A stretch of DNA of 64,000 bases from the NCBI GenBank assembly GCA_964440805.1, contig CAYTTR010000009.1, positions 1,658 through 65,657 of the forward strand. The letters are read 5' to 3'. Shown here in pieces: positions 1 to 64,000 of this stretch. Made by a program: the position numbers and the translations under genes. Numbering within the stretch: position 1 is the stretch's first letter; each line of letters opens with the position of its first letter. The DNA is from an uncultured Eubacteriales bacterium (lineage in GTDB: Bacteria; Acidobacteriota; Aminicenantia; Aminicenantales; Aminicenantaceae). The notes under the pieces are model-generated. The model did not search any database and had not been told where the DNA came from. It saw nothing but the letters and a program-made list of their open reading frames with translations.

Positions 1-28
1 GATTTTATTTTTAATAGGATTTTATCAG

Positions 29-304
29 ATGAAAGTTAGAGTTTTAGTTTCATTCAAAGAAAGCGTCCTAGATCCCCAAGGGCAAACCGTAAAAAATGCT
101 CTTCACTCTCTGGGTTATAATCTCGTCAAGGATGTAAGGCAGGGAAAAGTTTTTGAATTGGAACTTGAAGGCATCTCCGAAGAAGAGGCCCAACGATTAA
201 TTCCTGAAATTGCCGATAAGGTCTTAGCCAATCCTATAATCGAAAAATTTCACTGGGAAATTCTTTCCAGCCAAAGCTTTTCCCAACGGACACAAAAGCG
301 GTGA
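29..304 (+). CDS. purS: phosphoribosylformylglycinamidine synthase subunit PurS
   Basis: 91-aa ORF with the PurS fold signature (MKVRVLV..ESVLDPQGQTV..ALHSLGY); immediately followed by purQ and purL. Confidence 0.85.
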   Translation: MKVRVLVSFKESVLDPQGQTVKNALHSLGYNLVKDVRQGKVFELELEGISEEEAQRLIPEIADKVLANPIIEKFHWEILSSQSFSQRTQKR

Positions 305-359
305 AAACCCAGCTTAAAACCTGCTTCATTATTACCCGGCTCACAAAAAGAAGGACCGG

Positions 360-1049
360 ATGAAATTCGGTGTAGTTGTATTTCCCGGTTCCAATTGTGA
401 TTATGATACATATCATGTAACTAAAAAAGTTTTCGGTCAGGATACAGTTTTTCTCTGGCATAAAGATCATGACCTGCAAAAAGCGGATTGTTTAATTCTG
501 CCCGGTGGATTTTCTTATGGAGATTATCTCCGTTCAGGGGCTATTGCCAAATTTTCTCCTCTAATGCAAGAAGTCAAGGAATTCGCTCTTAAGGGAGGTT
601 TGGTCCTGGGTATCTGTAACGGATTTCAGGTCCTTCTTGAACTCAACCTTCTTCCAGGAGCCATGATCAGAAACAAAAACCTCAAGTTTCTTTGCCAGCA
701 AGTTCACCTTCATATTGCCAATTCAGTGACCCCATTTACCAACTCGGGGAAAAAAAGCCAGGTATTGAAAATACCCATTGCCCATTATGACGGCAATTAT
801 TATGCTCCACCTGAAACCCTGACCGCTTTGAAAAAGAATAATCAAATTGTTTTCCAATATTGTGACTCAGAAGGCCAGCTCACTGAAAAATCCAACGTAA
901 ACGGCTCCCTGGAAAACATCGCCGGTTTGATAAACAGAGAAGGAAACGTTTTGGGTATGATACCCCACCCTGAAAGGGCCTCTGAAAATCTTTTGGGAAG
1001 TGATGATGGACGAGTGATTTTCGAATCTATTATTAAATATGTAGGTTAA
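360..1049 (+). CDS. purQ: phosphoribosylformylglycinamidine synthase glutaminase subunit PurQ
   Basis: 229 aa; class I glutamine amidotransferase motifs (GICNGFQ, HPE at C-terminus); purS-purQ-purL order. Confidence 0.9.
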
Positions 1050-1090
1050 GAAGAAATGAGTCAGACTAATAGGAAAGGAAGGAGCTGAGC

Positions 1091-3304
1091 TTGATCGACC
1101 AAAAGATAATCAAGGACCACAACCTGACAGAAGAAGAATTCCAAAAAATAGTTGAACTTATCGGCCGCGAACCAAACCTGACCGAGCTGGGAATATTTTC
1201 TCTTATGTGGTCAGAGCACTGCAGCTATAAAAGCTCCAAGATTCATTTGAAAAAATTCCCAATTTCCGGGGAAAGAGTGATTCAAGGACCGGGAGAGAAT
1301 GCAGGTATTATCGATATCGGTGAGGGAATGGCGGCTGTTTTTAAAATTGAATCCCACAACCATCCTTCTTTCATAGAGCCCTACCAGGGAGCAGCCACTG
1401 GGGTAGGAGGCATTCTGAGGGATATTTTCACCATGGGTGCCCGGCCTATAGCTCTTCTGGATTCTCTGCGCTTCGGTCCTCTTGAAAACCAGAAAAACAA
1501 AGTAATTATGGAGGGTGTGGTTTCAGGCATATCAGGTTACGGCAACTCTACCGGTGTACCTACCGTAGGTGGTGAAGTCTACTTTAATAAATGCTATTCC
1601 CTGAATCCTTTAGTCAATGTTTTTTGCTTGGGATTGGCCAGAAAAAATAAAATTTTTTATGCCAAGGCTGAAGGTATTGGAAATCCGGTGCTTTATGTAG
1701 GCTCTAAAACTGGACGGGATGGAATCCATGGAGCCACCATGGCCTCAGCCGAATTCGACGATGATTTCGAACAAAAACGGCCCAATGTTCAGGTAGGAGA
1801 TCCATTCAAGGAAAAACTTCTCCTGGAAGCCTGCCTGGAAATCATGGCCAAAGACCTGATTATCGGCATTCAGGATATGGGAGCAGCCGGCCTTACCTGT
1901 TCCACCACAGAGATGGCCTCAAAATCCGGGGCTGGAATCGAAATCGATCTTGACCTGGTCCCTCAAAGGGAAGAAGACATGACCCCGCACGAAATCATGT
2001 TGTCCGAATCTCAGGAAAGAATGCTTCTGGTGGCTAAGAAAGATAAAGTGGAAGAAATCCAGAAAATCTTCTCTAAATGGGATCTTGATGCAGTAGTAAT
2101 CGGCAAAGTGGTGGAAGGTGGACAGTTGAAAGTCAAATATAAAAGCCAAGTTGTAGTGGATATTCCCGTGAATGCAGTGGTCAATCTTTGTCCGGTTTAC
2201 CACCGGGAAGGGAAAGAACCTACAGAGAGAAAAGCTAATGTCCTGACCAAGCTCCCTCCTGCCCCAATCAATCTCGAGCAAGACTTCCTCCGTCTTCTTT
2301 CTTCTCCCACCATTGCCTGCAAAGAATGGATCTACAGACAATACGACCATATGGTTCAAATAAATACGGTTTTTCTTCCCGGAGCAGATGCTTCCTTATT
2401 ACGCTTGAAAGGAAAGAAAAAAGCTATCGCTATATCCCTTGACGGCAATTCCCTTTACTGCCGTCTTGAGCCAAAAAAAGGTGGTAAAATTGCGGTGGCC
2501 GAAGCCTGCCGGAATCTGACTTGTGTCGGAGCCTACCCGGTAGGAGTTACCAATTGCCTGAACTTTGGTAATCCCGAGAAACCGGAGGTCATGTGGGAAT
2601 TCAAAGAAGTTGTGGAAGGAATAGCCGAAGCCTGCCGGGATTTCAATATTCCGATAACCGGCGGGAATGTCAGCTTCTACAACGAAACTGGAGGAAAATC
2701 AATTTTCCCTACCCCCGTAGTTGGAGTCGTTGGTCTAATCGATGATATCAAGCTTACGGTTGATCCTGGTTTTAAAGAAGAAGGAGATTTTATCTTTCTT
2801 ATCGGAAACACCAGGGAAGAATTGGGAGGTTCAGAGTACCTCAAAGAAATTCACAGACAAGAACTGGGGCCAGTTCCGGAAATTGACCTGGAACTGGAAA
2901 AGAAAGTTCAGTTGCTTTGTCGACAAGCTATAAATAAAAAGCTTCTAAGGTCTGCCCATGATCTTTCTGAAGGAGGTCTGGCTGTAGCAATTTCAGAGAG
3001 CTGCTTCTGGAGTCCCCGGAAACTTGGCTCCACCATTTACCTTGAACCTGATCAACTGGCACATGTTTTTCTCTTCAGTGAAAGCCAATCTCGCCTTCTT
3101 GTTTCATTGAAAAAAGAAAAAGACTTTCTGGCTCTTTCGCAAGAAGTTAGAGTTCCCGTCTCCCGGTTGGGTCAAACGGGGGGAAAAATGATTTCCTTTA
3201 TTCAAGGTGATAAAAGCATTCTCTCTGTGCCAGTGGAACAGGCTTATTTTGCCTGGAAAAATAGCATACCTAATTTATTCAATCTATTGGGAGAAAAGGA
3301 ATAA
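1091..3304 (+). CDS. purL: phosphoribosylformylglycinamidine synthase subunit PurL (FGAM synthase II)
   Basis: 737 aa; TTG start with AGGAAGGAG SD; two AIR-synthase-related repeats typical of small PurL. Confidence 0.9.
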
Positions 3305-3323
3305 ATCCCGGAAACAAAGTCTA

Positions 3324-4214
3324 ATGAAGATCAATAAAATAACTAAACGCATTCACACCTGGATCATCACATTTCTCCTAATGTTTTGCCTCTTGCCTTC
3401 CTTCATGCAAGGACAGATCAGGATAAAATTTTCTACTGGTATTAATTATCTTTCTCTAAATGAAGTCAATCAAACTCTTGTCGACTGGAAAAAAAGCCTG
3501 GAACTCACCACCGCCACGATGCACAATTGGAATTTTACTGGAGGAAAGATAAAGGAACTTCATAAAGCTTTTGAATTTGAGGGAGAATTGTTGGCCGAAG
3601 TCTTACCTTTTCTTTCAGTGGGTCTTGGCTCAGGGTACCTTCATGGAGAATCTGAAGAAAAAGATACCTGGGCAACTTTAGACAGGGTTCGGGGAGATAT
3701 AGTTTTGGGAGAATACATTTATATAAGGCCTACCAAGGCCAGCGGTATTCCTGTAACTTTGAACCTTTATGCTCATCTTCCCTTGACATCAAGGTTAAAA
3801 CTTTTTCTTAAAGGAGGAGGAGGCTATCTCTGGGCTAAATACATTGAGCAGAATGGATTAAAGCTGGTTTCTGATGAACGCTTCAGCTATTCTGAATCTT
3901 ATAATACTTCTGGCAGCAGCCCCTTGGTTCAGGCTGGTTTGGGAATGCGCCTGGAGCTTAAACCAAACTTGAGCTTGGTAGTAGAAGGGCAAATCCGGAA
4001 AGCTAGAGTTAAAGGATTCACTGGTGAGAATAAAGCTGGAGATGAGGGTACTCTCTATTTCATTGAAGAACTCCAAGAAGAATCTGGCTCTTGGTTGGTT
4101 AAACATCTTTTGTCATCCGAGTTTCCAGAAGGAGAAAATATCCGGTCAGTCAAGGATGCTGTGGTTGATTTCAGTGGATTTTCACTTAAACTAGGTTTCA
4201 TAATAAATTTCTAA
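3324..4214 (+). CDS. putative outer-membrane beta-barrel protein (hypothetical)
   Basis: The track ORF 3207..4214 overlaps purL, so the start was moved to the internal ATG at 3324. That start gives a signal peptide (MKINKITKRIHTWIITFLLMFCLLPSFMQGQ). Alternating hydrophobic pattern and C-terminal ...INF aromatic terminus. Confidence 0.45.
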   Translation: MKINKITKRIHTWIITFLLMFCLLPSFMQGQIRIKFSTGINYLSLNEVNQTLVDWKKSLELTTATMHNWNFTGGKIKELHKAFEFEGELLAEVLPFLSVGLGSGYLHGESEEKDTWATLDRVRGDIVLGEYIYIRPTKASGIPVTLNLYAHLPLTSRLKLFLKGGGGYLWAKYIEQNGLKLVSDERFSYSESYNTSGSSPLVQAGLGMRLELKPNLSLVVEGQIRKARVKGFTGENKAGDEGTLYFIEELQEESGSWLVKHLLSSEFPEGENIRSVKDAVVDFSGFSLKLGFIINF

Positions 4215-4219
4215 GAAGG

Positions 4220-4861
4220 ATGACTATGACTGAAGAAATATTTCGCAGCCCAAAAAAAAGAGGGAAGGTGGTTGTTTTTCTCTCCGGACGCGGCTCTAAT
4301 TTTTTGGCCATTCATGATGGCATAAAGGAAGGAAGGATTAATGCAGATATAGTCCTTGTTTTCAGCAACAAGAAGGAAGCTAAGGGATTGGAGCTTGCCC
4401 GGGAGCAGGGATTGGAGACTTTCTTTCTCGATCCTAAGGAATTTGGTAGTAGGGAAGAATACGACCAGAGAGCCGCAGAAGAAGTAGAAAAGCGAAAAGC
4501 AGACCTTATCTGTCTTGCAGGTTACATGAGAATAATCACTCCTCAGTTTTGTCAACGGTTCAAAAACAGAATGATGAACATACACCCTGCCTTATTACCT
4601 TCTTTTCCGGGGCTCCATGTCCAGAAAAAGGCCGTGGAATGGGGAGTCCGCTATTCTGGTGCCACTGTTCATTTTGTGACCCCGGAAGTTGATATGGGTC
4701 CCATCATTCTCCAGGCAGTTGTGCCGGTAAAACAGGGTGACACGGAAGATAGCTTGAGCCAAAGAATACTCAAGGAAGAACACAAGATTTATCCTGAAGC
4801 AGTCAAACTTTATTTCGAAGGAAGAATTGAAGTCAGGGGAAGAAGAGTATTCATCCTTTAA
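4220..4861 (+). CDS. purN: phosphoribosylglycinamide formyltransferase PurN
   Basis: 213 aa; folate-dependent formyltransferase motifs (VVFLSGRGSN..., NIHPALLP, HFVTPEVDMGPII). Confidence 0.85.
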   Translation: MTMTEEIFRSPKKRGKVVVFLSGRGSNFLAIHDGIKEGRINADIVLVFSNKKEAKGLELAREQGLETFFLDPKEFGSREEYDQRAAEEVEKRKADLICLAGYMRIITPQFCQRFKNRMMNIHPALLPSFPGLHVQKKAVEWGVRYSGATVHFVTPEVDMGPIILQAVVPVKQGDTEDSLSQRILKEEHKIYPEAVKLYFEGRIEVRGRRVFIL

Positions 4862-5200
4862 ATCACATTTCAGTCTATTCCGTCTATCTGGTCTATTTGG
4901 TCTATTTGGTCTATTTGGTCTATTTAGTCTGGATAGGGCAAGACAAGAGAGAAAAGCGAGACGAGCGAGAAAGAGAAGCGTTACTTGCGTTTATTGAGTT
5001 ACTTGCGTTCTTTGTGAGCGACCGTAGGGAGCGTGGCGATCCCAAATTCGTCCGGGAAGGGAAAAGAGAGGCGTTTCATTCTGCCTTTCCCGGTTTATTA
5101 GTAGATTGCCGCGTCACTCGGCTACGCCTCGTTCCTCGCAATGACGGAGCGTCATTTTCATTGCTTGAGTGTGGTAAGCTTGACATGGGGAATTAGCTTG
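4862..5200. repeat. repeat-rich GC-elevated intergenic element, family copy A (5x GGTCTATTT tandem repeat, purine-rich GCGAG block, duplicated GTTACTTGCGTT motif)
   Basis: Tandem 9-mers at 4885-4930; shares ordered blocks (gtctattc ... gcgag/gaagag ... gcgtt-act-tgcgtt) with 6588-6790 and, inverted, 25025-25397. Confidence 0.4.
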
Positions 5201-5329
5201 AAAATGACTGCCCTTTAAGGCAGCAATGCTTTAAATGGATAATCAAACAGAGGATCTTCCTTGAAAATATTTGGTAAAACATATATTTTAAATTTCTATC
5301 AACTTATAATTACAACGATGAGGATTTAA

Positions 5330-6586
5330 ATGAACGAAGTTGGAAAACAACTGGATTACCTCAAAAAAGGATGTGTGGATATCATTCAGGAAGAAGAATT
5401 CAAGTCAAAAATTGAGAATTCTTTGAAAGAAAAGACACCTTTGCGGATTAAGGCAGGATTTGATCCCACTGCTCCTGATATCCATTTAGGTCATACCGTC
5501 TTGATCCGTAAAATGAAACACTTTCAGGATTTTGGCCATGATGTAATTTTTCTCATTGGTGATTTCACCGGACTAATCGGAGATCCTTCCGGAAGATCTG
5601 CGACAAGGCCGGCTATGACCAGGGAACAAATAAATGAAAACGCCGAAACTTACAAAGAACAGATCTTCAAGATTCTGGATCCAGATAAAACTATAATTGA
5701 TTTCAACTCCCGCTGGCTGGCAAAATTGACAAGCTTTGATATTATCAATCTGTCTGCCAAGTATACAGTTGCCCGGCTTCTGGAAAGGGATGATTTTTCC
5801 AGAAGACTAAAAAACGGCCTTCCCATCTCAGTTCATGAACTTCTTTACCCTTTAATGCAAGCCTATGATTCAGTAGCCCTGAAGGCAGATGTGGAGCTGG
5901 GAGGCACTGACCAGAAATTCAACCTGCTGGTAGGAAGAGAGATTCAAAGGGAATTCGGCCAGGAACCTCAGGTAGTAATGACCATGCCTCTTTTAGAAGG
6001 ACTTAACGGAGTTGAAAAAATGAGCAAGTCACTCCAGAATTATGTGGGAATCACTGAAGCTCCTGAAGAAATGTTCGGTAAATTAATGTCTATTTCCGAT
6101 GAATTAATGTTCCGTTATTACGAACTTCTGACAGACATACCCCTTTCTCAAATAGAACAATTGAAAGCTGATATTCAAAAGGGAAAGGTTAACCCCCGCG
6201 ACCTCAAAACCGGGCTGGCCCGGACTATTGTGGCCGATTTCTGGGGAAAGAAAAAAGCCGAGGAAGCCCGGATGGAATTCGACCGGGTGTTCAAACATAA
6301 AGAGATCCCTTCAGAAGTAAAAGAAATACCGGTCAGCCAACCGGTATACCCTTTGGTGAATCTATTGGTGGAAGAAAAAATCCTGCCTTCCAGGGGAGAA
6401 GCCAAACGGCTGATCCGGCAAGGAGGGATTTACTTAGATGGACAGAGGGTCGATGATATCGACATCAAAATAGAACTTAAGACCAAAAAGGAAACTATTC
6501 TCAGGATTGGAAAAAGAAAATTCTTCAAACTGGTTTTTGGGGACGTTCCCCAAAGGGACACCCCTTTCCCTGAAGAAAAACAATAA
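5330..6586 (+). CDS. tyrS: tyrosine--tRNA ligase TyrS
   Basis: 418 aa; class I HIGH (HLGH) and KMSKS motifs; C-terminal S4 domain; last ~15 codons are encoded by a REP-like repeat. Confidence 0.9.
6539..6570 (+). repeat. REP-like dispersed element copy 1 (GGGGACGTTCCCCAAAGGGACACCCC) inside tyrS 3' end
   Basis: Near-identical 26-mer also at 61738-61771, variant at 29883-29914 and reverse-complement tandem at 29995-30033. Confidence 0.5.
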
Positions 6587-6587
6587 T

Positions 6588-6790
6588 AGAGTCTGTTCAG
6601 TCTATTCAGTTGATTAAATGAAGAGGAGCATGGCGAGCAGGAAGAGTTTATAGCGTTTACTGCGTTTTTTGCGTCAGTAGCATTTATTTACTTTTATCTG
6701 GTTTGTTTAGTTTATCCACTCAATCTGGTTTGTCTGGTATAACTTGGTGAAAGAGGCAAGGCTGGCAAAAAAAATGAGACTAAATAAACA
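6588..6790. repeat. repeat-rich intergenic element, family copy B
   Basis: Contains AATCAACTGAATAGACTGAACAGACT (reverse complement; 24/25 identity to 25336-25360), GCGTTTACTGCGTT, GGTTTGTCTGG and AGGCAAGGCTGGC blocks shared with copies A and C. Confidence 0.4.
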
Positions 6791-6816
6791 AGATAAAAAA
6801 GAAAAGAACCGAAAAA

Positions 6817-8295
6817 TCAATAAGGAGGAGGGAAAAACTTTGGTTTTCGGCCGAAAATCTTTTTATATATTTGAGGATAAGCATCCTTTCCTCCAATTAG
6901 AAGACAGGTAAGAGGAAGTACTTTTTCTGCCTCTGCCCTCATTTTCCCCGCAATATTCCGGATATCCCACTGAGCTGTAGCGTCTTCCCTGAGGCGTGAG
7001 ATATGATACAGTTCTCTGGCATTTACCTTTAAAAGAACCCTTCTACGATGAGCATTAGTCAGGATATATGAGGCTCCATTTTCAAGGCACCGATTGAGTT
7101 CTTCATAAACCTCATCCGTTTTCCGGATAACTTCGAGAAATTGCTTTTCTTCCCCGATTTCCTTGACGGAAGGAGGCACAATTACTCCAAGCGAGGGATC
7201 ATATTCCTGAACCGTCAAGGTAGCCATTCTATGCCTTTTAAGCTGGGCAAAGCAGGCTGCTGAGACCACAAGTTCAAAGGTCAGATCTATAAACTCCCAT
7301 TCCCTAAGAGCCGCATCATAAAACTCCATATGGCGGAAGGCCGTTTTTACGAGATCCATTTTCTCATCACGGCTTATTTTTTTTACCCGATCTAAACACT
7401 CTCCATATGACGCCTTTAAGGCAGAAAGAAGAAGAGCTGCCAGTAGTTTTTCATCTCCATCCGGAGTAAAGTCAATCAGGCGGACATCTTCTCGACTTGG
7501 ATTTTCTCCATGAATTAAATCTTTGGCTTTATTCTTTAAGTCTTCAGGCGTTTGGGCATCAAAATCACTGGCCTCTGTGAAAAGAATAATAGAGGGAGCA
7601 ACTTCCTTGGCCAATTGATATATATTCCGGTTAAGCTCAGCCAGTTCAATTAGTTTTTTGGCTGCCATTCGTCGGATAAAATATTCCAAATTGCGGGCAT
7701 TGAGAGTCATCCCCAATTGCCCCAGAGTAGCAAGACAGACAGCATAGCGGGCATCTTCTTTGGCCCAACCTTCCAAAAGAGAATGTTTTTTTGGATTTTC
7801 AGCCAAGTCTTTATGGCATTGGAAAATAAAAGGCCTGAGTTTCTTATAAAGCCTGAAATAGAGATCGTTTTGCAGCTTAACCGTCTTTAGGAAAATACTT
7901 TCCTTGCCCGCCTTTTTGACTTCTTCCGGCAGGAGAAAATCACCTTGTAAAGTGATGTATCGTTGTGATTTCTCAGTATATGAACCAAGCCTGAATCGCT
8001 CGATTTCTTCAATAGCCAACCGGCTGACACCGATTATATCAAAGTTAAATACTGCATGTTCAGCTACTGAATGATGTCCCATTTTGAAAATTATATTCCG
8101 GTTGGAACGCCTGGCCCTTTCCACTTCTTCTCTGGCAATTTTTCTTAACCGGTCGACCGGCCGGGGATCCCGGGAAATCCGGGCATAAGCAGCAGAAAGG
8201 GTTTCCGGAGTTACATCATCACGTGAAGGAGAATTTTTTTTCAGTTCCTTTAGGACTTGGGCATCAACATTATAACCTGCTAAGATGACTTTCAT
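6817..8295 (-). CDS. thyX: FAD-dependent thymidylate synthase ThyX-like, tandem two-domain form
   Basis: Two ThyX-like halves. Domain 1: HHSVAEHAVFNF...RFRLGSYTEKSQRY (RHR replaced by RFR, Ser retained) and NARNLEYF. Domain 2: RHRMATLTVQEY (RHR retained, Ser lost) and NARELY...AQWDIRNIA. Start chosen at the second ATG (AGAGAGAA SD) rather than track 8334. Confidence 0.55.
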   Translation of the reverse strand: MKVILAGYNVDAQVLKELKKNSPSRDDVTPETLSAAYARISRDPRPVDRLRKIAREEVERARRSNRNIIFKMGHHSVAEHAVFNFDIIGVSRLAIEEIERFRLGSYTEKSQRYITLQGDFLLPEEVKKAGKESIFLKTVKLQNDLYFRLYKKLRPFIFQCHKDLAENPKKHSLLEGWAKEDARYAVCLATLGQLGMTLNARNLEYFIRRMAAKKLIELAELNRNIYQLAKEVAPSIILFTEASDFDAQTPEDLKNKAKDLIHGENPSREDVRLIDFTPDGDEKLLAALLLSALKASYGECLDRVKKISRDEKMDLVKTAFRHMEFYDAALREWEFIDLTFELVVSAACFAQLKRHRMATLTVQEYDPSLGVIVPPSVKEIGEEKQFLEVIRKTDEVYEELNRCLENGASYILTNAHRRRVLLKVNARELYHISRLREDATAQWDIRNIAGKMRAEAEKVLPLTCLLIGGKDAYPQIYKKIFGRKPKFFPPPY

Positions 8296-8432
8296 GGTTC
8301 TCTCTACAATAAAAAGAGGCTGAAAAAATGTCAATATAACAACCTGTTCATTAAATATTTATTTTGAGTTAATCACATTATAGAAAAAACTAAATAAATT
8401 TTTCCTTGATTTTTTATTTTATTAATCCTATA

Positions 8433-8460
8433 TTGACTATACATTCGATACAATTAGAAT
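8433..8460 (+). promoter_or_regulatory. candidate sigma70 promoter for the porin-cytochrome operon (TTGACT-16 bp-TAGAAT)
   Basis: -35 TTGACT at 8433-8438 and -10 TAGAAT at 8455-8460 in an AT-rich 250-bp leader upstream of 8591. Confidence 0.3.
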
Positions 8461-8590
8461 GTTTTTATGAATGGAGCGAGAAAAAATCGTCCGAAAATCT
8501 CATTTTGTCTGCCAATTTCCGTTCTTTTCTTTAAAGAAGATAATGTTAATTTTTTTATTCTAAAGAAAATCCGTTACAAGGAGGTCCGGC

Positions 8591-9457
8591 TTGCCCATTT
8601 TAATTAAATCAGTTAAAAGCAAAAACCCTATTACTTCTTTTTTCCAAATTACCAGCGGGATTATCTTCATCTTTCTAATCATTTTTTTCCTAACAGCCGC
8701 CAGAGTTCCTATCCAAGAAACAACAGTGGAAACATGTTCTGTATGTCATGAGGAAGCAGGACTAAAATTCGCTTCCAATCCCCACTCATCAATTGAAAAC
8801 TGTTCTCTCTGTCACCCTGGGGAAAAAACTCATTTGGAAGAAGGAGGGGGTTCCAATATTTTTGCCTTTAAAGCTGAAGATATACCTAATCAAAAAACTG
8901 AAATATGCCTTCAATGCCACAGTAAAGAAGCGGGCCGATATCAATCAAGTCCTCATGGAAAATCTTCCTATGACTGCCTGACTTGTCACCAGATTCACCA
9001 AGAAAACTCCTTTCCATCGCTTCTAAAATCCGAGGAGACAAAAACATGTTCTTCCTGTCACGGGGAAATCTTGTCCCTTTTTCAGCTTAATGAAAAACAC
9101 CGTCTGCTTGAAGGAATCCTGAGTTGTTCAAGCTGTCACGACCCCCATGGCCCCTCGACCCAGACAATTATGGCCGGATTCAAGCATGAATCATGCCTTA
9201 AATGTCACCGGGATAAAGGAGGTCCATATCTTTACGAACATGGGGCCTCCCGTATAGAAGGGTGCACATCTTGTCACGAAGTTCACGGATCACCCAATCA
9301 GCATCTTTTGATAACCCAAAGTGTGGCTGATCTATGTTTCAGTTGCCATGGGGCTGCTCCTGCCTGGCATTCCCGCTTTGATTCCTATTCTACCAACTGT
9401 ACGGTTTGCCATACGGCAATCCATGGCTCCAATCTCAGTAAGATTTTCTTGAAATAG
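8591..9457 (+). CDS. periplasmic decaheme c-type cytochrome (MtrA/MtoA/OmaB-like)
   Basis: 288 aa; N-terminal hydrophobic anchor or signal sequence; 10 CxxCH motifs (CSVCH, CSLCH, CLQCH, CLTCH, CSSCH x2, CLKCH, CTSCH, CFSCH, CTVCH); first gene of a tightly spaced three-gene cluster. Confidence 0.75.
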   Translation: MPILIKSVKSKNPITSFFQITSGIIFIFLIIFFLTAARVPIQETTVETCSVCHEEAGLKFASNPHSSIENCSLCHPGEKTHLEEGGGSNIFAFKAEDIPNQKTEICLQCHSKEAGRYQSSPHGKSSYDCLTCHQIHQENSFPSLLKSEETKTCSSCHGEILSLFQLNEKHRLLEGILSCSSCHDPHGPSTQTIMAGFKHESCLKCHRDKGGPYLYEHGASRIEGCTSCHEVHGSPNQHLLITQSVADLCFSCHGAAPAWHSRFDSYSTNCTVCHTAIHGSNLSKIFLK

Positions 9458-9467
9458 GAGGAAGAGA

Positions 9468-11330
9468 ATGAAACAAACAAAATATATTCCTCTAATAATG
9501 ATTATCCTCTGGCTGAGCCTGGTTACTCTCGGCTATGCTGAAAACAATGATAAAGATTTCTCCCTGAGCTTCCGCCTTGGATACCGGGCAGTGGATCAAA
9601 GTGGAACCCTCCAAAAATACAAAGAAGATATTAATTTAGAAGATGGAATGAGACTTTTTGATTTTACTTTCAAACTGAGCCCCACAAATGAATTGAGCAA
9701 GCTATTTGACCGCGTGGATATAAATGTCTTTAACTTCGGAGGAGATCCTTTCGAAGCCTTAACCCTGTCTGTCCAAAAATACAGCACTTATCAAGTCCAA
9801 TTCAGCCGGAAAAAATCATCCTATTATTACGCCGACCAACATGAAACAGGAGGAGTCATTTACAATCCTCATACCTTTGATTTCAGGAGAATCACCGACA
9901 GCGGACTCCTCAAGATTTGGCTTCTTCCTTCGGTTAACTTTTATTTGGATTTCAACCGTTATGACAAAAGCGGCGAGAGTATTACTACCCTGGATATTAA
10001 CAGGATAGAATTTGAATTTAACCAGCCGATTCAAGAAAAAAGCAAAGAAATTGCCGTTGGATTGAATGCTCAGCCTTTCAAGGAATTCTCGGTCGTACTT
10101 GAAGAAAGAATACTTGATTATGAGAACTCCAACAGTCTTTTCCTCCCAGGGTATGCTGACGGCGGCGAAGGAGCCAGGTATCCTTCTTCATTGAACTTTT
10201 TCAATCTCAATCAACCATACACCTTGAAAAGTTACAGTCATACCTTGAAAATTTATTCCCAACCAATAAAAAGAATTCTCCTCTCCGGCTCTGCTAAAAT
10301 AACCGACCAGGATCTTGATTTAACCTACCAGGAATCAGCTGATGGAATTAATTACCTGGGAAAATTTTTTGATTATTCTTTTCCGGGAATGGGCAAATTT
10401 CAAAGAAAGATTGGTCTTTATGACCTTGACCTTTCTTTTCTTTTATTTGACCGGCTGGCAATTACCGGCGTAATAAGATACCACGATTTTGAACAAGAAG
10501 GAGAAATGACTGTTTCCGGAGAGAAAAAGACCATGGATTTGAACTATGACACTCTCAGCCTGGAAGGAGGAATTCAGTACCGATTTTCATCTGTCATCGG
10601 TTTGCTTGCCGGTTATCGAAACGAGACCCGCACTCTTGAGGGAGTAGAAACGGTAGATTACGAAGAAAAAACGGTAAGACAGGGATTGTTTGGAAACATA
10701 AAGGTCAGTCCTTCCCGGAAATTTACTCTCAATGCCGATTATCAGTTTGGAACCTATGATCACCCATTTACTCTTGTTTCGCCAGCCGAATTTCACCGCT
10801 TCTCTGCCAAGGCCAGATTAAACCAAAAGCTTGTTTCTTTTTCTGCTTCCTATATTTTCACCAAATCAAAGAACGATATTTGGCAAAACGATTGGTCCTC
10901 CACCAGGCATAACTTTGCCTTTTCAGGAAGCTATAAGGGTAAGAACATTAATGGTTCGGCCAGCTATTCTTATGTTCTGCAAAAACACCAAGGGAACCGA
11001 CAGGTAGACTATCCACCCTCTTTTTCCGGACCAGCAGGAACTTTCCTCTGGGAAATCCTCTATGAAGGAAAATCAAATATCCTTAATGGAAACTTATCCG
11101 CCAAGATGGCCGAAAACTGGAATATAGGAGGATTATTTAATTATTACACTAATAAGGGTTTCTGGGAAATTTCCCGCCTCTGGCTCAAAGGTTACATTGA
11201 ATATCTTTTTGAAGAGGGGTTCTTAGCCCAAATAGGGTATCGGTATGTTGATTTCAAAGAGAAAGACTCAGGATTTAATGATTATTCAGCCAATATTCTG
11301 GAATTATCCTTTGGCTACCGCTGGGAATAA
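9468..11330 (+). CDS. outer-membrane beta-barrel porin-like protein (MtrB/OmbB-like sheath of a porin-cytochrome conduit)
   Basis: 620 aa; signal peptide MKQTKYIPLIMIILWLSLVTLGYA; Y/F/W-rich alternating strands throughout. The 11-nt and 15-nt intergenic gaps, each carrying an SD, couple it to both flanking cytochrome genes. Confidence 0.6.
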   Translation: MKQTKYIPLIMIILWLSLVTLGYAENNDKDFSLSFRLGYRAVDQSGTLQKYKEDINLEDGMRLFDFTFKLSPTNELSKLFDRVDINVFNFGGDPFEALTLSVQKYSTYQVQFSRKKSSYYYADQHETGGVIYNPHTFDFRRITDSGLLKIWLLPSVNFYLDFNRYDKSGESITTLDINRIEFEFNQPIQEKSKEIAVGLNAQPFKEFSVVLEERILDYENSNSLFLPGYADGGEGARYPSSLNFFNLNQPYTLKSYSHTLKIYSQPIKRILLSGSAKITDQDLDLTYQESADGINYLGKFFDYSFPGMGKFQRKIGLYDLDLSFLLFDRLAITGVIRYHDFEQEGEMTVSGEKKTMDLNYDTLSLEGGIQYRFSSVIGLLAGYRNETRTLEGVETVDYEEKTVRQGLFGNIKVSPSRKFTLNADYQFGTYDHPFTLVSPAEFHRFSAKARLNQKLVSFSASYIFTKSKNDIWQNDWSSTRHNFAFSGSYKGKNINGSASYSYVLQKHQGNRQVDYPPSFSGPAGTFLWEILYEGKSNILNGNLSAKMAENWNIGGLFNYYTNKGFWEISRLWLKGYIEYLFEEGFLAQIGYRYVDFKEKDSGFNDYSANILELSFGYRWE

Positions 11331-11345
11331 AAACAGGAGGAGGCT

Positions 11346-13487
11346 ATGAAAAATATACTTAGGATTTTGATGATTACTGTAATATTACCGGGAGCAGTTG
11401 TTTTCATTGCCGGAGCCAAAACGGATAATTTTACCGGACTCCTGTCCCTGGTTTCCCATGCTGAAAAGCTCTGGCAAAGTTCAGGCCATGCCGACTCAAA
11501 AGCAGAAGCCTTTACCCATTGGGATGAGGAAGGTTCTATTCCCACTTCTTGCGCCAAGTGCCACTCCACACCTGGTTTTCAAGATTTTCTGGATAATGGT
11601 GAGGTTAACAGCCCAGCCCCACTGGGCACCACAATAGAATGTGAAGCCTGTCATATAAACAAGGAAACCGGAGCTGTTCGGGAACATACAGCGGTTACTT
11701 TTCCCTCTGGAGCGGTAGTAGAGAACCTGGGACCTGAAGCTCTCTGTATGGAATGCCATCAAGGAAGAGCTTCAAAAAAAGATGTTGACATGACTATCGA
11801 CAGCGCCGGTGTCATTGATCCGGACACCCCTTCTTCTTTGTTAAGGTTTGTCAATATCCACTACTATGCGGCTGCCTCTACCCAGTTGGGAACACTTGTT
11901 GAGGGAGGATATGAATATCAAGGAAAATCATATGATGCCCGGTTTTCTCATTTAACCGGCTATAATGCCTGCATAACTTGTCATAATCCTCATTCTCTTG
12001 AAGTGGAATTGGGTCCTTGCCATACCTGCCATGAAGGAGTGAAAGACCCCAAGGATATCCGTTATTACGGGTCGTTTGTTGATTATGACGGAGACGGTAA
12101 TATCACTGAGGGTATGTTTTACGAAATTGAAGACATTAAAAACATCCTTTATCAGGTAATGCAGAGTTATGCCCGGGAAGTGATTAATATTCCTATTGTT
12201 TACGATTCTCATACTTATCCTTATTTCTTCACCGATGTAAACGGGAATGGAGAGCCTGATCCCGAAGAGTTGAACTACGGAAACCGGTATACTTCTTTTT
12301 CCGCCCGCCTGCTCCGGGCAGCTTATAATTATCAGGTTGCCCAAAAAGATCCCGCGGCTTACGCCCACGGCGGCAAATATATTATCCAGATTCTTTATGA
12401 TTCAATAGAGGATCTTAACCGTCAGCTGGCTTCTCCCCTTTCTTTAAACGTAGCCAGAGTAGATGAAGGTCATTTCGACGGATCATCTGAAGCCTGGAGA
12501 CATTGGGATGAAGACGGCGAAGTTCCAAGTTCATGTTCAAAATGCCATAGTGCCGAAGGCCTTGCCTATTTTCTGGAAAATGGAGATTTGGCTTCCCAGG
12601 AAATTTCCAATGGAATGTTATGTGCCACTTGTCATACAACCCCTCCTCATGTGAGACGAGTCGGTCAAGTGACCTTTCCTTCCGGCGAAGTAGAAGACAT
12701 GGGAGACACTTCCAATCTTTGTCTTCAGTGCCATCAAGGACGGGCTTCAAAATATTCCGTGGAGTCAACTATTGCCTCTTCTCCCGGGCCTTACGGGTTT
12801 ATAAATATCCATTACTTTCCGGCTGCAGCTGTTCTTTTCGGCTCTGAAGTCAAAGGGGGATTTGAGTACGCCGGGAAAATCTACGCCGGCCAGCAAACTT
12901 TCCCCAATCATTTAGGCAAATTCGACACTTGTGTTGAATGTCATATGGGAACAAAAAGTGAAGCCAAGCCTTACGACCATCAAGGGAGACTCCACAATGT
13001 CCAAACACCTAATCCTGAAGATTGTGTCTACTGCCATGGACAGGATATTTCCCAGCCGTATCCGGGCGCAGATCCGGCTAAATTCAGTTTTGAGGGGATC
13101 AGGCCAGCTTCCATTCCCGACTTCGATGGGGATGGAAACCGGAGTGAATCTATTAAAGACGAAATTAAGGGTCTGGAAAAAGAACTATATGCCTGGATAC
13201 AAAAATATGCTTTGGAAAAACTGGGAGCTCCCATTGTTTACGATTCTCACAACTATCCTTATTTCTTCAATGACCTCAATGCCAATGGCAAAGTCGACCC
13301 CGGGGAAAATATTTATCCCAATCAATTTAGGCAATTTAATACCCGGCTTCTCAAAGCAGCCTATAATTTTCAGCTTAGTAAAAAAGAACCCTGCGGATAT
13401 ATTCATAATGCCTGGTATGTGGCTCAGCTCTTGGTGGATTCAATTATCGACTTGGGAGGAGATTCGGCTAAATACTCCTGGCGATAA
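11346..13487 (+). CDS. large decaheme c-type cytochrome with internal tandem duplication (candidate outer-surface MtrC/OmcB-like cytochrome)
   Basis: 713 aa; signal peptide; 10 CxxCH (CAKCH, CEACH, CMECH, CITCH, CHTCH, CSKCH, CATCH, CLQCH, CVECH, CVYCH). The two ~350-aa halves share W(R)HWDE(D/E)G..P.SC.KCHS, VYDSH.YPYFF.D.N.NG..DP.E and RLL(R/K)AAYN(Y/F)Q. Confidence 0.7.
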   Translation: MKNILRILMITVILPGAVVFIAGAKTDNFTGLLSLVSHAEKLWQSSGHADSKAEAFTHWDEEGSIPTSCAKCHSTPGFQDFLDNGEVNSPAPLGTTIECEACHINKETGAVREHTAVTFPSGAVVENLGPEALCMECHQGRASKKDVDMTIDSAGVIDPDTPSSLLRFVNIHYYAAASTQLGTLVEGGYEYQGKSYDARFSHLTGYNACITCHNPHSLEVELGPCHTCHEGVKDPKDIRYYGSFVDYDGDGNITEGMFYEIEDIKNILYQVMQSYAREVINIPIVYDSHTYPYFFTDVNGNGEPDPEELNYGNRYTSFSARLLRAAYNYQVAQKDPAAYAHGGKYIIQILYDSIEDLNRQLASPLSLNVARVDEGHFDGSSEAWRHWDEDGEVPSSCSKCHSAEGLAYFLENGDLASQEISNGMLCATCHTTPPHVRRVGQVTFPSGEVEDMGDTSNLCLQCHQGRASKYSVESTIASSPGPYGFINIHYFPAAAVLFGSEVKGGFEYAGKIYAGQQTFPNHLGKFDTCVECHMGTKSEAKPYDHQGRLHNVQTPNPEDCVYCHGQDISQPYPGADPAKFSFEGIRPASIPDFDGDGNRSESIKDEIKGLEKELYAWIQKYALEKLGAPIVYDSHNYPYFFNDLNANGKVDPGENIYPNQFRQFNTRLLKAAYNFQLSKKEPCGYIHNAWYVAQLLVDSIIDLGGDSAKYSWR

Positions 13488-13502
13488 AGGAAGCATCCTC
13501 AA

Positions 13503-13700
13503 AACCGTGATAACGTGATAAGAGGAAGGGTATGGGATTCGTCCCCCGCTCGATTCCTTAGTGAGGAATCTCGCTCCCATTCGGGCTTCGCTCTCCTCTC
13601 CTCCGGAGAGAAACCATGCCCGCTCTGCCCTCATAGGGGATTCCTCATCCCATACCCTTCCTCTTCTTTAATAATACAATCCCTATCACGGAAATAGGGA
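13503..13700. repeat. GC-rich intergenic element with nested perfect inverted repeats (MITE-like or structured RNA)
   Basis: 19-bp perfect IR AAGAGGAAGGGTATGGGAT (13520-13538) / ATCCCATACCCTTCCTCTT (13647-13665); outer IR CCGTGATA (13505-13512) / TATCACGG (13684-13691); internal hairpin GATTCCTTAGTGAGGAATC. Confidence 0.5.
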
Positions 13701-13792
13701 TGCTTGCGGCAATAAATCTTTTTTGACAAAAGGGGGCTCGAATTTTATTATGGTTCCTCTTTATAAAAAAAATATCTGAAGGAGGAATAGCT

Positions 13793-15157
13793 ATGTTTAT
13801 AGGCAGAGGAAAAAAATCTTTCTTTTTAAGTTTTTTCTTATCATTATTGGTCATTACTCCTCTTCTCTTTTCAATTGAAGAGGTAGCCGGGGTCAAGGAT
13901 ACAAAAAATATCCTGCCTGAAAAAGAGCGGGCCAGAGTCTGGAATGAATGGCTTCGCTGGAGACTTGATAATATAATTCCGGAACTTATGAGGCGGGAAG
14001 GGATTGATATGTGGCTGATTATCAATCGTGAATATAATGAAGATCCGGTCTATCTCAGCCTGATGCCCTGGCCGACTATGGCTGCCCGCCGGACTTCCAT
14101 TTTGATCTTTTTTGACCACGGAGATGAGAAAGGAGTAGAAAGGCTTTCCGGAAGTTACTATGACACTCCTGGGTGGTATAAAACAACCTGGAAAGACAAG
14201 ACAAAAAAACAGTTTGTAAGTCTTGCCGAAACCATCCGGAAACTAAATCCCCGAAAAATCGGCATCAATGTTTCACCTACATTCAGGTTCGGTGACGGAT
14301 TGACTGCCAGTCTGAAAGACAAGCTGATAGAGCACCTGGGGCCGGATCTTTCAAAAAGACTGGTTTCAGCAGAAAATCTGTGTCTCGGCTGGCTGGAAAC
14401 CCGTAGTCCCATGGAAATCAGTGTCTACCGACACATCTGTGGCATCGCTCATGATATCATCGCTGAGTTTTTTTCAAACCAGGTTATCACGCCAGATATC
14501 ACCACCACTGATGATGTCATCTGGTGGATTCGCCAGAGAATTACAGACCTGGGACTGGATACCTGGTTTCAACCATCTATATCAATCCAGCGTTATGCCA
14601 CAGAGGCAGAGAAATATAAAGAGAATCCAAAGGTCATCCGGAGGGGAGATCTTCTTCATTGTGATGTAGGCATCAAGTACTTGGGACTTTGTACCGATAT
14701 GCAATGGCAGGCTTATGTTTGCCGGATTGGAGAAAAGAATGCACCTGAAGGAATAAAACGTGCCTTCGAACGGGCTTTAAAGGTCGGCGAAATCTTTATG
14801 GCCGAGTTTAAAGCCGGCCGGACCGGAAATGAAATCACTGATTCAGCCATGGAAAAAGCTGCTGCTGCCGGTTTACGGCCTTTGATTTATTCACATCCCC
14901 TGGGTTTACACGGTCACGCAGCCGGAACTTCAATGGATGCCCGGCCTGAGGATAGGGCTCCGGAAGGAATTCGCCTGGAAATGGAATATCCTCTTAATTA
15001 CAATACCTGCTACGCCATTGAATTCAGCAGCACCTCCAGCATTCCGGAATGGGATGGACAAGACGTCCGGATAGGTTTCGAAGAAGATGCTGTCTTCACT
15101 GAAAATGGCTGCCGCTATATTGACGGCCGCCAGAAAAAGATTCTTCTAATAAAGTGA
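13793..15157 (+). CDS. secreted M24-family metallopeptidase (Xaa-Pro aminopeptidase/prolidase-like)
   Basis: 454 aa; signal peptide; pita-bread fold metal-ligand motifs (HPLGLHGHAAG, EMEYPL, YAIE). Confidence 0.55.
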   Translation: MFIGRGKKSFFLSFFLSLLVITPLLFSIEEVAGVKDTKNILPEKERARVWNEWLRWRLDNIIPELMRREGIDMWLIINREYNEDPVYLSLMPWPTMAARRTSILIFFDHGDEKGVERLSGSYYDTPGWYKTTWKDKTKKQFVSLAETIRKLNPRKIGINVSPTFRFGDGLTASLKDKLIEHLGPDLSKRLVSAENLCLGWLETRSPMEISVYRHICGIAHDIIAEFFSNQVITPDITTTDDVIWWIRQRITDLGLDTWFQPSISIQRYATEAEKYKENPKVIRRGDLLHCDVGIKYLGLCTDMQWQAYVCRIGEKNAPEGIKRAFERALKVGEIFMAEFKAGRTGNEITDSAMEKAAAAGLRPLIYSHPLGLHGHAAGTSMDARPEDRAPEGIRLEMEYPLNYNTCYAIEFSSTSSIPEWDGQDVRIGFEEDAVFTENGCRYIDGRQKKILLIK

Positions 15158-15177
15158 ACTCCCAAGGATAAAAAAGA

Positions 15178-15657
15178 TCAAGTTATTACTTTGTCAATAT
15201 CTTTTTCGCCATAATCGGCAAATTCCTGAGCCAGAGCATATTCGCTTTTCAACATAAGAAAGTGGCTGTGCTCGATCCGGCTGAGATACTCTAAAATAGA
15301 CCTGCTTTTGCCTTCGGTTTTCCGGGAGAATTCTGCATAAAACCTCTCAGCAGCTTCTTCTGCTTTCATTGCCTGGTTTAATATATCTACTAAGGAAGTA
15401 TCGGCCTTTAAGTTTATTGAAGGAATTAAGACATCATCTGCTTTTTCCGGAATATCAAGATTTTCCTGAGGATATAATTTTTCCGTCAGTTTTTCCAATA
15501 TCTGCCTGTGCTTTTCTTCTTCAAAAGCCAGCATCCGGAATTTTTCTTTAAGAAGCGGATTCTGGAGGCGGGATGAAATTTCAGAGTATACTTGGTAGCT
15601 GTCAATTTCTGACCGTATTGCCAGCCCGAGGAGTTCAGGCACATCTTTATCTATCAT
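15178..15657 (-). CDS. ferritin-like diiron-domain protein (rubrerythrin-like, no rubredoxin domain)
   Basis: 159 aa; paired E..H four-helix-bundle motifs (EEEKHRQILEKL, RIEHSHFLML); paralogous to 25398..25865 and 33852..34304. Confidence 0.55.
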   Translation of the reverse strand: MIDKDVPELLGLAIRSEIDSYQVYSEISSRLQNPLLKEKFRMLAFEEEKHRQILEKLTEKLYPQENLDIPEKADDVLIPSINLKADTSLVDILNQAMKAEEAAERFYAEFSRKTEGKSRSILEYLSRIEHSHFLMLKSEYALAQEFADYGEKDIDKVIT

Positions 15658-15721
15658 TGATTTGCTCCTTTACAATAAATTGGCTTATCCATCTTTGAAG
15701 TTAATTCTAATTACCCAAAAA

Positions 15722-17143
15722 TCAACCTTTCATAACTCCAACCGGAATTACCTTGGCCACCAGACTGCCCAATCCGGCCCGGTGGGATACCTGGACTACT
15801 TCATCAACATCCTTATAGGCTCCGGAAGCTTCTTCAGCCACACCTTTCCAGGAAGTAGATTTAAGAGAGATACCTTTATTTTCCAAATCTTTTTTTATTT
15901 CTTCTCCTCGAAATTTCCTTAAAGCTTCATGCCGGGACATCAAACGCCCTGCACCATGAGCAGTGGAACCGAAACTGAGTTCTTCAGCTTCTTTTGTGCC
16001 GCAGAGAATATAGGAAGCTGTGCCCATGCTTCCGGGAATAATAACGGGTTGTCCAACAGTTCTTAACGTCTCAGGAATTTCTTGGCGGCCGGCACCGAAA
16101 CTCCTGGTGGCTCCTTTCCGGTGAACACAGAGCCTGAGATTTTTGCCCTCAATCCGGTGAACTTCGAATTTAGCCACATTATGACAAACGTCATAAACCT
16201 GATCCATTCCCTTATCTGTTCCCAAAATTTTTTTAAATACATCTCTTACCCAGTGAGCAATCATCTGCCTGTTGGCAAAGGCGTAATTTACTGCAGCACA
16301 CATGGCTTTATAATATTTTTTCCCCAAATCAGAGTTTATGGGAGCATAGGTAAGCTCCCGGTCAGCTAAATGCTTAGTACCGAAAGTATTCTCCATCTGC
16401 CTGATATAGTCGGAAGCTACCTGGTGACCAAGTCCCCGGCTTCCGCAATGGATCATAACCATGATTTGTCCTTTTGAATGGATTCCGAAAACCCCGGCTG
16501 TTTTGGAATCAAAGATTTCTTCAACCTGCTGAATTTCCAAGAAATGATTTCCTGCTCCCAGAGTCCCCAACTGGGGCAATCCTCTTTCTTTGGCCCTCCT
16601 GGAAACACAGCCGGGATCAGCATCCTTCATCCTTCCATATTCTTCTGTCCTCTCCAGATCTCTCCGAGTGCCAAAGCCATTAGTTACAGTCCATTCTGCT
16701 CCCCGGCGCAAAACTTCTTCCAACACTTGAAAGCTGATCTCTTTTGACCTCCCTTTTCCTACTCCGGCAGGAACCTGATTAAAAATTCCATTCATCAAAG
16801 CCCCCAGGTTGTCTCTGAGTTCATCAACTTTGTAATCTGTCTTTAACAGCCGGACTCCGCAGTTTATGTCATACCCCACTCCTCCCGGAGAAATCACTCC
16901 TTCTTCAATGTCAAAAGCAGCCACACCCCCTATGGGAAATCCATACCCTTGATGTCCATCGGGCATAAGAAAGGAAGCTTTCCTGATACCGGGGAGACAG
17001 GCAACATTTACTGCCTGGTGCAGTGTTTTATCCTTCCTCATGCTTTCCAGAAGCTTGGATGAAGCATAGATAAAAGCCGGCACCTTCATCTTGCCTTCTT
17101 CCGGGATTTTCCAAACATTTTCTTTAATTTTTTTTATATTCAT
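15722..17143 (-). CDS. rtcB: RNA-splicing ligase RtcB
   Basis: 473 aa; hallmark RtcB motifs (HQGYGFPIGGVAAFD, GAGNHFLEIQ, CGSRGLGHQVA, HNVA). Confidence 0.9.
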   Translation of the reverse strand: MNIKKIKENVWKIPEEGKMKVPAFIYASSKLLESMRKDKTLHQAVNVACLPGIRKASFLMPDGHQGYGFPIGGVAAFDIEEGVISPGGVGYDINCGVRLLKTDYKVDELRDNLGALMNGIFNQVPAGVGKGRSKEISFQVLEEVLRRGAEWTVTNGFGTRRDLERTEEYGRMKDADPGCVSRRAKERGLPQLGTLGAGNHFLEIQQVEEIFDSKTAGVFGIHSKGQIMVMIHCGSRGLGHQVASDYIRQMENTFGTKHLADRELTYAPINSDLGKKYYKAMCAAVNYAFANRQMIAHWVRDVFKKILGTDKGMDQVYDVCHNVAKFEVHRIEGKNLRLCVHRKGATRSFGAGRQEIPETLRTVGQPVIIPGSMGTASYILCGTKEAEELSFGSTAHGAGRLMSRHEALRKFRGEEIKKDLENKGISLKSTSWKGVAEEASGAYKDVDEVVQVSHRAGLGSLVAKVIPVGVMKG

Positions 17144-17154
17144 TTTCTTCTCCT

Positions 17155-17577
17155 TTAAACATCAACCACAACCTCGATAGAAACAGTTTTGTTACTTTTA
17201 ATTTTCATTTCATTATAGGTTATGGCTTTTATTTCTCCGGTTATTTCATATTTTTCTTTCCTCTCGTCCCCTTTCAAGATACAATCCAAATAGTGAAGAT
17301 TTTTTTCTTTTTTTATCCTCAGATTATCCGCTCTTTTAAAAACAAGACCTTTGGTTTCAAAAAGAAAAAGAATTTCCTCCAGAAAACTAACCAGAAGCTG
17401 CTCCAAATCCTTGCCTTTCACCTGAACTTTGGGTTCGAGTTTTTCTTCAATCGTGCCCGGATCCCACATCAAAGAACAAAAAGCCAAGGCTGCATTGGAA
17501 AAAGCTTCCTCAAGTGAAGCCCCTCTTGCTTGAAACTTAATATCTCCTGTATGCGGAAGGTAACGAAACTTTTTCAC
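17155..17577 (-). CDS. archease (RtcB activator)
   Basis: 140 aa; N-terminal YLPHTGDIKF..G.SLEEAFSNAALAF archease signature; directly downstream of rtcB. Confidence 0.75.
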   Translation of the reverse strand: MKKFRYLPHTGDIKFQARGASLEEAFSNAALAFCSLMWDPGTIEEKLEPKVQVKGKDLEQLLVSFLEEILFLFETKGLVFKRADNLRIKKEKNLHYLDCILKGDERKEKYEITGEIKAITYNEMKIKSNKTVSIEVVVDV

Positions 17578-18945
17578 TCAGCTTTCTCCCAGTTCCTTTA
17601 TTTTAACTTTCTGGATAATTTTTCTCTGCAGCTCCTTTAGAGACGGTGATATTTCCACCGGAAAAAGGGGAGGCCGGGAAGATAATGATTTATATCTTTC
17701 CTCAAGGAGTTTGAATTCCTCCTGAAAAACTTCTCTTATTCCTGTCAACCGGGGAAGCTCGCCCTTTATTTTTCCTCCCTTCATAACTTCTGAAAGAAGG
17801 CATTCGGCACCATCCATCTCTTCCTGCCGAAGCCCGATTACATCCTTTACCAAATTTCCTTTTTTATCTTTGAATCTAAAAATCTGCTTATCTGATGTTA
17901 GAATTTTTTTCCCTGGGCTTAACTTTAAAACCGGCTGCCCGTCGTATTTAACCAGCTTATAGGCCATATCAGAATAAGGAGCGTCTGCAGATACTCCCAT
18001 TTTAGTCCCTACTCCGAATGAATCTATTTCCGCCTTTTCTTTCAAGATTTTCTGAATTTTATATTCATCAAAAGCTCCAGAAGCGAAAATTTGAGTGCCC
18101 TTCAGACCTTCCCGGTCTAAAATTTGCCTGGCTCTCCGGCTTAATTGAGCCATGTCCCCACTGTCCAGTCTTATCCCCAGGAGATTATGTCCCCGGCCTT
18201 TCATTTGTTTTCCCACCTGAGCCGCTTTACGGCATCCTTCAATAGTATCGTAAGTGTCCACAAGCAAGACCGTGTTTTCAGGAAAAGAACGGGCATAAGC
18301 CTGAAATGCCTCCATTTCATTGGGAAAACTGGATATATAAGAATGGGCCATGGTTCCATAAACAGGAATTCCATAAACTTTCCCAGCCATAACGTTACTT
18401 GTCCCTATGAACCCCGCTAAGTAGCTGGACCGGGCTGCTTTCATTCCGGCATCTATTCCCTGGCATCTTCTAAGGGAAAAATCAACCAGCTTTCTTCCTT
18501 GAGCGGCATAAAAACAGCGGGCTGCCTTGGTTGCCAGCAAAACCTGAACATTAACCGCATTAATAATAAAAGTCTCCACTATTTGAGATTCAATAATGGG
18601 AGCAGTCACTTCCATAATCGGCTCATTAGCAAAGAAAATGCGTCCTTCCGGGATAGCCCTGACCTCTCCTGAAAAATACAATTTTTCCAGATAGGAAAGA
18701 AAACTTTCTTTAAATAATTTAAGGCCGGCCAAATAATCGAGCTCTTCAGAGGTAAAACTTAGGTTTTCCAGGTAGCGAAGCACATCCTCGAGACCGGCTG
18801 AAACAAAATATTTCCGGCCGGGCGGATAATTCCGGATGAAAAGGCTGAAAGTGGCCGGAGCAAACATTTTATTTTCCCAATAGGAAGCAGCCATGGTCAG
18901 TTCATAAAGATCGGTTAATAAAGCCTCGTTTTCTCTATCAATCAT
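17578..18945 (-). CDS. pncB: nicotinate phosphoribosyltransferase
   Basis: 455 aa; NAPRTase family N-terminus (ALLTDLYELTMAASYW) and catalytic region. Confidence 0.8.
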   Translation of the reverse strand: MIDRENEALLTDLYELTMAASYWENKMFAPATFSLFIRNYPPGRKYFVSAGLEDVLRYLENLSFTSEELDYLAGLKLFKESFLSYLEKLYFSGEVRAIPEGRIFFANEPIMEVTAPIIESQIVETFIINAVNVQVLLATKAARCFYAAQGRKLVDFSLRRCQGIDAGMKAARSSYLAGFIGTSNVMAGKVYGIPVYGTMAHSYISSFPNEMEAFQAYARSFPENTVLLVDTYDTIEGCRKAAQVGKQMKGRGHNLLGIRLDSGDMAQLSRRARQILDREGLKGTQIFASGAFDEYKIQKILKEKAEIDSFGVGTKMGVSADAPYSDMAYKLVKYDGQPVLKLSPGKKILTSDKQIFRFKDKKGNLVKDVIGLRQEEMDGAECLLSEVMKGGKIKGELPRLTGIREVFQEEFKLLEERYKSLSSRPPLFPVEISPSLKELQRKIIQKVKIKELGES

Positions 18946-19040
18946 GATTTATTCCTTCTTTATTAAATAAAGGAGTAGTAACTTTTTATTAATTATTATT
19001 CAGATTCCTCCAGAAATCAAATTTCAAATTTTTTTGAATA

Positions 19041-19192
19041 GGAGAACATCAGGTATGCCCAGAGCGACATTGAGGCGTTATTCTTCTCAAGCTACTCTTC
19101 GAGGGAATCCGACTTTGTCGGACGGCGAGGATGCAGTGAGAGAAAGGCGAAAAAGCGCCGAAGTAAAGCAAAGAGCATACCTGATGTTCTCC
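19041..19192. repeat. GC-rich intergenic element bounded by a perfect 18-bp inverted repeat
   Basis: GGAGAACATCAGGTATGC (19041-19058) / GCATACCTGATGTTCTCC (19175-19192) flanking a ~116-bp GC-rich core; same architecture as 13503-13700. Confidence 0.5.
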
Positions 19193-19296
19193 TGTTCAAT
19201 GGATTCAACCACACAAAAAGGAAGAAAACCAAATGTTTTAACAAAATGATATTGAGGCGATAGGTTAAATAAATTCTTTCGGATTAGTCAACATTT

Positions 19297-19305
19297 TTGG
19301 TATAA
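19297..19305 (+). promoter_or_regulatory. candidate extended -10 promoter element (TGgTATAAT) for the Cbc-type cytochrome gene
   Basis: TGGTATAAT at 19297-19305, 35 nt upstream of ATG 19340, with GGAGAAGGA SD at 19321-19329. Confidence 0.35.
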
Positions 19306-19339
19306 TGGACGGCAGAAAAAATGGAGAAGGATTGGGGTC

Positions 19340-20911
19340 ATGAGAACAAAAAAGAGAGCCAATTCATCCCTCTGGGTTATGCTGATATTCTTTTGTCTTG
19401 CCGGAATATGCTATCTCTTTCCTCAAGAGTCTAACCAAGACTATGAAAAAATAACCAGTGATGATTGCAGCGGATGCCATGAGAAAAGTAAACATGGAAC
19501 AGACTTCACACAAGACCTCTCCCATTCTATCCATGAAGGATTTGAATGCTTAGACTGCCATCTCGATAAGAAAACCTTCCCTCATCAAAAAATACCTGAT
19601 TTCGAATTACCTTGCCATAGCTGCGCTTCCTGTCATGAAGAAGAAGCCCAAACATATAAAATTCACGGATGAGCTTTGGTAGCCGAATGTCAAGATGCGC
19701 CGTCTTGTGCAGGCTGTCACGGTGAGCTGGTAAGCCGAGGTCAGACAGATGCTCCGGTATGCACTGACTGCCATGGAGAACACGGCATCTTTTCTCCTAA
19801 TGATCCCCGCTCACCAGTTTCCAGCATCAGATTGGCTGAAGCCACCTGTGCCCCCTGTCATGAATCCGTCAGGCTCTCGGAAAAGTACGGCCTTCCCCTG
19901 GGGCGTTTGGCCTCATTTATAGACAGTTACCACGGCCTGAAAACAAAAGCCGGAGATCAATATGTGGCCAATTGTGCTTCCTGCCACGGAGTTCATAAAA
20001 TACTGCCCAGTTCTGATCCGGAGTCCACAATCCATCCCGCTAATCTTCAAAAAACTTGCGGCGAGTGTCATTCCGGGATTTCTGCTGAATTGGCCCAATC
20101 CCCCATTCACGGCCTGGGAGGTGAAGGCCTCCAGACCAAAGCTGCCAGCATTGTTCAGAATATCTATATTGCCGCCATTATTATTATTATCGGACTAATG
20201 GGCATCCATTGGCTTATCGACCTTATCAGGCAGATAATTTTGGTTGCCCGAAAAAAACCTCAGGTCAGGCGGATGAATGCCAATGAACTCTGGCAACATA
20301 CCCTTCTCATGCTCAGTTTTATTGTCCTGGTTGTCACCGGCTTCTCTCTCAGGTTTGATCAGGCCTGGATTACACGGTTTTTCTTCGGCTGGGAAGGCGG
20401 TTTTAAACTGAGAGGAACCATCCACAGAGTGGCTTCGGTTGTTCTCATCGTGACTACTATATGGCACGTTATTTACCTTTTCTCCAGGAGAGGCCGGAGA
20501 TTTTTTGTCGATATGTGGCCCCGCTTAGGTGATTTCCGCGACTTTATTCAGAAAATCTTGTTTAATCTGGGACTTTCCAAAAAAGAACCCCGGTTCGGGA
20601 GATTCAGTTATATCGAGAAAGCTGAGTATTGGGCTCTTATCTGGGGAAATGCAGTGATGATAGTAACCGGAATACTTCTTTGGTTTGACAATTATTTTGT
20701 CAGAATTTTCCCCAAAGGAGTGCTTGATGTTTCTTTGGTCATTCATTATTACGAAGCCATTCTGGCTTCTCTTGCCATTTTAATCTGGCATCTGTACTCT
20801 ACCGTCTTTAATCCCCGCGTCTATCCCATGAATCCTTCATGGCTTACCGGCAAAATGCCGGAAGACATGTTTATTCACGAACACCAAGCAGTCAAAAAAG
20901 AAGAGATTTAA
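19340..20911 (+). CDS. inner-membrane multiheme cytochrome c fused to diheme cytochrome b (Cbc/CbcL-like quinol oxidoreductase), interrupted by one in-frame TGA at 19670-19672
   Basis: Track ORFs 19340..19672 and 19676..20911 are in the same frame, separated by TGA plus one codon. Only the first ORF has a signal peptide. There are 3+5 CxxCH motifs, then five His-bearing TM helices of PF01292 type (HydC/FdnI-like). Confidence 0.6.
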
Positions 20912-21218
20912 TTAGCCTGGATTATTCACCAGTCGAGGTTGCCGTAGATACGAGGCACAGGGCACGCAGCTGTGGTCTCTCCACCGCAAGTGTCCTGTAA
21001 CGAAGTAGATGCGCCAAGCGCGGCTCGCCTGAAGGGTAAAAAAGGCTGGTTTTAGATAAGATTTGATGAAAGGATTTAATGAACTTAATTTCTTTACCTA
21101 CACCACAATAAAACCTCTTAAGTCATAGGTATTTGTGATATAAAAAGTATCGGCCTTTTTTATGAATGGTTCAGGTTAGTCAAAGAAAATAAAAAATAAA
21201 ATAAACAAACAAATTATT

Positions 21219-22229
21219 CTAAAAGACCCCGGCAATCTTCTGACTACAATGTGGACATAAGCCTTTTCTGATGAGGCTTTCTGCCAGGAAGAATCCATTC
21301 CTCTTGATTAAAATTTTCCCACACGATGGACAAAGGGTGTCCTCTGATTCTCCCAAAACATTACCGATATAAAGATAGTGAAGACCTTCTTCTTTTCCAA
21401 TCTCAACCGCTCGCCTTAATCTCTCCATGGGAGTGGGGCGGGAATCCGTAAATTTATAATCGGGATGAAAACGGCTGATATGCCAGGGGATATTGGGATC
21501 AACGCCGGCCAGAAACCGGGCTATCTCCCGCAGCTCCTTATCACTGTCGTTCTCTCCTGGGATTATCAAGGTGGTTACCTCAACCCATATATCATTTTTT
21601 TTCAAAAAGCTTATACAATCCAAAACCGGCTGTAAGCGGGCCTTACACATTTTTTTATAAAATTCATCTCTAAATGATTTAAGATCCACATTGGCAGCAT
21701 CCAGCCAGGGCGAAATTTTTTCAACAGCCTCCTGGGTTAGGTAACCGTTAGTGACAAAATTATTTCCCAGGCCTTCTTTTTTTGCCAGCTTGGCTGTCTC
21801 ATAGGCATACTCAAAAAAAATTGTCGGTTCAGTATAAGTATAAGAAATACTGCTGCAGTCATTGGTTAAGGCTTGCCTGACCACTTCTTCAGGGGAAAGT
21901 TTATACCCGGAAAAAACCTTTTCTTTCTGCCGGGAAGCCTGGGATATCTGCCAATTCTGACAAAAAGGGCATTGAAAGTTGCAGCCGATAGTGGCAATGG
22001 AAAAGGCTTTAGTGCCGGGAAGAAAGTGATATAAAGGTTTTTTTTCAATCGGATCTACATGGGCTGCTATAACTTCTCCGAAAACATGGGTATAAAGTTT
22101 GCCCTCCTTGTTTTCTCTAACCCGGCAAATTCCCCAGTTCCCTGGATTTATTTCACACCTATGAGCACAGAGAAAACAGTTGACCCGGTCTTCATCAAGA
22201 GTCTTATAGAGCATGGCTTCTCGAATCAT
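21219..22229 (-). CDS. radical SAM enzyme, AmmeMemoRadiSam/PFL-activase-like
   Basis: 336 aa; CNFQCPFCQNWQIS CxxxCxxC cluster motif with QN..IS tail; additional N-terminal Cys pairs. Confidence 0.6.
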   Translation of the reverse strand: MIREAMLYKTLDEDRVNCFLCAHRCEINPGNWGICRVRENKEGKLYTHVFGEVIAAHVDPIEKKPLYHFLPGTKAFSIATIGCNFQCPFCQNWQISQASRQKEKVFSGYKLSPEEVVRQALTNDCSSISYTYTEPTIFFEYAYETAKLAKKEGLGNNFVTNGYLTQEAVEKISPWLDAANVDLKSFRDEFYKKMCKARLQPVLDCISFLKKNDIWVEVTTLIIPGENDSDKELREIARFLAGVDPNIPWHISRFHPDYKFTDSRPTPMERLRRAVEIGKEEGLHYLYIGNVLGESEDTLCPSCGKILIKRNGFFLAESLIRKGLCPHCSQKIAGVF

Positions 22230-22250
22230 TAAATCACCTCCTAATCCGGA

Positions 22251-22883
22251 TTATTCCGCAGAAGGGCAAAGCTGCCGGAGTATACATTGGGAACAATTGG
22301 GATTTTTGGCCTGACAAATCTTCCGGCCGTGGTTGACCAGCATATAGTTAAAGTCCAGCCAGTCTTCTCTGGGAATCAAATTCATCAAATCTTTCTCAAT
22401 TTTATCGGGATTCTTTTCCCGGCTCAGTCCCAGTCGGCCGGCCAATCTTTTCACATGGGTATCCACCGCAATCCCTTCAGCCTTCCGGAAAACACTGGAG
22501 AGAATTATATTGGCTGTTTTACGGGCTACTCCGGGTAATTTCACTAATTTATCCATAGTATCCGGTACTTGACCGGAAAATTCCTTTTCTATAACGGCAG
22601 CAGCTTCCTGAATACTTTTGGCTTTATTCCGGTAAAACCCGGTTGGACGGATAATTTTTTCCAGCTCCTCACGGTCTGCCTCGGCTAAATCAGAGGCGGT
22701 GGGATATTTTTCAAACAACCGGGGAGTAATTTGGTTAACCTTAGCATCTGTGCATTGAGCCGAAAGGATTGTGGCTACCAGAAGTTGGAGAGGATTTTTA
22801 TAGTGTAAGGCTGTCCGGCTCTGAGGATATTTTTCCCTAAGAAGACTTATTATCTTTTTTATTCTTTCTTTCTCATTTTTCAT
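22251..22883 (-). CDS. nth: endonuclease III (DNA-(apurinic or apyrimidinic site) lyase)
   Basis: HhH-GPD motif (LVKLPGVARKTANIIL), catalytic Lys/Asp and the C-terminal Cx6Cx2Cx5C [4Fe-4S] loop. Start moved to the internal ATG (MKNEKERIKK) to avoid a 28-nt overlap with nrdJ. Confidence 0.8.
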   Translation of the reverse strand: MKNEKERIKKIISLLREKYPQSRTALHYKNPLQLLVATILSAQCTDAKVNQITPRLFEKYPTASDLAEADREELEKIIRPTGFYRNKAKSIQEAAAVIEKEFSGQVPDTMDKLVKLPGVARKTANIILSSVFRKAEGIAVDTHVKRLAGRLGLSREKNPDKIEKDLMNLIPREDWLDFNYMLVNHGRKICQAKNPNCSQCILRQLCPSAE

Positions 22884-22891
22884 TTCTTTCC

Positions 22892-25024
22892 TCAAAACAA
22901 GCATTGTCCTCTGATACATCCACCGGAGAACTCAGAATGAGCTGAGATAAAATCCCTTTCCCAATCCTCCGTCCCCTCACTTTCATCTCCAGGGAAAAAA
23001 AGCACCTGGTCATCCTTAGAACCGTAGCGGTAAACAGTAATCCCTTTGCATTTCAATTGATAAGCTCTTAAATAGATATCTTTCACCTGTTCTACCGGGG
23101 CTTCATGAGGAAGATTAACTGTCTTGGAGACCGAGTTATCCGTAGATGCTTGAAAAGCAGCTTGTATGCGCAAATGCTGCTCCGGGGAGACATCGAAGGC
23201 AGTGACAAAAATCTCCCGGATATCTTCAGGTATTTCTTTGACATTCTGGATAGAACCAAGGCGTCCGGCATAAGCCAAGAAATCCCTGGTATCCAGGCCT
23301 CTTTCTTTCATCTTTTTTTCAAAGAGAGGATGCACCTCGAGCAAACGGGTTCCAGAAAGGACTTTCCGCACATAGCTGAGGGCAAACAACGGCTCTATTC
23401 CACTGGAGCAATCAGCTATGATGCTTATGGTCCCGGTGGGAGCAATAGTGTTGACTGTGGCATGGCGTAACTTGATTCCTTTTTTGGAATAAACCGACCG
23501 CTCGTAGTTTGGAAAAACCCCTCTCTCTTCTGCCAAAGATGCCGACGCTTTTAAGCTCACCTGATGGAAAACTCTCATCAGCCTTGAAGCCATTTCTTCA
23601 GCCTTAGGCGAGTTATAAGGGATTCCCATCTTGATTAACATATCGGCAAAACCCATCACTCCCAGGCCAATTTTCCGGTTGCCTTTGGTCATTTTTTCTA
23701 TTTCAGGCAGCGGATAACGGTTGACTTCAATCACATCATCCAGAAAACGAACTGCCCAGTGAATTGCCTCTTTCAATTCGAGCCAGTCCAGAGCTCCGTT
23801 GCTGACAAGTTTGGAAAGGTTCAATGAACCCAAGTTACAGCTTTCATAAGGCAAAAGTGGAACCTCGCCGCATGGATTAGTAGCTTCAATTCTTCCCAGT
23901 TCGAGCAGGGGGTGGCGGCGGTTGATTTCATCAAGAAATATCAAGCCCGGATCTCCCGACCTCCAAGCAGCAAAAACAATGAGATCAAAAAGTGAACGGG
24001 CTTTAACTTTTCTGACTGTTTCTTTGTTTCTGGGATTAATCAAATCAAATTCCTCATCATTCATTACCGCATCCATAAAAGCATCGGTGACTCCCACAGA
24101 AAGATTAAAATTGGGCAGGGTCTCTTTTTCCAATTTGGCCTCAATGAAATCAAAGATATCAGGGTGATCACAACGAAGAATCCCCATATTGGCACCCCGG
24201 CGCCGTCCTCCCTGGACAATTACTTGGGTAGCCTGATTAAAAATGCTCATGAAAGACAGCGGACCAGACGCTTTTCCCTTAGTGGTGGAGACGAGATCTC
24301 CTTCCGGCCTTAACTGAGAAAAATCGAATCCGCAGCCGCCGCCCGTCTGATGAATAAGGGCCATATTCTTAAGAGCTTCAAAAATGCCGCTCATCGAATC
24401 CTCAACCGGAAGAACAAAACAGGCGGACAATTGGCCTAAGGGAGTACCGGCATTCATCAGAGTCGGAGAATTAGGCAAAAATTCCAGGCCGGACATCATC
24501 TGAAAAAACTTTTCTTCGACTTCTTCCCGGTTTTTTTTTGACTTGAACTCCAGCTCTGCTTCGCTGACGGTTCGAGCTACCCGGGCGAACAATTCGCCCG
24601 GAGTTTCCACCACCCTCTGATTATCATCCTTCAGGAGATACCGTTTATTGAGGACAAAAAGACTGTTCAAGGGGAGTTTAAGGTCGTCTTTCAGACCGTA
24701 AGCTGTTTTTAGTTGCCGAATATCGCCTCTCTGCTGGCGGTAAAGTATGTATTTTTTGGCTATAAAAGAATAGCCGGCCTCCATTAAACTTTTTTCCACG
24801 ATATCCTGGATTTCTTCAACTGAAGGAACGGCTCCCTTGAATTGCTCGGAAATTTTACTCAAACAGCGGGGAAGAACATCAGTCGCAATCTTTATAGCCT
24901 TCTCTTCATCCTGAACTATCTCCAAGGAAGCAGCTTTAATGGCTTGGCTGATTTTGGAGGGATCAAACCTTACAATCTGGCCGTCTCTCTTTCTGATTTT
25001 TTGCGGCTGCTCTTCATTGGACAT
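22892..25024 (-). CDS. nrdJ: adenosylcobalamin-dependent ribonucleotide reductase (class II, NrdJ) with N-terminal ATP-cone
   Basis: 710 aa; ATP-cone (KRDGQIVRFDPSKI), active-site EATNPCGE, ...CNLGSLNL; no separate radical-generating subunit nearby. Confidence 0.85.
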   Translation of the reverse strand: MSNEEQPQKIRKRDGQIVRFDPSKISQAIKAASLEIVQDEEKAIKIATDVLPRCLSKISEQFKGAVPSVEEIQDIVEKSLMEAGYSFIAKKYILYRQQRGDIRQLKTAYGLKDDLKLPLNSLFVLNKRYLLKDDNQRVVETPGELFARVARTVSEAELEFKSKKNREEVEEKFFQMMSGLEFLPNSPTLMNAGTPLGQLSACFVLPVEDSMSGIFEALKNMALIHQTGGGCGFDFSQLRPEGDLVSTTKGKASGPLSFMSIFNQATQVIVQGGRRRGANMGILRCDHPDIFDFIEAKLEKETLPNFNLSVGVTDAFMDAVMNDEEFDLINPRNKETVRKVKARSLFDLIVFAAWRSGDPGLIFLDEINRRHPLLELGRIEATNPCGEVPLLPYESCNLGSLNLSKLVSNGALDWLELKEAIHWAVRFLDDVIEVNRYPLPEIEKMTKGNRKIGLGVMGFADMLIKMGIPYNSPKAEEMASRLMRVFHQVSLKASASLAEERGVFPNYERSVYSKKGIKLRHATVNTIAPTGTISIIADCSSGIEPLFALSYVRKVLSGTRLLEVHPLFEKKMKERGLDTRDFLAYAGRLGSIQNVKEIPEDIREIFVTAFDVSPEQHLRIQAAFQASTDNSVSKTVNLPHEAPVEQVKDIYLRAYQLKCKGITVYRYGSKDDQVLFFPGDESEGTEDWERDFISAHSEFSGGCIRGQCLF

Positions 25025-25397
25025 ATTTACTTCCTCCCTTCCCCTGTTTTATGCCGGGAAAAAGAATCAAACCATTAATTGAAAATCTTAATAGTCTCCC
25101 CACCAGTTCTCTTATCTTCTCGCCCACCTATCTTGTTTATCTTGTTTATCTTGTTTATCTTGTTTATTTAGTCTCACTTATCTCGCCAGCCTCGCCTTTT
25201 CCAGCCATTTATGTTAGACAAACCAAATAAATCCAACAAACGTTATTAACGCAATGAACTTTTCTTTCCCCTTTAGCTCGACTCCTTTTATTTAGCTGAA
25301 TTAACCGAATAGACTGAGTAGACTAAATAAACCGAACAACTGAATCAACTGAATAGACTTAACAGACATTCTTTCTTTTAAATTGATTCTGCTTAAT
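25025..25397. repeat. repeat-rich intergenic element, family copy C (4x CTTGTTTAT tandem repeat) in the nrdJ leader
   Basis: Tandem 9-mers at 25131-25166; shares AATCAACTGAATAGACT, GGTTTGTCT and AGGCGAGGCTGGC blocks (inverted orientation) with copies A and B. Confidence 0.4.
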
Positions 25398-25865
25398 TCA
25401 AGGACCAATGTGAACAAATTCCTCACCAAAATGAAACTCTTCAACATTGTAATAATCAGGAAACTTTTCCAGGAGGTCCATCTCGGATTTTATTATATAG
25501 TAATGGCTTCTTTCTACTCGAGTCAAGTACCGGAAAATCTTATTGCTTTGAACACCAGCCACTTTCTCTGATGCCTTATGATAAAATTCCTCAGCAGATT
25601 TCTCTGCTTCCAAGGCTATTTTGAATAAATCTTTCACTGAAGATTGGTCATCAATTTTCGCTTGACCGTAAGCAAGAAAAGATTCCCCAGGCAATTTTAG
25701 AGGAGATTCCGGGAACTTCCGGGTAAAAAATCTTTCCAGGAGCTCTTTGTGTTTTTTTTCTTCCATAACAAGGAATTCGATCTTCTTGAGAAGCAGCTGG
25801 TTGCGTATGAGCTGCTTCAAATGAGAATAATAATCTGCAGCTTCAACTTCAGATTTAACGGCCAT
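25398..25865 (-). CDS. ferritin-like diiron-domain protein (rubrerythrin-like paralog)
   Basis: Track ORF 25398..26027 overlaps the rubrerythrin gene by 95 nt (25933-26027), so the start was moved to the internal ATG at 25865 (GAGGAA SD upstream). E..H motifs (EEKKHKELLERF, RVERSHYYIIKSE). Confidence 0.5.
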   Translation of the reverse strand: MAVKSEVEAADYYSHLKQLIRNQLLLKKIEFLVMEEKKHKELLERFFTRKFPESPLKLPGESFLAYGQAKIDDQSSVKDLFKIALEAEKSAEEFYHKASEKVAGVQSNKIFRYLTRVERSHYYIIKSEMDLLEKFPDYYNVEEFHFGEEFVHIGP

Positions 25866-25932
25866 GGAAATAATTTCCTCGGGAGTGAGATTTTTAACTT
25901 CTCTATATTCCTTCACAGTTAAATACCTTGGT

Positions 25933-26436
25933 TTAAAATTCTTCAAATTTTTCACGAGGGGAACCGCAAACAGGGCATTTTGCCGGAGCTTCGCCTTCGA
26001 CCGTGAAACCGCACACAGAACAAACATTTAATACCGTAATATCAGCATCTTTCCCTTGAGCAGCTGCTTCTTTAGCCTTCTTGTATAATTTTTCATGAAC
26101 CTTTTCAGCCGCCAGGGCCCAACTTGTTGCGGTTTCCGCTCCTTTTTCTCCTTGCTTACGGGCAACTTCGATATAGACGGGATACATTTCGTTGACCTCA
26201 AAACCTTCTCCTTCAATGGCGGTTTCGAGATTCTCTACAGTGCTTTTAATTCCCGAGAGAGTGCGGAGGTGATTGGCGGCATGGATTTGTTCAGCATATG
26301 AATTGGCCCGGAAAAGCCTGGCGATGTTCTTGAAATTCTCTTTTTCTGCTTTTTCAGCAAAAGACAGATACCTCATATGAGCCTGACTTTCTCCGGAAAA
26401 AGCTTCTTGGAGATTAATTCCGGTCATTTTTTTCAT
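25933..26436 (-). CDS. rbr: rubrerythrin
   Basis: 167 aa; diiron four-helix bundle (ESQAHMRY, EGEGFEVNEMYP, EKVHEKLY) plus C-terminal rubredoxin-like CxxC...CxxC. Confidence 0.85.
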   Translation of the reverse strand: MKKMTGINLQEAFSGESQAHMRYLSFAEKAEKENFKNIARLFRANSYAEQIHAANHLRTLSGIKSTVENLETAIEGEGFEVNEMYPVYIEVARKQGEKGAETATSWALAAEKVHEKLYKKAKEAAAQGKDADITVLNVCSVCGFTVEGEAPAKCPVCGSPREKFEEF

Positions 26437-26497
26437 TTCGATCCTCCTTATTTTTGTATCATAAAATCCGAACTTTGATTAACTCAATCAAGGTTAA

Positions 26498-27403
26498 TCA
26501 AAGCTGGATCATTTTCTCAATTGCCGTTAAAGCTTTTTCTCTTACTTCCGGGATAACTTCAATGGGATAACGTTCTTCTTCCAAAGCTTTAAGAACACTT
26601 AAAAGAGTAATTTTTTTCATATTGGCGCAAAAAGCTGATTCATTGGCCGGAATAAACTCAACCTCAGGATTGATTTTTTTCAGACGGTGAATGATTCCGG
26701 TTTCTGTGCCGATTATTACAAATTTTTTACCTGTAGAGGCTGCTTCTTTGACCATTTTCCCGGTGGAAAAAACTTTGTCCGCCAGGTCTATCACTTCAGG
26801 CCGGCACTCCGGATGAACCCAAATTTCCGCCCGGGGGTATAATTCTTTTTTCTTTTTTATATCCATGGCCTGAATATTATTATGGACATAACAATAGCCG
26901 TCCCAAGGGATCAACTTCTTTTTAGTGTTCCGGGATATATAACCGGCCAAGTTCTTATCTGGGATAAACAGAACCGTTTTATCCGGAACTGATTCCACTA
27001 CCCTCAAAGCATTGGAAGAAGTACAACAAACGTCGGACTCGGCTTTGACATCAGCAGAAGTGTTGATATAGCAAACAACCGGTTTTTCCGTATAGCGCTT
27101 TTTCCACTCTATGAGTTCTTCAGAAGTTATCATATCCGCCATAGGGCAACCGGCGTTTATTTCGGGCAATAAAACAGTTTTCTCAGGAGAAAGCATCTTG
27201 GCTGTTTCAGCCATAAAGTGAACTCCACAGAAAACGATGATATCTTCATCCACAGCAGCTGCTCTCTGGCTCAGCTCTAAGGAATCTCCTACAAAATCCG
27301 CTACATCCTGGACTTCTCCCCGTTGATAATTGTGGGCCAGAATTAGGGCGTTTTTTTTGTTTTTGAGGTAGTCTATTCTCTTTATTGTTTTATCAACATC
27401 CAA
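26498..27403 (-). CDS. nadA: quinolinate synthase NadA
   Basis: 301 aa; NadA family motifs (ILAHNYQ, CGVHFMAET, three-Cys Fe-S ligands). Confidence 0.9.
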   Translation of the reverse strand: MDVDKTIKRIDYLKNKKNALILAHNYQRGEVQDVADFVGDSLELSQRAAAVDEDIIVFCGVHFMAETAKMLSPEKTVLLPEINAGCPMADMITSEELIEWKKRYTEKPVVCYINTSADVKAESDVCCTSSNALRVVESVPDKTVLFIPDKNLAGYISRNTKKKLIPWDGYCYVHNNIQAMDIKKKKELYPRAEIWVHPECRPEVIDLADKVFSTGKMVKEAASTGKKFVIIGTETGIIHRLKKINPEVEFIPANESAFCANMKKITLLSVLKALEEERYPIEVIPEVREKALTAIEKMIQL

Positions 27404-27433
27404 GAGACACCTCCTCTTTTAAAAATATGATTT

Positions 27434-27688
27434 TTATTCTTTGACTTTCTTGATATAGATCTTGTAGACTCCATTCTTTTCTTCCATTTTCAAGCATCCC
27501 TGTCCTGTCTGTCTGCACCAGGCCGGGATATCTTCTTTGATTCCTTTATCAGTGGCTATGATTTCCAGTATTTCGCCCACTTTTAATTTCTTGATTATCT
27601 CGGATGTTTTAATAACCGGCATAGGACAGAGTAATCCAAAACAATCTAATGTGTGATCAGCTTTAATGGTCATTAACCAGGTTTCCAA
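27434..27688 (-). CDS. TusA/SirA-family sulfur-carrier protein
   Basis: 84 aa with the CPMP active-site motif (LDCFGLLCPMPVIKT). Confidence 0.7.
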   Translation of the reverse strand: METWLMTIKADHTLDCFGLLCPMPVIKTSEIIKKLKVGEILEIIATDKGIKEDIPAWCRQTGQGCLKMEEKNGVYKIYIKKVKE

Positions 27689-27709
27689 TCAGATTTATTC
27701 AATACTATT

Positions 27710-28285
27710 TTAAACCCTGACCACTGTTGCTCCACAATGAGGACATTTTTCCTCATCTTTACGTCTGGGTTGATTGCATTCAGGGCATTTTTCCAGTTCA
27801 ACCTGACAGCTTTTACAAAATTTTTCAAATCCTTCTAAGGGGCCTTCACAATAGGGACAATTAATTTGTTTCTTCCTCTCTCTATCAGCTTCAGGCTTGT
27901 CTTTATTATCGCGGCCTTTCTTTTTTTCAAGGTAGTTCTCAATTGCTTTATGAAGGGCATCAGCTCCCAGGTTGGAACAATGCATTTTATTCTTGGGTAA
28001 ACCTCCCAATTCATCTGCCACTATTCTGTTGGTTATTTTCATGGCTTCATCAAGGTTTCTCCCTTTGGCCATTTCACTGACCATGCTGGAGACAGCAATA
28101 GCAGCCCCGCAGCCAAAGGTCTGAAATTTGACATCTTCAATCCTGTCATCTTTGACTTTAATATAGAAAGTCATCATGTCTCCACAAACTGGATTTCCCA
28201 CCTTTCCTATCCCGTCAGCATTTTCAATTTTTCCTACATTTCGGGGATTTTGAAAATGGTCCATAACTTTTTCACTATATATCAT
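27710..28285 (-). CDS. iscU: Fe-S cluster assembly scaffold IscU/NifU-N with C-terminal zinc-ribbon extension
   Basis: Conserved scaffold Cys (GNPVCGD, FGCGAAIA, HCS) and C-terminal CPYC...CKSC...CPEC...CPHC. Confidence 0.8.
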   Translation of the reverse strand: MIYSEKVMDHFQNPRNVGKIENADGIGKVGNPVCGDMMTFYIKVKDDRIEDVKFQTFGCGAAIAVSSMVSEMAKGRNLDEAMKITNRIVADELGGLPKNKMHCSNLGADALHKAIENYLEKKKGRDNKDKPEADRERKKQINCPYCEGPLEGFEKFCKSCQVELEKCPECNQPRRKDEEKCPHCGATVVRV

Positions 28286-29460
28286 TTCTCCTCCTCCAAG
28301 TACTCCGAATACAGAGGCGACATCTGTCTCAGTCTTTCAATAATGGGAGGAAAGACTTCCAGGAGATAATCTATGTCTTCCCTTGTATTTTCCTCCACAA
28401 AACTGAACACCAAAGAACCCTGGGCCACAGAATGATCCAGTCCCATGGCCAGAAGAACATGAGAGGCTTTTAGGGCTCGGGAAGTACAGGCTGAGCCGCT
28501 GGAAGCTGCGATTCCCTTCATATCGAGATTGAGCAACATAGCCTCTCCTTCAACAAAACGCACACAAAAACTGGCATGGTGAGGAAGCCTTCTTTCAGGA
28601 TGCCCGGTCAGAATAACATGGTTAACTTTTTTGGGAAGAAGTTTGATCAAACGATCGCGAAGAGGAAGAATATTTGTTTCTCTTTCCTTCATCCTCTGCT
28701 GGGCAAGTTCTGCAGCCCGGCCCATCCCAACTATTCCAGCCACATTTTCAGTTCCTGCCCGGAGGCCACTTTCCTGGATTCCTCCATGAATCAAAGGAAT
28801 TATTCTGGTTCCTTTTTTTATAAAAAGAGCAGCTGCTCCCTTAGAACCATAGAACTGGTGACCAGCCAAACTCATTGCATCAACCTTCAAGTTTCGTACA
28901 TCAATGGGAATATTTCCAGCAGCTGCTACGGCATCAGAGTGAAAAAGAACTTCCTTCTCCTGACAAACAGCAGCAATTTCTTTTACGGGCTGACTGGTGC
29001 CAACTTCACTGTTGGCCGTCATTACCGAAACAAGGATGGTATCAGGAGTAATCATTTTCTCTACATCTTCGGGATCAATCAATCCATGTGAATCACAAGG
29101 AACATGACTCAACTTAAATCCCATTTTTTCAAGCTGGAGGCCTGAGTGCAGAACAGATTGATGTTCAATAGAAGAAAGTATAATATGATTACCTTTCTTC
29201 CGATTAGCCAAGGCAAGCCCTTTTATGGCCATGTTATTGGACTCAGAGCCGCTGGAAGTAAAATATATCTCTTCGGGCTTGGCTTTTAATAACCTGGCGA
29301 CTTTTTCCCGGGCCTGTTCTATAGCCTTGTAAGCTTGCTGGCCAAAGGAGTGGAGACTCTGTGGATTACCGAAATGATTATTGAGATAAGGAACCATCGC
29401 TTGCCCTACCTCTTCTGAGATAGGTGTAGCAGCGATATGATCGAAATAAATCCTTTTCAT
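28282..29460 (-). CDS. iscS: cysteine desulfurase IscS/NifS
   Basis: 392 aa; class V aminotransferase fold; PLP Lys region and catalytic SSGSACTS loop. Confidence 0.85.
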   Translation of the reverse strand: MKRIYFDHIAATPISEEVGQAMVPYLNNHFGNPQSLHSFGQQAYKAIEQAREKVARLLKAKPEEIYFTSSGSESNNMAIKGLALANRKKGNHIILSSIEHQSVLHSGLQLEKMGFKLSHVPCDSHGLIDPEDVEKMITPDTILVSVMTANSEVGTSQPVKEIAAVCQEKEVLFHSDAVAAAGNIPIDVRNLKVDAMSLAGHQFYGSKGAAALFIKKGTRIIPLIHGGIQESGLRAGTENVAGIVGMGRAAELAQQRMKERETNILPLRDRLIKLLPKKVNHVILTGHPERRLPHHASFCVRFVEGEAMLLNLDMKGIAASSGSACTSRALKASHVLLAMGLDHSVAQGSLVFSFVEENTREDIDYLLEVFPPIIERLRQMSPLYSEYLEEEK

Positions 29461-29492
29461 TTCTTCCTTTGACCTTATCCTTATCCAGATGA

Positions 29493-29711
29493 TTAAACAG
29501 CCACTACTTCTTTAACTTCCGGAATTTCCTTTTTCAGGAGACGCTCAATTCCCATCTTCAGGGTAATCTGGGACATCGGACACCCCCCGCAAGCTCCGGT
29601 AAGTCTGACTTTAACCACTCCATCCTTTACTTCCACCAGCTCTACATCTCCTCCATCAGCTTTTAAGCTGGGACGGATTTTAGCCAAAGTCTTTTCTACC
29701 TGTTCTCTCAT
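29493..29711 (-). CDS. NifU C-terminal-domain (Nfu-type) Fe-S carrier protein
   Basis: 72 aa; GACGGCPMS CxxC motif characteristic of Nfu/NifU-C. Confidence 0.6.
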
Positions 29712-29882
29712 TATTCTGTTCCTCCTAAAAGATAATCCAGGTTAAATAATATCTTATTACTTTTTTATTCCAAACTCCATTAAAACCTGAAGAGTTTTTA
29801 ACTTGTAATCTCCTTCTATTTCTTATCAATTCTATATGATTACTGTATATTTTAAAGCTTACCCATCTTAAAGTCAACAACA

Positions 29883-30033
29883 GGGGACTTTCCCCAAAGG
29901 GACACCTCTTCCCCAAGACATTTAAATTTTTTTTGTTCCTATCTTTTAATAATAATTGATCGTAAGGATAATAAATCTAATTCTCTTCTGGAAAGGGTGT
30001 CCTTTTAGGGAACGCCCTTTAGGGAACGTCCCC
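29883..30033. repeat. inverted pair of REP-like elements (copy 2 forward at 29883-29914; tandem reverse-complement copy 3 at 29995-30033) flanking an AT-rich 80-bp spacer
   Basis: GGGGACTTTCCCCAAAGGGACACCTCTTCCCC versus GGGTGTCCTTTTAGGGAACGCCCTTTAGGGAACGTCCCC; same family as 6539-6570 and 61738-61771. Confidence 0.5.
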
Positions 30034-30034
30034 T

Positions 30035-31372
<1,338 letters not shown>

Positions 31373-31427
31373 TCATTTTTTTCTTCCACCGGAAGGATTC
31401 TACCAAATGGCCTTAGGGGAGACAAGC

Positions 31428-32483
31428 TCAAAAAAGCACTGCTATCTGGAAAGAAAACCGGTCCTCTTCTAAATCTGCATTCAGGTCAGTATTCCAGTCA
31501 TATTCGAATTTAAGGAAAAGAACTCTGTCAATGGCATAAACTGCGCCCAAAGCCCATCGGTTCTTACTTATATTAGTCCCTTCGCCTGGCAAATCCTCTC
31601 CAGCAAATCCCTTTCCATGAAAAGGATCGGTGTAAGTTACTTTCTGATAGCTCAAAACAGGAGTTAGACCTCCCCAATTCAGAGTTGCTTGGACAAAATA
31701 ACCATCAAGTTCTCCGGTCAAAAATTCTTCTGGATTCTCAATTTTAGCCCCACTATATTCAGCCAAGAGAGAAAAAGAGGAAGTTACCCAGGAAAAATAA
31801 AATCCCTGCAGGTGAATCCAGCGCAGATTTCCATCATCATATTTCCCTTGATAACGGGAATAACCGACTTCAAAATTTTCCTCAAGCTGCCAGGTGATTT
31901 GTCCACCAATCCCCTTATTGGCATTGTTATCAGCCCACTGCTGCCCCTGACTCAATGTCGATGCTTCGGCCAGGCCATTTCCTGCATAGACTGCATAACG
32001 GAGGCCTCCCCATAGGCCTTGGATTCCAATCCCAAGATCACGCCATCGTTCGGGATAAGTGTATTCGAGGTTCAGGGGACGGTGGATAAGAGCTGTTTCA
32101 TGAGCCCTGAAAAGCTCATTATAAATTCCGAAGGGAACCAAGTACAGCCCTAACCGGAACTCAAACGTTATTGAGGGCTTGAACCTCATCCAGGCCCTAT
32201 CCAGACTGAAAGAATCGTTCCCTTGCAAATGAAACTCCCCCAGAAAATCCACGTTGGAGGTAATTTCTTCACTAAAAATCATTCCCAAAACAGGCCGGTA
32301 AAACTCACCATGAGTATAATCAGTGTCTACTTGTCCCTTTGAATAAGTACAGGAAAGATAAAAAGATGTTTTTCCCGCTAAATTAACTGGAACAATAACA
32401 GCCAGTCCCAAACAAAGACTGAACACCTTCTTTTTTAAAGAATTGAAAAATCGAAATCGTCTTCCAAAATATCTTTTTTCCAT
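31428..32483 (-). CDS. putative outer-membrane beta-barrel porin (hypothetical)
   Basis: 351 aa; signal peptide; aromatic-rich alternating strands; C-terminal ...QIAVLF. Overlaps the upstream gene's end by 49 nt. Confidence 0.45.
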   Translation of the reverse strand: MEKRYFGRRFRFFNSLKKKVFSLCLGLAVIVPVNLAGKTSFYLSCTYSKGQVDTDYTHGEFYRPVLGMIFSEEITSNVDFLGEFHLQGNDSFSLDRAWMRFKPSITFEFRLGLYLVPFGIYNELFRAHETALIHRPLNLEYTYPERWRDLGIGIQGLWGGLRYAVYAGNGLAEASTLSQGQQWADNNANKGIGGQITWQLEENFEVGYSRYQGKYDDGNLRWIHLQGFYFSWVTSSFSLLAEYSGAKIENPEEFLTGELDGYFVQATLNWGGLTPVLSYQKVTYTDPFHGKGFAGEDLPGEGTNISKNRWALGAVYAIDRVLFLKFEYDWNTDLNADLEEDRFSFQIAVLF

Positions 32484-33637
32484 TGGCTAATATCTTTCTT
32501 TTGCTTAACAGCCCGGCTCATTTCATTAATCCCTTTTTTAAGACCCAACCAGATTGCTCCTGCGGCTTTCCCATCCTCAAGGACAATTTTTTTATAAATT
32601 CCTCTCTCCCTGTCTTCTCTCTTTATTTCTTCAAAATTATCCCCTTCGGGATTAATAAGACCCAGAGAAGTCAAATCGATTCCCATCACTTTCAGGGTAT
32701 TGGAGGGTACGGTTCCCCTATACTTTTTCTCTTGACCAGCAATATTGGCAGCTGCTACCTGAGCCTGATCATAGGTTGCCGGAATTATACCATAAGTCAC
32801 TCCTTGAAACTGAGTTACATCTCCGGCAGCATAGACTTTGGAATGACTGGTCCGGCATAATTCATCAATCACCACTCCCTGGTTAACTTCAAGTCCAGCC
32901 TCCTTGGCCAGCCCGGTGTTCGGACGGACTCCGGCTGCCACCAATGCTGTCTCAGTCCTCATTTCCTTCCCCTCTTGAAAACGAATTCCGGAAATTTCCT
33001 CTCTTCCAAGCAATTCTTTAGTCATCATACCCACATGAACACTAATCCCCATTTTTTCGATTAAATCTTTAAGGATTTCTCCTCCGCGAGGATCGAGTTG
33101 CTTAGGCAGGAGATAGGAGAAATATTCCACAATATCTACTTCGGCCCCCCGGGTTTTAAGAGCCCTGGCAACCTCCAATCCCAAAAGGCCTCCTCCGATT
33201 ATAATAATCTTTCTCTTCTTATCTACCCTGTCTGTTAAAAAATCAGCATCATCAAGAGTTCTCAGGGACAATACCCCTTGTTTATCCATGCCTTTAAAAG
33301 GAGGAAAAAATGGCCTTGCGCCATTGGCCAGAACCAGAATGTCATATTTCTCCTTTTCTCCTCCCCGTGGTTCCACTTCTCTACTTTGAAGAAAAAGTTT
33401 CTCCACCGGTTTTTCAAACTTAACAGAGATATTGCGGGACTCAAACCATTGCCCGGAAAAAGGGAACAGTTTCTCGCGGGGAAGTTTCCCCGCCAGATAT
33501 TCGATAAGATTAGGTCTGGGATAATAATGATACTTCTCCTGGGCAAAGATATCTATAACTGTTTTATCATCCAGCTCCCTTAGTGTTTTGGCCAGAATCA
33601 CTCCCGCCAGGCCATTGCCTATAATTATTACACGCAT
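32435..33637 (-). CDS. FAD/NAD(P)-dependent pyridine-nucleotide-disulfide oxidoreductase, NADH:rubredoxin reductase-like
   Basis: 400 aa; two Rossmann GxGxxG motifs (IIIGNGLAG; IIIIGGGLLG); sits immediately downstream of a rubredoxin gene. Confidence 0.6.
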   Translation of the reverse strand: MRVIIIGNGLAGVILAKTLRELDDKTVIDIFAQEKYHYYPRPNLIEYLAGKLPREKLFPFSGQWFESRNISVKFEKPVEKLFLQSREVEPRGGEKEKYDILVLANGARPFFPPFKGMDKQGVLSLRTLDDADFLTDRVDKKRKIIIIGGGLLGLEVARALKTRGAEVDIVEYFSYLLPKQLDPRGGEILKDLIEKMGISVHVGMMTKELLGREEISGIRFQEGKEMRTETALVAAGVRPNTGLAKEAGLEVNQGVVIDELCRTSHSKVYAAGDVTQFQGVTYGIIPATYDQAQVAAANIAGQEKKYRGTVPSNTLKVMGIDLTSLGLINPEGDNFEEIKREDRERGIYKKIVLEDGKAAGAIWLGLKKGINEMSRAVKQKKDISQWKKDILEDDFDFSIL

Positions 33638-33662
33638 GCTATTTTATAAGAAGAGATAAATT

Positions 33663-33824
33663 TCAGTCTATTTTACGAAAAAATTCTTTTCCCACTCCAC
33701 ACTGAGGACAAACCCAGTCATCGGGAAGTCCTTCAAAGGGAGTTCCCGGTTCTATTCCATTTTCCGGGTCTCCCATTTTTGGATCATAAATATAGCCACA
33801 AGCTGTGCATTCCCATTCATCCAT
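33663..33824 (-). CDS. rub: rubredoxin (53 aa; not in ORF track)
   Basis: Manual translation of the minus strand gives [53 protein letters not shown], with both canonical CxxCG knuckles. Confidence 0.8.
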
Positions 33825-33851
33825 TGATTTCTCCTTTCTTTGGTCTCATTT

Positions 33852-34304
33852 TTAATAACCTTCTAAAACACGGGTTTCATATTCGCTTTCCAGACGGAGC
33901 TTATGCGATTTCTCTTGAGCCACCAGGAATTGAAAAAGCCTTTTTATTTCCTCGGATTTTGCCCGCTCGGCCAGATCACTGTAAAGCTCCACTGCTTTCT
34001 GCTCTTTCTTGGCAGCAAAGATTAAAATATCCTGAAATTTCATATCCTCTTCAAGTGGTTCTTCCACCAGATAATCGGAAATCTTCATATCATCAACCCT
34101 TGGAATTGAACCGGTTTCAAGGATTTTCCTGTCCAGTCCTTGGAGCAATCGCTTGTGATTCATTTCTTCTGACTGAAGATCACTGAGAAGTTCTTTCAAT
34201 CCCGGAGTCTTGGCTTTTTTTTGAAGCTCACCATATCTGTTTATGGCTTCTTCCTCCCTTTCTATGGCAAATTGAATAACCGAATCGAAATCAGAAAAAT
34301 CCAT
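33852..34304 (-). CDS. ferritin-like diiron-domain protein (rubrerythrin-like paralog)
   Basis: 150 aa; E..H motif pairs (EREEEAINRY, EEMNHKRLL, AQEKSHKLRLE). Confidence 0.55.
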   Translation of the reverse strand: MDFSDFDSVIQFAIEREEEAINRYGELQKKAKTPGLKELLSDLQSEEMNHKRLLQGLDRKILETGSIPRVDDMKISDYLVEEPLEEDMKFQDILIFAAKKEQKAVELYSDLAERAKSEEIKRLFQFLVAQEKSHKLRLESEYETRVLEGY

Positions 34305-34562
34305 TCTCCTTTCTCCTCATAATCATTATTTCTCCCTCCTTCCTCAAAAAAAATAAAGACATCAGAAAGATGAGATTTTTGCATGAATATTATAAATAAA
34401 AAAACAGCTATTGTGAAATTTATAATAAAAAACGCTAGAATTTTTTCAATGGAGACATACCATTCTCTCCCAATTTGACGACGGCTTAAAAATTTGATGG
34501 AACTCCGGGAATGTTTTTTACCTTGATTTCAGCAGCTGTTTTAATTATTATTTTCATCTACA

Positions 34563-34931
34563 ATGAAAATAAAACACTGGTTAATTCTGATCTCAAGTTG
34601 GTTGGTTCCCGGGCTAGGTCATATGGTTCAGAAAAAAACCAACCGGGCCTTAATTTTTTTTGCCTGTATTAGCTTGATGACCTTGATGGGGCTTCTGGCA
34701 GGAGGTAGAATCTATTCTTTCCAATTGGAGAATCCTCTGACTATCCTGGCTTTTTTTTCTGATCTGGGCAATGGCCTTTTCTACTTCATATCCCGAAAAA
34801 TCGGATTGGGACTGGGGGACCTGAAAAGAACTTCTTACGAATTTGGAACAGCTTTCCTGGCTGGAGCAGGACTCCTGAACTATCTCGTCGCTCTCGATGC
34901 CCTGGATATCGCTTTAGGGAGAAAAAAGTGA
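34563..34931 (+). CDS. small integral membrane protein (hypothetical)
   Basis: 122 aa with 3-4 predicted TM helices; no recognisable family. Confidence 0.35.
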   Translation: MKIKHWLILISSWLVPGLGHMVQKKTNRALIFFACISLMTLMGLLAGGRIYSFQLENPLTILAFFSDLGNGLFYFISRKIGLGLGDLKRTSYEFGTAFLAGAGLLNYLVALDALDIALGRKK

Positions 34932-35104
34932 TCCTGGAAAGCCATTTCTTTTCTCTTGTTATTTATGCCTTGCTGGTCAGCCTGGTTTTATCCTTGATAA
35001 GAAGAAATGACCGGAAAGCAAGGATTAAGCATTTCATCTCTCTTTTCCTCATCATGGTCCTCGGAGCTTTTCTTTTCGGTTGGTTCATGTATTTGTTCTT
35101 ATAA
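34928..35104 (+). CDS. possible small membrane protein (58 aa, GTG start; not in track)
   Basis: Hydrophobic two-helix ORF overlapping the upstream stop (GTGA); weak support. Confidence 0.2.
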   Translation: MILESHFFSLVIYALLVSLVLSLIRRNDRKARIKHFISLFLIMVLGAFLFGWFMYLFL

Positions 35105-35158
35105 AGAGTCTTTTAAAAACAGGAACCGCATAATGTCAGCTTTTCGGCCTCATAAAAT

Positions 35159-35824
35159 ATGATAGAGCTTTACCACATCTGGAAACAATACCAGAAGCCC
35201 CATTGGGCGCTGTCAGATATCACCTTTTCCTTAAACAGAGGAGATTTCTGTTTTATAACCGGTCCCAGCGGGTCGGGAAAGACCACCCTGTTGAAAATCA
35301 TATACCAGAATATTTTCCCTTCTCAGGGACAAATAATTATCGATGGGAAAAACATTCTTCGAATCCCCAGTCATAAAATATACCAACTGAGGAGGACCAT
35401 GGGTATTGTTTTCCAGGATTTTCGTCTCCTTTTTCATAAAAAAGTATTTGATAACGTGGCTGTTGTTCTTCAGGTTCTGGGAATACCCAGAAAAGAAATC
35501 AGGCGTCGCGTCTTCAATGCACTCAGAATGGTAAATCTCCACCATAAAATGTGGGATTTTCCCTCACAACTTTCCTATGGAGAACAACAGAGAGTAGCCA
35601 TCGCCCGGGCAGTAGTCAATCATCCAAAAATCATCTTAGCCGACGAACCCACTGGAAATCTGGATCCTGAATTGGCCTTCGAAATTATGAGCTTCTTCAA
35701 AGAAATTAATAAACAAGGAGCCACCGTAATTATCTGCACTCATGACCGGGAACTAATCCGACATTTCGGAGAAAAAATTCTCTTTCTCTATAAAGGAAAA
35801 CTTTTAAGAAAGGAAACACTCTGA
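35159..35824 (+). CDS. ftsE: cell-division ABC ATPase FtsE
   Basis: 221 aa; Walker A GPSGSGKTT, LSYGEQQR signature, Walker B ILADEPTGNLD; followed by ftsX. Confidence 0.85.
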   Translation: MIELYHIWKQYQKPHWALSDITFSLNRGDFCFITGPSGSGKTTLLKIIYQNIFPSQGQIIIDGKNILRIPSHKIYQLRRTMGIVFQDFRLLFHKKVFDNVAVVLQVLGIPRKEIRRRVFNALRMVNLHHKMWDFPSQLSYGEQQRVAIARAVVNHPKIILADEPTGNLDPELAFEIMSFFKEINKQGATVIICTHDRELIRHFGEKILFLYKGKLLRKETL

Positions 35825-35901
35825 TTTTTCGACAAATCAAGTACTTTCTCAACGAAACAGCCAACAATCTCTGGCAATTCAGAACAAGGAATATTTTTTC
35901 C

Positions 35902-36720
35902 ATGACCATAATTTGTCTTTCTTTTCTTATCCTGGGAATATTTATGTCTCTTTCCAACAATCTCAAGTATACAGCCCAGCAGATTTCCCAGAATATGCAG
36001 GCTGTTATTTTTATCCTGAAAGACACTGCTCCAGAAGATATAGATGAAATCGAAAAAGTACTCCGGGAATTATCTGTAGTTGACCATTATCAGTTTGTTA
36101 ATGAAGAAGAGGCAGTCCAAAGATTCAAGGAAAGATTCCCTTCCCTTCGGGGAATTGTAGACAATCTCAACACAAATCCATTTCCTTCATCCTTTGAAAT
36201 AACTTTTCGCAAGAAAAATTCATCTTCTGAAGAAATCCTCTCCTCTCTGCACATGATCGAAAAAATGAAAGGAGTGGATGATGTCCAATTTAATCAAGAA
36301 TGGGTAGAAAGGATGCAGTCATTCAGCCGGTTGGCCAGTGCAGTGGGTTTTTTTCTGGGGGGAATTCTCATTTTAGCTTCATTTTTTATCGTTTCCAACG
36401 TAATAAAGTTAAACGTCTACTCACGCCAAGATGAAATAGAAATTCTACGCTTATCAGGAGCCACCAACTTATTTATCAGGACTCCTTTTCTTCTGGAAGG
36501 AATTACTCTTGGAGTTCTGGGAGGAATAGTATCTCTTGGGCTGCTTTTCCTGACCATCCAGATACTTCCTCTTTACCTTGGTTCATCCTTCGGCGCCCTG
36601 AATGATTTAATCAATTTTCGATTTCTTTCCCTGACCCAATGTCTGGCTTTAATAATATCAGGGGCCTTGATAGGATTTCTGGGTAGCCTCAGTTCTATTT
36701 CACGCTTTTTAAAAACATGA
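35902..36720 (+). CDS. ftsX: cell-division permease-like protein FtsX
   Basis: Four TM helices plus a periplasmic loop. The conserved N-terminal region (IFRQIKYFLNETANNLWQFRTRN) lies upstream of the first ATG with no canonical start codon in frame, so the true start is probably non-canonical near 35821-35826. Confidence 0.7.
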   Translation: MTIICLSFLILGIFMSLSNNLKYTAQQISQNMQAVIFILKDTAPEDIDEIEKVLRELSVVDHYQFVNEEEAVQRFKERFPSLRGIVDNLNTNPFPSSFEITFRKKNSSSEEILSSLHMIEKMKGVDDVQFNQEWVERMQSFSRLASAVGFFLGGILILASFFIVSNVIKLNVYSRQDEIEILRLSGATNLFIRTPFLLEGITLGVLGGIVSLGLLFLTIQILPLYLGSSFGALNDLINFRFLSLTQCLALIISGALIGFLGSLSSISRFLKT

Positions 36721-37428
36721 AGAAACAAGGACTGAAGATAGTTTTCTGGCAAGAATGTGAGCCTGGCGGAGAGGCTCAGGAATACGGTACTTGGAAAACT
36801 GGAGAGAAAACTGGTGAGCTGCTTCTATATCCATTTTATGTCCGGGGGAGATAAAAACAGGTTTGACCTTTTCGCGAGTCCGCAAGCAAATTCCAACCAC
36901 CTCACCTGAAGAATTTAAGTAATTCGTCCATCCTCCCCTTTTTTCAGGGGGTACTAATTGAGAACTATAAAAAGGCTTTTTGGCACAGCCAATGGTGCTT
37001 AAACCGAGGAGTAATCCCAAATGGGAAGCCAAGCCCATTTTCCTGGGATGAGCAATTCCATTACCGTCAACAAATAAAACATCTGGTAAATTTCTTAACT
37101 CCTGCAAAGCTTTGCGGCAAGGGGAAAACTCCCTAAAACTCAAGAAGCTGGGAATGTAAGGAATTTTCACCCTATCCATTGAACAGGCGGCTTCCGCTAT
37201 CTCTAGCTCAGGCACTTTAAGTATGACCACAGCAGCCGTGATGAATCTTCCTGAAATATCATAACCACAATCTACTCCTCCTACATAACGGAGTTCTTTT
37301 TCCGACCACTCCGTGAGAAGCCGGGATGCCAAGCGGATTTGAGTTCGAGCTGCCCTTTCAACCTGAAAACCTTCTGTTTTTTTCATTTGAAAATCAAGAG
37401 CTCCTTTCAGGAAGGAAAATAAGAACAA
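36709..37428 (-). CDS. nfi: endonuclease V (deoxyinosine 3' endonuclease)
   Basis: 239 aa; GVDCGYD, PYIPSFLSFRE, VDGNGIAHPRKMGLASHLG, IGCAK motifs. Confidence 0.85.
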   Translation of the reverse strand: MFLFSFLKGALDFQMKKTEGFQVERAARTQIRLASRLLTEWSEKELRYVGGVDCGYDISGRFITAAVVILKVPELEIAEAACSMDRVKIPYIPSFLSFREFSPCRKALQELRNLPDVLFVDGNGIAHPRKMGLASHLGLLLGLSTIGCAKKPFYSSQLVPPEKRGGWTNYLNSSGEVVGICLRTREKVKPVFISPGHKMDIEAAHQFSLQFSKYRIPEPLRQAHILARKLSSVLVSSCF

Positions 37429-37495
37429 GAAAAATTTTTTCTACCTTAATCCATTGACGCATCTGCATTTATATTATATCTTAAAATGCATAAAG

Positions 37496-38272
37496 ATGTC
37501 GTCACTCGGCCAGGATTTAAAAAAAGAGAGAGAATTAAGGGGAATCTCTCTTAAAGAAATTGCAGAATCTACCAAAATCAACCTTCGCTTCTTGAAGGCT
37601 CTGGAAGAAGATCAGATGAATCTACTTCCAGGAAAATTTTTTACAAGAGGAATAATCCGGGCTTATTCCTCTCACCTTGAACTTGATGTGGAAGAAATTT
37701 TGAACCGGTACCAGAAAATCGTTGAGGATGAAGAACAAAAGAAAAAGCAATTAAGAGAAGCAGAAGAAGAGCCCTCTCCTTCCAGGTATGGATTTAGAAA
37801 GGCTGTTATCTATTTTTTTCTTGGGCTGGCTATAATTGCCTTCTTTCTTTTTGTCTCCCGAATCTTAAGAAAAAACCCACCTCCCCAGACTACTACAATT
37901 CTTTCCCCAGCAGGAGTTGAGAAAACCACTTTTCCCTCCATTAAAAAAGAAACAACACCCCCTCAACCTCAATTTAGTGGACTCATCTTTGAGCTATCTT
38001 TTCATCAGGAGACTTGGCTCCAAGTGTATGTTGATGGAGTCTTGAAAATTGACGGAATAAAAATGCCCGGAGAGAAAATCAACTTGGAAGTTGATGAAGA
38101 ATTTCTGATGCATCTGGGAAACGCCGGAGGACTAACTTATACCATTAATGGAGAGGAAGGAAAGATTTTCGGAAAATCCGGACAGGTAGTTAAAAACATC
38201 AGAATTAACCAAGATAATTACACGGAATTCTTAGCCGAAGATGTGTTATCTCCTCAGGCTAATGTCAACTGA
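37496..38272 (+). CDS. rodZ: RodZ-like cytoskeleton protein (HTH-XRE, TM, C-terminal DUF4115-like)
   Basis: N-terminal HTH (LGQDLKKERELRGISLKEIAESTKI), single TM, C-terminal beta-rich domain; start taken at the internal ATG (track ORF begins at 37454). Confidence 0.6.
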   Translation: MSSLGQDLKKERELRGISLKEIAESTKINLRFLKALEEDQMNLLPGKFFTRGIIRAYSSHLELDVEEILNRYQKIVEDEEQKKKQLREAEEEPSPSRYGFRKAVIYFFLGLAIIAFFLFVSRILRKNPPPQTTTILSPAGVEKTTFPSIKKETTPPQPQFSGLIFELSFHQETWLQVYVDGVLKIDGIKMPGEKINLEVDEEFLMHLGNAGGLTYTINGEEGKIFGKSGQVVKNIRINQDNYTEFLAEDVLSPQANVN

Positions 38273-38347
38273 AAATTTCTGGGGAATCCGGTTTTACTTC
38301 CTCTCTTGTCAAACAGCAAAATATAGTCCAAAATAAAGACCTCTAAC

Positions 38348-40513
38348 ATGGAAGATTCAAAGAGAAAAGGGCCCCGCTTAATTGGAGGAATCATTCTACT
38401 TCTAGTGCTTTTATTCATAATCATCGAAATTTTCATCCGGGAAACACAGGAATTTTCACCAACTTCTGTAACCAACATCCTGTTGACTACACTTCAGGTA
38501 ATAGTTCTTTTAATGTTTCTAATTCTCCTTTCCGTATTAGGAAGGAACTTGATCAAGCTTTATTTAGAGAGAAAGCGTAAGGTCATTGGAGCTCAATTTA
38601 AAACACGACTGCTGATCTTTTTTATCTCTCTTTCCCTTGTGCCTACCTTGCTTTTATTTCTTTTCGCCAGCGATTTAATAAGCAGGAATATTGAAAGCTG
38701 GTTTAAAACCCCAATGGACAAAGTCCTTCAGGATACTAATGATCTGGCTGATGGCTTCTATCGCGATGCAGAGGAAATAACCCTTCATTATGCTCAACAA
38801 CTCAGCAAGAGTATAAGAAAGGAAAATCTCATCAACCTGGAAAAGCAGCTACCTCTCCAGAAATTTGTCAGGGACAAACTGGTTGAATACAAGCTGGATG
38901 AAATCAGTATCTACTTAGGCGAGGAAGAGCTCTTTGCCTATCTTAATCCCAATCTTCCCTACCAATATTACAGAGATTTAAGCCTTAATATTGTTAAACG
39001 GGCTCACCTGGGAGAAATGTTTTCCAGTATACTTCCGATGGGACAGGGAGAAATGATTCGCAGAGGAGTTTCTTTTAACATCCCCGGAGCTGGAGATGCC
39101 CTGGTGGTCACGGGAAAATACCTTCCTCAGAATTATGCCCAAAAAATCAACAATATCAGCACCTTTGTCCAGAGATACCAGCAACTCAAGATCCAAAAAA
39201 CACCCTTTAAAACTTTTTACTTGATAACTCTTTTGTTCATAACGCTTCTGATCATCTTTGCAGCTACCTGGATTGCCTTCCATCTAGCCAAAGGAACCAC
39301 TGTCCCCATAGAAAAGCTTGCCCAGGCTACAAGAGAAGTTTCCCGGGGAAATCTCGATGTTCAGGTGGAAGACCCGGCCTCAGATGAACTGGGAATTCTA
39401 ATAGAATCCTTTAACCAGATGATAGCCGATCTTAAAGAAAGTCAAAAAAACATTGCCCAGAAAACTTCAGAACTGGAAAACCGTAAAAAATACATCGAAA
39501 CTGTCCTAGATAATGTTTCAACCGGAGTGATCACCCTGGATGCCAAGGGCCAAATTACTACAATAAATCCCTCAGCCAGGGAGATGCTGGGTCTTTCTTC
39601 TCAAAACTTAGTGGGAAAAACCTTTAAGGATATTCTGGATAGAAAGGAATACACTGAAATCGCAGACATCATCCAGAAAGGATTGGAAAAGCATCATAAA
39701 ATTCCCAACAAAGAAATAAGATTGAACTTAGACAGCCAGAATTTGACCTTCTCTCTTACTATTTCTCCTCTTTCCCTGTCTCAGGAAAAACCTCAAGGCC
39801 TAATTGTGGTTATTGACAATCTCACTCAACTTATCAAAGCTCAAAAGATTGCAGCCTGGAAAGAAGTTGCCCAAAGAGTCGCCCACGAAATTAAAAACCC
39901 TCTGACTCCCATTCAGCTTTCTGCAGAAAGAATCATAAAAAATCTTCGTAAAAAAGGAACAGACGGAGAAAAAATCATAATCGAAGGGGCCCAGACCATA
40001 GTTCAAGAAGCCAGTACCATCAAGTCATTAATTGACGAATTTTCCTCTTTTGCCAGAATGCCTTCAATTCAGCTTCAGTCTGTCAACATTCATGAATTGC
40101 TAACTCAGACTCTGGCCTTATTTCAGGGAATTTTTACCGAAGTTGAATTTGAGACTGAATTTTCCCGGGATGTACCTGCTTCAATAAAAATTGACCCTGA
40201 TCAGATGAAAAGAGTTTTTATTAACTTAATCGATAATGCCATTGAAGCCATGAATAAAAAAGGGAAAATTTGTATTAAAACTTTGTTTGATAAGGAAAAT
40301 AATCTAACTAAAGTCGAGGTGGCTGACTCAGGCCCGGGTATTTCAGAAACAGACAAAGAGAAACTTTTTCTGCCCCACTTCTCAACCAAAAAGAAAGGTA
40401 CCGGCCTGGGATTAGCTATTGTTAATCAGGTTATCACTGAACATAATGGAACAATAGAAGTTGTTGACAATAATCCTCAAGGGGCGAAATTTATTATTCA
40501 GGTACCTGCATGA
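38348..40513 (+). CDS. sensor histidine kinase, NtrY-like (TM sensor, HAMP, PAS, HisKA, HATPase)
   Basis: 721 aa; H-box VAHEIKNPLTPI; N, G1 and G2 boxes (LIDNAIEA, VADSGPGI, GTGLGLAIV); ATGA-overlapped with the downstream regulator. Confidence 0.7.
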   Translation: MEDSKRKGPRLIGGIILLLVLLFIIIEIFIRETQEFSPTSVTNILLTTLQVIVLLMFLILLSVLGRNLIKLYLERKRKVIGAQFKTRLLIFFISLSLVPTLLLFLFASDLISRNIESWFKTPMDKVLQDTNDLADGFYRDAEEITLHYAQQLSKSIRKENLINLEKQLPLQKFVRDKLVEYKLDEISIYLGEEELFAYLNPNLPYQYYRDLSLNIVKRAHLGEMFSSILPMGQGEMIRRGVSFNIPGAGDALVVTGKYLPQNYAQKINNISTFVQRYQQLKIQKTPFKTFYLITLLFITLLIIFAATWIAFHLAKGTTVPIEKLAQATREVSRGNLDVQVEDPASDELGILIESFNQMIADLKESQKNIAQKTSELENRKKYIETVLDNVSTGVITLDAKGQITTINPSAREMLGLSSQNLVGKTFKDILDRKEYTEIADIIQKGLEKHHKIPNKEIRLNLDSQNLTFSLTISPLSLSQEKPQGLIVVIDNLTQLIKAQKIAAWKEVAQRVAHEIKNPLTPIQLSAERIIKNLRKKGTDGEKIIIEGAQTIVQEASTIKSLIDEFSSFARMPSIQLQSVNIHELLTQTLALFQGIFTEVEFETEFSRDVPASIKIDPDQMKRVFINLIDNAIEAMNKKGKICIKTLFDKENNLTKVEVADSGPGISETDKEKLFLPHFSTKKKGTGLGLAIVNQVITEHNGTIEVVDNNPQGAKFIIQVPA

Positions 40514-41871
40514 ATAAAGAAAAAATTTTAGTTATCGACGATGAAGCGGGGATCAGGTCAACTCTGACGGGAATCCTTGAAGACGAAGGATACCCTGTCA
40601 CTTCGTTGGAAACAGGTGAACAAGGACTTGACCTTCTCCGGAAGGAAAATTTCGACTTAATCCTGCTTGACATATGGCTTCCTGGAATAAGCGGTTTGGA
40701 AACCCTGGAAAAGATCAGGGAATTTGAGGAAACCATCCAGATCATCATGATCACTGGCCATGGCTCGGTTGAATCAGCGGTCAAAGCAACCAAGTTGGGA
40801 GCTTATGACTTTCTGGAAAAACCACTTTCCCTGGAAAAAGTAGTCCTGACAATAAAAAATGCTCTCCGTCAGAAAAAGCTGGAAGAGGAAAATATTCTTC
40901 TCCGGGAGAGAATGAGAGCCAAACATCCTTTGGTTGGCAAAAGTGAGACTATCCAGGAATTAAGAAAAAAAATAGCTGCTGCTGCTCCCAATAAGGCCAG
41001 CGTCCTCATTTATGGTGAAAATGGGGCAGGCAAAGAGCTGACCGCTAGATTAATTCATAGAAACAGTACCCGGAAAAACAGGCGTTTTGTTCAAATCAAT
41101 CCAGCCGCCATTCCTGAGGAATTAATTGAAATTGAGCTATTCGGCCACACCGACGATTATATAGCCAGCACAGGAGTTAACAAGAAAGGGAAGATATATC
41201 TGGCAGACCGGGGAACTCTTTTCTTGGACGAAATAAGTGAGTTGAGTCTAAGGATGCAAGCGAAACTCATCCAAGTCCTGGAAGAAGGAAAATTGGAGTC
41301 ACCTGAAAATTCTGCACCGGATTCTATTGATATCCGGGTAATCGCCACCACTACCAGGAACCTGCGAGAAATGGTAAATCAAAAAAAGTTCCGGGAAGAC
41401 CTGTTCTTTAAACTCAATGTAATCCCTCTTGTTATCCCTCCCCTCAGAGAAAGAAAAGAAGATATCCCTTTGCTTATCAATTATTTCCTGAAATATTTCT
41501 CCATCGAGTTCGGCAAAAAAGAGAAAACAATGAGCAAGGAAGCAATGGAAGCCTTTCTCAACTACTCCTGGCCGGGAAATGTCAGTGAACTCATCAATGT
41601 TGTCGAAAGATTCGTAATCATGGTTCAGGAAGACGAAATCCAAGCTTCTCACCTTTCCCTTCTTGTGGAACCCCGAGAAATCCAATTCATAAACGGCATG
41701 GAACATGATATCCCCCTGCCAAAAGCAATCAAGGCTTTTGAGAAGTCTTTCATCCAGCGGACTCTTCTCCATAATAAATGGAAGATTTCCAGAGCTGCAG
41801 CAGCTCTCCAGGTTGAAAAAAAAGTCCTCGAAAAAAAAATTGAGGATCTTGGAATAAGAATTTCAGGATAA
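40510..41871 (+). CDS. sigma54-type AAA+ response regulator (NtrX/NtrC-like) with degenerate GAFTGA loop
   Basis: 453 aa; receiver (ILVIDDE...D54-like LDIWLPG), Walker A GENGAGKE, C-terminal Fis-type HTH; the ESELFGHxxGAFTGA position reads IELFGHTDDYIASTG. Confidence 0.75.
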   Translation: MNKEKILVIDDEAGIRSTLTGILEDEGYPVTSLETGEQGLDLLRKENFDLILLDIWLPGISGLETLEKIREFEETIQIIMITGHGSVESAVKATKLGAYDFLEKPLSLEKVVLTIKNALRQKKLEEENILLRERMRAKHPLVGKSETIQELRKKIAAAAPNKASVLIYGENGAGKELTARLIHRNSTRKNRRFVQINPAAIPEELIEIELFGHTDDYIASTGVNKKGKIYLADRGTLFLDEISELSLRMQAKLIQVLEEGKLESPENSAPDSIDIRVIATTTRNLREMVNQKKFREDLFFKLNVIPLVIPPLRERKEDIPLLINYFLKYFSIEFGKKEKTMSKEAMEAFLNYSWPGNVSELINVVERFVIMVQEDEIQASHLSLLVEPREIQFINGMEHDIPLPKAIKAFEKSFIQRTLLHNKWKISRAAAALQVEKKVLEKKIEDLGIRISG

Positions 41872-41986
41872 AATTTTCTCCCAACCTCCCCCTATTCAAC
41901 ATTTAAAAAATGCTTATCTGGTTTTTACTTTTATTTACAGTCTTTCCTTTTTTGTGCTATGGTTAAGTTTACAATAGAGGGACAAA

Positions 41987-43348
41987 ATGAAAGGCTCGGC
42001 TCTGAGAATAGTCATCAGTTCAGCCCGGAAATTCATCAATATGGGAGCTCTTTCCCGGCTTTGGAATCTGCTCAAAAAGCTTCACTCTGCTGATATCGCC
42101 ACTGTAATGGACCATTTTACTTCCAGGGAAAAACTCATCCTGTTTAATGTTCTCTTCGATAAAGATAAGAAAAAAGCGGCCGAGGTTTTGAGTGAGCTCG
42201 ACCCGGGAGATGCCGCCCAGATTCTGAATAATCTTCCTGTCCATCAAATATCCTCTATCCTGCAAATGATTGCTTCTGATGATGTGGCTTCCATCCTCCA
42301 GGAGCTGCCTCAGGAAATTCAGGAGGCTGTTCTGGAGAAAATGGAGGATAAGCCCTCTGAAGACGTTAAAGAACTTCTTTTCTATGAAGAAGAAACCGCT
42401 GGCCGGATTATGTCCCCTAATTTCTATGCCTTGAACATGAATACCAATGTTTCCGACGCAATTACTGCCGTGCAACTGGAAGGAGATGTGGAATCGGCTT
42501 TTTATCTTTATGTAGTAGATGATGAAGGCCATCTCATGGGAGTGGTCTCTTTAAGACAGCTTCTTTTTGCCCGGCCCAACACCAAACTCAAGGACATCAT
42601 GACCAGCGAGGTTATTTCGGTCACAACTGAAACCGACCAGGAAGATGTGGCCCGGGCAGTGGCAGACTACAACCTGGTAGCCATCCCGGTTGTAGACAAG
42701 GAAAACAAGCTGGTCGGAGTGGTCACTGTGGACGATGTCATTGATGTCATCGATCAGGAGGCCACCGAGGATATTTACAAGATGGTTTCACTGGATACTA
42801 CAGACAGAATTCAAGATAGCCCCTTTTCATCAATCAAAAAGCGTCTTCCCTTTCTTATAATCAGCCTTCTCACCGCTTCACTGGCTCCTTTTGTGGCCAA
42901 CTATTTCAAAGGCACTCTTGAACAATATGTAACTCTTGCTGTGTTGATGCCTCTGGTTATGGCCCTCGGAGGTATAGCAGGCAATCAAACTATAGCCCTT
43001 ACAGTGAGAGAAATTGCTATTGGCCAGGTAGAATGGATATCAGCCAGAAAAGCTTTGTTCAAAGAAATTCTGGTTGGTCTGGGAAATGGGATTATCCTGG
43101 GAACCATGCTTGGTCTGTCAACCTGGGTCCTGATGAATAATCCCTACCTTGGCTTGATAATAGGGCTGGCCCTCATCATCAACTTGTTCGTTGCCGCCTT
43201 TCTGGGAACCCTTATTCCACTTTTTCTAAAACTTATTCACCTCGATCCAGCTTTGGGTTCAGTCAACTTTCTGACCATGTGCACTGATTCCATCGGACTT
43301 ATTTCATTTCTGGGGTTGGGAACTCTTTTTTTAAAATATTTAAACTAA
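41987..43348 (+). CDS. mgtE: magnesium transporter MgtE
   Basis: 453 aa; MgtE N-domain, tandem CBS domains, five C-terminal TM helices. Confidence 0.85.
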   Translation: MKGSALRIVISSARKFINMGALSRLWNLLKKLHSADIATVMDHFTSREKLILFNVLFDKDKKKAAEVLSELDPGDAAQILNNLPVHQISSILQMIASDDVASILQELPQEIQEAVLEKMEDKPSEDVKELLFYEEETAGRIMSPNFYALNMNTNVSDAITAVQLEGDVESAFYLYVVDDEGHLMGVVSLRQLLFARPNTKLKDIMTSEVISVTTETDQEDVARAVADYNLVAIPVVDKENKLVGVVTVDDVIDVIDQEATEDIYKMVSLDTTDRIQDSPFSSIKKRLPFLIISLLTASLAPFVANYFKGTLEQYVTLAVLMPLVMALGGIAGNQTIALTVREIAIGQVEWISARKALFKEILVGLGNGIILGTMLGLSTWVLMNNPYLGLIIGLALIINLFVAAFLGTLIPLFLKLIHLDPALGSVNFLTMCTDSIGLISFLGLGTLFLKYLN

Positions 43349-43352
43349 ACCT

Positions 43353-44120
43353 ATGCCTCTGGAGCAATCCGAAGCTCTTATCCTCCGCTCCTTTGATACT
43401 GGAGAACAGGATAAAATCGTTATTTTCTTCACCTGTGAACTTGGTTTTCTTCACGGCATTGCCAAAGGAGCTCGAAAATTCAATAACCGCTTTGGCAGCA
43501 CTCTTGAACCATTTTCTCATGTTCAAATTTTTTATTATGAAAAAGAACACAAGGACCTGGTTACCCTCAATAATGCTGACCTCAAGGAATCTTTTTTCGA
43601 ACTTCTATCCGATTATCAAACTGCTTGCAATCTCTCTTACCTTGGGGAAATAACAGAAGAATTTTTTCCCCAAAGGCACAAAGAAGAAGTTCTCTTCCGC
43701 CTCCTTCTGGCAACGCTTAAAGCCTTGAAAAAAGGAAGTGATCTCAATTTTACTACAGCTTATTTTGAAGCCTGGTTAATGAAAATAACCGGCTTTTGTC
43801 CGGATTTTTCTCTTTGCCTTAAGTGCCGGAAAAGAATAAATGGATATTCCTGGCTGGCCAGGAAAAAAGAAGGAGTCTATTGTGCCTTATGTGCTCCGGA
43901 TAAAAAGACTACGGTCCCTTCTGAAATACTAGAATTCATGAGCTGGATTAAAAAAAATCCGCCTTTTTCTCCAACACTACCGCCTGTAACTTCAGAACAA
44001 CTGACTCTGATTCGCAAAATTTTTCAAGATATTATTGTTTTCCACCTCGAGAAAACACCCAAAACACTTCATCTTATTCAACTCCCAGAAAATCAATCCT
44101 CATTTGGCAAAAAAGATTAA
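43353..44120 (+). CDS. recO: DNA repair protein RecO
   Basis: 255 aa; N-terminal OB fold (EALILRSFDTGEQDKIVIFFT) and C-terminal Cys4 zinc motif (CLKC...CALC). Confidence 0.8.
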   Translation: MPLEQSEALILRSFDTGEQDKIVIFFTCELGFLHGIAKGARKFNNRFGSTLEPFSHVQIFYYEKEHKDLVTLNNADLKESFFELLSDYQTACNLSYLGEITEEFFPQRHKEEVLFRLLLATLKALKKGSDLNFTTAYFEAWLMKITGFCPDFSLCLKCRKRINGYSWLARKKEGVYCALCAPDKKTTVPSEILEFMSWIKKNPPFSPTLPPVTSEQLTLIRKIFQDIIVFHLEKTPKTLHLIQLPENQSSFGKKD

Positions 44121-44144
44121 TCACACTAAAGATATTCTTTACAT

Positions 44145-44717
44145 CTACTTGCCTTTTCTCTGAAGAAGATTTGTCCGGACTATTCTCTTAAAAGAAGAAG
44201 TCCTAGAAGGAAAAATTCCTTCACTAACCCGGCTTACTTCTTCCACAGTAAAAAATGCTTTGGGATTGTACTTTTGAATAATTTTTACCACATCTTGAAC
44301 ATCAGCTCTTCGAAGCACAATATAAACCACATTCACCGGACCGGAGACACCTTCGGCATCAATGCTGGTCACTCCGTAATTCATGTTTCTTAAGACTTCT
44401 ACCAGTTGACTGGCATCTTTGTTGGTGATTAATCTAATAACTGACATTCCTAAAGCCAGTTTTCTCTCGATCTCCATACCCAGATAACTTCCTAAGGCAA
44501 ACCCTCCTGCATAAGCCACAAAATACAACATATTATCCATATTCTTCATGATTTGCTGAATAGCCACAATCCAGATAAGAACCTCAAAAAACCCAACCAG
44601 CGGGGCCAGCTTCCTGAGTCCCCTGGAAACAAAAACAATGCGGAGGGTTTGAAGGGATACATCCAATATCCGGGCAATAACTATCAGCAAAGGCAATATC
44701 ACCCATTTAAACATCAA
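44145..44717 (-). CDS. DUF2179-domain membrane protein (UPF0316/YitT-like)
   Basis: 190 aa; three N-terminal TM helices plus a C-terminal ~80-aa DUF2179-like domain. Confidence 0.5.
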   Translation of the reverse strand: MMFKWVILPLLIVIARILDVSLQTLRIVFVSRGLRKLAPLVGFFEVLIWIVAIQQIMKNMDNMLYFVAYAGGFALGSYLGMEIERKLALGMSVIRLITNKDASQLVEVLRNMNYGVTSIDAEGVSGPVNVVYIVLRRADVQDVVKIIQKYNPKAFFTVEEVSRVSEGIFPSRTSSFKRIVRTNLLQRKGK

Positions 44718-44859
44718 TCTTCTCTCGGATTAAATTCAGATTATTAGGTTAATTGAAACCAGTCCAGGAATTCAAGCTTTTTTCAAGAGTCCCCTCTTTT
44801 GGAGCCGATTTAGCATATAAAGGAATGGGATGAAGACAAAGCAGTGATATTTTCAAAGC

Positions 44860-44935
44860 TGGTGGAGCTGAGGGGATTTGAACCCCCGACCTCTTGACTG
44901 CCAGTCAAGCACTCTCCCAACTGAGCTACAGCCCC
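44860..44935 (-). tRNA. tRNA-Ala (anticodon GGC), CCA encoded
   Basis: Reverse complement is GGGGCTGTAGCTCAGTTGGGAGAGTGCTTGACTGGCAGTCAAGAGGTCGGGGGTTCAAATCCCCTCAGCTCCACCA; cloverleaf folds with a G3:U70 alanine identity pair; anticodon loop CTGGCAG. Confidence 0.85.
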
Positions 44936-45005
44936 ACAGGGAAAAACATATTACCTGACAATCCTTTTTCAGTCAAGAAAAATAAGAAGTTTCAGTGACA
45001 TAGAG

Positions 45006-45034
45006 TTAACAATTTATTAAAAAAATGTTAGAAT
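45006..45034 (+). promoter_or_regulatory. candidate sigma70 promoter for ftsH (TTAACA-17 bp-TGtTAGAAT)
   Basis: -35 TTAACA at 45006-45011 and extended -10 TGTTAGAAT at 45026-45034, ~20 nt upstream of ATG 45056; same TAGAAT -10 as at 8455. Confidence 0.35.
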
Positions 45035-45055
45035 TTGTTTTTGGAAGATAATAAA

Positions 45056-46966
45056 ATGCCTACACCGAAAAAACAACCTCAATCATATAAAAACATTCTA
45101 TTCTGGATTGCTGCTGGAATAGTCATTATTATACTCTGGAGCCTGCTCCAATCCTCGGGAAGAGCAAAAACAGAAATTAACTTCAGTGTGTTCCTTGATG
45201 AAGTTGAGAATAATAAAATATCGGAAGTTACCATAGAGGGAGCTCAAATAACAGGAAAATATACTGACGGAACTTCTTTCAAGAGCACGGCTCCTCCTCA
45301 GTATGATGATCTGGTAAAAATTCTCCGTGAGCACAAGGTGGTTATTCAAGTAAAAGATACCTCGCGAAGCCCTTGGTTCTCTTATCTTTTTACCTGGTTT
45401 CCCATCATTCTTCTCATCCTTTTCTGGATTTTCTTCATGCGACAAATGCAAGCCGGTGGAAACAAAGCCCTTTCTTTCGGGAAAAGCCGGGCCAAGCTTT
45501 TTTCCGGAATACAAAAAAAAGTGACCTTTAAAGATGTGGCTGGAGTTCAAGAAGCAAAAGAAGAGCTCCATGAAATCATTGAATTTTTAAAGAATCCTAA
45601 GAAGTTTCAAAAATTAGGCGGCCGCATTCCTAAAGGAGTTATTCTGGTGGGAGCTCCAGGAACAGGAAAAACTCTTTTGGCCAGAGCTGTAGCTGGAGAA
45701 GCCAATGTTCCTTTTTTCTCCATTAGTGGTTCTGATTTTGTGGAGATGTTTGTGGGAGTTGGAGCTTCCCGAGTAAGAGACCTCTTTGAGCAAGGCACAA
45801 AACAGGCTCCTTGCCTGATCTTCATCGATGAAATCGACGCTGTTGGCAGACAAAGAGGAGCAGGATTAGGTGGTGGCCACGATGAAAGAGAACAAACACT
45901 CAACCAGCTTCTGGTGGAAATGGACGGTTTTGATTCAAACGAAGGAATAATTCTTATTGCAGCCACCAACCGGCCGGATATTCTGGACAGCGCTTTATTA
46001 AGGCCAGGACGGTTCGACCGTCACATTGTGGTCAACATGCCCGATGTTAAAGGCCGCGAAGAGATACTCCGGGTTCATGCAAGGAAAATTCCCCTTGACA
46101 GTGATGTCAATCTTCAGGTTTTAGCCCGCTCTACACCAGGTTTTTCCGGGGCTGACCTGGCTAATCTGGTCAACGAAGCTGCCCTCCTGGCCGCCCGTTT
46201 TGGCCAGGAAAACGTCATGATGAAGGATTTCGAAAGCTCCAAAGACAAGGTCCTTATGGGAGTAGAAAGAAAAAGCATGATCATCAGCGAAGAAGAGAAA
46301 CGCTTCACTGCTTATCATGAAGCCGGACATGCCTTGATAGCAGCCATGATTCCAGAAGCTGATCCTATTCACAAAGTTACCATTATTCCCAGGGGATTAG
46401 CACTCGGAGTTACCCAGCAACTTCCCCTTGATGACCGTTATACATATTCCAAGGATTATCTCGAAGCCCAGTTGTCTGTATTGTTAGCCGGCCGGGCGGC
46501 TGAAAATTTCTTTCTTAATAAGACAACCACCGGCGCTGCCAATGATTTTGAAAAAGCAACAGAAATCGCCCGAAAAATGGTTTGCCAGTATGGAATGTCA
46601 GACCTTGGACCGCTAACCTATGGAGAAAGGGACGACTTGGTCTTCCTGGGCAAAGATTTAGCCATGCATAAAAACTTCAGTGAAAAAACAGCTGAGCTGA
46701 TTGATGAGGAAGTAAAGAAAATTGTCATGCAAAACTACAATCGCGCCCTGGAGATATTGCAAAACAACAAAAAGAAGCTGGAGGCTGTCGCTTTAAGCTT
46801 ATTGGATAAAGAAGTCCTTTCTTCCGATGAAATTGAAAAAATTCTGAAAGAAAAACCTGTTAGACGTGCCAGGAAAGCTGCTCCGCGGGACTCAAAAACA
46901 AAATCCAGCAAAGCTAAAAAAAATAAAAAAGAAAAGCCTTCTTCCAGAAAAGGGATAATTGCCTGA
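45056..46966 (+). CDS. ftsH: ATP-dependent zinc metalloprotease FtsH
   Basis: Two TM helices, AAA+ Walker [17 protein letters not shown] zinc site. ATG at 45056 (GGAAGA SD) preferred over the TTG at 45035, which sits at the predicted transcription start. Confidence 0.9.
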
Positions 46967-47876
46967 AATCATGACAAGACCAGGTGCCAAGCTCGAGATT
47001 AAAGAAAAAACTTTTATCCTGGGGCAAAAAACCTGGTTGATGGGTGTCCTCAATGTAACTCCGGATTCTTTTTCTGATGGAGGATTTTTCCTGGATAAGG
47101 AAAAAGCAGTAAAAAAAGGCCTTGAAATGGAGGCCGAAGGAGCCCAAATTATCGATGTGGGGGGAGAAAGCAGCCGACCTGGCTCAGATCCGGTCTCCCT
47201 GGAAGAAGAGTTCCTCAGGGTAATTCCGGTAATTACTGGCCTTAGAGAAAAATCCCAAATTTTTATATCTATAGATACAACCAAAGCTGCTGTGGCTGAA
47301 CAGGCTCTTGCTGCAGGGGCAGATATAATAAATGATATTAGTGCTGGCCGGTTTGATGAAAATATGTTTTCTTTGGCCGCAGAAAAAAAAGTTCCCATAA
47401 TACTCATGCACATGCAAGGAAAACCCAAAACCATGCAAAAAAATCCTTCCTATTCCAACTTGACTGCCGAGATAAAAGATTTTTTGGAAGAAAGGATATC
47501 CGCTGCTCTTGAGAGCGGCATAGAAAGTGAGCAGATCATCCTAGATCCAGGAATAGGTTTTGGGAAAAATTTATTTCATAATCTTGAAATACTCCGGAAG
47601 CTGGAGTTTTTAAATGAGTTCCGCCGCCCTCTCCTGCTGGGAGTTTCCAGAAAATCTTTTATCGGTGAAATCCTTAGCCTTCCCCCGGATAAAAGACTGG
47701 AAGGGACTCTCGCCGCCTGTATCATAGGAATCTCCAAGGGAGCCCATATACTTCGAGTCCACGATCTCAAGGAGGTAAAAAAAGCAGTCGAAGTAGCAGA
47801 GGCAATCTTATCGTATCCAGAAAAAGATAACCGTTCTCTGGACCCAGAAGAAAAAAAGAGGCTCCATGCTAACTGA
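46959..47876 (+). CDS. folP: dihydropteroate synthase FolP
   Basis: 305 aa; pterin-binding TIM barrel motifs ([32 protein letters not shown]); start may be the ATG at 46971. Confidence 0.85.
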
Positions 47877-48633
47877 AATTATTCACTCCCTAAGAGCCTT
47901 TACCCTGGGAGATTTTATCGATATTCTTCTGGTAACCATCATCATCTATTCATTTTTCAGATTAATCAAGGACACCAAAGCTTATCAAATGGCTATTGGC
48001 CTGGCTATTGTTGGCCTCTTTTTTATAATCACCCAATGGGGAAAATTATATATTTCCCACTGGCTGATCGAAAACTTCATTACTTATCTAATCATTGCCA
48101 TTATCGTTCTTTTTCAGGGGGAAATAAGGAGTTTTCTGACGACCATCGGCTCAAGATCTCTGAGAAGACCATATGCCCTCAAAACTTTCAAAGAAAAGCT
48201 GGAAGACCTCTACTTAGCTGTAGACTTTCTGTGTTCCAAACAAATCGGCGCTCTTATTGCTATAGAAAAGGATGTCTCCTTGAAAAGCTACATTGACCGG
48301 GGAACAAAGGTCGACGGAGCCCTGTCCAAGGATCTTCTGGTTAGCATTTTTTATCCTCATGCACCTCTTCATGACGGGGCTGTAATCATTCAAGGTAATA
48401 AAATAGCTGCCGCCGGATGCCTTCTGCCTTTACCCCAAACCCACAAGCTGGGAGAAAATTTCTTGACCCGGACCAGGCATTTAGCAGCCATCGGACTTTC
48501 CCAGGAAACGGATGCAGCTGTTATTGTGGTTTCAGAAGAAACCGGCGATATTTCCCTGGCTATTGGCGGAGAACTCAATCAACAGCTTGACAAAGAAGAA
48601 CTTAAAAACAAATTAACTCAACACTTAAAATAG
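47866..48633 (+). CDS. cdaA: diadenylate cyclase CdaA (membrane-anchored DAC domain)
   Basis: 255 aa; three N-terminal TM helices; DAC motifs DGA (PLHDGAVII) and RHRAA-like (TRHLAAIGLS); ftsH-folP-cdaA-cdaR-glmM synteny. Confidence 0.85.
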   Translation: MLTEIIHSLRAFTLGDFIDILLVTIIIYSFFRLIKDTKAYQMAIGLAIVGLFFIITQWGKLYISHWLIENFITYLIIAIIVLFQGEIRSFLTTIGSRSLRRPYALKTFKEKLEDLYLAVDFLCSKQIGALIAIEKDVSLKSYIDRGTKVDGALSKDLLVSIFYPHAPLHDGAVIIQGNKIAAAGCLLPLPQTHKLGENFLTRTRHLAAIGLSQETDAAVIVVSEETGDISLAIGGELNQQLDKEELKNKLTQHLK

Positions 48634-48637
48634 AACC

Positions 48638-49357
48638 ATGATAAATTTCATAAAAAACCTTTTCTTAAGAAACTGGGGATTGAAACTTTTTTCTTTTCTT
48701 CTGGCTTTCATTCTCTGGTTAACTCTGATTCCCGAAGAAAAAACATTCCTGGAAAAAACCATCAGCATACCATTGGAACTCCATAATATTCCACCAAACA
48801 TCGAACTGGTAGAAAAACCTCCTTCCTCAGTAGATGTCAGAATTAGAGCCCCTCAAAGTATCATTGGACAAATCAGTCCGGCTAATGTCCACCTTGTTCT
48901 TGATTTAAGACAGGCTGATGTCCAGCAGAGCGAGTACCCTCTGACAAAGAATATGGTCAGCCTTCCGCCCGGGGTTGAACTCAAGGACATTCATCCCAGT
49001 CAAATTTCACTTAAACTGGAACAATCCAAGGAAGTCATGCTGGAAGTCAAACCTAATCTTATAGGAAACCCACCAGAAGGATTTATTCTGGAAAAAGTGG
49101 AAGTCATTCCTCCAAAAATTCCCATCAGGGGACCGGAAAGCCGTTTCCAAAAAAATTACAAGGTCAGTACTACTCCTGTTGTTCTCTCTAATATTACCGA
49201 GTCCATAGAAAGAGAAGTCACTCCTATTCCTCCCAATCCTGACCTAAGAATAGCTTCGACGAAAACAACGGTTTTAGTCCGGCTTCTCATCAAAAAGGAA
49301 GAGAACAACTCTCAACCTTCCTCCAAAATAAGAAAAAAGGGGTCTCTTCCATCTTGA
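48638..49357 (+). CDS. cdaR: CdaA regulatory protein CdaR (YbbR-domain protein)
   Basis: 239 aa; N-terminal TM plus YbbR-like repeats; position between cdaA and glmM. Confidence 0.7.
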   Translation: MINFIKNLFLRNWGLKLFSFLLAFILWLTLIPEEKTFLEKTISIPLELHNIPPNIELVEKPPSSVDVRIRAPQSIIGQISPANVHLVLDLRQADVQQSEYPLTKNMVSLPPGVELKDIHPSQISLKLEQSKEVMLEVKPNLIGNPPEGFILEKVEVIPPKIPIRGPESRFQKNYKVSTTPVVLSNITESIEREVTPIPPNPDLRIASTKTTVLVRLLIKKEENNSQPSSKIRKKGSLPS

Positions 49358-49412
49358 ATCCTGCTGCTATTTCAATATAATGAATTCTAAGTAAGAAGAT
49401 TCAGGTAACATA

Positions 49413-50753
49413 ATGGACAAACTCTTTGGAACTGATGGAATAAGAGCTGTGGCAGGAACTTTTCCCCTTGATTACAATTCTGTTTACGCTCTGGGAAGAG
49501 GGCTGGTCAGACTTCTTCAAAAAGAAGGTCTTTCTCCTTTCATCCTTATTGGTAGAGACACCAGAGAATCAGGGATTTGGCTGGAAGAGGCTTTACTTCA
49601 AGGAATAGCCGATGAAGGCGGATCCGCTGAATCGGCCGGAGTTATTCCCACCTCAGCTATTTCTCTTTTAACCAAAGATGAATCTTTTTCAGTGGGAGTA
49701 GTTATTTCTGCTTCCCATAATCCCTATGAAGATAATGGTATTAAAATATTCTCCGGTAAGGGAATAAAAATTCCATCTTCATGGGAAAAATATCTAGAGG
49801 GATACATGCGGAAATTCTCTGGAAAAGGCCAACCCAGAAACATTTTTCCCCCCAACTCTTCCCGGTTTACCCAAAATTACCTAAATTTTCTAAAAAGCCG
49901 TTTTTCTCCTGCTCAATCCATAAAACATATGAAAATAGTCTGTGATTGTGCCAACGGCTCTTCCTCAAATTATTCTGCCCGGTTATTTTCCGAACTGGGT
50001 TTTGAAGTAATCCCAATCTGTAATAATCCTGATGGAAAAAATATAAACCATCTCTGCGGTTCTCTCCACCCCCAAAAACTTGTCCAAACTGTTCTGGAGA
50101 ACAAGGCTGATTTAGGAATTGCTTATGACGGGGATGCTGATAGAGCCATCTGGGTAGACGAAACAGGAAAAATTCTCAACGGTGATCATACTTTATATAT
50201 TTTATCAGGTTATCTAAAAGAAACCAAACGGCTTAAATCAGATTTCATTGTCGCTACTGTCATGAGCAACCTGGGTTTGGAAACTGCTTTGAAGGAAAAA
50301 GATTTGAAGCTCTTGCGGACTCAGGTTGGCGACAAATTTGTCCTTGAAGCAATGCTGGAAATCGGAGCTAATCTTGGGGGTGAACGTTCCGGCCATACCA
50401 TTCTTCTCGATGAATGCCCAACTGGAGACGGCCTGCTCACCAGCCTGAAAATTCTGGAGGCTATGCTTTATTACAATTCTCCCCTGTCCCAGCTTGTTAA
50501 CAGCTATCTGGAATACCCTCAACTTCTCACAAATATCAAAGCTCAAAGGAGAGTAGATCTCCAAAGCATTCCGGAGTTCAGAAAAGTCTTCCAGGAAATC
50601 ACCGGTAAACTGGGAAACAATGGACGGCTCCATATCCGTTTCTCCGGAACAGAACCGGTTGTTCGTATCATGATTGAGGGACAGGATTTAAATGAAATCA
50701 CCAATTATGCCGAACTTATGAAGACAACGCTTGAAAAATATCTGGATAGTTGA
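49413..50753 (+). CDS. glmM: phosphoglucosamine mutase GlmM
   Basis: 446 aa; LFGTDGIRAVAG and catalytic phosphoserine loop SASHNP. Confidence 0.9.
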   Translation: MDKLFGTDGIRAVAGTFPLDYNSVYALGRGLVRLLQKEGLSPFILIGRDTRESGIWLEEALLQGIADEGGSAESAGVIPTSAISLLTKDESFSVGVVISASHNPYEDNGIKIFSGKGIKIPSSWEKYLEGYMRKFSGKGQPRNIFPPNSSRFTQNYLNFLKSRFSPAQSIKHMKIVCDCANGSSSNYSARLFSELGFEVIPICNNPDGKNINHLCGSLHPQKLVQTVLENKADLGIAYDGDADRAIWVDETGKILNGDHTLYILSGYLKETKRLKSDFIVATVMSNLGLETALKEKDLKLLRTQVGDKFVLEAMLEIGANLGGERSGHTILLDECPTGDGLLTSLKILEAMLYYNSPLSQLVNSYLEYPQLLTNIKAQRRVDLQSIPEFRKVFQEITGKLGNNGRLHIRFSGTEPVVRIMIEGQDLNEITNYAELMKTTLEKYLDS

Positions 50754-50799
50754 AGCAGATAGAAATATGAAATGAATTTCCTTTGACTGAGGAGGAAAA

Positions 50800-51510
50800 A
50801 TGAGACTTTCGGTTAATATTGACCATTTTGCTACTCTCCGGGAAGCAAGAAAAAGCAATGAACCTGAGCCGGTTCTGGCAGCCCTTCTTGCTGAACAGGC
50901 CGGGGCAGGAGGAATCGTTTGCCATATACGGGAGGATCGTCGTCACATCAAGGAACGGGATCTTCATCTTTTAAGGAAAACTGTAAAAACACAGCTCAAC
51001 GTGGAAATGGCTGCCACCAAAGAGATGAAGAAAATCGCCTTAGATATAAAACCTGACACTGTCACTCTTGTCCCTGAGAAAGAAAACGAATTGACCACTG
51101 AAGGCGGCCTGGACGTTTTGACTCATTTTGAGAATCTGAAATCCCATATCCAAGAACTTCGTCAGGCTGGCATAAGAGTCAGTATATTTGTCGACCCAGA
51201 TTTAAAACAAGTGGAAGCTTGTCATCAGGCCGGAGTAGATCTGATTGAAATTAACACCTCTGCTTATGCCGAAGCCAAAAGTGAGAAAAGCCGGCAAGAG
51301 GCGCTGGAAGTAATTAAAGAAATATCCTGTAAGGGACACAATGTTGGCCTGGAAATTCATGCCGGACACGGTCTTGATTATAGAAATATTTCTCCTTTGG
51401 CTGACATCCAGGAAATAACCGGTTTTAGTATAGGTTTTGCTATAGTAGCCCGTTCGGCCATCGTAGGGATAGAGATAGCAGTAAGAGAAATGGTCAACCA
51501 GGTGGAGTAA
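50800..51510 (+). CDS. pdxJ: pyridoxine 5'-phosphate synthase PdxJ
   Basis: 236 aa; LSVNIDHFATLR, HIREDRRHI motifs. Confidence 0.9.
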   Translation: MRLSVNIDHFATLREARKSNEPEPVLAALLAEQAGAGGIVCHIREDRRHIKERDLHLLRKTVKTQLNVEMAATKEMKKIALDIKPDTVTLVPEKENELTTEGGLDVLTHFENLKSHIQELRQAGIRVSIFVDPDLKQVEACHQAGVDLIEINTSAYAEAKSEKSRQEALEVIKEISCKGHNVGLEIHAGHGLDYRNISPLADIQEITGFSIGFAIVARSAIVGIEIAVREMVNQVE

Positions 51511-51514
51511 TTTA

Positions 51515-52744
51515 ATGGAAGACTTCGGAATCAATTTTGAACGCCTGAAAAAAGATATCTGTGAACTCGGTGAAATAGGCTGCAATCAAGAAGGAGGCAT
51601 AAGCCGGCCTTCTTTCAGCCGGGCTGACCTTAAAGCCAGAGACTGGTTTAAAAAGAAAATCCAGGAAGCTGGTTTGATTTTAAGGGAAGACGGAGCAGGA
51701 AATATTTTCGGCCGGATTGAAGGCAAGGGGAAAACGGTTATGACCGGCTCTCATCTGGATACTGTAGTAAATGGAGGCAAATTTGACGGGTCAGCAGGAG
51801 TTCTGGCTGGCTTGGAATGCCTGCGCATAATTAAAGAAGAAAATATCTCCATATCAAAACCTATTGAAGTGGCTTCTTTCACTGATGAAGAGGGAAATCT
51901 GACCGGTGATTTCCTGGGAAGCAGAGCTTTCACTGGAACATTAAACAAGGAGCAACTTCAAAATGGCAGAACACAGTTCGGCCTTCCTTTAAGCGAAATC
52001 CTGAAAAACACTCCATTTACTCTGGAAAGTATTCTTGAATCCGACAAAGACCGGCCGGAAATTGAAGCCTTTCTGGAACTTCACATTGAACAGGGAGATG
52101 TTCTGGAATCAGAAGGAAAATCCATTGGGATTGTCGATCGATTTGCCGGCAAACAAGACTGGGCTTGTGCCTTTATTGGGGAGGCTTCCCATGCAGGAAC
52201 AACTCCATTTGAGCTGAGGCATGACGCTTTTCTGGGGCTGGCTGATTTAGCCTTAAAAGCCACCCATTACGTAGCGAAAAATCACTATGGGAGCCTGCTT
52301 ACTGTTGGCCAGGCAAAAACCTTCCCCGGCAACTTTTCAACCATTCCCGGCCGGGTAGAATTCACTCTCGATTTCAGATCCACTTCTCCCGAAAGCCTCC
52401 AGCAAATCTCTTCCTATATCCAGGAAACCGCTCATTCCATTGCTCAGACACGGGGTTTGTCTTTTCAATTCAAAATAGTTGATCAGACAGAACCGATGGA
52501 AATTCCTTTTTCTATTGCCACCTTACTGGGGAAAAAATGTGACCAACTCGGTTATGAATATATGAGGCTTCCCAGCCGGGCCGGTCATGATGCTCAAATA
52601 CTGTCTCAGATAACCAAGTCAGGATTAATATTTATTCCTTGCCAGGATGGAATAAGTCATTCTCCGGCAGAAAATATTCTATGGGAGGATCTGGAAAAAG
52701 GCTCTACTCTTCTACTAAAATCTCTTCTGCCGCTTGCTTCCTGA
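51515..52744 (+). CDS. M20-family Zn-dependent amidohydrolase (allantoate amidohydrolase / N-carbamoyl-L-amino-acid hydrolase family)
   Basis: 409 aa; GSHLDTVVNGGKFDGSAGV, FTDEEG, metal ligands typical of hydantoinase/carbamoylase-family amidases. Confidence 0.7.
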   Translation: MEDFGINFERLKKDICELGEIGCNQEGGISRPSFSRADLKARDWFKKKIQEAGLILREDGAGNIFGRIEGKGKTVMTGSHLDTVVNGGKFDGSAGVLAGLECLRIIKEENISISKPIEVASFTDEEGNLTGDFLGSRAFTGTLNKEQLQNGRTQFGLPLSEILKNTPFTLESILESDKDRPEIEAFLELHIEQGDVLESEGKSIGIVDRFAGKQDWACAFIGEASHAGTTPFELRHDAFLGLADLALKATHYVAKNHYGSLLTVGQAKTFPGNFSTIPGRVEFTLDFRSTSPESLQQISSYIQETAHSIAQTRGLSFQFKIVDQTEPMEIPFSIATLLGKKCDQLGYEYMRLPSRAGHDAQILSQITKSGLIFIPCQDGISHSPAENILWEDLEKGSTLLLKSLLPLAS

Positions 52745-52763
52745 ATCATTTTGTTCAGAAGCC

Positions 52764-53183
52764 TTACATATCTTCAGGGTCTGGCTTAAAACGCCGGGCT
52801 TCTTTTTTCTGGCTACGCTTTCTTTTTTCCTCGAGCATTTTCAACTGGGCTCTTCTTGATCTCTTTCTTTTCTGTCTTCTTATTTTGGCTATTTTTTTCT
52901 GTTCCTCGCTTTTTTTCCCCCGAATCAAGGTTTCAATTTTGTCTACCAGAATTCTTCTGGCCAGAAATCTATTAAGTGCCTGAGAGCGTTCTTCCTGGCA
53001 TTTTACTTCAATCTGAGTAGGGACGTGCTTGAGATAAACACAGGTTTCTACTTTATTTACTCTTTGCCCCCCCTTCCCGCTTGATCGAACAAACTTTTCC
53101 TCAATGTCTTTCTCAAAAACATTCAATTCCTCCATTTTTTTCCGGAGGGCTTTCTCTTTTCTGGGGCTTACTTTAAAAATCAA
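52764..53183 (-). CDS. arfB: alternative ribosome-rescue factor ArfB-like peptidyl-tRNA hydrolase (GGQ protein)
   Basis: 139 aa; RF-1-type GGQ loop (SSGKGGQRVNKVET) and a Lys/Arg-rich C-terminal tail. Confidence 0.7.
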   Translation of the reverse strand: MIFKVSPRKEKALRKKMEELNVFEKDIEEKFVRSSGKGGQRVNKVETCVYLKHVPTQIEVKCQEERSQALNRFLARRILVDKIETLIRGKKSEEQKKIAKIRRQKRKRSRRAQLKMLEEKRKRSQKKEARRFKPDPEDM

Positions 53184-53288
53184 TTCTCAGTACATATATA
53201 TGTGATGATACTACAGGCAAGGAATGATCCAGAGAGTTTTCTTTTCTTTTTACCCGCCAACAGAAACTGTTCAAATCATTAATGATTA

Positions 53289-54116
53289 TCAAACTGACTT
53301 CTTCTTGTTTTCCGAGACTAAAAACTTGCCGCAGTTCTCACAAATATAAATATCATTACTTCCTTCTATGGCGGAACTCATGCTGGTAGCCAGATTTATA
53401 TTACAACTTTGACATACTCCATCAATAACTTCAGCTACCGCATATCCATAGCGTTCCATAAGCCTGTCGAAGCGGTCGAGAAGGGAAGCATCCAGTTCCA
53501 TTCTGATTATTCCAGCTTGTTTTTTCAGCTTCTCTTTCTCTCCCTCTGAGGCATTCTTCAAGGCCATTTCGAGTTCTTGGAGCTTCCAGAGGAGACCTGC
53601 CCGGTGGATAATTTTATCATCCTGTCGAGGAAGAAAAAGGGTTATTTCAGAAAGGACATCGTGCAGCTCTTTCTGATTACTGGCAGAAAAAAGTCTCTTG
53701 CGAAAATCCGGCCTTCTTAGGAACTGGGCTAATCCAGCAAAAAGATGATTAAAAAGTCCCGGAATAGTTGGGTTCCAGATAATCATAATTATCAGATGGA
53801 CTTTTTTCTTATCAATGGAATCAAAATCTATTCCCTCAGTCGAACGGCCGACAACCACTTGAATATCCTCTCCAGCGTCTACCCTGGCATGGGGGAGAGC
53901 CACATGATGTCCAATGGCTGTTGATTCCAATCTTTCCCGGTCACAAAGCCGGGTCAGAAGAAGCTTTTTGTTTTTGATCAATCCCTGGCTGGCTAAGACT
54001 TCCAGTAATTCATCAAAAGCCTGGATTTTATCATTTGCCTTAAGATTGTAAATAATTTGGGACGGTTTCAAAAAGTCGGAAAAATGAGAACTACTTAAAA
54101 GGTTTCGCTTTTCCAT
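53289..54116 (-). CDS. PTS EIIA(Ntr)/PtsN-like domain fused to C-terminal coiled-coil C4 zinc ribbon
   Basis: N-terminal PTS_EIIA_2 domain with phosphorylatable His region (IGHHVALPHARV). C-terminal ~100 aa with CQSC...CENC, resembling PF02591-type zinc-ribbon proteins. Confidence 0.55.
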   Translation of the reverse strand: MEKRNLLSSSHFSDFLKPSQIIYNLKANDKIQAFDELLEVLASQGLIKNKKLLLTRLCDRERLESTAIGHHVALPHARVDAGEDIQVVVGRSTEGIDFDSIDKKKVHLIIMIIWNPTIPGLFNHLFAGLAQFLRRPDFRKRLFSASNQKELHDVLSEITLFLPRQDDKIIHRAGLLWKLQELEMALKNASEGEKEKLKKQAGIIRMELDASLLDRFDRLMERYGYAVAEVIDGVCQSCNINLATSMSSAIEGSNDIYICENCGKFLVSENKKKSV

Positions 54117-54271
54117 TAACTAATTATTTTAACACAAAATATAGCTGCGATTAAAGAAAATTTTAATTAACCTCTTTTTTTTCTGAACAACCCGAGATAC
54201 AAAATAGATTGGAGAATTTTCTGTTAGTGCAATATAATAACAAAAGTGGGATAAAAAAGTAGGAGAAAGTT

Positions 54272-54856
54272 ATGGAAGAAATTTTAGCCAAAATTTCTTT
54301 AAGCCAATTAGCTCTCATACCGGCTCTTATCTGCCTGATCTTGTTTTTCAGAGCCCTTTTCTCTAAGGGAAACTCTTATTTTCTCAAACCGTTTTTATTG
54401 CTTCTTGTATTTTTTGCCCTTTTCATTTTTCTCAATGAGCAAGATTACGGAAAACAGACTCTTCTTGAACTCAAAGAAAAACACTTCCCCAAAAAAATTC
54501 TTCCTCTGAACTACACTGTTAACCAAGTTTCTTCTGGAGGATTACAAAAAAAAATATATATTTTCAACGACCCTAGACCCAAAATAACTTTGGTTGCCAT
54601 GGAAGGGGGGAAGTATTTTGTCATGAAAAAAGTTGATGCTCTCAATGCAGTACTCCGCAAACTAAAACTCCCTCCGGTCAAAGAGGGAGTGGCGGAATTA
54701 GCCACTGTTACAGGCTCAACTCTTGATACCGCAAAATTCCGCTGGGAACGTTACAATGGAGGAACATTAACTGTAATCAAGGAACTCTGCCGGGACAAAG
54801 ATGCTCTTACTTTTTACCATTGCATCACTTCCATCATTGTGGAAAACATTTATTAA
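54272..54856 (+). CDS. hypothetical membrane-anchored protein
   Basis: 194 aa; two N-terminal TM helices plus a soluble domain; no family recognised. Confidence 0.35.
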   Translation: MEEILAKISLSQLALIPALICLILFFRALFSKGNSYFLKPFLLLLVFFALFIFLNEQDYGKQTLLELKEKHFPKKILPLNYTVNQVSSGGLQKKIYIFNDPRPKITLVAMEGGKYFVMKKVDALNAVLRKLKLPPVKEGVAELATVTGSTLDTAKFRWERYNGGTLTVIKELCRDKDALTFYHCITSIIVENIY

Positions 54857-55027
54857 CCTGTATTATTGGGAAATCAAGATATACGTAACCCATTTCAGAA
54901 AACCAATACATATTTCTGACTTGCAAGCCTTTTATTATAAAATAGCTTGAAAATAATGAATCTTGCCTATTGGGTCTGTTCAGATAAATAAAAGAAAAGA
55001 GGCGGAATGAGTGAGGAAAGCAACCGG

Positions 55028-56164
55028 TTATGAAGAAGAGTGTTTTTTTGGCCAAAAGCTTGCTGCCAAAATAAGCAGGACCAAGGCCAAATAAAAACCG
55101 CTTATCATCTTGAAGAAAGTCCCCCTATAAAGTATTCTTTTAAAGAGAAGACTCTCACCCGGACGAGGTAGAGGGAGCGGGTCCCATAATAATCCGTATT
55201 GCCGGCAAAGACCTTTAATATAAAGAAGATGAATCACCGGAATCCCCTGCTCCATCATTGAAAAAATCATTCCCTTTCGCAGAGAAGCAGTCGGTATGTC
55301 CGGCTCAACCAAGCCCGGTTTAATTTCAAGCACGGCCGAGTCTGTTCCCAGATTGGCATAACTCCCCCCGATATTTACAAAAGCCTTAATCCCGTCGGGG
55401 TTTTTTGAAAAATAACGGTAAAGCCTCAGCCTTTCTTGAATATTTCTCTTCAGATCAGGCTCCTGGATAAAAGGGATTTCGCTCTTTTTTATTTCTTCCA
55501 GGAGAAAAGCCTTTCCTTCTTCACTTATACCCCCCGCCGTATCTTTTTCTCCTCCTAATGAGACCGCCACCGGTTCGAAATCAAAGATTCCGGCTTTTCT
55601 CAGACAGGAATAAATTTTCAACCAATTCATTTCCGGGATATTGGCTCCCCACTGCGATGCTCCCAGTGAATATATCGATAAGGGTTTGACTTTCATGGCT
55701 TTGGCCGCTGATAAAACCGCTAAAATCAATGAAGGAAAGGAAGCAGAAGCACCTATAACCACTTCGTCCCCGGCTGTCACTCCGGCCCGGTGAAAAAGAT
55801 AGACCATAAGAGCGGCGAAATTGGGATTGGAGGTTGTTCTTTTTGCCTCCAACTGGCCGAGTGTGGTAGTGATTGAAGAATGCTTGATTCCGATGATTCC
55901 GGTTAAATTGGGATCAACCTCTGGTTCCAAAGGAATCTCCTTTATAATCCGGCATTTCTTAACAGACTCCAAGGCTTCAGCCATGGTCAAAGCAGCCAAC
56001 CGCATTTCTTTGGCCAGTTTTTCCTGTCTCTCCCCAGGAAAAAAATAAACCCAGAAAATAAAAAAAATGCTCAAAACAAAGACAATACTCAGGTGAATTT
56101 TTCTTCTGCTGTCTTCTTTACAAGAACAGATGATTCTCCTCCGGAAAACATTAAATTTTCTCAT
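55028..56164 (-). CDS. poly-gamma-glutamate system accessory membrane protein (PgsA/CapA-replacing family)
   Basis: 378 aa; N-terminal TM anchor; no CapA metallophosphatase motifs; placement directly downstream of pgsB-pgsC, as in lineages lacking CapA. Confidence 0.45.
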   Translation of the reverse strand: MRKFNVFRRRIICSCKEDSRRKIHLSIVFVLSIFFIFWVYFFPGERQEKLAKEMRLAALTMAEALESVKKCRIIKEIPLEPEVDPNLTGIIGIKHSSITTTLGQLEAKRTTSNPNFAALMVYLFHRAGVTAGDEVVIGASASFPSLILAVLSAAKAMKVKPLSIYSLGASQWGANIPEMNWLKIYSCLRKAGIFDFEPVAVSLGGEKDTAGGISEEGKAFLLEEIKKSEIPFIQEPDLKRNIQERLRLYRYFSKNPDGIKAFVNIGGSYANLGTDSAVLEIKPGLVEPDIPTASLRKGMIFSMMEQGIPVIHLLYIKGLCRQYGLLWDPLPLPRPGESLLFKRILYRGTFFKMISGFYLALVLLILAASFWPKKHSSS

Positions 56165-56168
56165 AGAA

Positions 56169-56606
56169 TTATCCCATTCTGAAAAGAAGACGAATCAGGA
56201 CAAAAGTAATTGAAGAGGCAGAAACCAAGGCGGCAAGGGTAGGAAGAATTTTTTGCCTGGAAAGATTATTAGCCAGAAGTCCTGGAATAATCCAGCCAAT
56301 GGCCTTGAACTCCGGATCAACCGGAAAATATTTCGGAGCAAACAATGAAAAAAGCACTCCCCAGAAAATTCCAAGAAGAAGGAACATAATGAACCTTCTT
56401 TTTCCAAAAAGAATCAGATAATTTTCAAAGAGACGGTAACAAAACAGGCTCAAAAATGATATCACCAAAGTAGCCAGGCACTTCTCTGGCTGGTCAAGAT
56501 AATAGGCGAAATACACCGGAACAATGAGTCCGCCGGGATATATATTAAAAATCTCCGAGAAAAGAAGAGCCACCAGCAGCCCTGTTATCAGCGTTTCAAG
56601 GATCAC
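56169..56606 (-). CDS. pgsC: poly-gamma-glutamate biosynthesis membrane protein PgsC/CapC
   Basis: 145 aa, 4-5 TM helices; LVALLFSEIFNIYPGGLIVPVYFA...FGKRRF matches the CapC family; overlaps pgsB by 11 nt. Confidence 0.75.
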   Translation of the reverse strand: MILETLITGLLVALLFSEIFNIYPGGLIVPVYFAYYLDQPEKCLATLVISFLSLFCYRLFENYLILFGKRRFIMFLLLGIFWGVLFSLFAPKYFPVDPEFKAIGWIIPGLLANNLSRQKILPTLAALVSASSITFVLIRLLFRMG

Positions 56607-57801
56607 GTTTTTCTCCTTTTTCTTCCCAGAAATCTACCATCTCTCTTCCCAGGCCACCGATATTCCCCAGTCCAACCAGAATGCCAGCTTCTTTCTCCTT
56701 CGAAAAGATGGTTTCAAGGATATGCTGCGCCCTCATGGATTTTAAAACCACCATCTTTCCCTTAAAGAAGGAGGCCGTCTTTCTATGAAACACATTGGCT
56801 TGTTTTCCTATTAAATAAATTGATTTAATTTCCGGGAAAAGGTTTTTTCTCAAAGCTTCTATCCATTGATAAGTCCGGTCTCCCCGGTCTGGCCTGAGGC
56901 TTAAAAGACCGCTTATTTTTCTGCCTTCACTCCAGCTTGTTTGCTTTATCCGGTCAAAAATAAGGCGGGTTGACTCCGGGTCATTGGCAGCAAAAATACT
57001 GACACAAAGCCAGGGTTCAAGAGAAGGGCTAACTTTCAACCACCAGGCCTTCAATGCCCCGAAATCAGGAGAATAGGACATCATTCCCCGCCGGATTACT
57101 TCAGACTCGATTCCCAGCAAACCTGTCACAGCCTCTGAGAGCCTGATGTTTTCTTCAAACATGAAGCCAGGGTTGATTTTCTCCCGAAAAAAATTCACTT
57201 GATTTACCTCTGGGCTTACCTGTATAAGGTGTGATTTCTTCCGGAAAGCTGCCTCTTTAAAAACAGAATAACATTCCTCCTGAGGAATGACCACGGTGGA
57301 TTTCCAGGGTATAGCCAGAGAAAGGGAAGAGGCTATTTTCTCCATGGTTTCACCTTGCTGAGGAATATGATCAAGACGGACATTAGTAATCACCAGATAA
57401 TGAGGCTTAAAAATCTGACATGATTCCATCTGAAGACACTCAGGATGAATGCTCATCAATTCACAGATTGAAGCCTTAGCTCCTGATTGAGAACAATGCT
57501 TGAGGAACCTTTTGACCTCCAGTATAGAAGGCAGGCCTCGCCGCTTTATTTCCTCTTCCTTTCCGTCCGGATATATTATAACCGGCTTAGAACCGGTTAT
57601 TTTGGCCATAGGCGAAAAACCGGCCTCTCTCAGAATAGAAGTAATCATCCTGGTCACAGTGGATTTTCCTCTTGAACCAGTGACTGCAATCCGTAAAGGA
57701 ATGGAATTCTTCCTGCGGGAAAGAAAATATTTTTCTCCCCAAAGGTAAAGGCAGTATATTCCAATGCCTGTTGATGAAAGCAGTAACTCACTCCAGTACA
57801 T
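56596..57801 (-). CDS. pgsB: poly-gamma-glutamate synthase PgsB/CapB (Mur-ligase-family amide ligase)
   Basis: 401 aa; N-terminal TM; Mur ligase P-loop VTGSRGKSTVTRMI. Confidence 0.8.
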   Translation of the reverse strand: MYWSELLLSSTGIGIYCLYLWGEKYFLSRRKNSIPLRIAVTGSRGKSTVTRMITSILREAGFSPMAKITGSKPVIIYPDGKEEEIKRRGLPSILEVKRFLKHCSQSGAKASICELMSIHPECLQMESCQIFKPHYLVITNVRLDHIPQQGETMEKIASSLSLAIPWKSTVVIPQEECYSVFKEAAFRKKSHLIQVSPEVNQVNFFREKINPGFMFEENIRLSEAVTGLLGIESEVIRRGMMSYSPDFGALKAWWLKVSPSLEPWLCVSIFAANDPESTRLIFDRIKQTSWSEGRKISGLLSLRPDRGDRTYQWIEALRKNLFPEIKSIYLIGKQANVFHRKTASFFKGKMVVLKSMRAQHILETIFSKEKEAGILVGLGNIGGLGREMVDFWEEKGEKRDP

Positions 57802-57863
57802 TAAACCTGGCTCGTGCCCTGAAAATTTAGGCGGTTTAAATCCTTCTCTGAATTAACCCCGAT

Positions 57864-60197
57864 TTAAAAAGGATGAGGGGGCCTCACCGTCTGATCTCCC
57901 TCTCCTCTTGTCTTTCTGAGGACCCTCAGCAGTGTTCTGGAGAAAATATTGGCTAAATCACCTCTTTCATACTTTGCTTCCAGCAACCTGGAGAGCAGTT
58001 GAAGCATTTGGTTTCTTCCAGCTTCTCCCCACAGGCAAGCTTCATTAACAATCATTAAATGGCCGGTGCCAATTTCTTTTTTTAATAAATCCAGTTTCTG
58101 AAAATAACCCCCGGGTGATTCTTCTGCCTGCAATAGAAGACCTATGGCTCCGCTCTTCTCCTTTACTAAATCCAGAATCTCTTTTCCCGGAACTTCTGCG
58201 CTTAGAAACACAACCGGTTTCTTTGACTCTCTGAGAAGAATTTTGACTTCAGTTTCACTGCTGTTCTTTATCATCAACAACAGCCCTGCCGAGTTTAAGG
58301 CTTTGAGCCATTCTTTTCCTTTTTCGCTTAAGCTGTCTTCATTAAAAATTATACCGGGATTATCAAGGAAAAGAAAACCTATTCCCTGGTCAGCCAAAAC
58401 TCCGGCCCAGCGGTGATTCTCCTGGAAAAGCTGGATACTATTAAGGCCGGAGATAACCGTAGTTTTGCCCTGACGGACAGAGCCTGAAATACGGTTTGAC
58501 GAGGTGTAATAGACCAGGCCATCGGTTTTATTCACTTTCTCCTTTCCATCAATGATTTTTTCCAAAAGATCCAGAAAAGCCTTATCAGCAGCCAGTCCCT
58601 TGTTTATCTGAAGAAGAGACATCTGGACATCAACAAGGGAGTCTTTGGAATTTCCGTGGTTTTTTACGACATTTTCAAGTGGACTCAGCCGGTAATTCAC
58701 CAAATCCTGATAACGCAATTGAAAAGTTTCTTCCCTTAAAGGCAGAATAAAATCTCTAACTTCATTTGCCAGAGCCACTGTAGCAGCACAAACAAAATCA
58801 CCGGTTCTCTTTAGAAGTTCTGGTTGAATCAGATCATATTCATCCCTGCTATGATGATACTTCAAGAAAGAATCCTCGGTGATGGCAAAAAAGGCAGGGA
58901 CTCCTTTCATTAAGAACGGTGTGTGATCCGAACCTCCTGGGCCTCCCCGGCCGGGAGTAAGATATTCCATTGTTTCCTGAGGTATACTTCCCTCAAGGAA
59001 AGCCCAAACTTCTGGAGCATAATACTTTCCTCCAAGGGAAATCTTGCCGCTTCCAATTCCCACCATATCCAGATTGATATTGGTTACAGCTTTTTCCAGA
59101 GGAATAGCAGGATTGTCAGCGTAATGCCTTGAACCCAAAAGCCCCTGCTCTTCACCGGCCCATAAAGCAAAAACCACGGTCCTTTTCGGTTTAAAGCCTC
59201 TCTGTTTCATCGCCCTGGCCACTTCCATAACCACCGCAGTACCCGAGGCATTGTCATTGGCTCCATTCATCACATCTCCCATGGGAGTGATCCCCAGATG
59301 ATCCAGGTGAGCTCCGATTATAATGTATTCATCCTTGAGCTTTTTATCCGAGCCGCTGATTTTGGCCAGGACATTTTTGGTTGGACGTTCCGGGTCAAAA
59401 ACAGACCGCACCGAAATAAAAACTTTAATACCGGTGTTTAAAGATTGGGGCTGCAAATCTTTATTAATCCGGCTGAAGGCTGTTCTCAAGTCGATAGGAA
59501 GATCCTTTAAAATAAACTCAACCACCTTGTTTTCAACACTCAAAATAAAGAAATCAGGCTTGTAGATTTCCTTTTCTGTTCTAAACCGGAAATAACGGCT
59601 CTGGCTTGAAGGCAGTTGAAACAAAACAACTCCAGCCGCACCCAGTTTCTGAGCAGTTTCTATTTTACTCTTCAGGCTGGATTCTTCTTTAAACTCTTCT
59701 CGGAGCTTAGAGGGAGCTCCTTCAGTCAAAAGAACCAGTTTACCTTCAATCTCTATTCCTTCATAGTCATCATATTCTTTATCGGGAGCATGGATGCCGT
59801 ACCCAACAAAAACGATTTCTCCGACTAAACTGCCGGAGCCGGAATATCTCTGGACTCTCCAGTCTTCTCCATAATAAAAACTCCTTCGTTCCCTGGGAGA
59901 TATCACTTCAAGAACAACTCCTTCTTGGATATGGCTGTGTTCAATAGTAAAATTCTGAAAATAGATCCCTTCGTCTCCGGCCGGCTCAAGACCCCATTCC
60001 TTGAATTTTGAGGCTATATATTCTTCGGCCATGACTGCCCCGGGCTGGCCGCTTTTACGGCCTTCCATCTCATCAGAAGCCAGAACCTTGATATAATTCA
60101 AGGCCGCCTGGGGATCAAATTCAGCCTTCTTTTCTTCCCCCGCAAGAGGAGTTATAAGAAGAAATAAGATTAGGAACAGATTAAGGTGTTTTTTCAA
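57864..60197 (-). CDS. secreted M28-family zinc peptidase with PA domain and large C-terminal domain (glutamate carboxypeptidase II-like architecture)
   Basis: 777 aa; signal peptide; PA-domain insert; M28 metal ligands (GAHLDHLG, NDNASG, EEQGLLGS, HHSRDEYD); ~300-aa C-terminal extension. Confidence 0.65.
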   Translation of the reverse strand: MKKHLNLFLILFLLITPLAGEEKKAEFDPQAALNYIKVLASDEMEGRKSGQPGAVMAEEYIASKFKEWGLEPAGDEGIYFQNFTIEHSHIQEGVVLEVISPRERRSFYYGEDWRVQRYSGSGSLVGEIVFVGYGIHAPDKEYDDYEGIEIEGKLVLLTEGAPSKLREEFKEESSLKSKIETAQKLGAAGVVLFQLPSSQSRYFRFRTEKEIYKPDFFILSVENKVVEFILKDLPIDLRTAFSRINKDLQPQSLNTGIKVFISVRSVFDPERPTKNVLAKISGSDKKLKDEYIIIGAHLDHLGITPMGDVMNGANDNASGTAVVMEVARAMKQRGFKPKRTVVFALWAGEEQGLLGSRHYADNPAIPLEKAVTNINLDMVGIGSGKISLGGKYYAPEVWAFLEGSIPQETMEYLTPGRGGPGGSDHTPFLMKGVPAFFAITEDSFLKYHHSRDEYDLIQPELLKRTGDFVCAATVALANEVRDFILPLREETFQLRYQDLVNYRLSPLENVVKNHGNSKDSLVDVQMSLLQINKGLAADKAFLDLLEKIIDGKEKVNKTDGLVYYTSSNRISGSVRQGKTTVISGLNSIQLFQENHRWAGVLADQGIGFLFLDNPGIIFNEDSLSEKGKEWLKALNSAGLLLMIKNSSETEVKILLRESKKPVVFLSAEVPGKEILDLVKEKSGAIGLLLQAEESPGGYFQKLDLLKKEIGTGHLMIVNEACLWGEAGRNQMLQLLSRLLEAKYERGDLANIFSRTLLRVLRKTRGEGDQTVRPPHPF

Positions 60198-60317
60198 AAT
60201 AACCTCCTACTTTTTTTATACCTGAAATAAGAGACGTTATTATACCTAATCAGGAGAAAGATAAAAAAGAAAATTTATTGCTTGAAAAAAGTTTATGGAT
60301 AAATAAAGTTAAATTGA

Positions 60318-60659
60318 CTTCAATATAAAATCTATTCCGGCGAAGAATATCGAATTGCCATTATGGACCAGGGAAAAGTTCTTGCCGTAGGGACACTGGA
60401 AGAATTGATTCAGATTGTGGGCGAGAAAGACATCACCTATATTTGCGGAGATTTCAAAGCAAATCAGGCTGGAGAAATCCTTGGTTCGATTAAAAAAGAA
60501 TCCATCCTTTCTCTTCAGGATGGTAAGGCCGTCCTGGCTGTACCTTTGCTGCTGGAAAAATTCTTTAAAACCGGCCTTGTTATCCACGACGTTTCTATCA
60601 AGAAACCCAGTCTGGAAAGTGTTTTTCTAAAACTGACCGGAAAGGAACTGAGGGAATGA
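60318..60659 (+). pseudogene. ABC transporter ATP-binding protein remnant (C-terminal ~110 codons only)
   Basis: The reading frame opens just after a TGA at 60315 with ...SGEEYRIAIMDQGKVLAVGTLEEL, the post-H-loop region of ABC ATPases. Walker A, signature and Walker B are absent. Confidence 0.6.
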
Positions 60660-61734
60660 GAAATCTCTTCCTTCTGATATCAAAAGACCTCAGAAGAAGA
60701 TGGAAAAACCCGGCCGTAATCATTGGATTCATGTTAATTCCCGTTGTCTTTACTTTTATTTTTGGGGCTGTCTTCGGAAAGGAAGTTGAAAAGAGCTTAA
60801 CTCAGAAAAATATTTGATTGAGGAAATTGATTCTGAAGAAAAAGTCAGATCTCGTGTTCTTATTATTCCTGAAGGATTTTCTGATAGAGTTAAGACTGGA
60901 GAAAAAACAAATCTTACCATAAAAAGGCATCCTGATAGCGATCCTCAATATTCACAAGCTGCTTATTCCCACGTGTTGAAGGCCATCATCAAGACGATCA
61001 CGGGACTTGTTGGATCAGTTCAATTAGCAGAAGAGAAAGATGAATCTCAGGGTATTGAAGAGATTTTTTTGAGTTACCAGCCGCAACGATTAATCACTCT
61101 TCGCTCCGAACTGGCAACTCCCAGAAAAGCCATTCCTTCGGGCTATAACCACACCATCCCGGCTATGACCGTTATGTTCATCCTTTTTACTGTCCTTATG
61201 TACGGAGGAATCACCTTGCTTGAAGAAAGAAGACAAGGACAACTTGAACGAATAGTGATCAATCCAATCTCCTTCTCTCTTCTGTTAGCTGGAAAATGGC
61301 TGAGCCGATTTCCTCTGGGAATGTTCCAACTAACAGTGCTCTTTCTTGCAGGATACCTTCTTTTCGACTTTAACCTGGGCTCTTCCCTTTTTTCTGTACT
61401 GTTGATATCCCTATTTTTCTGTAGGGCCATAGCCGGACTTAGCTTGCTTATGGGAAGCCCTTTTGAAAAAGAAGAGCTTTTAGTGGTTGTCAGTATCCTC
61501 TTGGCCAACCTGATGGCCGGATTGGGAGGATGCTGGTGGCCTCTTGAATTAGTTCCACCTGCCATGAAAACCGTGGGCTTATTCTTTCCCACTGGCTGGG
61601 CAATGGAAGCTTTTCACAAGTTGATATTCTTTGGAGAATCATTAACTGGAGTAAAGACTCATATCCTGGTCTTAAGCGGATTCGCCTTGGTTTTTCTTAC
61701 TCTGGCTGTCAAATTTTTCCGCTGGAAAAAATAA
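60657..61734 (+). pseudogene. ABC-2 type permease disrupted by frameshift (TM1 fragment 60657-60815; remainder 60814-61734 in a different frame)
   Basis: N-terminal TM1 ORF ends at TGA 60813-60815; a downstream ORF in another frame carries the extracytoplasmic loop and five TM helices. Confidence 0.5.
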
Positions 61735-61737
61735 AAA

Positions 61738-61771
61738 GGGGGGACGTTCCCCAAAGGGACACCCCCTCCCC
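61738..61771 (+). repeat. REP-like dispersed element copy 4 (GGGGGGACGTTCCCCAAAGGGACACCCCCTCCCC)
   Basis: Sits 4 nt after the ABC permease stop; matches 6539-6564 exactly over the core. Confidence 0.5.
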
Positions 61772-62017
61772 TGGAGCCGGTTCCGGAAACCAGATTAAGT
61801 TATCTATGCGATTTTAGATACTTTTAGGCTCATCTGCACCCTTTTGTCCCGCCAGAAACGATTTCCGGTTTTCCCCTGATACAATTTACATTTCCCGGCC
61901 ATGGTTAAATGGAAAACATTCCCTCAAGTCAACCTTAAAATTTGTTTTGTTTTCATCTCTCACATCTTGGTATAATTAAATTGAATCAAGAGCTAAAGTT
62001 AAATAAGGAGAAGCTCC

Positions 62018-62929
62018 ATGAGAAAGTCATTAATGACTATCATAATATGCTTTTTATCCTGGGCCGCCTTCTTGATGACCATCAGTCCCCCTGTCTTCTC
62101 CAGGGTTTTCGCTCTTGTGGAAGGAACAGTGACCTCAGTGGACGGAAAGCCAATCCCAAACGCCAGGGTGATTTTTATCTTCAACGAGGACGGAGGAAAA
62201 ATTGAATTAACAGCGGATAAGAAGGGAAAATGGAGAAAGGCCAATCTTCGCCCGGGAGAATATACCATAGGCTTCATTGCCGATGGATATGAGCCACAGA
62301 ATTTCAACATCCAGCTTTCTGCCATAAAAAAAAACCCTCCCCTTAATATCCAGTTATCTCCAATTACTGAATCCCCGTTTTTAAAGGCCGATGCTCTTTA
62401 CCAGGAAAAAAAATATGAAGAAGCCCTGCAGGAGTATAAAAATGTTCTGGAAAAAAACCCTGATCTATACCAGGCCTACGAAAAGATCGGAATCTGTTAT
62501 CTGAGGATGGAAAATCAGGAAATGGCCATCGACTACTTCATAAAAATGCTCGAATGCGATCCTCAATCCCAGGATGCTCTGATCAACCTCAGCGCCATAT
62601 ATTTTGAACAGGGGCGCCTAGAGGAGGGAATGAAATACTTTAAACAGTTCGATGAATCAAGGCTGACAGATCCTGGAACTTTTTATAACCTCGGGATTCT
62701 TCTTTTTAAAAACCATCAGATAGAAATGGCCCTAAACTATCTCCAGAAATGCGTGGCCCTTAACCCAGGTTTTGTTGATGGTTACTATCAACTTGGATTG
62801 GCCAATATAAATAAAGGAGACCTGGAAGAAGCCAAGAAGAATTTTGAAAAAGTTATCGAATTGGCTCCTGAATCAGAAAAAGCGGCCCTGGCCAGAACCA
62901 TACTGGAAAATATCAAAAGGTCCTCTTGA
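62018..62929 (+). CDS. secreted TPR-repeat protein with N-terminal carboxypeptidase-regulatory-like (CarbopepD_reg) beta-sandwich domain
   Basis: 303 aa; signal peptide; VEGTVTSVDGKPIPNARV...GEYTIGFIADGYEP followed by 5-6 TPR units. Confidence 0.6.
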   Translation: MRKSLMTIIICFLSWAAFLMTISPPVFSRVFALVEGTVTSVDGKPIPNARVIFIFNEDGGKIELTADKKGKWRKANLRPGEYTIGFIADGYEPQNFNIQLSAIKKNPPLNIQLSPITESPFLKADALYQEKKYEEALQEYKNVLEKNPDLYQAYEKIGICYLRMENQEMAIDYFIKMLECDPQSQDALINLSAIYFEQGRLEEGMKYFKQFDESRLTDPGTFYNLGILLFKNHQIEMALNYLQKCVALNPGFVDGYYQLGLANINKGDLEEAKKNFEKVIELAPESEKAALARTILENIKRSS

Positions 62930-63445
62930 GCAGAAATTAAAGAAAAACACAAACTGCCTCCTTCAGGTTTCGCCCCGTTTTTCCATAATCAATTCTTAAC
63001 CTTCATTATGGTCGAACTGTGATCTCGAAATCTATGACAGGCCTTTCAACGAATAATTTTCAAACAGGAAAAAATGAGCAGAGGAAGCGAGTATAGAGTA
63101 AAAAATAATCCAATATTTTGGATAACATACATAATATTGGATAATAAAAACAAAAAGCGAGACACCGGTTTTTTCTAACTTATTTATATATTTAAATTTA
63201 ATTTTTTATTTAAATTGGCACAAATATTGCAAAAAATAAAAGACAAACATAATTGGGCAGATGTCAGACAATTCCAAAAATTAGGAGGTGAAAATAAAAG
63301 CAGACCATTAAATAAAGAGGTAAATGTTCGGAATCAAGGCTCCTAATGGAGTTCAGATTTCTAGGTGCTGGTAATTAAAAATTACTTCTAAAAACCATGA
63401 AGTAATCACGATTCCCGATAATTCGGGAAAAGGGGAAATAAGCAA

Positions 63446-64000
63446 ATGAGAAAAAGCATCGGTTCGATTTTAATTGTATTTTCTCTCTTCTTTATCACTT
63501 CTGTTTTCTTATCTGCACAGGCACGAACAGGGACTCTCAAAGTCATTGTTATCGACGACACAGGGAGTGTTGTGCCGGGTGTTTCGCTCACACTTTCAAG
63601 TCCTGTTATGATGGGGGAAAAGATACTGGTCACGAATGTATTGGGAGAGGCACTATTCATCAACCTGACTCCGGGAATATACGAACTCAAGTCAAACATT
63701 GAAGGATTCCAGGAAAAGATATCCAAGGATGTAGAGATATCTTTAGACAGACAGACCATGCTACAGGTTGAGATAAAACCGGCGGCCATCGAGGAATCCG
63801 TGACGGTAATTGCTGTATCTCCTACTGTGGACACCACAAAATCGGTCATTGCCGAACACGTCACTCATCAAACAGTGGAGTCCTTGCCTGTTGCCCGGGA
63901 TTTTGTCGGCTACCTCCAGCTTGCAGCAGGCGTCAACGTTGTTCCCAACTCCCAGGGAAGGGACACTCCCCAGGATCCGGCCGGAAAAGGTGGCCTCAAT
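63446..64000 (+). CDS. TonB-dependent receptor, 5' partial (CarbopepD_reg domain plus start of plug); not in ORF track because it has no stop in the window
   Basis: Manual translation gives MRKSIGSILIVFSLFFITSVFLSAQARTGTLKVIVIDDTGSVVPGVSLTL...TVESLPVARDFVGYLQLAAGV (TonB-box/plug signature) and continues past the window end. Track ORF 63406..63864 (-) is antisense to it. Confidence 0.6.
   Translation, partial: MRKSIGSILIVFSLFFITSVFLSAQARTGTLKVIVIDDTGSVVPGVSLTLSSPVMMGEKILVTNVLGEALFINLTPGIYELKSNIEGFQEKISKDVEISLDRQTMLQVEIKPAAIEESVTVIAVSPTVDTTKSVIAEHVTHQTVESLPVARDFVGYLQLAAGVNVVPNSQGRDTPQDPAGKGGLN

Follow-up and report, generated by a model that had tools for sequence, protein, structure and literature searches.

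Very probable recent inactivation of a CbcL-like inner-membrane bc cytochrome gene in an Aminicenantaceae genome

In CbcL of Geobacter, a periplasmic nine-heme domain spanning residues 30-279, with nine CxxCH motifs in the N-terminal half of the chain (PMC9129911), is followed in the C-terminal half by the membrane helices of a HydC/FdnI-like diheme-b domain (PMC9129911, PMC6295460). The CbcL/MtoC/MtrH group comprises quinol oxidases and quinone reductases that serve extracellular electron transfer. Its homologs are reported from 15 phyla, contain 3-23 heme motifs and are often encoded beside mtrAB or mtoAB genes (PMC6295460). Here we describe a locus of an uncultured Aminicenantaceae bacterium that has the same domain order, with the c-type domain first; an earlier note on this DNA had taken the order to be inverted with respect to Geobacter CbcL, which the published descriptions of that protein contradict (PMC9129911, PMC6295460).

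We conclude that positions 19340-20911 of the window, by which we mean the whole 64,000-nucleotide stretch of DNA that was analysed, very probably represent a recently inactivated unitary pseudogene of a CbcL/MtoC/MtrH-type inner-membrane bc cytochrome. Membership in this group is assigned by architecture only and is thus a putative one. The locus has a multi-CxxCH domain behind an export/anchor helix, a C-terminal diheme-b membrane domain and conduit genes nearby; the uninterrupted chain that is typical of the group is absent from the window and present in 119 of 119 homologs and in the syntenic orthologs. Since the frame is broken by the TGA at 19670-19672, the copy in the window would be a disrupted member of the group. 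Alignment fragments of G. sulfurreducens CbcL available from the supplement of PMC9129911 in garbled, machine-read form gave a 23-residue match to P0001 (E=0.06) and, against a 5.8-billion-protein database, three short proteins that are unrelated or of uncertain relationship, none of them CbcL-like.

The split frame, its homologs and its domains

The features to which the text refers are the following.

8591-13487: conduit-like cluster with a DmsE/MtrA-like decaheme, a putative beta-barrel and a second decaheme
19340..19672, + strand: open reading frame (ORF1) of 110 aa, ATG start, TGA stop
19340..19672, + strand: 5' remnant of the cytochrome gene, with signal/anchor helix and heme sites 1-3, ending at the premature TGA
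19670..19672, + strand: nonsense codon TGA, replacing ancestral AGA (Arg) by an A-to-T transversion at codon 111
19673..20911, + strand: 3' remainder, with heme site 4 and heme sites 8-11 on either side of the deletion junction, then the b-type membrane domain
19676..20911, + strand: open reading frame (ORF2) of 411 aa, TTG start, TAA stop
19717..19725, + strand: deletion junction as judged against the sister strain L001, where only one copy of the 9-bp direct repeat TCACGGTGA is left; the sequence across the deletion is TGTCACGGTGAGCTGG
20135..20911, + strand: membrane domain, consisting of a linker helix and then an FdnI/HydC-like four-helix cytochrome b

Both ORFs (19340..19672 and 19676..20911, + strand) lie in one frame and are parted by TGA-GCT alone; the codons at 19658-19684 read ...AAA ATT CAC GGA TGA GCT TTG GTA GCC... 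The N-terminus of the upstream ORF is basic and hydrophobic, the hydrophobic stretch covering residues 7-31 (Kyte-Doolittle maximum 2.17), and three CxxCH motifs make up heme sites 1-3 (CSGCH, CLDCH, CASCH). The downstream ORF contains five such motifs (CAGCH, CTDCH, CAPCH, CASCH, CGECH), all of which are N-terminal to the first of its membrane helices. Hydropathy indicates five hydrophobic segments in this part, and no export signal of its own was found in the 411-aa frame. Sequence and ORF coordinates, motif counts, hydropathy and the PF01292 match described below therefore confirm how the earlier note had described the locus: two ORFs in the same frame, the upstream one with a signal peptide and three CxxCH, the downstream one with five CxxCH, no signal peptide and a five-helix cytochrome b. 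When joined, the frame comprises 523 aa and continues in phase past both the TGA and the deletion. Gene calls in Logan treat the locus as two separate genes, and NCBI-sourced data carry the 411-aa product from the TTG at 19676 as a stand-alone protein (P0002, 100% identical).

The fused translation, with X at the stop codon, served as the homology query. Between 80 and 100% of its length aligns with single proteins of about 640 aa, none of the listed E-values exceeding 4.4e-232, which argues that the adjacency of the two ORFs is not a chance juxtaposition. The 120 matches listed, which include the 411-aa ORF2 product of the window itself, are 411-692 aa long with a median of 643 aa; without that product the range is 624-692 aa. 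Where organisms are named among the matches listed, they are Aminicenantes/Acidobacteriota, Fidelibacterota and Neomarinimicrobiota, all as metagenome-assembled genomes (MAGs). The upstream 110-aa part aligns with residues 1-110 of the homologs of about 640 aa. A contig scan with the query P0123 returned only four loci, at 61-69% identity and each over nearly the full query length, and did not recover the source species' own representative genome.

In an alignment of 120 sequences, composed of the window fusion and 119 homologs, every homolog is a single chain and none is split. The two ORFs were thus correctly proposed to be one polypeptide, in which a multiheme c domain in the periplasm precedes a diheme-b membrane domain of the FdnI/HydC type at the C-terminus, and orthologs encoded as two genes were found neither among these homologs nor at the syntenic positions described below. 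The proposal that the native protein carries eight c hemes did not survive the comparison: 118 of the 119 homologs have 11 CxxCH motifs, as opposed to eight in the window, from which 345 bp are missing. Every homolog exceeds the window fusion by about 115 residues, and all 119 fill that gap. Neither this shortfall nor the 345-bp deletion had been seen in the earlier note. At the column of the stop codon, the homologs have Arg in 107 of 119 cases, Thr in three, His in two, Trp in two and other residues singly; Cys does not occur.

The membrane domain matches the cytochrome-b model PF01292 above its cut-off (E=3e-11, 43.9 bits vs 30.1 bits) and TIGR01583 below its cut-off (5.4e-12). Its four C-terminal helices also match FdnI, with E=1.8e-5 for the single sequence and 1.8e-4 for the profile. 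Four histidines that are invariant in the family alignment are retained in the window (H320, H362, H469 and H484 in fused numbering). When the family profile is aligned to E. coli FdnI (1kqf_C), its conserved histidines coincide with four histidines of FdnI, which we take to be the heme-b ligands His18, His57, His155 and His169 of the 1KQF structure. Judged by hydropathy, the N-terminal helix, the linker helix and the four-helix bundle add up to six membrane segments. For ORF1, the matches to PF03264 NapC/NirT (E=0.0012, 19.1 bits vs a cut-off of 24.1) and to TIGR03153 NrfH (E=4e-6, 26.9 bits vs a cut-off of 134.2) are weak, and all NCBIfam matches are far below their equivalog cut-offs. An AlphaFold2 model of the protein P0003, built from a 31-sequence alignment, reaches a mean pLDDT of only 53.7; its heme domain is poorly modelled, as is to be expected when cofactors are left out.

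Two lesions, their effect and their age

The closest relative compared is a sister strain, represented by the contig L001 of an Acidobacteriota MAG (GCA_048622495.1), whose DNA is 97-98% identical to that of the window. Radical-SAM, endonuclease III, class II RNR and rubrerythrin genes are common to both downstream of the cytochrome gene. The L001 contig ends inside the cytochrome gene and is intact across both lesion sites. Where the window has the TGA, L001 reads GGA AGA GCT, and AGA is also found in a more distant relative, L003. Looking up the ortholog residue at this site, which had been proposed as a check on the split, gave Arg in the large majority of homologs, never Cys, and AGA in the sister strain.

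The second lesion is a 345-bp deletion. TCACGGTGA occurs twice in L001, at positions 309 and 654 with a spacing of exactly 345 nt, and once in the window. In the DNA alignment to L001, the junction in the window joins ...TGTCACGGTGA to GCTGGTAAGC..., and the BLAST segments of the window against L001 overlap at 19711-19725. A single repeat copy at the junction is, at the level of sequence, the signature of replication slippage or of a microhomology-mediated deletion. The reading frame is kept: the deletion removes 115 codons, including heme sites 5-7 (CGICH, CNDCH, CGKCH), and it also takes conserved histidines.

Two further contigs, L003 and L004, share about 79% DNA identity with the window. 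On both, the cytochrome gene is intact, codes for 647 aa and is flanked, as in the window, by the NAPRTase and radical SAM genes; the codon that reads TGA in the window is AGA in them. Their gene order is that of the window (rubrerythrin, RtcB, archease, NAPRTase, cytochrome, radical SAM, endonuclease III, RNR, and onward); an M24 peptidase gene lies upstream on L003 and not on L004. Ten neighbouring genes encode products of equal length in the window and in L003, and hence the window is not generally error-ridden. Intact syntenic orthologs in close relatives and disabling lesions relative to these orthologs are the features of a unitary pseudogene, and both are found here.

The proposed course of events combines an AGA-to-TGA change at codon 111 with an in-frame deletion of 345 bp between the 9-bp repeats, which would be typical of slippage or microhomology-mediated deletion. 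Translation would then halt at codon 111, and the most that could be made is a stub with three hemes, anchored in the membrane. As the 411-aa frame lacks a signal peptide, its c-heme sites would not be matured by the established Sec and Ccm route. We infer a loss of function in this genome. The in-frame deletion might perhaps have been tolerated by itself, given the 3-23 hemes of the CbcL family (PMC6295460), so that only the nonsense codon is clearly disabling. Genes are routinely lost through nonsense mutations and microhomology deletions, so that decay of this kind is ordinary, already known and in need of no novel mechanism.

Between the window and L001, the cytochrome gene differs by 23.5 synonymous and 11.5 non-synonymous changes. 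The resulting dN/dS of 0.13 is similar to those of its neighbours (radical SAM gene, 0.19; RNR, 0.15), and relaxed constraint, which would appear as a raised dN/dS, was not detected against L001 in relation to these neighbours. An inactivated gene would show such a value only if its loss were very recent, and we take it as a sign of recency, not of function: judged from these substitutions, the inactivation would be recent with respect to the strain divergence of about 2-3%. The dN/dS supplies no independent evolutionary sign of pseudogene status.

Alternative explanations of the interrupted frame

The earlier note had offered three options for the TGA, and of these the evidence favours an inactivating mutation; it speaks against an assembly error (a Logan assembly, the 9-bp repeat) and against recoding (Arg at the site). 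Both lesions are present in the Logan contig SRR7048220_62361 (1861 bp, run SRR7048220), which is 100% identical to window positions 19100-20960 and is also the only place where an exact-sequence lookup found the 110-aa ORF1 product. This contig possibly derives from the same reads as the MAG, so that its identity excludes an assembler-specific artefact but would equally be seen with a library error or chimera (e.g. from MDA). A search of JGI metagenomes with CACGGANGAGCTTTGGTAGCC for other carriers of either allele gave three hits, which were chance matches in unrelated sequence. The 9-bp repeat is far below the k-mers of assemblers and would therefore not cause a repeat collapse; a plain assembly error is unlikely. 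It is likewise unlikely that one or both lesions are an artefact of the data in a broader sense (sequencing error, chimera or MDA deletion, minor-variant consensus), the organism itself having an intact 11-heme gene. The source is a metagenome-assembled contig, and contigs of both related assemblies break at or near the gene, that of Logan just outside it (19100, 20960) and L001 inside it, which could reflect strain variation in the form of a within-population polymorphism. Against this stand the identity of two assemblies over 1861 bp, the shortness of the repeat and the improbability of two independent errors in one 1.6-kb gene when ten neighbours have exactly the lengths of their orthologs; moreover, the pattern is the one expected once a first lesion has rendered a gene neutral. 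The lesions would thus probably be present in the cells and not merely in the data. A real split could in principle be tolerated, with ORF1 acting as an NrfH/CymA-like tri-heme cytochrome and ORF2, re-initiated at the TTG at 19676, as a cooperating b-type protein. The TTG lies 4 nt past the stop, which makes re-initiation conceivable, the NapC/NirT and NrfH matches of ORF1 exist, though both well below cut-off, the b domain keeps its four heme histidines and the dN/dS is still low. We nevertheless regard such a division of labour as very unlikely: it is found in one strain only and in none of the 119 homologs, the five CxxCH of ORF2 lie ahead of its first helix in a chain that, lacking a signal peptide, would undergo no Sec/Ccm export and haem loading, conserved histidines and three hemes are missing, and recency explains the low dN/dS equally well.

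The remaining alternatives assume that the UGA is decoded, be it as selenocysteine, by programmed readthrough or under a lineage-specific sense code for TGA, to give a functional 8-heme bc cytochrome. This is scarcely credible, even though the frame stays open across the TGA and the deletion and a hairpin can be drawn just after the UGA. TGA ends 25 of the 55 long ORFs in the window, which upholds the earlier statement that it terminates genes elsewhere in this DNA and gives no support to TGA as a sense codon (tables 4 and 25). RtcB (473 aa), NAPRTase (455 aa) and RNR (710 aa) are encoded by genes that end in TGA, and each product is exactly as long as its L003 ortholog, which indicates that the genetic code is standard. 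Selenocysteine sites usually align with Cys in homologs, and the homologs here predominantly have Arg at the site, in no case Cys, with AGA in the sister strain. A bSECIS-like hairpin, for which a search had been proposed, was sought by folding the 91 nt after the UGA; the fold is no more stable than those of dinucleotide shuffles (-27.8 kcal/mol vs a shuffle mean of -27.7, z = -0.02), and the region 3' of the site is almost identical in the AGA-bearing sister strain. An Rfam scan gave only noise, and no tRNA-Sec was found in the 64-kb window, where the tRNA scan detected only tRNA-Ala. Selenocysteine or readthrough as a candidate was rejected on the fold z-score, the Rfam result and the lack of tRNA-Sec in the window. 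A neighbouring ORF of the window weakly matches the GSU2204-family '(seleno)protein' model (22 bits vs a cut-off of 350), and this match can be counted in favour of decoding. A related proposal is that leaky or regulated UGA readthrough produces low levels of a short 8-heme bc cytochrome, the deletion being a modular remodelling of the heme wire and not decay. Low-level natural UGA readthrough may occur, and we consider the proposal as a whole extremely unlikely because it draws only on the open frame, on the 3-23 hemes of CbcL relatives and on the low dN/dS. A recently inactivated unitary pseudogene thus continues to be our preferred reading of the locus.

Role of the intact protein and comparison with known systems

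The intact gene would encode a chain of about 640 aa, with an export/anchor helix, an 11-heme periplasmic domain, a linker helix and a four-helix bundle with two b hemes. By analogy with CbcL, electrons would be taken from menaquinol in the membrane, travel via the b hemes and then the c-heme chain, and be handed to periplasmic carriers that would deliver them to an outer-membrane porin-cytochrome conduit. Menaquinol oxidation with delivery to periplasmic and outer-membrane cytochromes is accordingly the likely physiological role. The conduit-like cluster at 8591-13487 lies 6 kb upstream of the cytochrome gene, and its DmsE-family-like decaheme scores below the cut-off of that family (162.6 bits vs 192.2 bits). 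Homologs of the second decaheme occur within 6 kb of the cytochrome ortholog in two further loci (L008 and L011), one of which (L008) also has a homolog of the barrel. In L003 the inner-membrane cytochrome is preserved, and of the outer-membrane conduit cluster just fragments are left. Together, the cases of L003 and of the window hint that this Aminicenantes-like clade is losing its capacity for extracellular electron transfer bit by bit. The main consequence is for annotation and metabolic inference: a pathway survey could credit this MAG with a CbcL-type quinol oxidase although the gene is very probably dead.

Several known families resemble parts of the protein. With NapC/NirT/NrfH/CymA it shares an N-terminal membrane helix directly before the CxxCH motifs, and its homologs carry precomputed PF03264 hits; unlike these proteins, the family described here continues with at least seven further hemes and a b domain, and its scores are well below the cut-offs. 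The similarity to NapC/NrfH may be driven by the spacing of heme motifs alone. The membrane domain resembles HydC of Ni/Fe hydrogenases (PF01292) and, in the alignment of its four helices and invariant histidines, FdnI, which in E. coli formate dehydrogenase-N (PDB 1KQF, chain C) is the gamma subunit, cytochrome b556. FdnI, however, is a separate subunit that reduces menaquinone and has Mo/FeS partners, whereas the domain here is fused to a multiheme c domain via an extra helix and has no FeS or Mo partner nearby. CbcL of Geobacter sulfurreducens (GSU0274, WP_010940947.1) differs from the intact members of this clade in having nine hemes instead of 11, and from the copy in the window in that the latter is interrupted by a nonsense mutation and has lost three heme sites; it resembles the family in its single chain, in which an N-terminal multiheme c domain is followed by a C-terminal diheme-b domain, with about six helices in all.

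A candidate conduit upstream of the broken cytochrome

Three consecutive ORFs (8591-13487, plus strand), located upstream of the disrupted inner-membrane cytochrome at a distance of some 6 kb, resemble an outer-membrane electron conduit of the MtrAB/PCA porin-cytochrome type, and all of them look intact:

First ORF in 8591-13487, plus strand: decaheme protein of 288 aa, DmsE-family-like (162.6 bits, below the cut-off of 192.2), with doubled CXXCH domains
9468-11330, plus strand: putative barrel protein of 620 aa, with only a faint beta-barrel match
Third ORF in 8591-13487, plus strand: second decaheme protein, 713 aa

This stretch was compared with positions 2869-4101 of the syntenic relative L003 (Logan SRR28875795_2696), in which the interval from Thy1 to the M24 peptidase retains the three conduit genes only as fragments:

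Remnant of the 288-aa decaheme protein: residues 9-136
Remnant of the 620-aa barrel protein: residues 478-620
Remnants of the 713-aa decaheme protein: residues 1-92 and 652-713

Given that the conduit is fragmentary in L003 and its bc cytochrome is intact, it seems that losses in the window and L003 lineages have affected separate portions of one shared pathway. Two relatives at about 68-69% identity, L008 (11178-13913) and L011 (12382-13914), were also compared; both carry a homolog of the 713-aa decaheme protein roughly 3-4.5 kb from the bc-cytochrome gene and on the opposite strand, and L008 has a barrel homolog too. The linkage of inner-membrane cytochrome and conduit is therefore conserved in these relatives, in a different arrangement.

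The bc cytochrome and its contig ends

Within the bc cytochrome itself, the N-terminal helix and first heme sites (window 19340-19580) and the equivalent region of family homologs give weak matches to NapC/NirT (PF03264) and NrfH (TIGR03153), none of which reaches its cut-off. One possible reading is that this family joins an anchor of the NapC type to a b domain like that of FdnI; alternatively, the similarity may reflect heme-motif spacing alone. In two related assemblies the contigs break at this gene or within it. L002, a Logan contig, covers window 19100-20960 only, and position 1 of L001, from the sister MAG, corresponds to about window 19408, so that this contig ends inside the 5' part of the gene. 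These breaks may represent strain-level variation.

Neighbouring genes and the barrel protein

Several rubrerythrin-like ORFs surround the locus, and the syntenic ORFs of L003 carry the Pfam rubrerythrin annotation:

15178-15657, minus strand: rubrerythrin-like ORF
25398-26436, minus strand: rubrerythrin-like coding region
33852-34304, minus strand: rubrerythrin-like ORF

The window also encodes RtcB paired with archease, as well as a class II RNR, which depends on adenosylcobalamin. Together with the GC content of 42%, this predicted gene complement is consistent with an anaerobic, Aminicenantes-like organism.

For the putative barrel protein of 620 aa there is a very weak match to NCBIfam NF041027 (22.3 bits, cut-off 350). 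That model is named 'GSU2204 family CXXCH-containing (seleno)protein'; in Geobacter, the protein it describes adjoins a decaheme protein of the GSU2203 family. The barrel protein of the window carries no CxxCH motif.

Follow-up and report, generated by a model that had tools for sequence, protein, structure and literature searches.

A pair of short inverted repeats lies between the purA gene and an nfu-like gene in a 64,000-nt stretch of DNA from an uncultured bacterium (the whole of this stretch is referred to below as the window). The question raised by this locus is whether the pair is a structure of local significance at the end of purA, a site for nucleoid proteins, or a member of a dispersed repeat family associated with a transposase. 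The original prediction, which was made from the window alone, had described the repeats as REP-like and BIME-like, and had suggested that they might bind gyrase or IHF, act as a bidirectional terminator or serve as substrates for a RAYT transposase.

The inverted pair in the purA-nfu intergenic region

The pair is situated in an intergenic interval of 323 nt (29712-30034), bounded by two minus-strand genes; nifS- and nifU-like genes are next after the nfu-like gene. The coordinates of the features are collected in Table 1. The sequences and positions originally given for the two copies were found to be correct, and the AT-rich 80-nt spacer between them is present. The flanking genes do lie on the minus strand, as had been stated, but they are not convergent. 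Rather, purA and nfu are arranged in tandem, so the idea of a terminator acting in both directions, between convergent genes, is not applicable to this site.

The repeat unit is approximately 27 nt long (GGGGACGTTCCCCAAAGGGACACCCT). The distal copy forms part of a forward block (GGGGACTTTCCCCAAAGGGACACCTCTTCCCC, 29883-29914, plus strand), differs at three positions from the 32-nt consensus of the window copies, and carries a pyrimidine-rich extension that reaches to about position 29921. The proximal copy contains an internal 14-nt tandem duplication, by which its 5′ module is doubled. The arms of the pair are complementary at 90% of positions over 20 nt and at 75% over 48 nt, and the outer ~23 nt on each side of the spacer are still ~72-75% complementary. 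The minus-strand RNA of the pair is predicted to form a single long hairpin of -59.5 kcal/mol, as compared with a mean of -41.1 kcal/mol for shuffled sequences (z = -4.66; none of 200 shuffles was as stable).

From the order of purA stop codon, repeat and nfu promoter, it is proposed that purA transcripts end in, or traverse, this hairpin of ~150 nt. The distal copy also supplies the sole terminator-like match (GGGGAAAGUCCCC followed by UGUUGUUG) in a scan of positions 29400-30200, and its mini-hairpin could, from its position, represent the 3′ end of purA. A search of the whole window against Rfam at gathering thresholds revealed one tRNA gene (44863-44935, minus strand), which was the only match at that level, and no match at the repeat. 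Models of plant miRNA precursors appeared at relaxed E values, but these matches were sub-threshold, would be given by any long hairpin, and were rejected.

Table 1. Positions of the repeat copies, their component parts and the adjacent genes and promoter in the window
Feature	Position	Strand	Remarks
Solitary copy, exact consensus	6539-6565	+	3′ end of tyrS
nfu-like gene, 72 aa, NifU C-terminal domain	29493-29711	-	Downstream gene; PF01106 on the L082 orthologue
Sigma-70-like promoter TTGACT-17-TAAAAT	29849-29877	-	10/12 matches; for nfu-nifS-nifU; 5 nt past the repeat pair, which it borders without belonging to it
Distal repeat copy, core GGGGACTTTCCCCAAAGGGACACCTCT	29883-29909	+	Antisense to purA and nfu
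13-nt mini-hairpin GGGGAAAGTCCCC of distal copy on the gene strand, then TGTTGTTG	29883-29895	-	Terminator-like
Spacer of head-to-head dimer, AT-rich	29910-29994		Between the two copies
Proximal repeat copy GGGTGTCCTTTTAGGGAACGCCCTTTAGGGAACGTCCCC	29995-30033	-	Sense with purA; begins 1 nt past the purA stop
Proximal copy, Box1 GGGGACGTTCCCT	30033-30021	-	Then AAA
Proximal copy, second, truncated Box1 GGGCGTTCCCT	30017-30007	-	Then AAAA
Proximal copy, Box2 GGACACCC	30002-29995	-	End of copy
purA (adenylosuccinate synthase)	30035-31357	-	Upstream gene; proximal copy adjoins its stop
Solitary copy, exact consensus	61740-61766	+	5 nt past the stop of the ABC-2-type permease ORF 60814-61734

Structure of the repeat unit

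The unit consists of two boxes joined by an A/T-rich linker: Box1 (GGGGACGTTCCCC; variants GGGGACGTCC) and Box2 (GGGACACCCTA; variants GTRCCACCCTA). In the genome under study, a conserved core of ~27 nt is accompanied by the pyrimidine-rich extension of ~12 nt, which is common to all four copies in the window. The unit begins with GGGG and has no GTAG tag; GTAG was observed in that place solely in distant variants located beside divergent transposases (L156 and L160).

A 4-bp stem within Box1 displays modest covariation (GGGG:CCCC is replaced by GTAG:CTAC), with a score of 0.335 as compared with 0.227 for shuffles, none of 500 of which scored as high. A longer fold of the single unit, in which an outer GGG:CCC pairing is combined with an inner GTYCC:GGRAC pairing, is plausible by eye and is found in some minimum-energy folds, but its covariation was not above that of shuffles. 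The short 5′ stem is preferred to this longer fold on the basis of its modest covariation support. Some variants of the repeat family have no fold at all.

Duplication of Box1 is not peculiar to the proximal copy. It recurs beside transposase genes in L102/L103 and in L163, and in the repeat of a 99%-identical strain (L084) the duplication differs slightly, being an intact one of 16 nt in which GGGGACGTTCCCTAAA is present twice. The whole unit is doubled in L088 and L157. The independent duplications of Box1 suggest, on sequence grounds, that it is a separable recognition module.

Other copies of the repeat in the window

Four copies of the repeat are present in the window, at three intergenic or gene-end sites. 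The two that lie outside the purA-nfu interval, at 6539 and 61740 (both on the plus strand), are identical to the consensus GGGGACGTTCCCCAAAGGGACACCC, and both are found in the sense orientation at the 3′ ends of genes. One motif pattern was observed five times in the window, as compared with 1.58 expected occurrences, and another six times, with 0.43 expected; neither count was attained in any of 100 shuffles.

The first stop codon of the tyrS ORF (5330-6586) lies beyond the repeat, and the reading frame passes through that copy, so that some 15 residues are added after the normal end, ...KRKFFKLVF. Apparently, the original tyrS stop codon was replaced by insertion of the repeat. The window also contains tandem arrays with 9-nt units that are unrelated to the repeat. 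One is situated just upstream of tyrS (4873-4930, GTCTATTTG, ~6.4 units), and the others are found at 25129-25167 (TATCTTGTT, ~4.3 units) and 25296-25367 (CTGAATAAA-type, ~7 units).

Distribution and arrangement of the repeat in other genomes

The homologues of its PurA protein place the window in the Aminicenantes/Acidobacteriota. An exact 23-mer from the repeat (GGGACKTTCCCYAAAGGGACACC) was found in at least 71 stretches from GTDB, in which each species is represented by one genome. With more than 70 exact matches in other genomes and two further copies in the window, it is apparent that the motif is confined neither to the pair nor to the window. Because the genome scan was conducted by exact match, only conserved copies would be detected by it. 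Among the matches listed, the MAGs containing the 23-mer are labelled Aminicenantes, Omnitrophota, Candidatus Desulfaltia (Thermodesulfobacteriota), Planctomycetes and 'Eubacteriales', with two labelled archaeal; these labels were used at face value. The repeat may be present on several contigs of one MAG, and at least 14 stretches derive from the Desulfaltia MAG. The two archaeal-binned contigs with the exact 23-mer are L003, from a Methanosarcinales-labelled MAG, and L061, from an 'uncultured archaeon'; these occurrences could reflect either mis-binning or transfer between domains. The 23-mer was absent from the viral contigs scanned, and a literature search for the exact sequence of the repeat yielded no match.

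When as many as four errors were allowed, 119 copies were identified in the 23-mer loci. The sequences flanking the copies diverge abruptly beyond ~26 nt. Approximately half of the copies are solitary. The neighbouring, non-overlapping pairs were without exception arranged with a plus copy followed by a minus copy (30 of 30), that is, head-to-head, their GGGG ends facing outward and the copies 6 to 163 nt apart, and no direct-repeat pairs were observed among these 30. The bias in pairing orientation that would be anticipated for REP-like elements is therefore clearly present.

Additional sequences were noted next to some of the copies. In certain Aminicenantes MAGs (L048, L052 and L059), a recurring block, ...ATCATAGCATACTG, is found immediately 5′ of the repeat, and TCCGTTTCAATCCGTCAA is situated upstream of the repeat in both L035 and L056, which are labelled as belonging to different phyla. 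These blocks may represent composite repeats or additional repeat families.

A Y1 transposase associated with the repeat

A RAYT transposase had been named as a possible partner of such repeats. No homologue of the transposase described here was identified within the 64-kb window, but a Y1 gene bracketed by the repeat was found in L020, L026 and L049, and in many metagenome loci. In the three former cases, plus and minus copies approximately 700 nt apart enclose one ORF, whose product contains 196 to 202 aa. Y1_Tnp was the only Pfam domain detected in these proteins (residues 12-124, E values of 1e-14 to 3e-18). The best NCBIfam model was REP_Tyr_transpos (NF047646), with scores of 67 to 72 bits, below the equivalog cutoff of 80, and the IS200 model gave scores of 17 to 27 bits.

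Searches of the PDB with the transposase sequence returned nothing meaningful. An AlphaFold model (pLDDT 88.6) was used for fold comparison, and its top match in the PDB was 4ER8, the E. coli RAYT with REP hairpin (E value 2.5e-8, TM 0.76), followed by IS608 and ISDra2 TnpA. The HuH motif, NH(I/V)H, and the Y---NP signature, YIERNP, are invariant, or nearly so, across 31 transposase sequences. The L049 transposase (657-1262, minus strand) contains NHLYF in place of NH[IV]HF, and canonical repeats still flank its gene; to judge from its sequence, this protein may be catalytically impaired.

The transposase family is a large one, with more than 6,500 90%-clusters at E values of 1e-20 or lower and 2,238 50%-clusters at E values of 1e-30 or lower. 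Its members nearly always occur on one contig each, among housekeeping genes, a pattern that fits a single-copy gene better than an insertion sequence. In L049 and L075-L078, which comprise a Desulfaltia MAG and several JGI metagenome contigs, the transposase gene is convergent with tmk, the gene for thymidylate kinase, and overlaps its 3′ end. This suggests that the tmk-adjacent position is conserved in that lineage, and is consistent with vertical inheritance.

The association of the gene with the repeat was also observed in a set of 80 metagenome loci. The strict motif was found upstream in 31 of 72 evaluable flanks and downstream in 39 of 74, and most of the remaining loci contain recognisable variants of the fixed-length 27-nt unit. 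The upstream copy is situated ~120 nt before the transposase start codon, at constant spacing. The downstream, inverted copy contains the transposase stop codon, since the ...CACCCTA end of the unit yields TAG when read on the opposite strand.

Close genes in common between the window and any transposase locus were not found. The few named matches of two protein searches carry Omnitrophota and Deltaproteobacteria labels alone, and none is labelled Aminicenantes or Acidobacteriota. On the interpretation favoured here, the window's genome would still encode a cognate transposase.

The transposases were compared, using blastp, with the published TIRYT and RAYT sequences in the supplement of PMC3733652. 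Identities with the TIRYTs (gbm2474, swd1484, dau2153, pca3049, hch1378, rba2408 and gsu2396) ranged from 33 to 40%, with E values of 1e-24 to 5e-42, whereas identities with the RAYTs of E. coli and P. fluorescens (Pseudomonas) were 20 to 25%, with E values from ~4 down to 1e-9. On the basis of this TIRYT-like identity and of the repeat-bracketed genes, the pair in the window is assigned to the TIRYT-associated dimers, outside the GTAG-REP/RAYT families. The idea of a RAYT substrate thus survives in modified form: REP-like inverted pairs and, judging from the protein sequences, a RAYT-type partner are found, but the partner belongs to the TIRYT branch and the GTAG tag is missing. With a probability of roughly 0.75, we consider the feature to be a REPIN-like dimer in which two copies of a short, non-autonomous, TIRYT-associated repeat are arranged head-to-head.

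A mechanism may be proposed for such a repeat. A clade of single-copy, IS200-like Y1/HUH transposases of the TIRYT branch would be its partner, their own genes being bracketed by inverted copies. If E. coli TnpA-REP and the TnpA proteins of IS608 and ISDra2 are taken as models, the repeat would be recognised by the transposase as single-stranded DNA and mobilised in that form. The elements recognised would be the small 5′ stem-loop, GGGG-ACGTT-CCCC, and the conserved 3′ box, GGGACACCCT. The HUH/Tyr active site would cut and rejoin DNA at the repeat, so that copies spread without target-site duplication, the dispersed ones being mobilised in trans. Copies are enriched directly 3′ of stop codons, in the sense orientation. 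To judge from its position, the ~150-nt hairpin in the window probably provides a 3′-end structure for purA and may function as a terminator or stabiliser.

Comparison with known systems

The TIRtrons, in which a RAYT-like gene encoding a TIRYT is flanked by terminal inverted repeats (TIRs) rather than GTAG REPs, were defined by Di Nocera, De Gregorio & Rocco (2013; PMC3733652). Many of the TIRs share GGGGWSAS, and some constitute dispersed families of singles and dimers; these families are described as no more than moderately abundant, and few of the genomes contain them together with TIRtrons. Most of these transposases were placed by Quentin et al. (2018; PMC6006769) in their TnpA-Y1 subclass 2.1, which in their view probably corresponds to the TIRYTs. 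The Y---NP motif is characteristic of class 2 in that study; subclass 2.1 proteins are described there as having a C-terminal HTH-like tail, and no canonical REPs were found near their genes.

The present system resembles the TIRtrons in several respects. The transposase aligns with the TIRYTs over its whole core, at the identities given above, its single-copy gene lies within inverted repeats at a fixed distance, and the repeats are dispersed as singles and head-to-head dimers. Box2, (A)GGGACAC, or GGGGACAC in L140, L145, L147 and L163, bears some resemblance to GGGGWSAS, and the 5′ end of the unit, GGGGACGT, matches that motif at only six of eight positions. There are also differences. The proteins studied here are shorter, with ~196 aa (range 194 to 202 aa), and are without the last ~40 residues of the HTH-like tail, the alignment ending at ~188 of ~230. 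Aminicenantes, Omnitrophota and the other phyla that host the present repeat were not covered by those surveys. Finally, the present repeat, unlike the published TIR families, occurs at ~4 copies per 64 kb and is near-identical across phyla.

REP-RAYT systems are reportedly known from the work of Nunvar in 2010, Ton-Hoang in 2012 and Messing in 2012 (PDB 4ER8). The REP/REPIN-RAYT systems of Escherichia and Pseudomonas (Bertels & Rainey 2011; PMC3116915) share with the present one a short extragenic repeat, its frequent pairing into inverted doublets from which a long hairpin can form, location after genes, the lack of target duplications, and a single-copy Y1 gene flanked by the repeat (the REPtron layout), in addition to the fold match to 4ER8. 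The 5′ GT[AG]G tag of those systems is, however, absent in the present lineage, and the present transposase is only distantly similar to RAYTs, at 20 to 25% identity and below the NCBIfam equivalog cutoff. Their REPs are imperfect palindromes of 10 to 15 bp, whereas the unit described here is a very short hairpin with a conserved, unpaired box. REPs are, moreover, usually species-specific, and the present repeat is not.

There are likewise similarities to the IS200/IS605 elements and to PATEs, which are their miniature derivatives, in the Y1/HUH fold, the subterminal hairpins, the lack of target duplication and the single-stranded DNA mechanism, which is here an extrapolation. In contrast to IS200/IS605, the gene is single-copy among housekeeping genes and scores poorly with the IS200 model, and a single sequence, present in inverted orientation, forms both ends, where IS200/IS605 elements have a left end that differs from the right.

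Conservation across phyla and history of the locus

Canonical or near-canonical repeats, with no more than two mismatches in 25, are situated beside transposases of many protein clusters, whose pairwise identities extend down to 45% (median 57%). The occurrence of a near-invariant repeat beside such diverged transposases argues for a long-term constraint on its DNA sequence, rather than the recent spread of one element. This near-invariance across phyla is the sole unusual trait of an otherwise ordinary element of the REP/REPIN type.

At the purA-nfu locus itself, a comparison was possible with a syntenic relative, L082/L083, in which PurA is 83% identical and the gene order, porin-purA-nfu-nifS-nifU, is the same. 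The purA-nfu spacer of L082 contains 239 nt and lacks the repeat. The promoter (TTGACA-17-TAAAAT) is conserved, as is the leader. Within the nfu leader of ~135 nt (29712-29848, minus strand), long blocks, such as AAAAAAGTAATAAGATATTATT, are shared with positions 11444-11562 of L082, and the rest of the spacer has diverged; on the strength of this conservation, the leader may be a regulatory 5′ UTR of nfu-nifS-nifU.

From the presence of the repeat in the window and its absence from L082, it follows that the pair was gained or lost after these lineages split. L082, the closest relative without the repeat, has diverged too far for a clean empty site to be recognised. The purA-distal part of the spacer aligns weakly with intergenic DNA of L082. 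The spacers of dimers in general are conserved in neither length nor sequence and, with part of the present one perhaps ancestral, the pair could represent two independent insertions rather than one mobile REPIN.

Alternative explanations

The repeat might instead be chiefly a host-selected element of gene 3′ ends (a hairpin, a terminator, an mRNA stabiliser or a translation-coupled signal), to which the transposase is incidental or of which it is a mere maintainer. One argument for this view is provided by the positions of the solitary copies, 20 of 58 of which start between -5 and +25 nt from a same-sense stop codon, as compared with 6.7% for random non-coding positions (p ~5e-10). The invariance of the 25-mer beside transposases that are 45-57% identical and the long, stable RNA hairpin of the window pair are also in agreement with it, as is the observation that in L082 a different small hairpin occupies the place of the distal copy, before the conserved promoter. 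A lone unit, however, folds weakly, having a 5-bp stem, GGGGA-CGT-TCCCC (z scores for the DNA fold, -0.65 to -2.1), and no U-tract, and many copies point away from genes or sit far from stop codons. Furthermore, the identity of the sequence across phyla could hardly be accounted for unless some protein is dedicated to its recognition, and the repeat brackets the transposase gene at constant distances, like the repeats of REPtrons and TIRtrons. On balance, this explanation is considered improbable.

That the pair is a BIME-like element of chromosome architecture, bound by IHF or gyrase, which the original prediction had named, or by some other nucleoid protein, is very unlikely. The pair is like an E. 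coli BIME in its organisation, an intergenic inverted REP pair with a linker, and the argument for a BIME is confined to that resemblance. It is built from a single repeat type with no Y/Z REP alternation, conserved linker motifs are absent, and the spacers vary freely. As for IHF, no match to the consensus WATCAANNNNTTR, which is that of E. coli, was found in 29883-30033, that is, in the spacer or its vicinity.

The possibility of a classical MITE, derived by deletion from an insertion sequence with a DDE transposase and terminal inverted repeats of ~25 to 30 bp, is largely refuted. The head-to-head layout, with GGGG ends outermost, is what a MITE would present, and terminal repeats that begin with GGGG presumably recall the Tn3 family. 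Target-site duplications are absent, however: for 27 head-to-head pairs, the mean flank repeat was 1.1 nt, as compared with 1.5 nt for mismatched controls. Furthermore, the spacers vary in both length and sequence, many copies are solitary, and the sole gene found between inverted copies encodes a transposase of the Y1/HUH rather than the DDE type.

A local palindromic terminator, arisen by chance or independently and unrelated to mobile DNA, would account for a hairpin in a gene 3′ region, but is refuted by the exact recurrence of the same 23-25-mer at other sites in the window, as well as in unrelated genomes by the dozen.

Implications

The interpretation favoured here, that of a TIRYT-associated dimer, extends transposase-associated REP/TIR repeats to the little-known and uncultured Aminicenantes/Acidobacteriota, Omnitrophota, Thermodesulfobacteriota and Planctomycetota. 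For the TIRYT branch, it supplies a clear and abundant population of REPIN-like repeats, whereas subclass 2.1 was reported by Quentin et al. (2018) to be without REP-like sequences near the gene. The 27-nt unit, with its mini-hairpin and conserved box, represents a compact substrate for the study of DNA recognition by Y1 transposases of the TIRYT branch.

In terms of annotation, the repeat accounts for recurrent conserved blocks of 25 to 40 nt at the 3′ ends of genes in MAGs of this kind, and some copies lengthen ORFs, as in the case of tyrS. For the purA-nfu locus, nothing unusual is implied; the pair sits in the terminator zone of purA, just before a conserved promoter.

The occurrence of the almost unchanged repeat in at least four phyla, beside Y1 transposases of 45-60% identity and in the post-stop sense orientation, might tentatively be attributed either to a conserved recognition module that is kept by way of a domesticated transposase or to repeated transfer between phyla. 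In the former case, the module would be one of protein-DNA (or RNA) recognition, and the hosts would retain the repeat as an element of gene 3′ ends. In the latter, a system composed of transposase and repeat would be moving among anoxic-sediment bacteria of different phyla. If true, either reading would run counter to a strictly vertical, lineage-specific evolution of REPIN-RAYT systems, and the repeats would not constitute a fast-evolving, species-specific REPIN population.

Follow-up and report, generated by a model that had tools for sequence, protein, structure and literature searches.

In Bacillus, genes for poly-gamma-glutamate (PGA) hydrolases lie beside or inside the synthase operons pgsBCA(E) and capBCA(DE), as exemplified by pgdS and capD (PMC4497714). 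Halanaerobium praevalens carries a CapA-less cluster of the TIGR04332 type (WP_014552654.1), in the order pgsB-pgsC-TIGR04332. The same order is present in the window, the 64,000-nucleotide stretch of DNA analysed here, whose host is an uncultivated sediment bacterium of the Aminicenantes. Four minus-strand genes fill positions 55028-60197 exactly, and the open reading frame list thereby confirms the extent given by a first-pass annotation. The genes and a convergent neighbour are:

57864-60197, minus strand: peptidase gene, 777 aa; open reading frame for a putatively exported PA-M28 peptidase with an M19-like C-terminal domain
56596-57801, minus strand: pgsB, 401 aa; open reading frame matching TIGR04012 and Mur_ligase_M, a Mur-ligase-type, membrane-anchored PGA synthase subunit
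56169-56606, minus strand: pgsC, 145 aa; open reading frame matching TIGR04011 and PF14102, a small polytopic membrane subunit
55028-56164, minus strand: gene for a "poly-gamma-glutamate system protein", 378 aa; open reading frame matching TIGR04332
54272-54856, plus strand: orf194, convergent; hydrophobic N-terminus and a domain of ~130 aa

The peptidase gene is separated from pgsB by 62 nt, pgsB and pgsC overlap by 11 nt and the TIGR04332 gene follows after 4 nt; we infer that the four genes are co-transcribed. The first-pass annotation correctly identified pgsB and pgsC and predicted that the third gene is not CapA; when the HMMs were run, all three products scored above the NCBIfam cut-offs. 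PgsB matches TIGR04012 with 267.7 bits (cut-off 222.7, E 1e-79) and Mur_ligase_M with E 1e-14, and in its translation the N-terminus is hydrophobic and residues 42-47 form a P-loop, GSRGKS. PgsC reaches 114.6 bits against TIGR04011 (cut-off 96.45) and E 5e-35 against PF14102, and the third product 333.7 bits against TIGR04332 (cut-off 100, E 1e-99). The latter has no Pfam match and hence no CapA/PGA_cap domain. Its model (pLDDT 84.4) has helices at residues 18-41 and 349-369, predicting a transmembrane helix at both ends and an extracytoplasmic alpha/beta domain of ~300 aa between them; it resembles no solved structure in Foldseek (best E 4e-3, TM at most 0.30). Natural PgsC-TIGR04332 fusion proteins occur (P0280, P0313). 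The product of orf194 matches nothing in Pfam or NCBIfam. In many loci its homologues come right behind the TIGR04332 gene, whether or not a peptidase gene is present, and they are missing at other peptidase-positive loci; orf194 is therefore probably a case of conserved synteny, not a core component.

What might be the role of the presumably exported peptidase that heads this cluster? The protein has more than 120 full-length homologues (49-81% identity), and those with names come from Aminicenantes or Acidobacteriota MAGs, with one exception labelled only "bacterium". The AlphaFold model (pLDDT 85.9, pTM 0.80) and sequence comparisons divide it as follows:

60138..60197, minus strand: signal peptide, residues ~1-20 (MKKHLNLFLILFLLITPLAG, followed by EEKK)
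59442..59852, minus strand: PA-like (apical) insert, residues ~116-252; weak Pfam PA match plus fold
58758..59441, minus strand: M28 catalytic core, residues ~253-480; alignments to the Aeromonas/Vibrio aminopeptidase and YwaD
57867..58757, minus strand: C-terminal (beta/alpha)8 barrel, residues 481-777; Pfam M19, profile search and model

The N-terminus MKKHLNLFLILFLLITPLAG resembles a cleavable Sec signal peptide, modelled as a helix (residues 2-19) followed by a low-confidence linker, and the protein is presumably exported. It lacks a (lipobox) cysteine in this region and so appears not to be a lipoprotein. The Pfam PA match is weak (residues 138-196, E 4e-4, 20.8 bits, under the 23.9 cut-off), and some homologues carry a precomputed PF02225 match. 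The predicted fold confirms the insert: the first 480 residues match PA-containing aminopeptidases in superposition (2ek8, TM 0.72; PaAP, TM 0.58-0.65). Pfam M28 matches residues 275-471 with E 1e-46, and the exported upstream protein with PA insert and M28 core described in the first-pass annotation is thus borne out. Alignment to the Aeromonas/Vibrio aminopeptidase and YwaD assigns the metal ligands H297, D315, E350, D377 and H448 and the general base E349, with Y447 adjoining H448. The ligands are invariant across 32 family members, in which Y447 is kept in at least 90%, and ligands and Y447 are identical in five distant homologues. By these residues the dizinc M28 core is intact.

The closest matches in both fold and sequence over residues ~30-480 are the PA-M28 aminopeptidases of Aneurinibacillus AM-1 (2ek8), B. 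subtilis (YwaD, 6hc6) and Pseudomonas aeruginosa (PaAP, 8acr), which are likewise secreted and have the PA insert and all five metal ligands in common with the window protein. However, identity to them is only 17-23%, they lack the ~300-aa M19-like C-terminal domain and they are not known to be connected with PGA. The characterised enzymes nearest to the window protein are broad-specificity aminopeptidases that cut alpha-peptide bonds, and we know of no M28 aminopeptidase that cleaves the gamma-glutamyl bonds of PGA. The general aminopeptidases (AAP, YwaD, 2ek8, PaAP) among the top matches favour a reading in which the protein is an ordinary secreted aminopeptidase scavenging protein or peptides in a peptide-fermenting lineage, its place by the pgs genes being synteny only in a peptidase-rich neighbourhood; at most, it would feed amino acids including glutamate to the cell. 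We regard this as somewhat unlikely. The overall charge, neutral or acidic, also fits it: the protein is not basic, and therefore nothing points to polyanion binding. Position 446, beside the catalytic Tyr-His, is Lys here and Asp in five of five unlinked distant homologues, a clade-specific charge switch which we count in favour of a PGA accessory.

The C-terminal domain matches Pfam M19 slightly below the cut-off (E 1.6e-5, 24.7 bits against 26). A profile of 14 family members finds the M19 membrane dipeptidases GliJ (5lx0) and renal dipeptidase (1itq) with E ~5e-7, and the model has eight alternating strand-helix units, in keeping with their homologous (beta/alpha)8 barrel. Unlike in 1itq and 5lx0, other residues stand in for the bridging Glu and the His ligands and the HxD motif is disrupted in the window protein, so this domain cannot bind the binuclear zinc centre. 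In the alignment with GliJ, LKG stands for IEG (LNS in the window protein), LL-D for LTH and lvkG for DLSH (IKNS in the window protein), and HxD reads SLVD in the window protein. The domain is thus a degenerate, renal-dipeptidase-like pseudo-enzyme barrel, which most likely serves binding or oligomerisation.

Human glutamate carboxypeptidase II (GCPII/PSMA, MEROPS M28B) cleaves gamma-linked glutamates off folyl-polyglutamate, and its TFR_dimer helical domain completes the glutamate pocket. Like the window protein, it combines a PA (apical) insert in the M28 domain with a third domain at the C-terminus, and the first-pass annotation argued from this architecture to gamma-glutamyl specificity. 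The PA insert and the dizinc core stand; the C-terminal extension does not, the helical dimerisation domain of GCPII being non-homologous to the barrel. With the barrel in this place, the protein lacks the helical domain whose Lys699 and Tyr700 contribute to the GCPII pocket, and a Pfam search finds no TFR_dimer. In its strict form, in which a GCPII-type (M28B) carboxypeptidase with a GCPII-like S1' pocket removes C-terminal gamma-linked glutamates, the idea is improbable. It can draw on the PA insert within the M28 domain common to GCPII and the transferrin receptor, on GCPII and GCPIII being detectable homologues (sequence E 1e-10, Foldseek E 1e-23) and on the Tyr-His pair at the last metal ligand, which we take to correspond to Y552-H553 of GCPII. 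However, the sequence alignments span only residues 275-379, superposition is poor (TM 0.35, rmsd 14-17 A, against TM 0.6-0.7 for bacterial aminopeptidases), and the Tyr-His pair and PA insert are not specific, both occurring in aminopeptidases such as YwaD. GCPII also has a type II membrane anchor where the window protein has a predicted cleavable signal peptide. By its C-terminal fold and its closer similarity to bacterial PA-aminopeptidases in sequence and fold, the protein is no true relative of GCPII. The same PA-M28-M19-like build is moreover widespread without pgs neighbours, in Bacteroidota, Gemmatimonadota, Calditrichota and other Acidobacteriota, which also favours the scavenging aminopeptidase. 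The argument from architecture fails on these grounds, and so only that from gene context survives.

That context was examined in a peptidase-first sample of 15 informative Aminicenantes orthologues (at least 46% identity). The first-pass annotation would have been refuted by orthologues mostly apart from pgsBC; instead 13 of the 15 lie directly upstream of pgsB-pgsC-TIGR04332 on the same strand, counts that are not independent because every linked locus comes from one lineage. The gap to pgsB is 14-506 nt. These orthologues keep adjacency, strand and order relative to pgsB at 47-64% identity while the outer flanks vary from locus to locus, so that the four genes hold together as a block. Paralogues and distant homologues of the same class are unlinked to pgs. 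Both observations speak against simple scavenging, and the synteny supports a functional tie to polyglutamate. The deepest branches of a tree of PgsB, PgsC and the TIGR04332 protein include peptidase-positive loci, which indicates an old linkage with repeated loss. Two of the 15 orthologues are unlinked, which suits the scavenging reading; one of them, L011, has lost ligand H448, a loss that we count in favour of a PGA accessory, and the other, intact and encoded in the closed genome CP070750.1, counts against it. The ~67 more distant homologues from other phyla have no pgs genes nearby. About half of the related pgs loci (25/47) lack the peptidase, which marks it as an optional accessory and also fits a scavenger. 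It has been gained or lost between unchanged flanks: the closest relative, L161, has the order aminotransferase, peptidase, pgsB, and in L110 the aminotransferase directly precedes pgsB. Two candidate signals border the peptidase gene:

60198..60276, minus strand: upstream region; TATAAT box at 60244-60239, GGAGG ribosome-binding site at 60207-60203
57872..57888, minus strand: terminator-like hairpin and T-run, GGTGAGGCCCCCTCATC CTTTTTAAAT, overlapping the last peptidase codons and stop

GGAGG lies 5 nt upstream of the TTG start as read from the sequence. The region is the sole upstream stretch still aligning with L161 (77% nucleotide identity, ending at 60276), where GGTATAATAA is also found; a generic promoter scan gave a result not above chance. 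The hairpin, between the peptidase gene and pgsB, counts against a PGA accessory; terminator-like sites in the region are not above chance (10 found, 8.7 expected).

Other hydrolases adjoin many of these clusters. C69 and/or AstE/AspA-like genes lie within 5 kb at 18 of 25 de-duplicated peptidase-positive loci against 1 of 11 negative ones, and together with DUF6305 and a polytopic membrane protein they adjoin pgsBC-TIGR04332 in both Aminicenantes and Halanaerobium (40-56% identity). This correlation with a module itself tied to pgs across phyla is difficult to square with scavenging, although further peptidases in relatives' neighbourhoods (M54, M14, C69) suit it. The AstE/AspA-like (M14/M99-like) amidases and C69 could themselves be the true PGA degraders of TIGR04332-type systems, leaving the M28 protein another job in the same pathway, such as the removal of short gamma-Glu peptides or the processing of a cell-surface substrate other than PGA. 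Their recurrence in Halanaerobium, a different phylum where the M28 gene is not beside pgs, fits this proposal, as do the hydrolysis of N-acyl-glutamate and N-acyl-aspartate by the AstE/AspA family and the nature of the phage PGA hydrolase PghP, a carboxypeptidase-A-like zinc enzyme (PMC4497714). We consider it unlikely: at seven of the 25 loci, the window among them, the 5 kb downstream of the TIGR04332 gene contain neither C69 nor AstE/AspA-like genes, which leaves the M28 protein as the sole known hydrolase beside the cluster there, and the M28 gene sits tightest against pgsB.

We give an even chance to a CapA-less PGA system with an optional, accessory periplasmic M28 exopeptidase that trims or recycles polyglutamate, the polymer being a plausible candidate substrate. 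In it PgsB, as a membrane-anchored ATP-dependent amide ligase, and PgsC form the synthase core, with the TIGR04332 protein as the third subunit. The head gene would supply a Sec-exported dizinc exopeptidase with PA insert, M28 core and dead M19-like barrel, which would act in the periplasm or at the cell surface, taking terminal glutamates off PGA or fragments of it so that chains are trimmed, released or recycled. In many relatives it may act together with a C69 dipeptidase and AstE/AspA-like amidases, whose genes lie on the cluster's other side.

The TIGR04332 proteins of the window and Halanaerobium are 42% identical. Unlike the window, the Halanaerobium cluster has no M28 gene, again as expected of a scavenger, and continues with an AstE/AspA-like gene, a two-component system, DUF6305, a membrane protein, a second AstE/AspA-like gene and C69, all missing from the window. 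With the Bacillus loci the window shares PgsB and PgsC, which the NCBIfam equivalog models identify as orthologues, a third membrane protein encoded after them, and the placing of a gene for an exported hydrolase right next to the synthase genes or among them (PMC4497714). In the place held by PgsA/CapA the window has TIGR04332 as third subunit, PgsE is absent, and the host is presumably a diderm acidobacterium, unlike Bacillus. The hydrolase gene lies upstream of pgsB whereas that of Bacillus is downstream, and its PA-M28 product is unrelated to NlpC/P60 (PgdS), the GGT family (CapD) or PghP. The peptidase may be the functional counterpart of Bacillus PgdS, GGT and CapD, a plausible new candidate for a polyglutamate-trimming enzyme, unusual in build but on the theme known from pgdS and capD.

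Four consecutive minus-strand open reading frames make up the cluster at 55028-60197, exactly where the first-pass annotation had placed a poly-gamma-glutamate (PGA) synthase with an upstream peptidase:

57864-60197, minus strand: peptidase gene, 777 aa, TTG start codon with GGAGG before it
56596-57801, minus strand: pgsB, 401 aa
56169-56606, minus strand: pgsC, 145 aa, with an 11-nt overlap with pgsB
55028-56164, minus strand: third gene (TIGR04332), 378 aa, beginning 4 nt past pgsC

The identities proposed for pgsB and pgsC hold, as both products exceed curated NCBIfam cut-offs. PgsB scores 267.7 bits against the TIGR04012 equivalog model (cut-off 222.7) in a match spanning residues 14-391 of 401, and carries a Mur-ligase middle domain (PF08245, E 1e-14) and a P-loop, GSRGKS, at residues 42-47 of the translation. 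PgsC scores 114.6 bits against TIGR04011 (cut-off 96.45) and 121 bits against PF14102. The synthase part is thus of a known kind, already modelled by NCBIfam. HMM assignment also bears out the claim that the third gene is not capA but a TIGR04332 "poly-gamma-glutamate system protein": it scores 333.7 bits against a cut-off of 100, over model positions 5-306 of 307, and has no Pfam match at E <=0.01. Being without any Pfam domain, it is also without the CapA/PGA_cap domain.

The predicted structure of the TIGR04332 protein (pLDDT 84.4) places transmembrane helices at residues 18-41 and 349-369, flanking an alpha/beta domain of approximately 300 residues that the basic termini suggest faces outward. 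A fold search of the PDB with this model gave no convincing match to any solved structure. The family comprises 1434 clusters at 50% identity and reaches beyond Aminicenantes, for example to Halanaerobium praevalens, and the order pgsB-pgsC-TIGR04332 is kept wherever a retrieved contig extended far enough upstream of the TIGR04332 gene. Two proteins, P0280 and P0313, are natural PgsC-TIGR04332 fusions with the CapC domain at residues 7-122; such Rosetta-stone evidence of joint action supports a physical role for TIGR04332 in the synthase complex. Further TIGR04332 proteins are 618-721 aa long and have an additional domain of approximately 300 residues without a Pfam match.

The peptidase has a clear M28 core (PF04389, residues 275-471, 159.5 bits against a threshold of 21.3, E 1e-46). 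Its PA insert is matched weakly, at residues 138-196 and under the Pfam threshold, and is included in the structural match. Alignment to the Aeromonas/Vibrio aminopeptidase and YwaD identifies the metal ligands as H297, D315, E350, D377 and H448 and the general base as E349, with Y447 adjoining H448. The five ligands and E349 are invariant across 32 family members, Y447 is kept in at least 90%, and all seven residues are identical in five distant homologues. With its active site intact and invariant, the peptidase is very probably an active dizinc exopeptidase. A glutaminyl-cyclase-like role, raised by weak matches to such enzymes, was rejected since all five dizinc ligands are retained. Pfam and NCBIfam matches are confined to M28, M20, M19, PA and related families, and these lists show no homology to the PGA hydrolases PgdS (NlpC/P60), GGT/CapD or PghP.

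Two positions near the catalytic residues are specific to the pgs-linked clade. At position 446 (window 58860-58862), immediately before Tyr447-His448, at least 94% of this clade's 32 members have Lys and the five unlinked distant homologues have Asp, and Q351, directly past the Glu-Glu pair, is likewise clade-specific. Judged from the alignment, K446 and Q351 are possible specificity determinants, and the charge switch beside the catalytic Tyr-His may be taken as a lead, and no more than a lead, towards an acidic substrate. The net charge and pI of the whole protein and of its domains, a crude test of polyanion binding, are neutral to acidic, a result that is uninformative or weakly negative and lends polyanion binding no support.

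The first-pass annotation had assigned the peptidase the architecture of glutamate carboxypeptidase II (GCPII). The peptidase does have a PA insert and an M28 core followed by one further domain, but this last is M19-like and not homologous to TFR_dimer, and aminopeptidases are the nearer relatives. The PA insert is shared with GCPII and MEROPS M28B, but YwaD, PaAP and 2ek8 also possess one. At the sequence level AAP and YwaD match across the whole catalytic domain (residues 262-478, E 4e-16 to 8e-16), whereas GCPII and GCPIII match only residues 275-379 (E 1e-10 to 1e-9). An AlphaFold model built from a 32-sequence alignment (pLDDT 85.9, pTM 0.80) has as its top PDB matches PA-containing bacterial aminopeptidases (2ek8, TM 0.72; PaAP, 0.58-0.65); compared with TM values of approximately 0.6-0.7 for aminopeptidases, GCPII, GCPIII and the transferrin receptor reach only 0.34-0.43, GCPII itself 0.35, with an rmsd of approximately 10-19 A for the group. 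In GCPII the helical TFR_dimer domain supplies Lys699 and Tyr700 to the glutamate (S1') pocket. This domain (PF04253) is absent from the Pfam matches of the peptidase, which has an M19-homologous barrel instead, and the likeness to GCPII is a topological resemblance only.

This C-terminal region, residues 481-777, is modelled as eight alternating strand-helix units, a beta/alpha barrel. A 14-sequence profile matches the M19 dipeptidases GliJ and human renal dipeptidase in a PDB profile search (E ~5e-7), and the window protein alone scores 24.7 bits against the Pfam M19 cut-off of 26 (residues 518-664). The metal-binding and catalytic residues of M19 we take to lie in the motifs G-x-E-G (the bridging Glu), L-T-H, D-L-S-H and an N-terminal HxD. 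In the profile alignment the bridging Glu is replaced by Lys in the family consensus and Asn in the window protein, the His of L-T-H by Asp, and the His of D-L-S-H by Gly in the consensus and Asn in the window protein; the N-terminal HVD reads LVD in the window protein. The family alignment contains no invariant histidine anywhere in this domain. With all of these motifs replaced, the extension is best described as a pseudo-enzyme M19-like barrel.

How closely is this peptidase tied to PGA synthesis? Relatives were searched with a peptidase profile, one genome per species, and by local tblastn with the window's proteins. Among full-length orthologues (identity 46% or more) whose contigs continue far enough downstream, pgsB-pgsC-TIGR04332 lies directly downstream on the same strand at nine loci (L001, L002, L004-L009 and L012). 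The sole exception in this set, L011 (9971-12280, 46% identity), lies away from pgs genes and reads KTNRVGD where the family has KYHHSRD, losing the ligand H448 and the adjacent Tyr; this copy is probably inactive and relocated, to judge from these substitutions. Further long contigs from a protein search added the remaining linked loci (L161, the closest relative, with L164, L166 and L167; L165 is the same contig as L005), and the closed genome CP070750.1 (L163) has an orthologue that is intact yet unlinked. The synteny check across relatives thus finds peptidase orthologues mostly beside pgsBC, with 13 of 15 linked and 2 unlinked. Sixty-seven remoter homologues (<=40% identity), from other phyla and as Aminicenantes paralogues, have no pgs genes in the retrieved flanks of up to 10 kb per side, and several of them have the full three-part architecture.

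Linked loci differ in their outer flanks, and the gap between peptidase and pgsB ranges from 14 to 506 nt. The longer gaps, of 200-310 nt, hold one to four copies of a palindromic REP/MITE-like repeat, TGTAGGGGCTTGATTTATCAAGCCCACC (L004, L005, L090, L100, L121, L122 and L132), which is absent from the 62-nt gap of the window. Other peptidase genes lie directly upstream of the M28 gene and divergent from it in some relatives (L165 5210-5896, L167 5319-5879, L166 2666-5659, and L154); they encode M54 archaemetzincin-like proteins (186-228 aa, motif HEIGHAFGLRHC) or a 997-aa M14 carboxypeptidase.

Counted from the synthase, the association is looser. A metagenome scan with the TIGR04332 profile yielded 47 informative loci, with the peptidase before pgsB in 22 and missing in 25; in the negative loci the gene upstream of pgsB varies. 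The same flanks occur with and without the peptidase: a class-V aminotransferase with a TAT signal precedes the peptidase in L161 and lies directly before pgsB in L110. Where the peptidase gene lies therefore depends on pgs, but the pgs genes are independent of the peptidase, a pattern that marks the latter as an accessory. In a crude neighbour-joining tree of concatenated PgsB, PgsC and TIGR04332 proteins, the deepest branches include positive loci and the negatives form several separate groups, which suggests that the linkage may be old and repeatedly lost.

The aminotransferase-fold protein has a TAT-like signal (SRRxF[MV]K) and is repeatedly encoded upstream of the pgs block, whether the peptidase gene is there or not, at these loci:

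L161, 3938-5269: class-V aminotransferase-fold gene
L081, L100, L167: class-V aminotransferase-fold gene
L099, L108-L110, L120: class-V aminotransferase-fold gene

An exported PLP enzyme beside a PGA synthase could bear on D/L-glutamate chemistry. The window's only copy is a paralogue of 25-27% identity at 28768-29424.

On the far side of the cluster, relatives often have one or two AstE/AspA-like genes (succinylglutamate desuccinylase/aspartoacylase-type, M14/M99-like) and, in convergent orientation, a Peptidase_C69 gene, together with genes for a DUF6305 protein and for a membrane protein, polytopic and approximately 429 aa long. The loci with this module are:

L004-L006, L012, L081, L086, L087, L089, L096, L100, L107, L118, L122: module downstream of the TIGR04332 gene
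L154, L161, L164-L167: module downstream of the TIGR04332 gene
L168, 9109-17119: module also present

When duplicates are removed and only loci with 2.5 kb or more of downstream DNA are counted, C69 and/or AstE/AspA-like genes lie within 5 kb in 18 of 25 peptidase-positive loci compared with 1 of 11 negative ones (Fisher p ~8e-4, shared ancestry ignored). Halanaerobium praevalens has the module after pgsB-pgsC-TIGR04332 and lacks the M28 gene; its module proteins are 40-56% identical to those of Aminicenantes, and its pgs proteins lower, at 31-42%. The C69, AstE/AspA-like and partner genes are absent from the entire 64-kb window. TIGR04332-type PGA systems thus tend to be accompanied by a group of amidohydrolases, either exported or in the membrane; the M28 protein is the Aminicenantes-specific member of this group and the only one in the window. 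The module is a candidate set for PGA degradation and uptake.

Is the peptidase transcribed with the synthase? Its upstream region has a promoter-like TATAAT and a ribosome-binding site conserved with L161, and these, with the short gap to pgsB, make co-transcription plausible; against it stands a terminator-like hairpin (57872-57888) overlapping the peptidase stop codon. Across 54200-60700, predicted promoters and terminators were no more numerous than in shuffled sequence. With the hairpin and these counts, co-transcription is no more than plausible.

Several neighbours in the window deserve description. Beside the peptidase promoter lies an ABC-2 transporter remnant (60363-61734, plus strand): of an ABC ATPase, just the final 98 aa remain (60363-60659), and the N-terminal half would not fit in the space available; the next permease (ATG at ~60656) is frameshifted near 60810, resumes at 60814-61734 and matches Pfam ABC2_membrane_3 from profile position 82. 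L161 has the TAT-signal aminotransferase at this place, and its similarity to the window ends ~80 nt upstream of the peptidase start; the site appears to mark either the breakpoint of a rearrangement or a join made during assembly. Past the third gene, orf194 (54272-54856, plus strand) encodes a hydrophobic N-terminus and a domain of ~130 aa without a Pfam or NCBIfam family, and at many loci it lies beside the TIGR04332 gene in convergent orientation, peptidase present or not. A 275-aa protein (53289-54116, minus strand) combines a PTS EIIA(Ntr)-type (PtsN-like) domain with a C-terminal C4 zinc-ribbon resembling CdsZ; several relatives keep it, at 62-88% identity, in synteny with the pgs block.

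In a working model, PgsB and PgsC would form the membrane-located glutamate polymerase, with TIGR04332 standing in for PgsA/CapA. The peptidase, presumably exported by its signal peptide, would be an exopeptidase whose substrates are PGA or oligomers of it. By analogy, it may trim, release or recycle glutamate as PgdS, GGT and CapD do in Bacillus (PMC4497714). A role in PGA metabolism, a hypothesis drawn solely from gene context, is evenly balanced, and cleavage of the gamma-glutamyl bonds of the polymer itself is somewhat doubtful. A wider reading, speculative and rather unlikely, envisages a PGA turnover island in which the M28 peptidase, AstE/AspA-like amidases, C69 dipeptidase and a membrane transporter-like protein would go with CapA-less synthases of the TIGR04332 type in two phyla or more. 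PA-M28-pseudoM19 proteins would then form a new PGA-dedicated metallo-exopeptidase family, one arm of the island, and PGA would serve diderm sediment bacteria as a managed store of glutamate and nitrogen, either extracellular or periplasmic.

The locus offers a defined minimal gene set (pgsB, pgsC and TIGR04332) for studying PGA synthesis and export without PgsA/CapA. It also suggests that PGA is made by a widespread uncultivated sediment lineage. Source-named homologues of the peptidase and TIGR04332 protein are nearly all from "Candidatus Aminicenantes" or Acidobacteriota MAGs, which assigns the window to an uncultivated bacterium of this lineage. In industrial PGA production, enzymes that cut the polymer are important for controlling its size; against Bacillus anthracis and other pathogens, they are important as capsule depolymerases. 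To our knowledge, few families do so (PgdS, GGT/CapD and PghP-like). A conserved M28 enzyme with an intact active site at CapA-less synthase clusters is a cheaply testable candidate for a new one, and the AstE/AspA-like and C69 partners in relatives are further candidates. The association of the peptidase with pgs is unreported in the full-text literature searched, whose coverage excludes most subscription journals. A PGA hydrolase gene beside the synthase is already known from Bacillus, and the same theme recurs here with an M28 peptidase as the candidate. New are the family to which this candidate hydrolase belongs and its domain make-up (PA-M28 with a pseudo-M19 domain), the tight and apparently old association that it has with the CapA-less pgs clusters of Aminicenantes, and the way its presence varies together with the AstE/AspA-like and C69 module.
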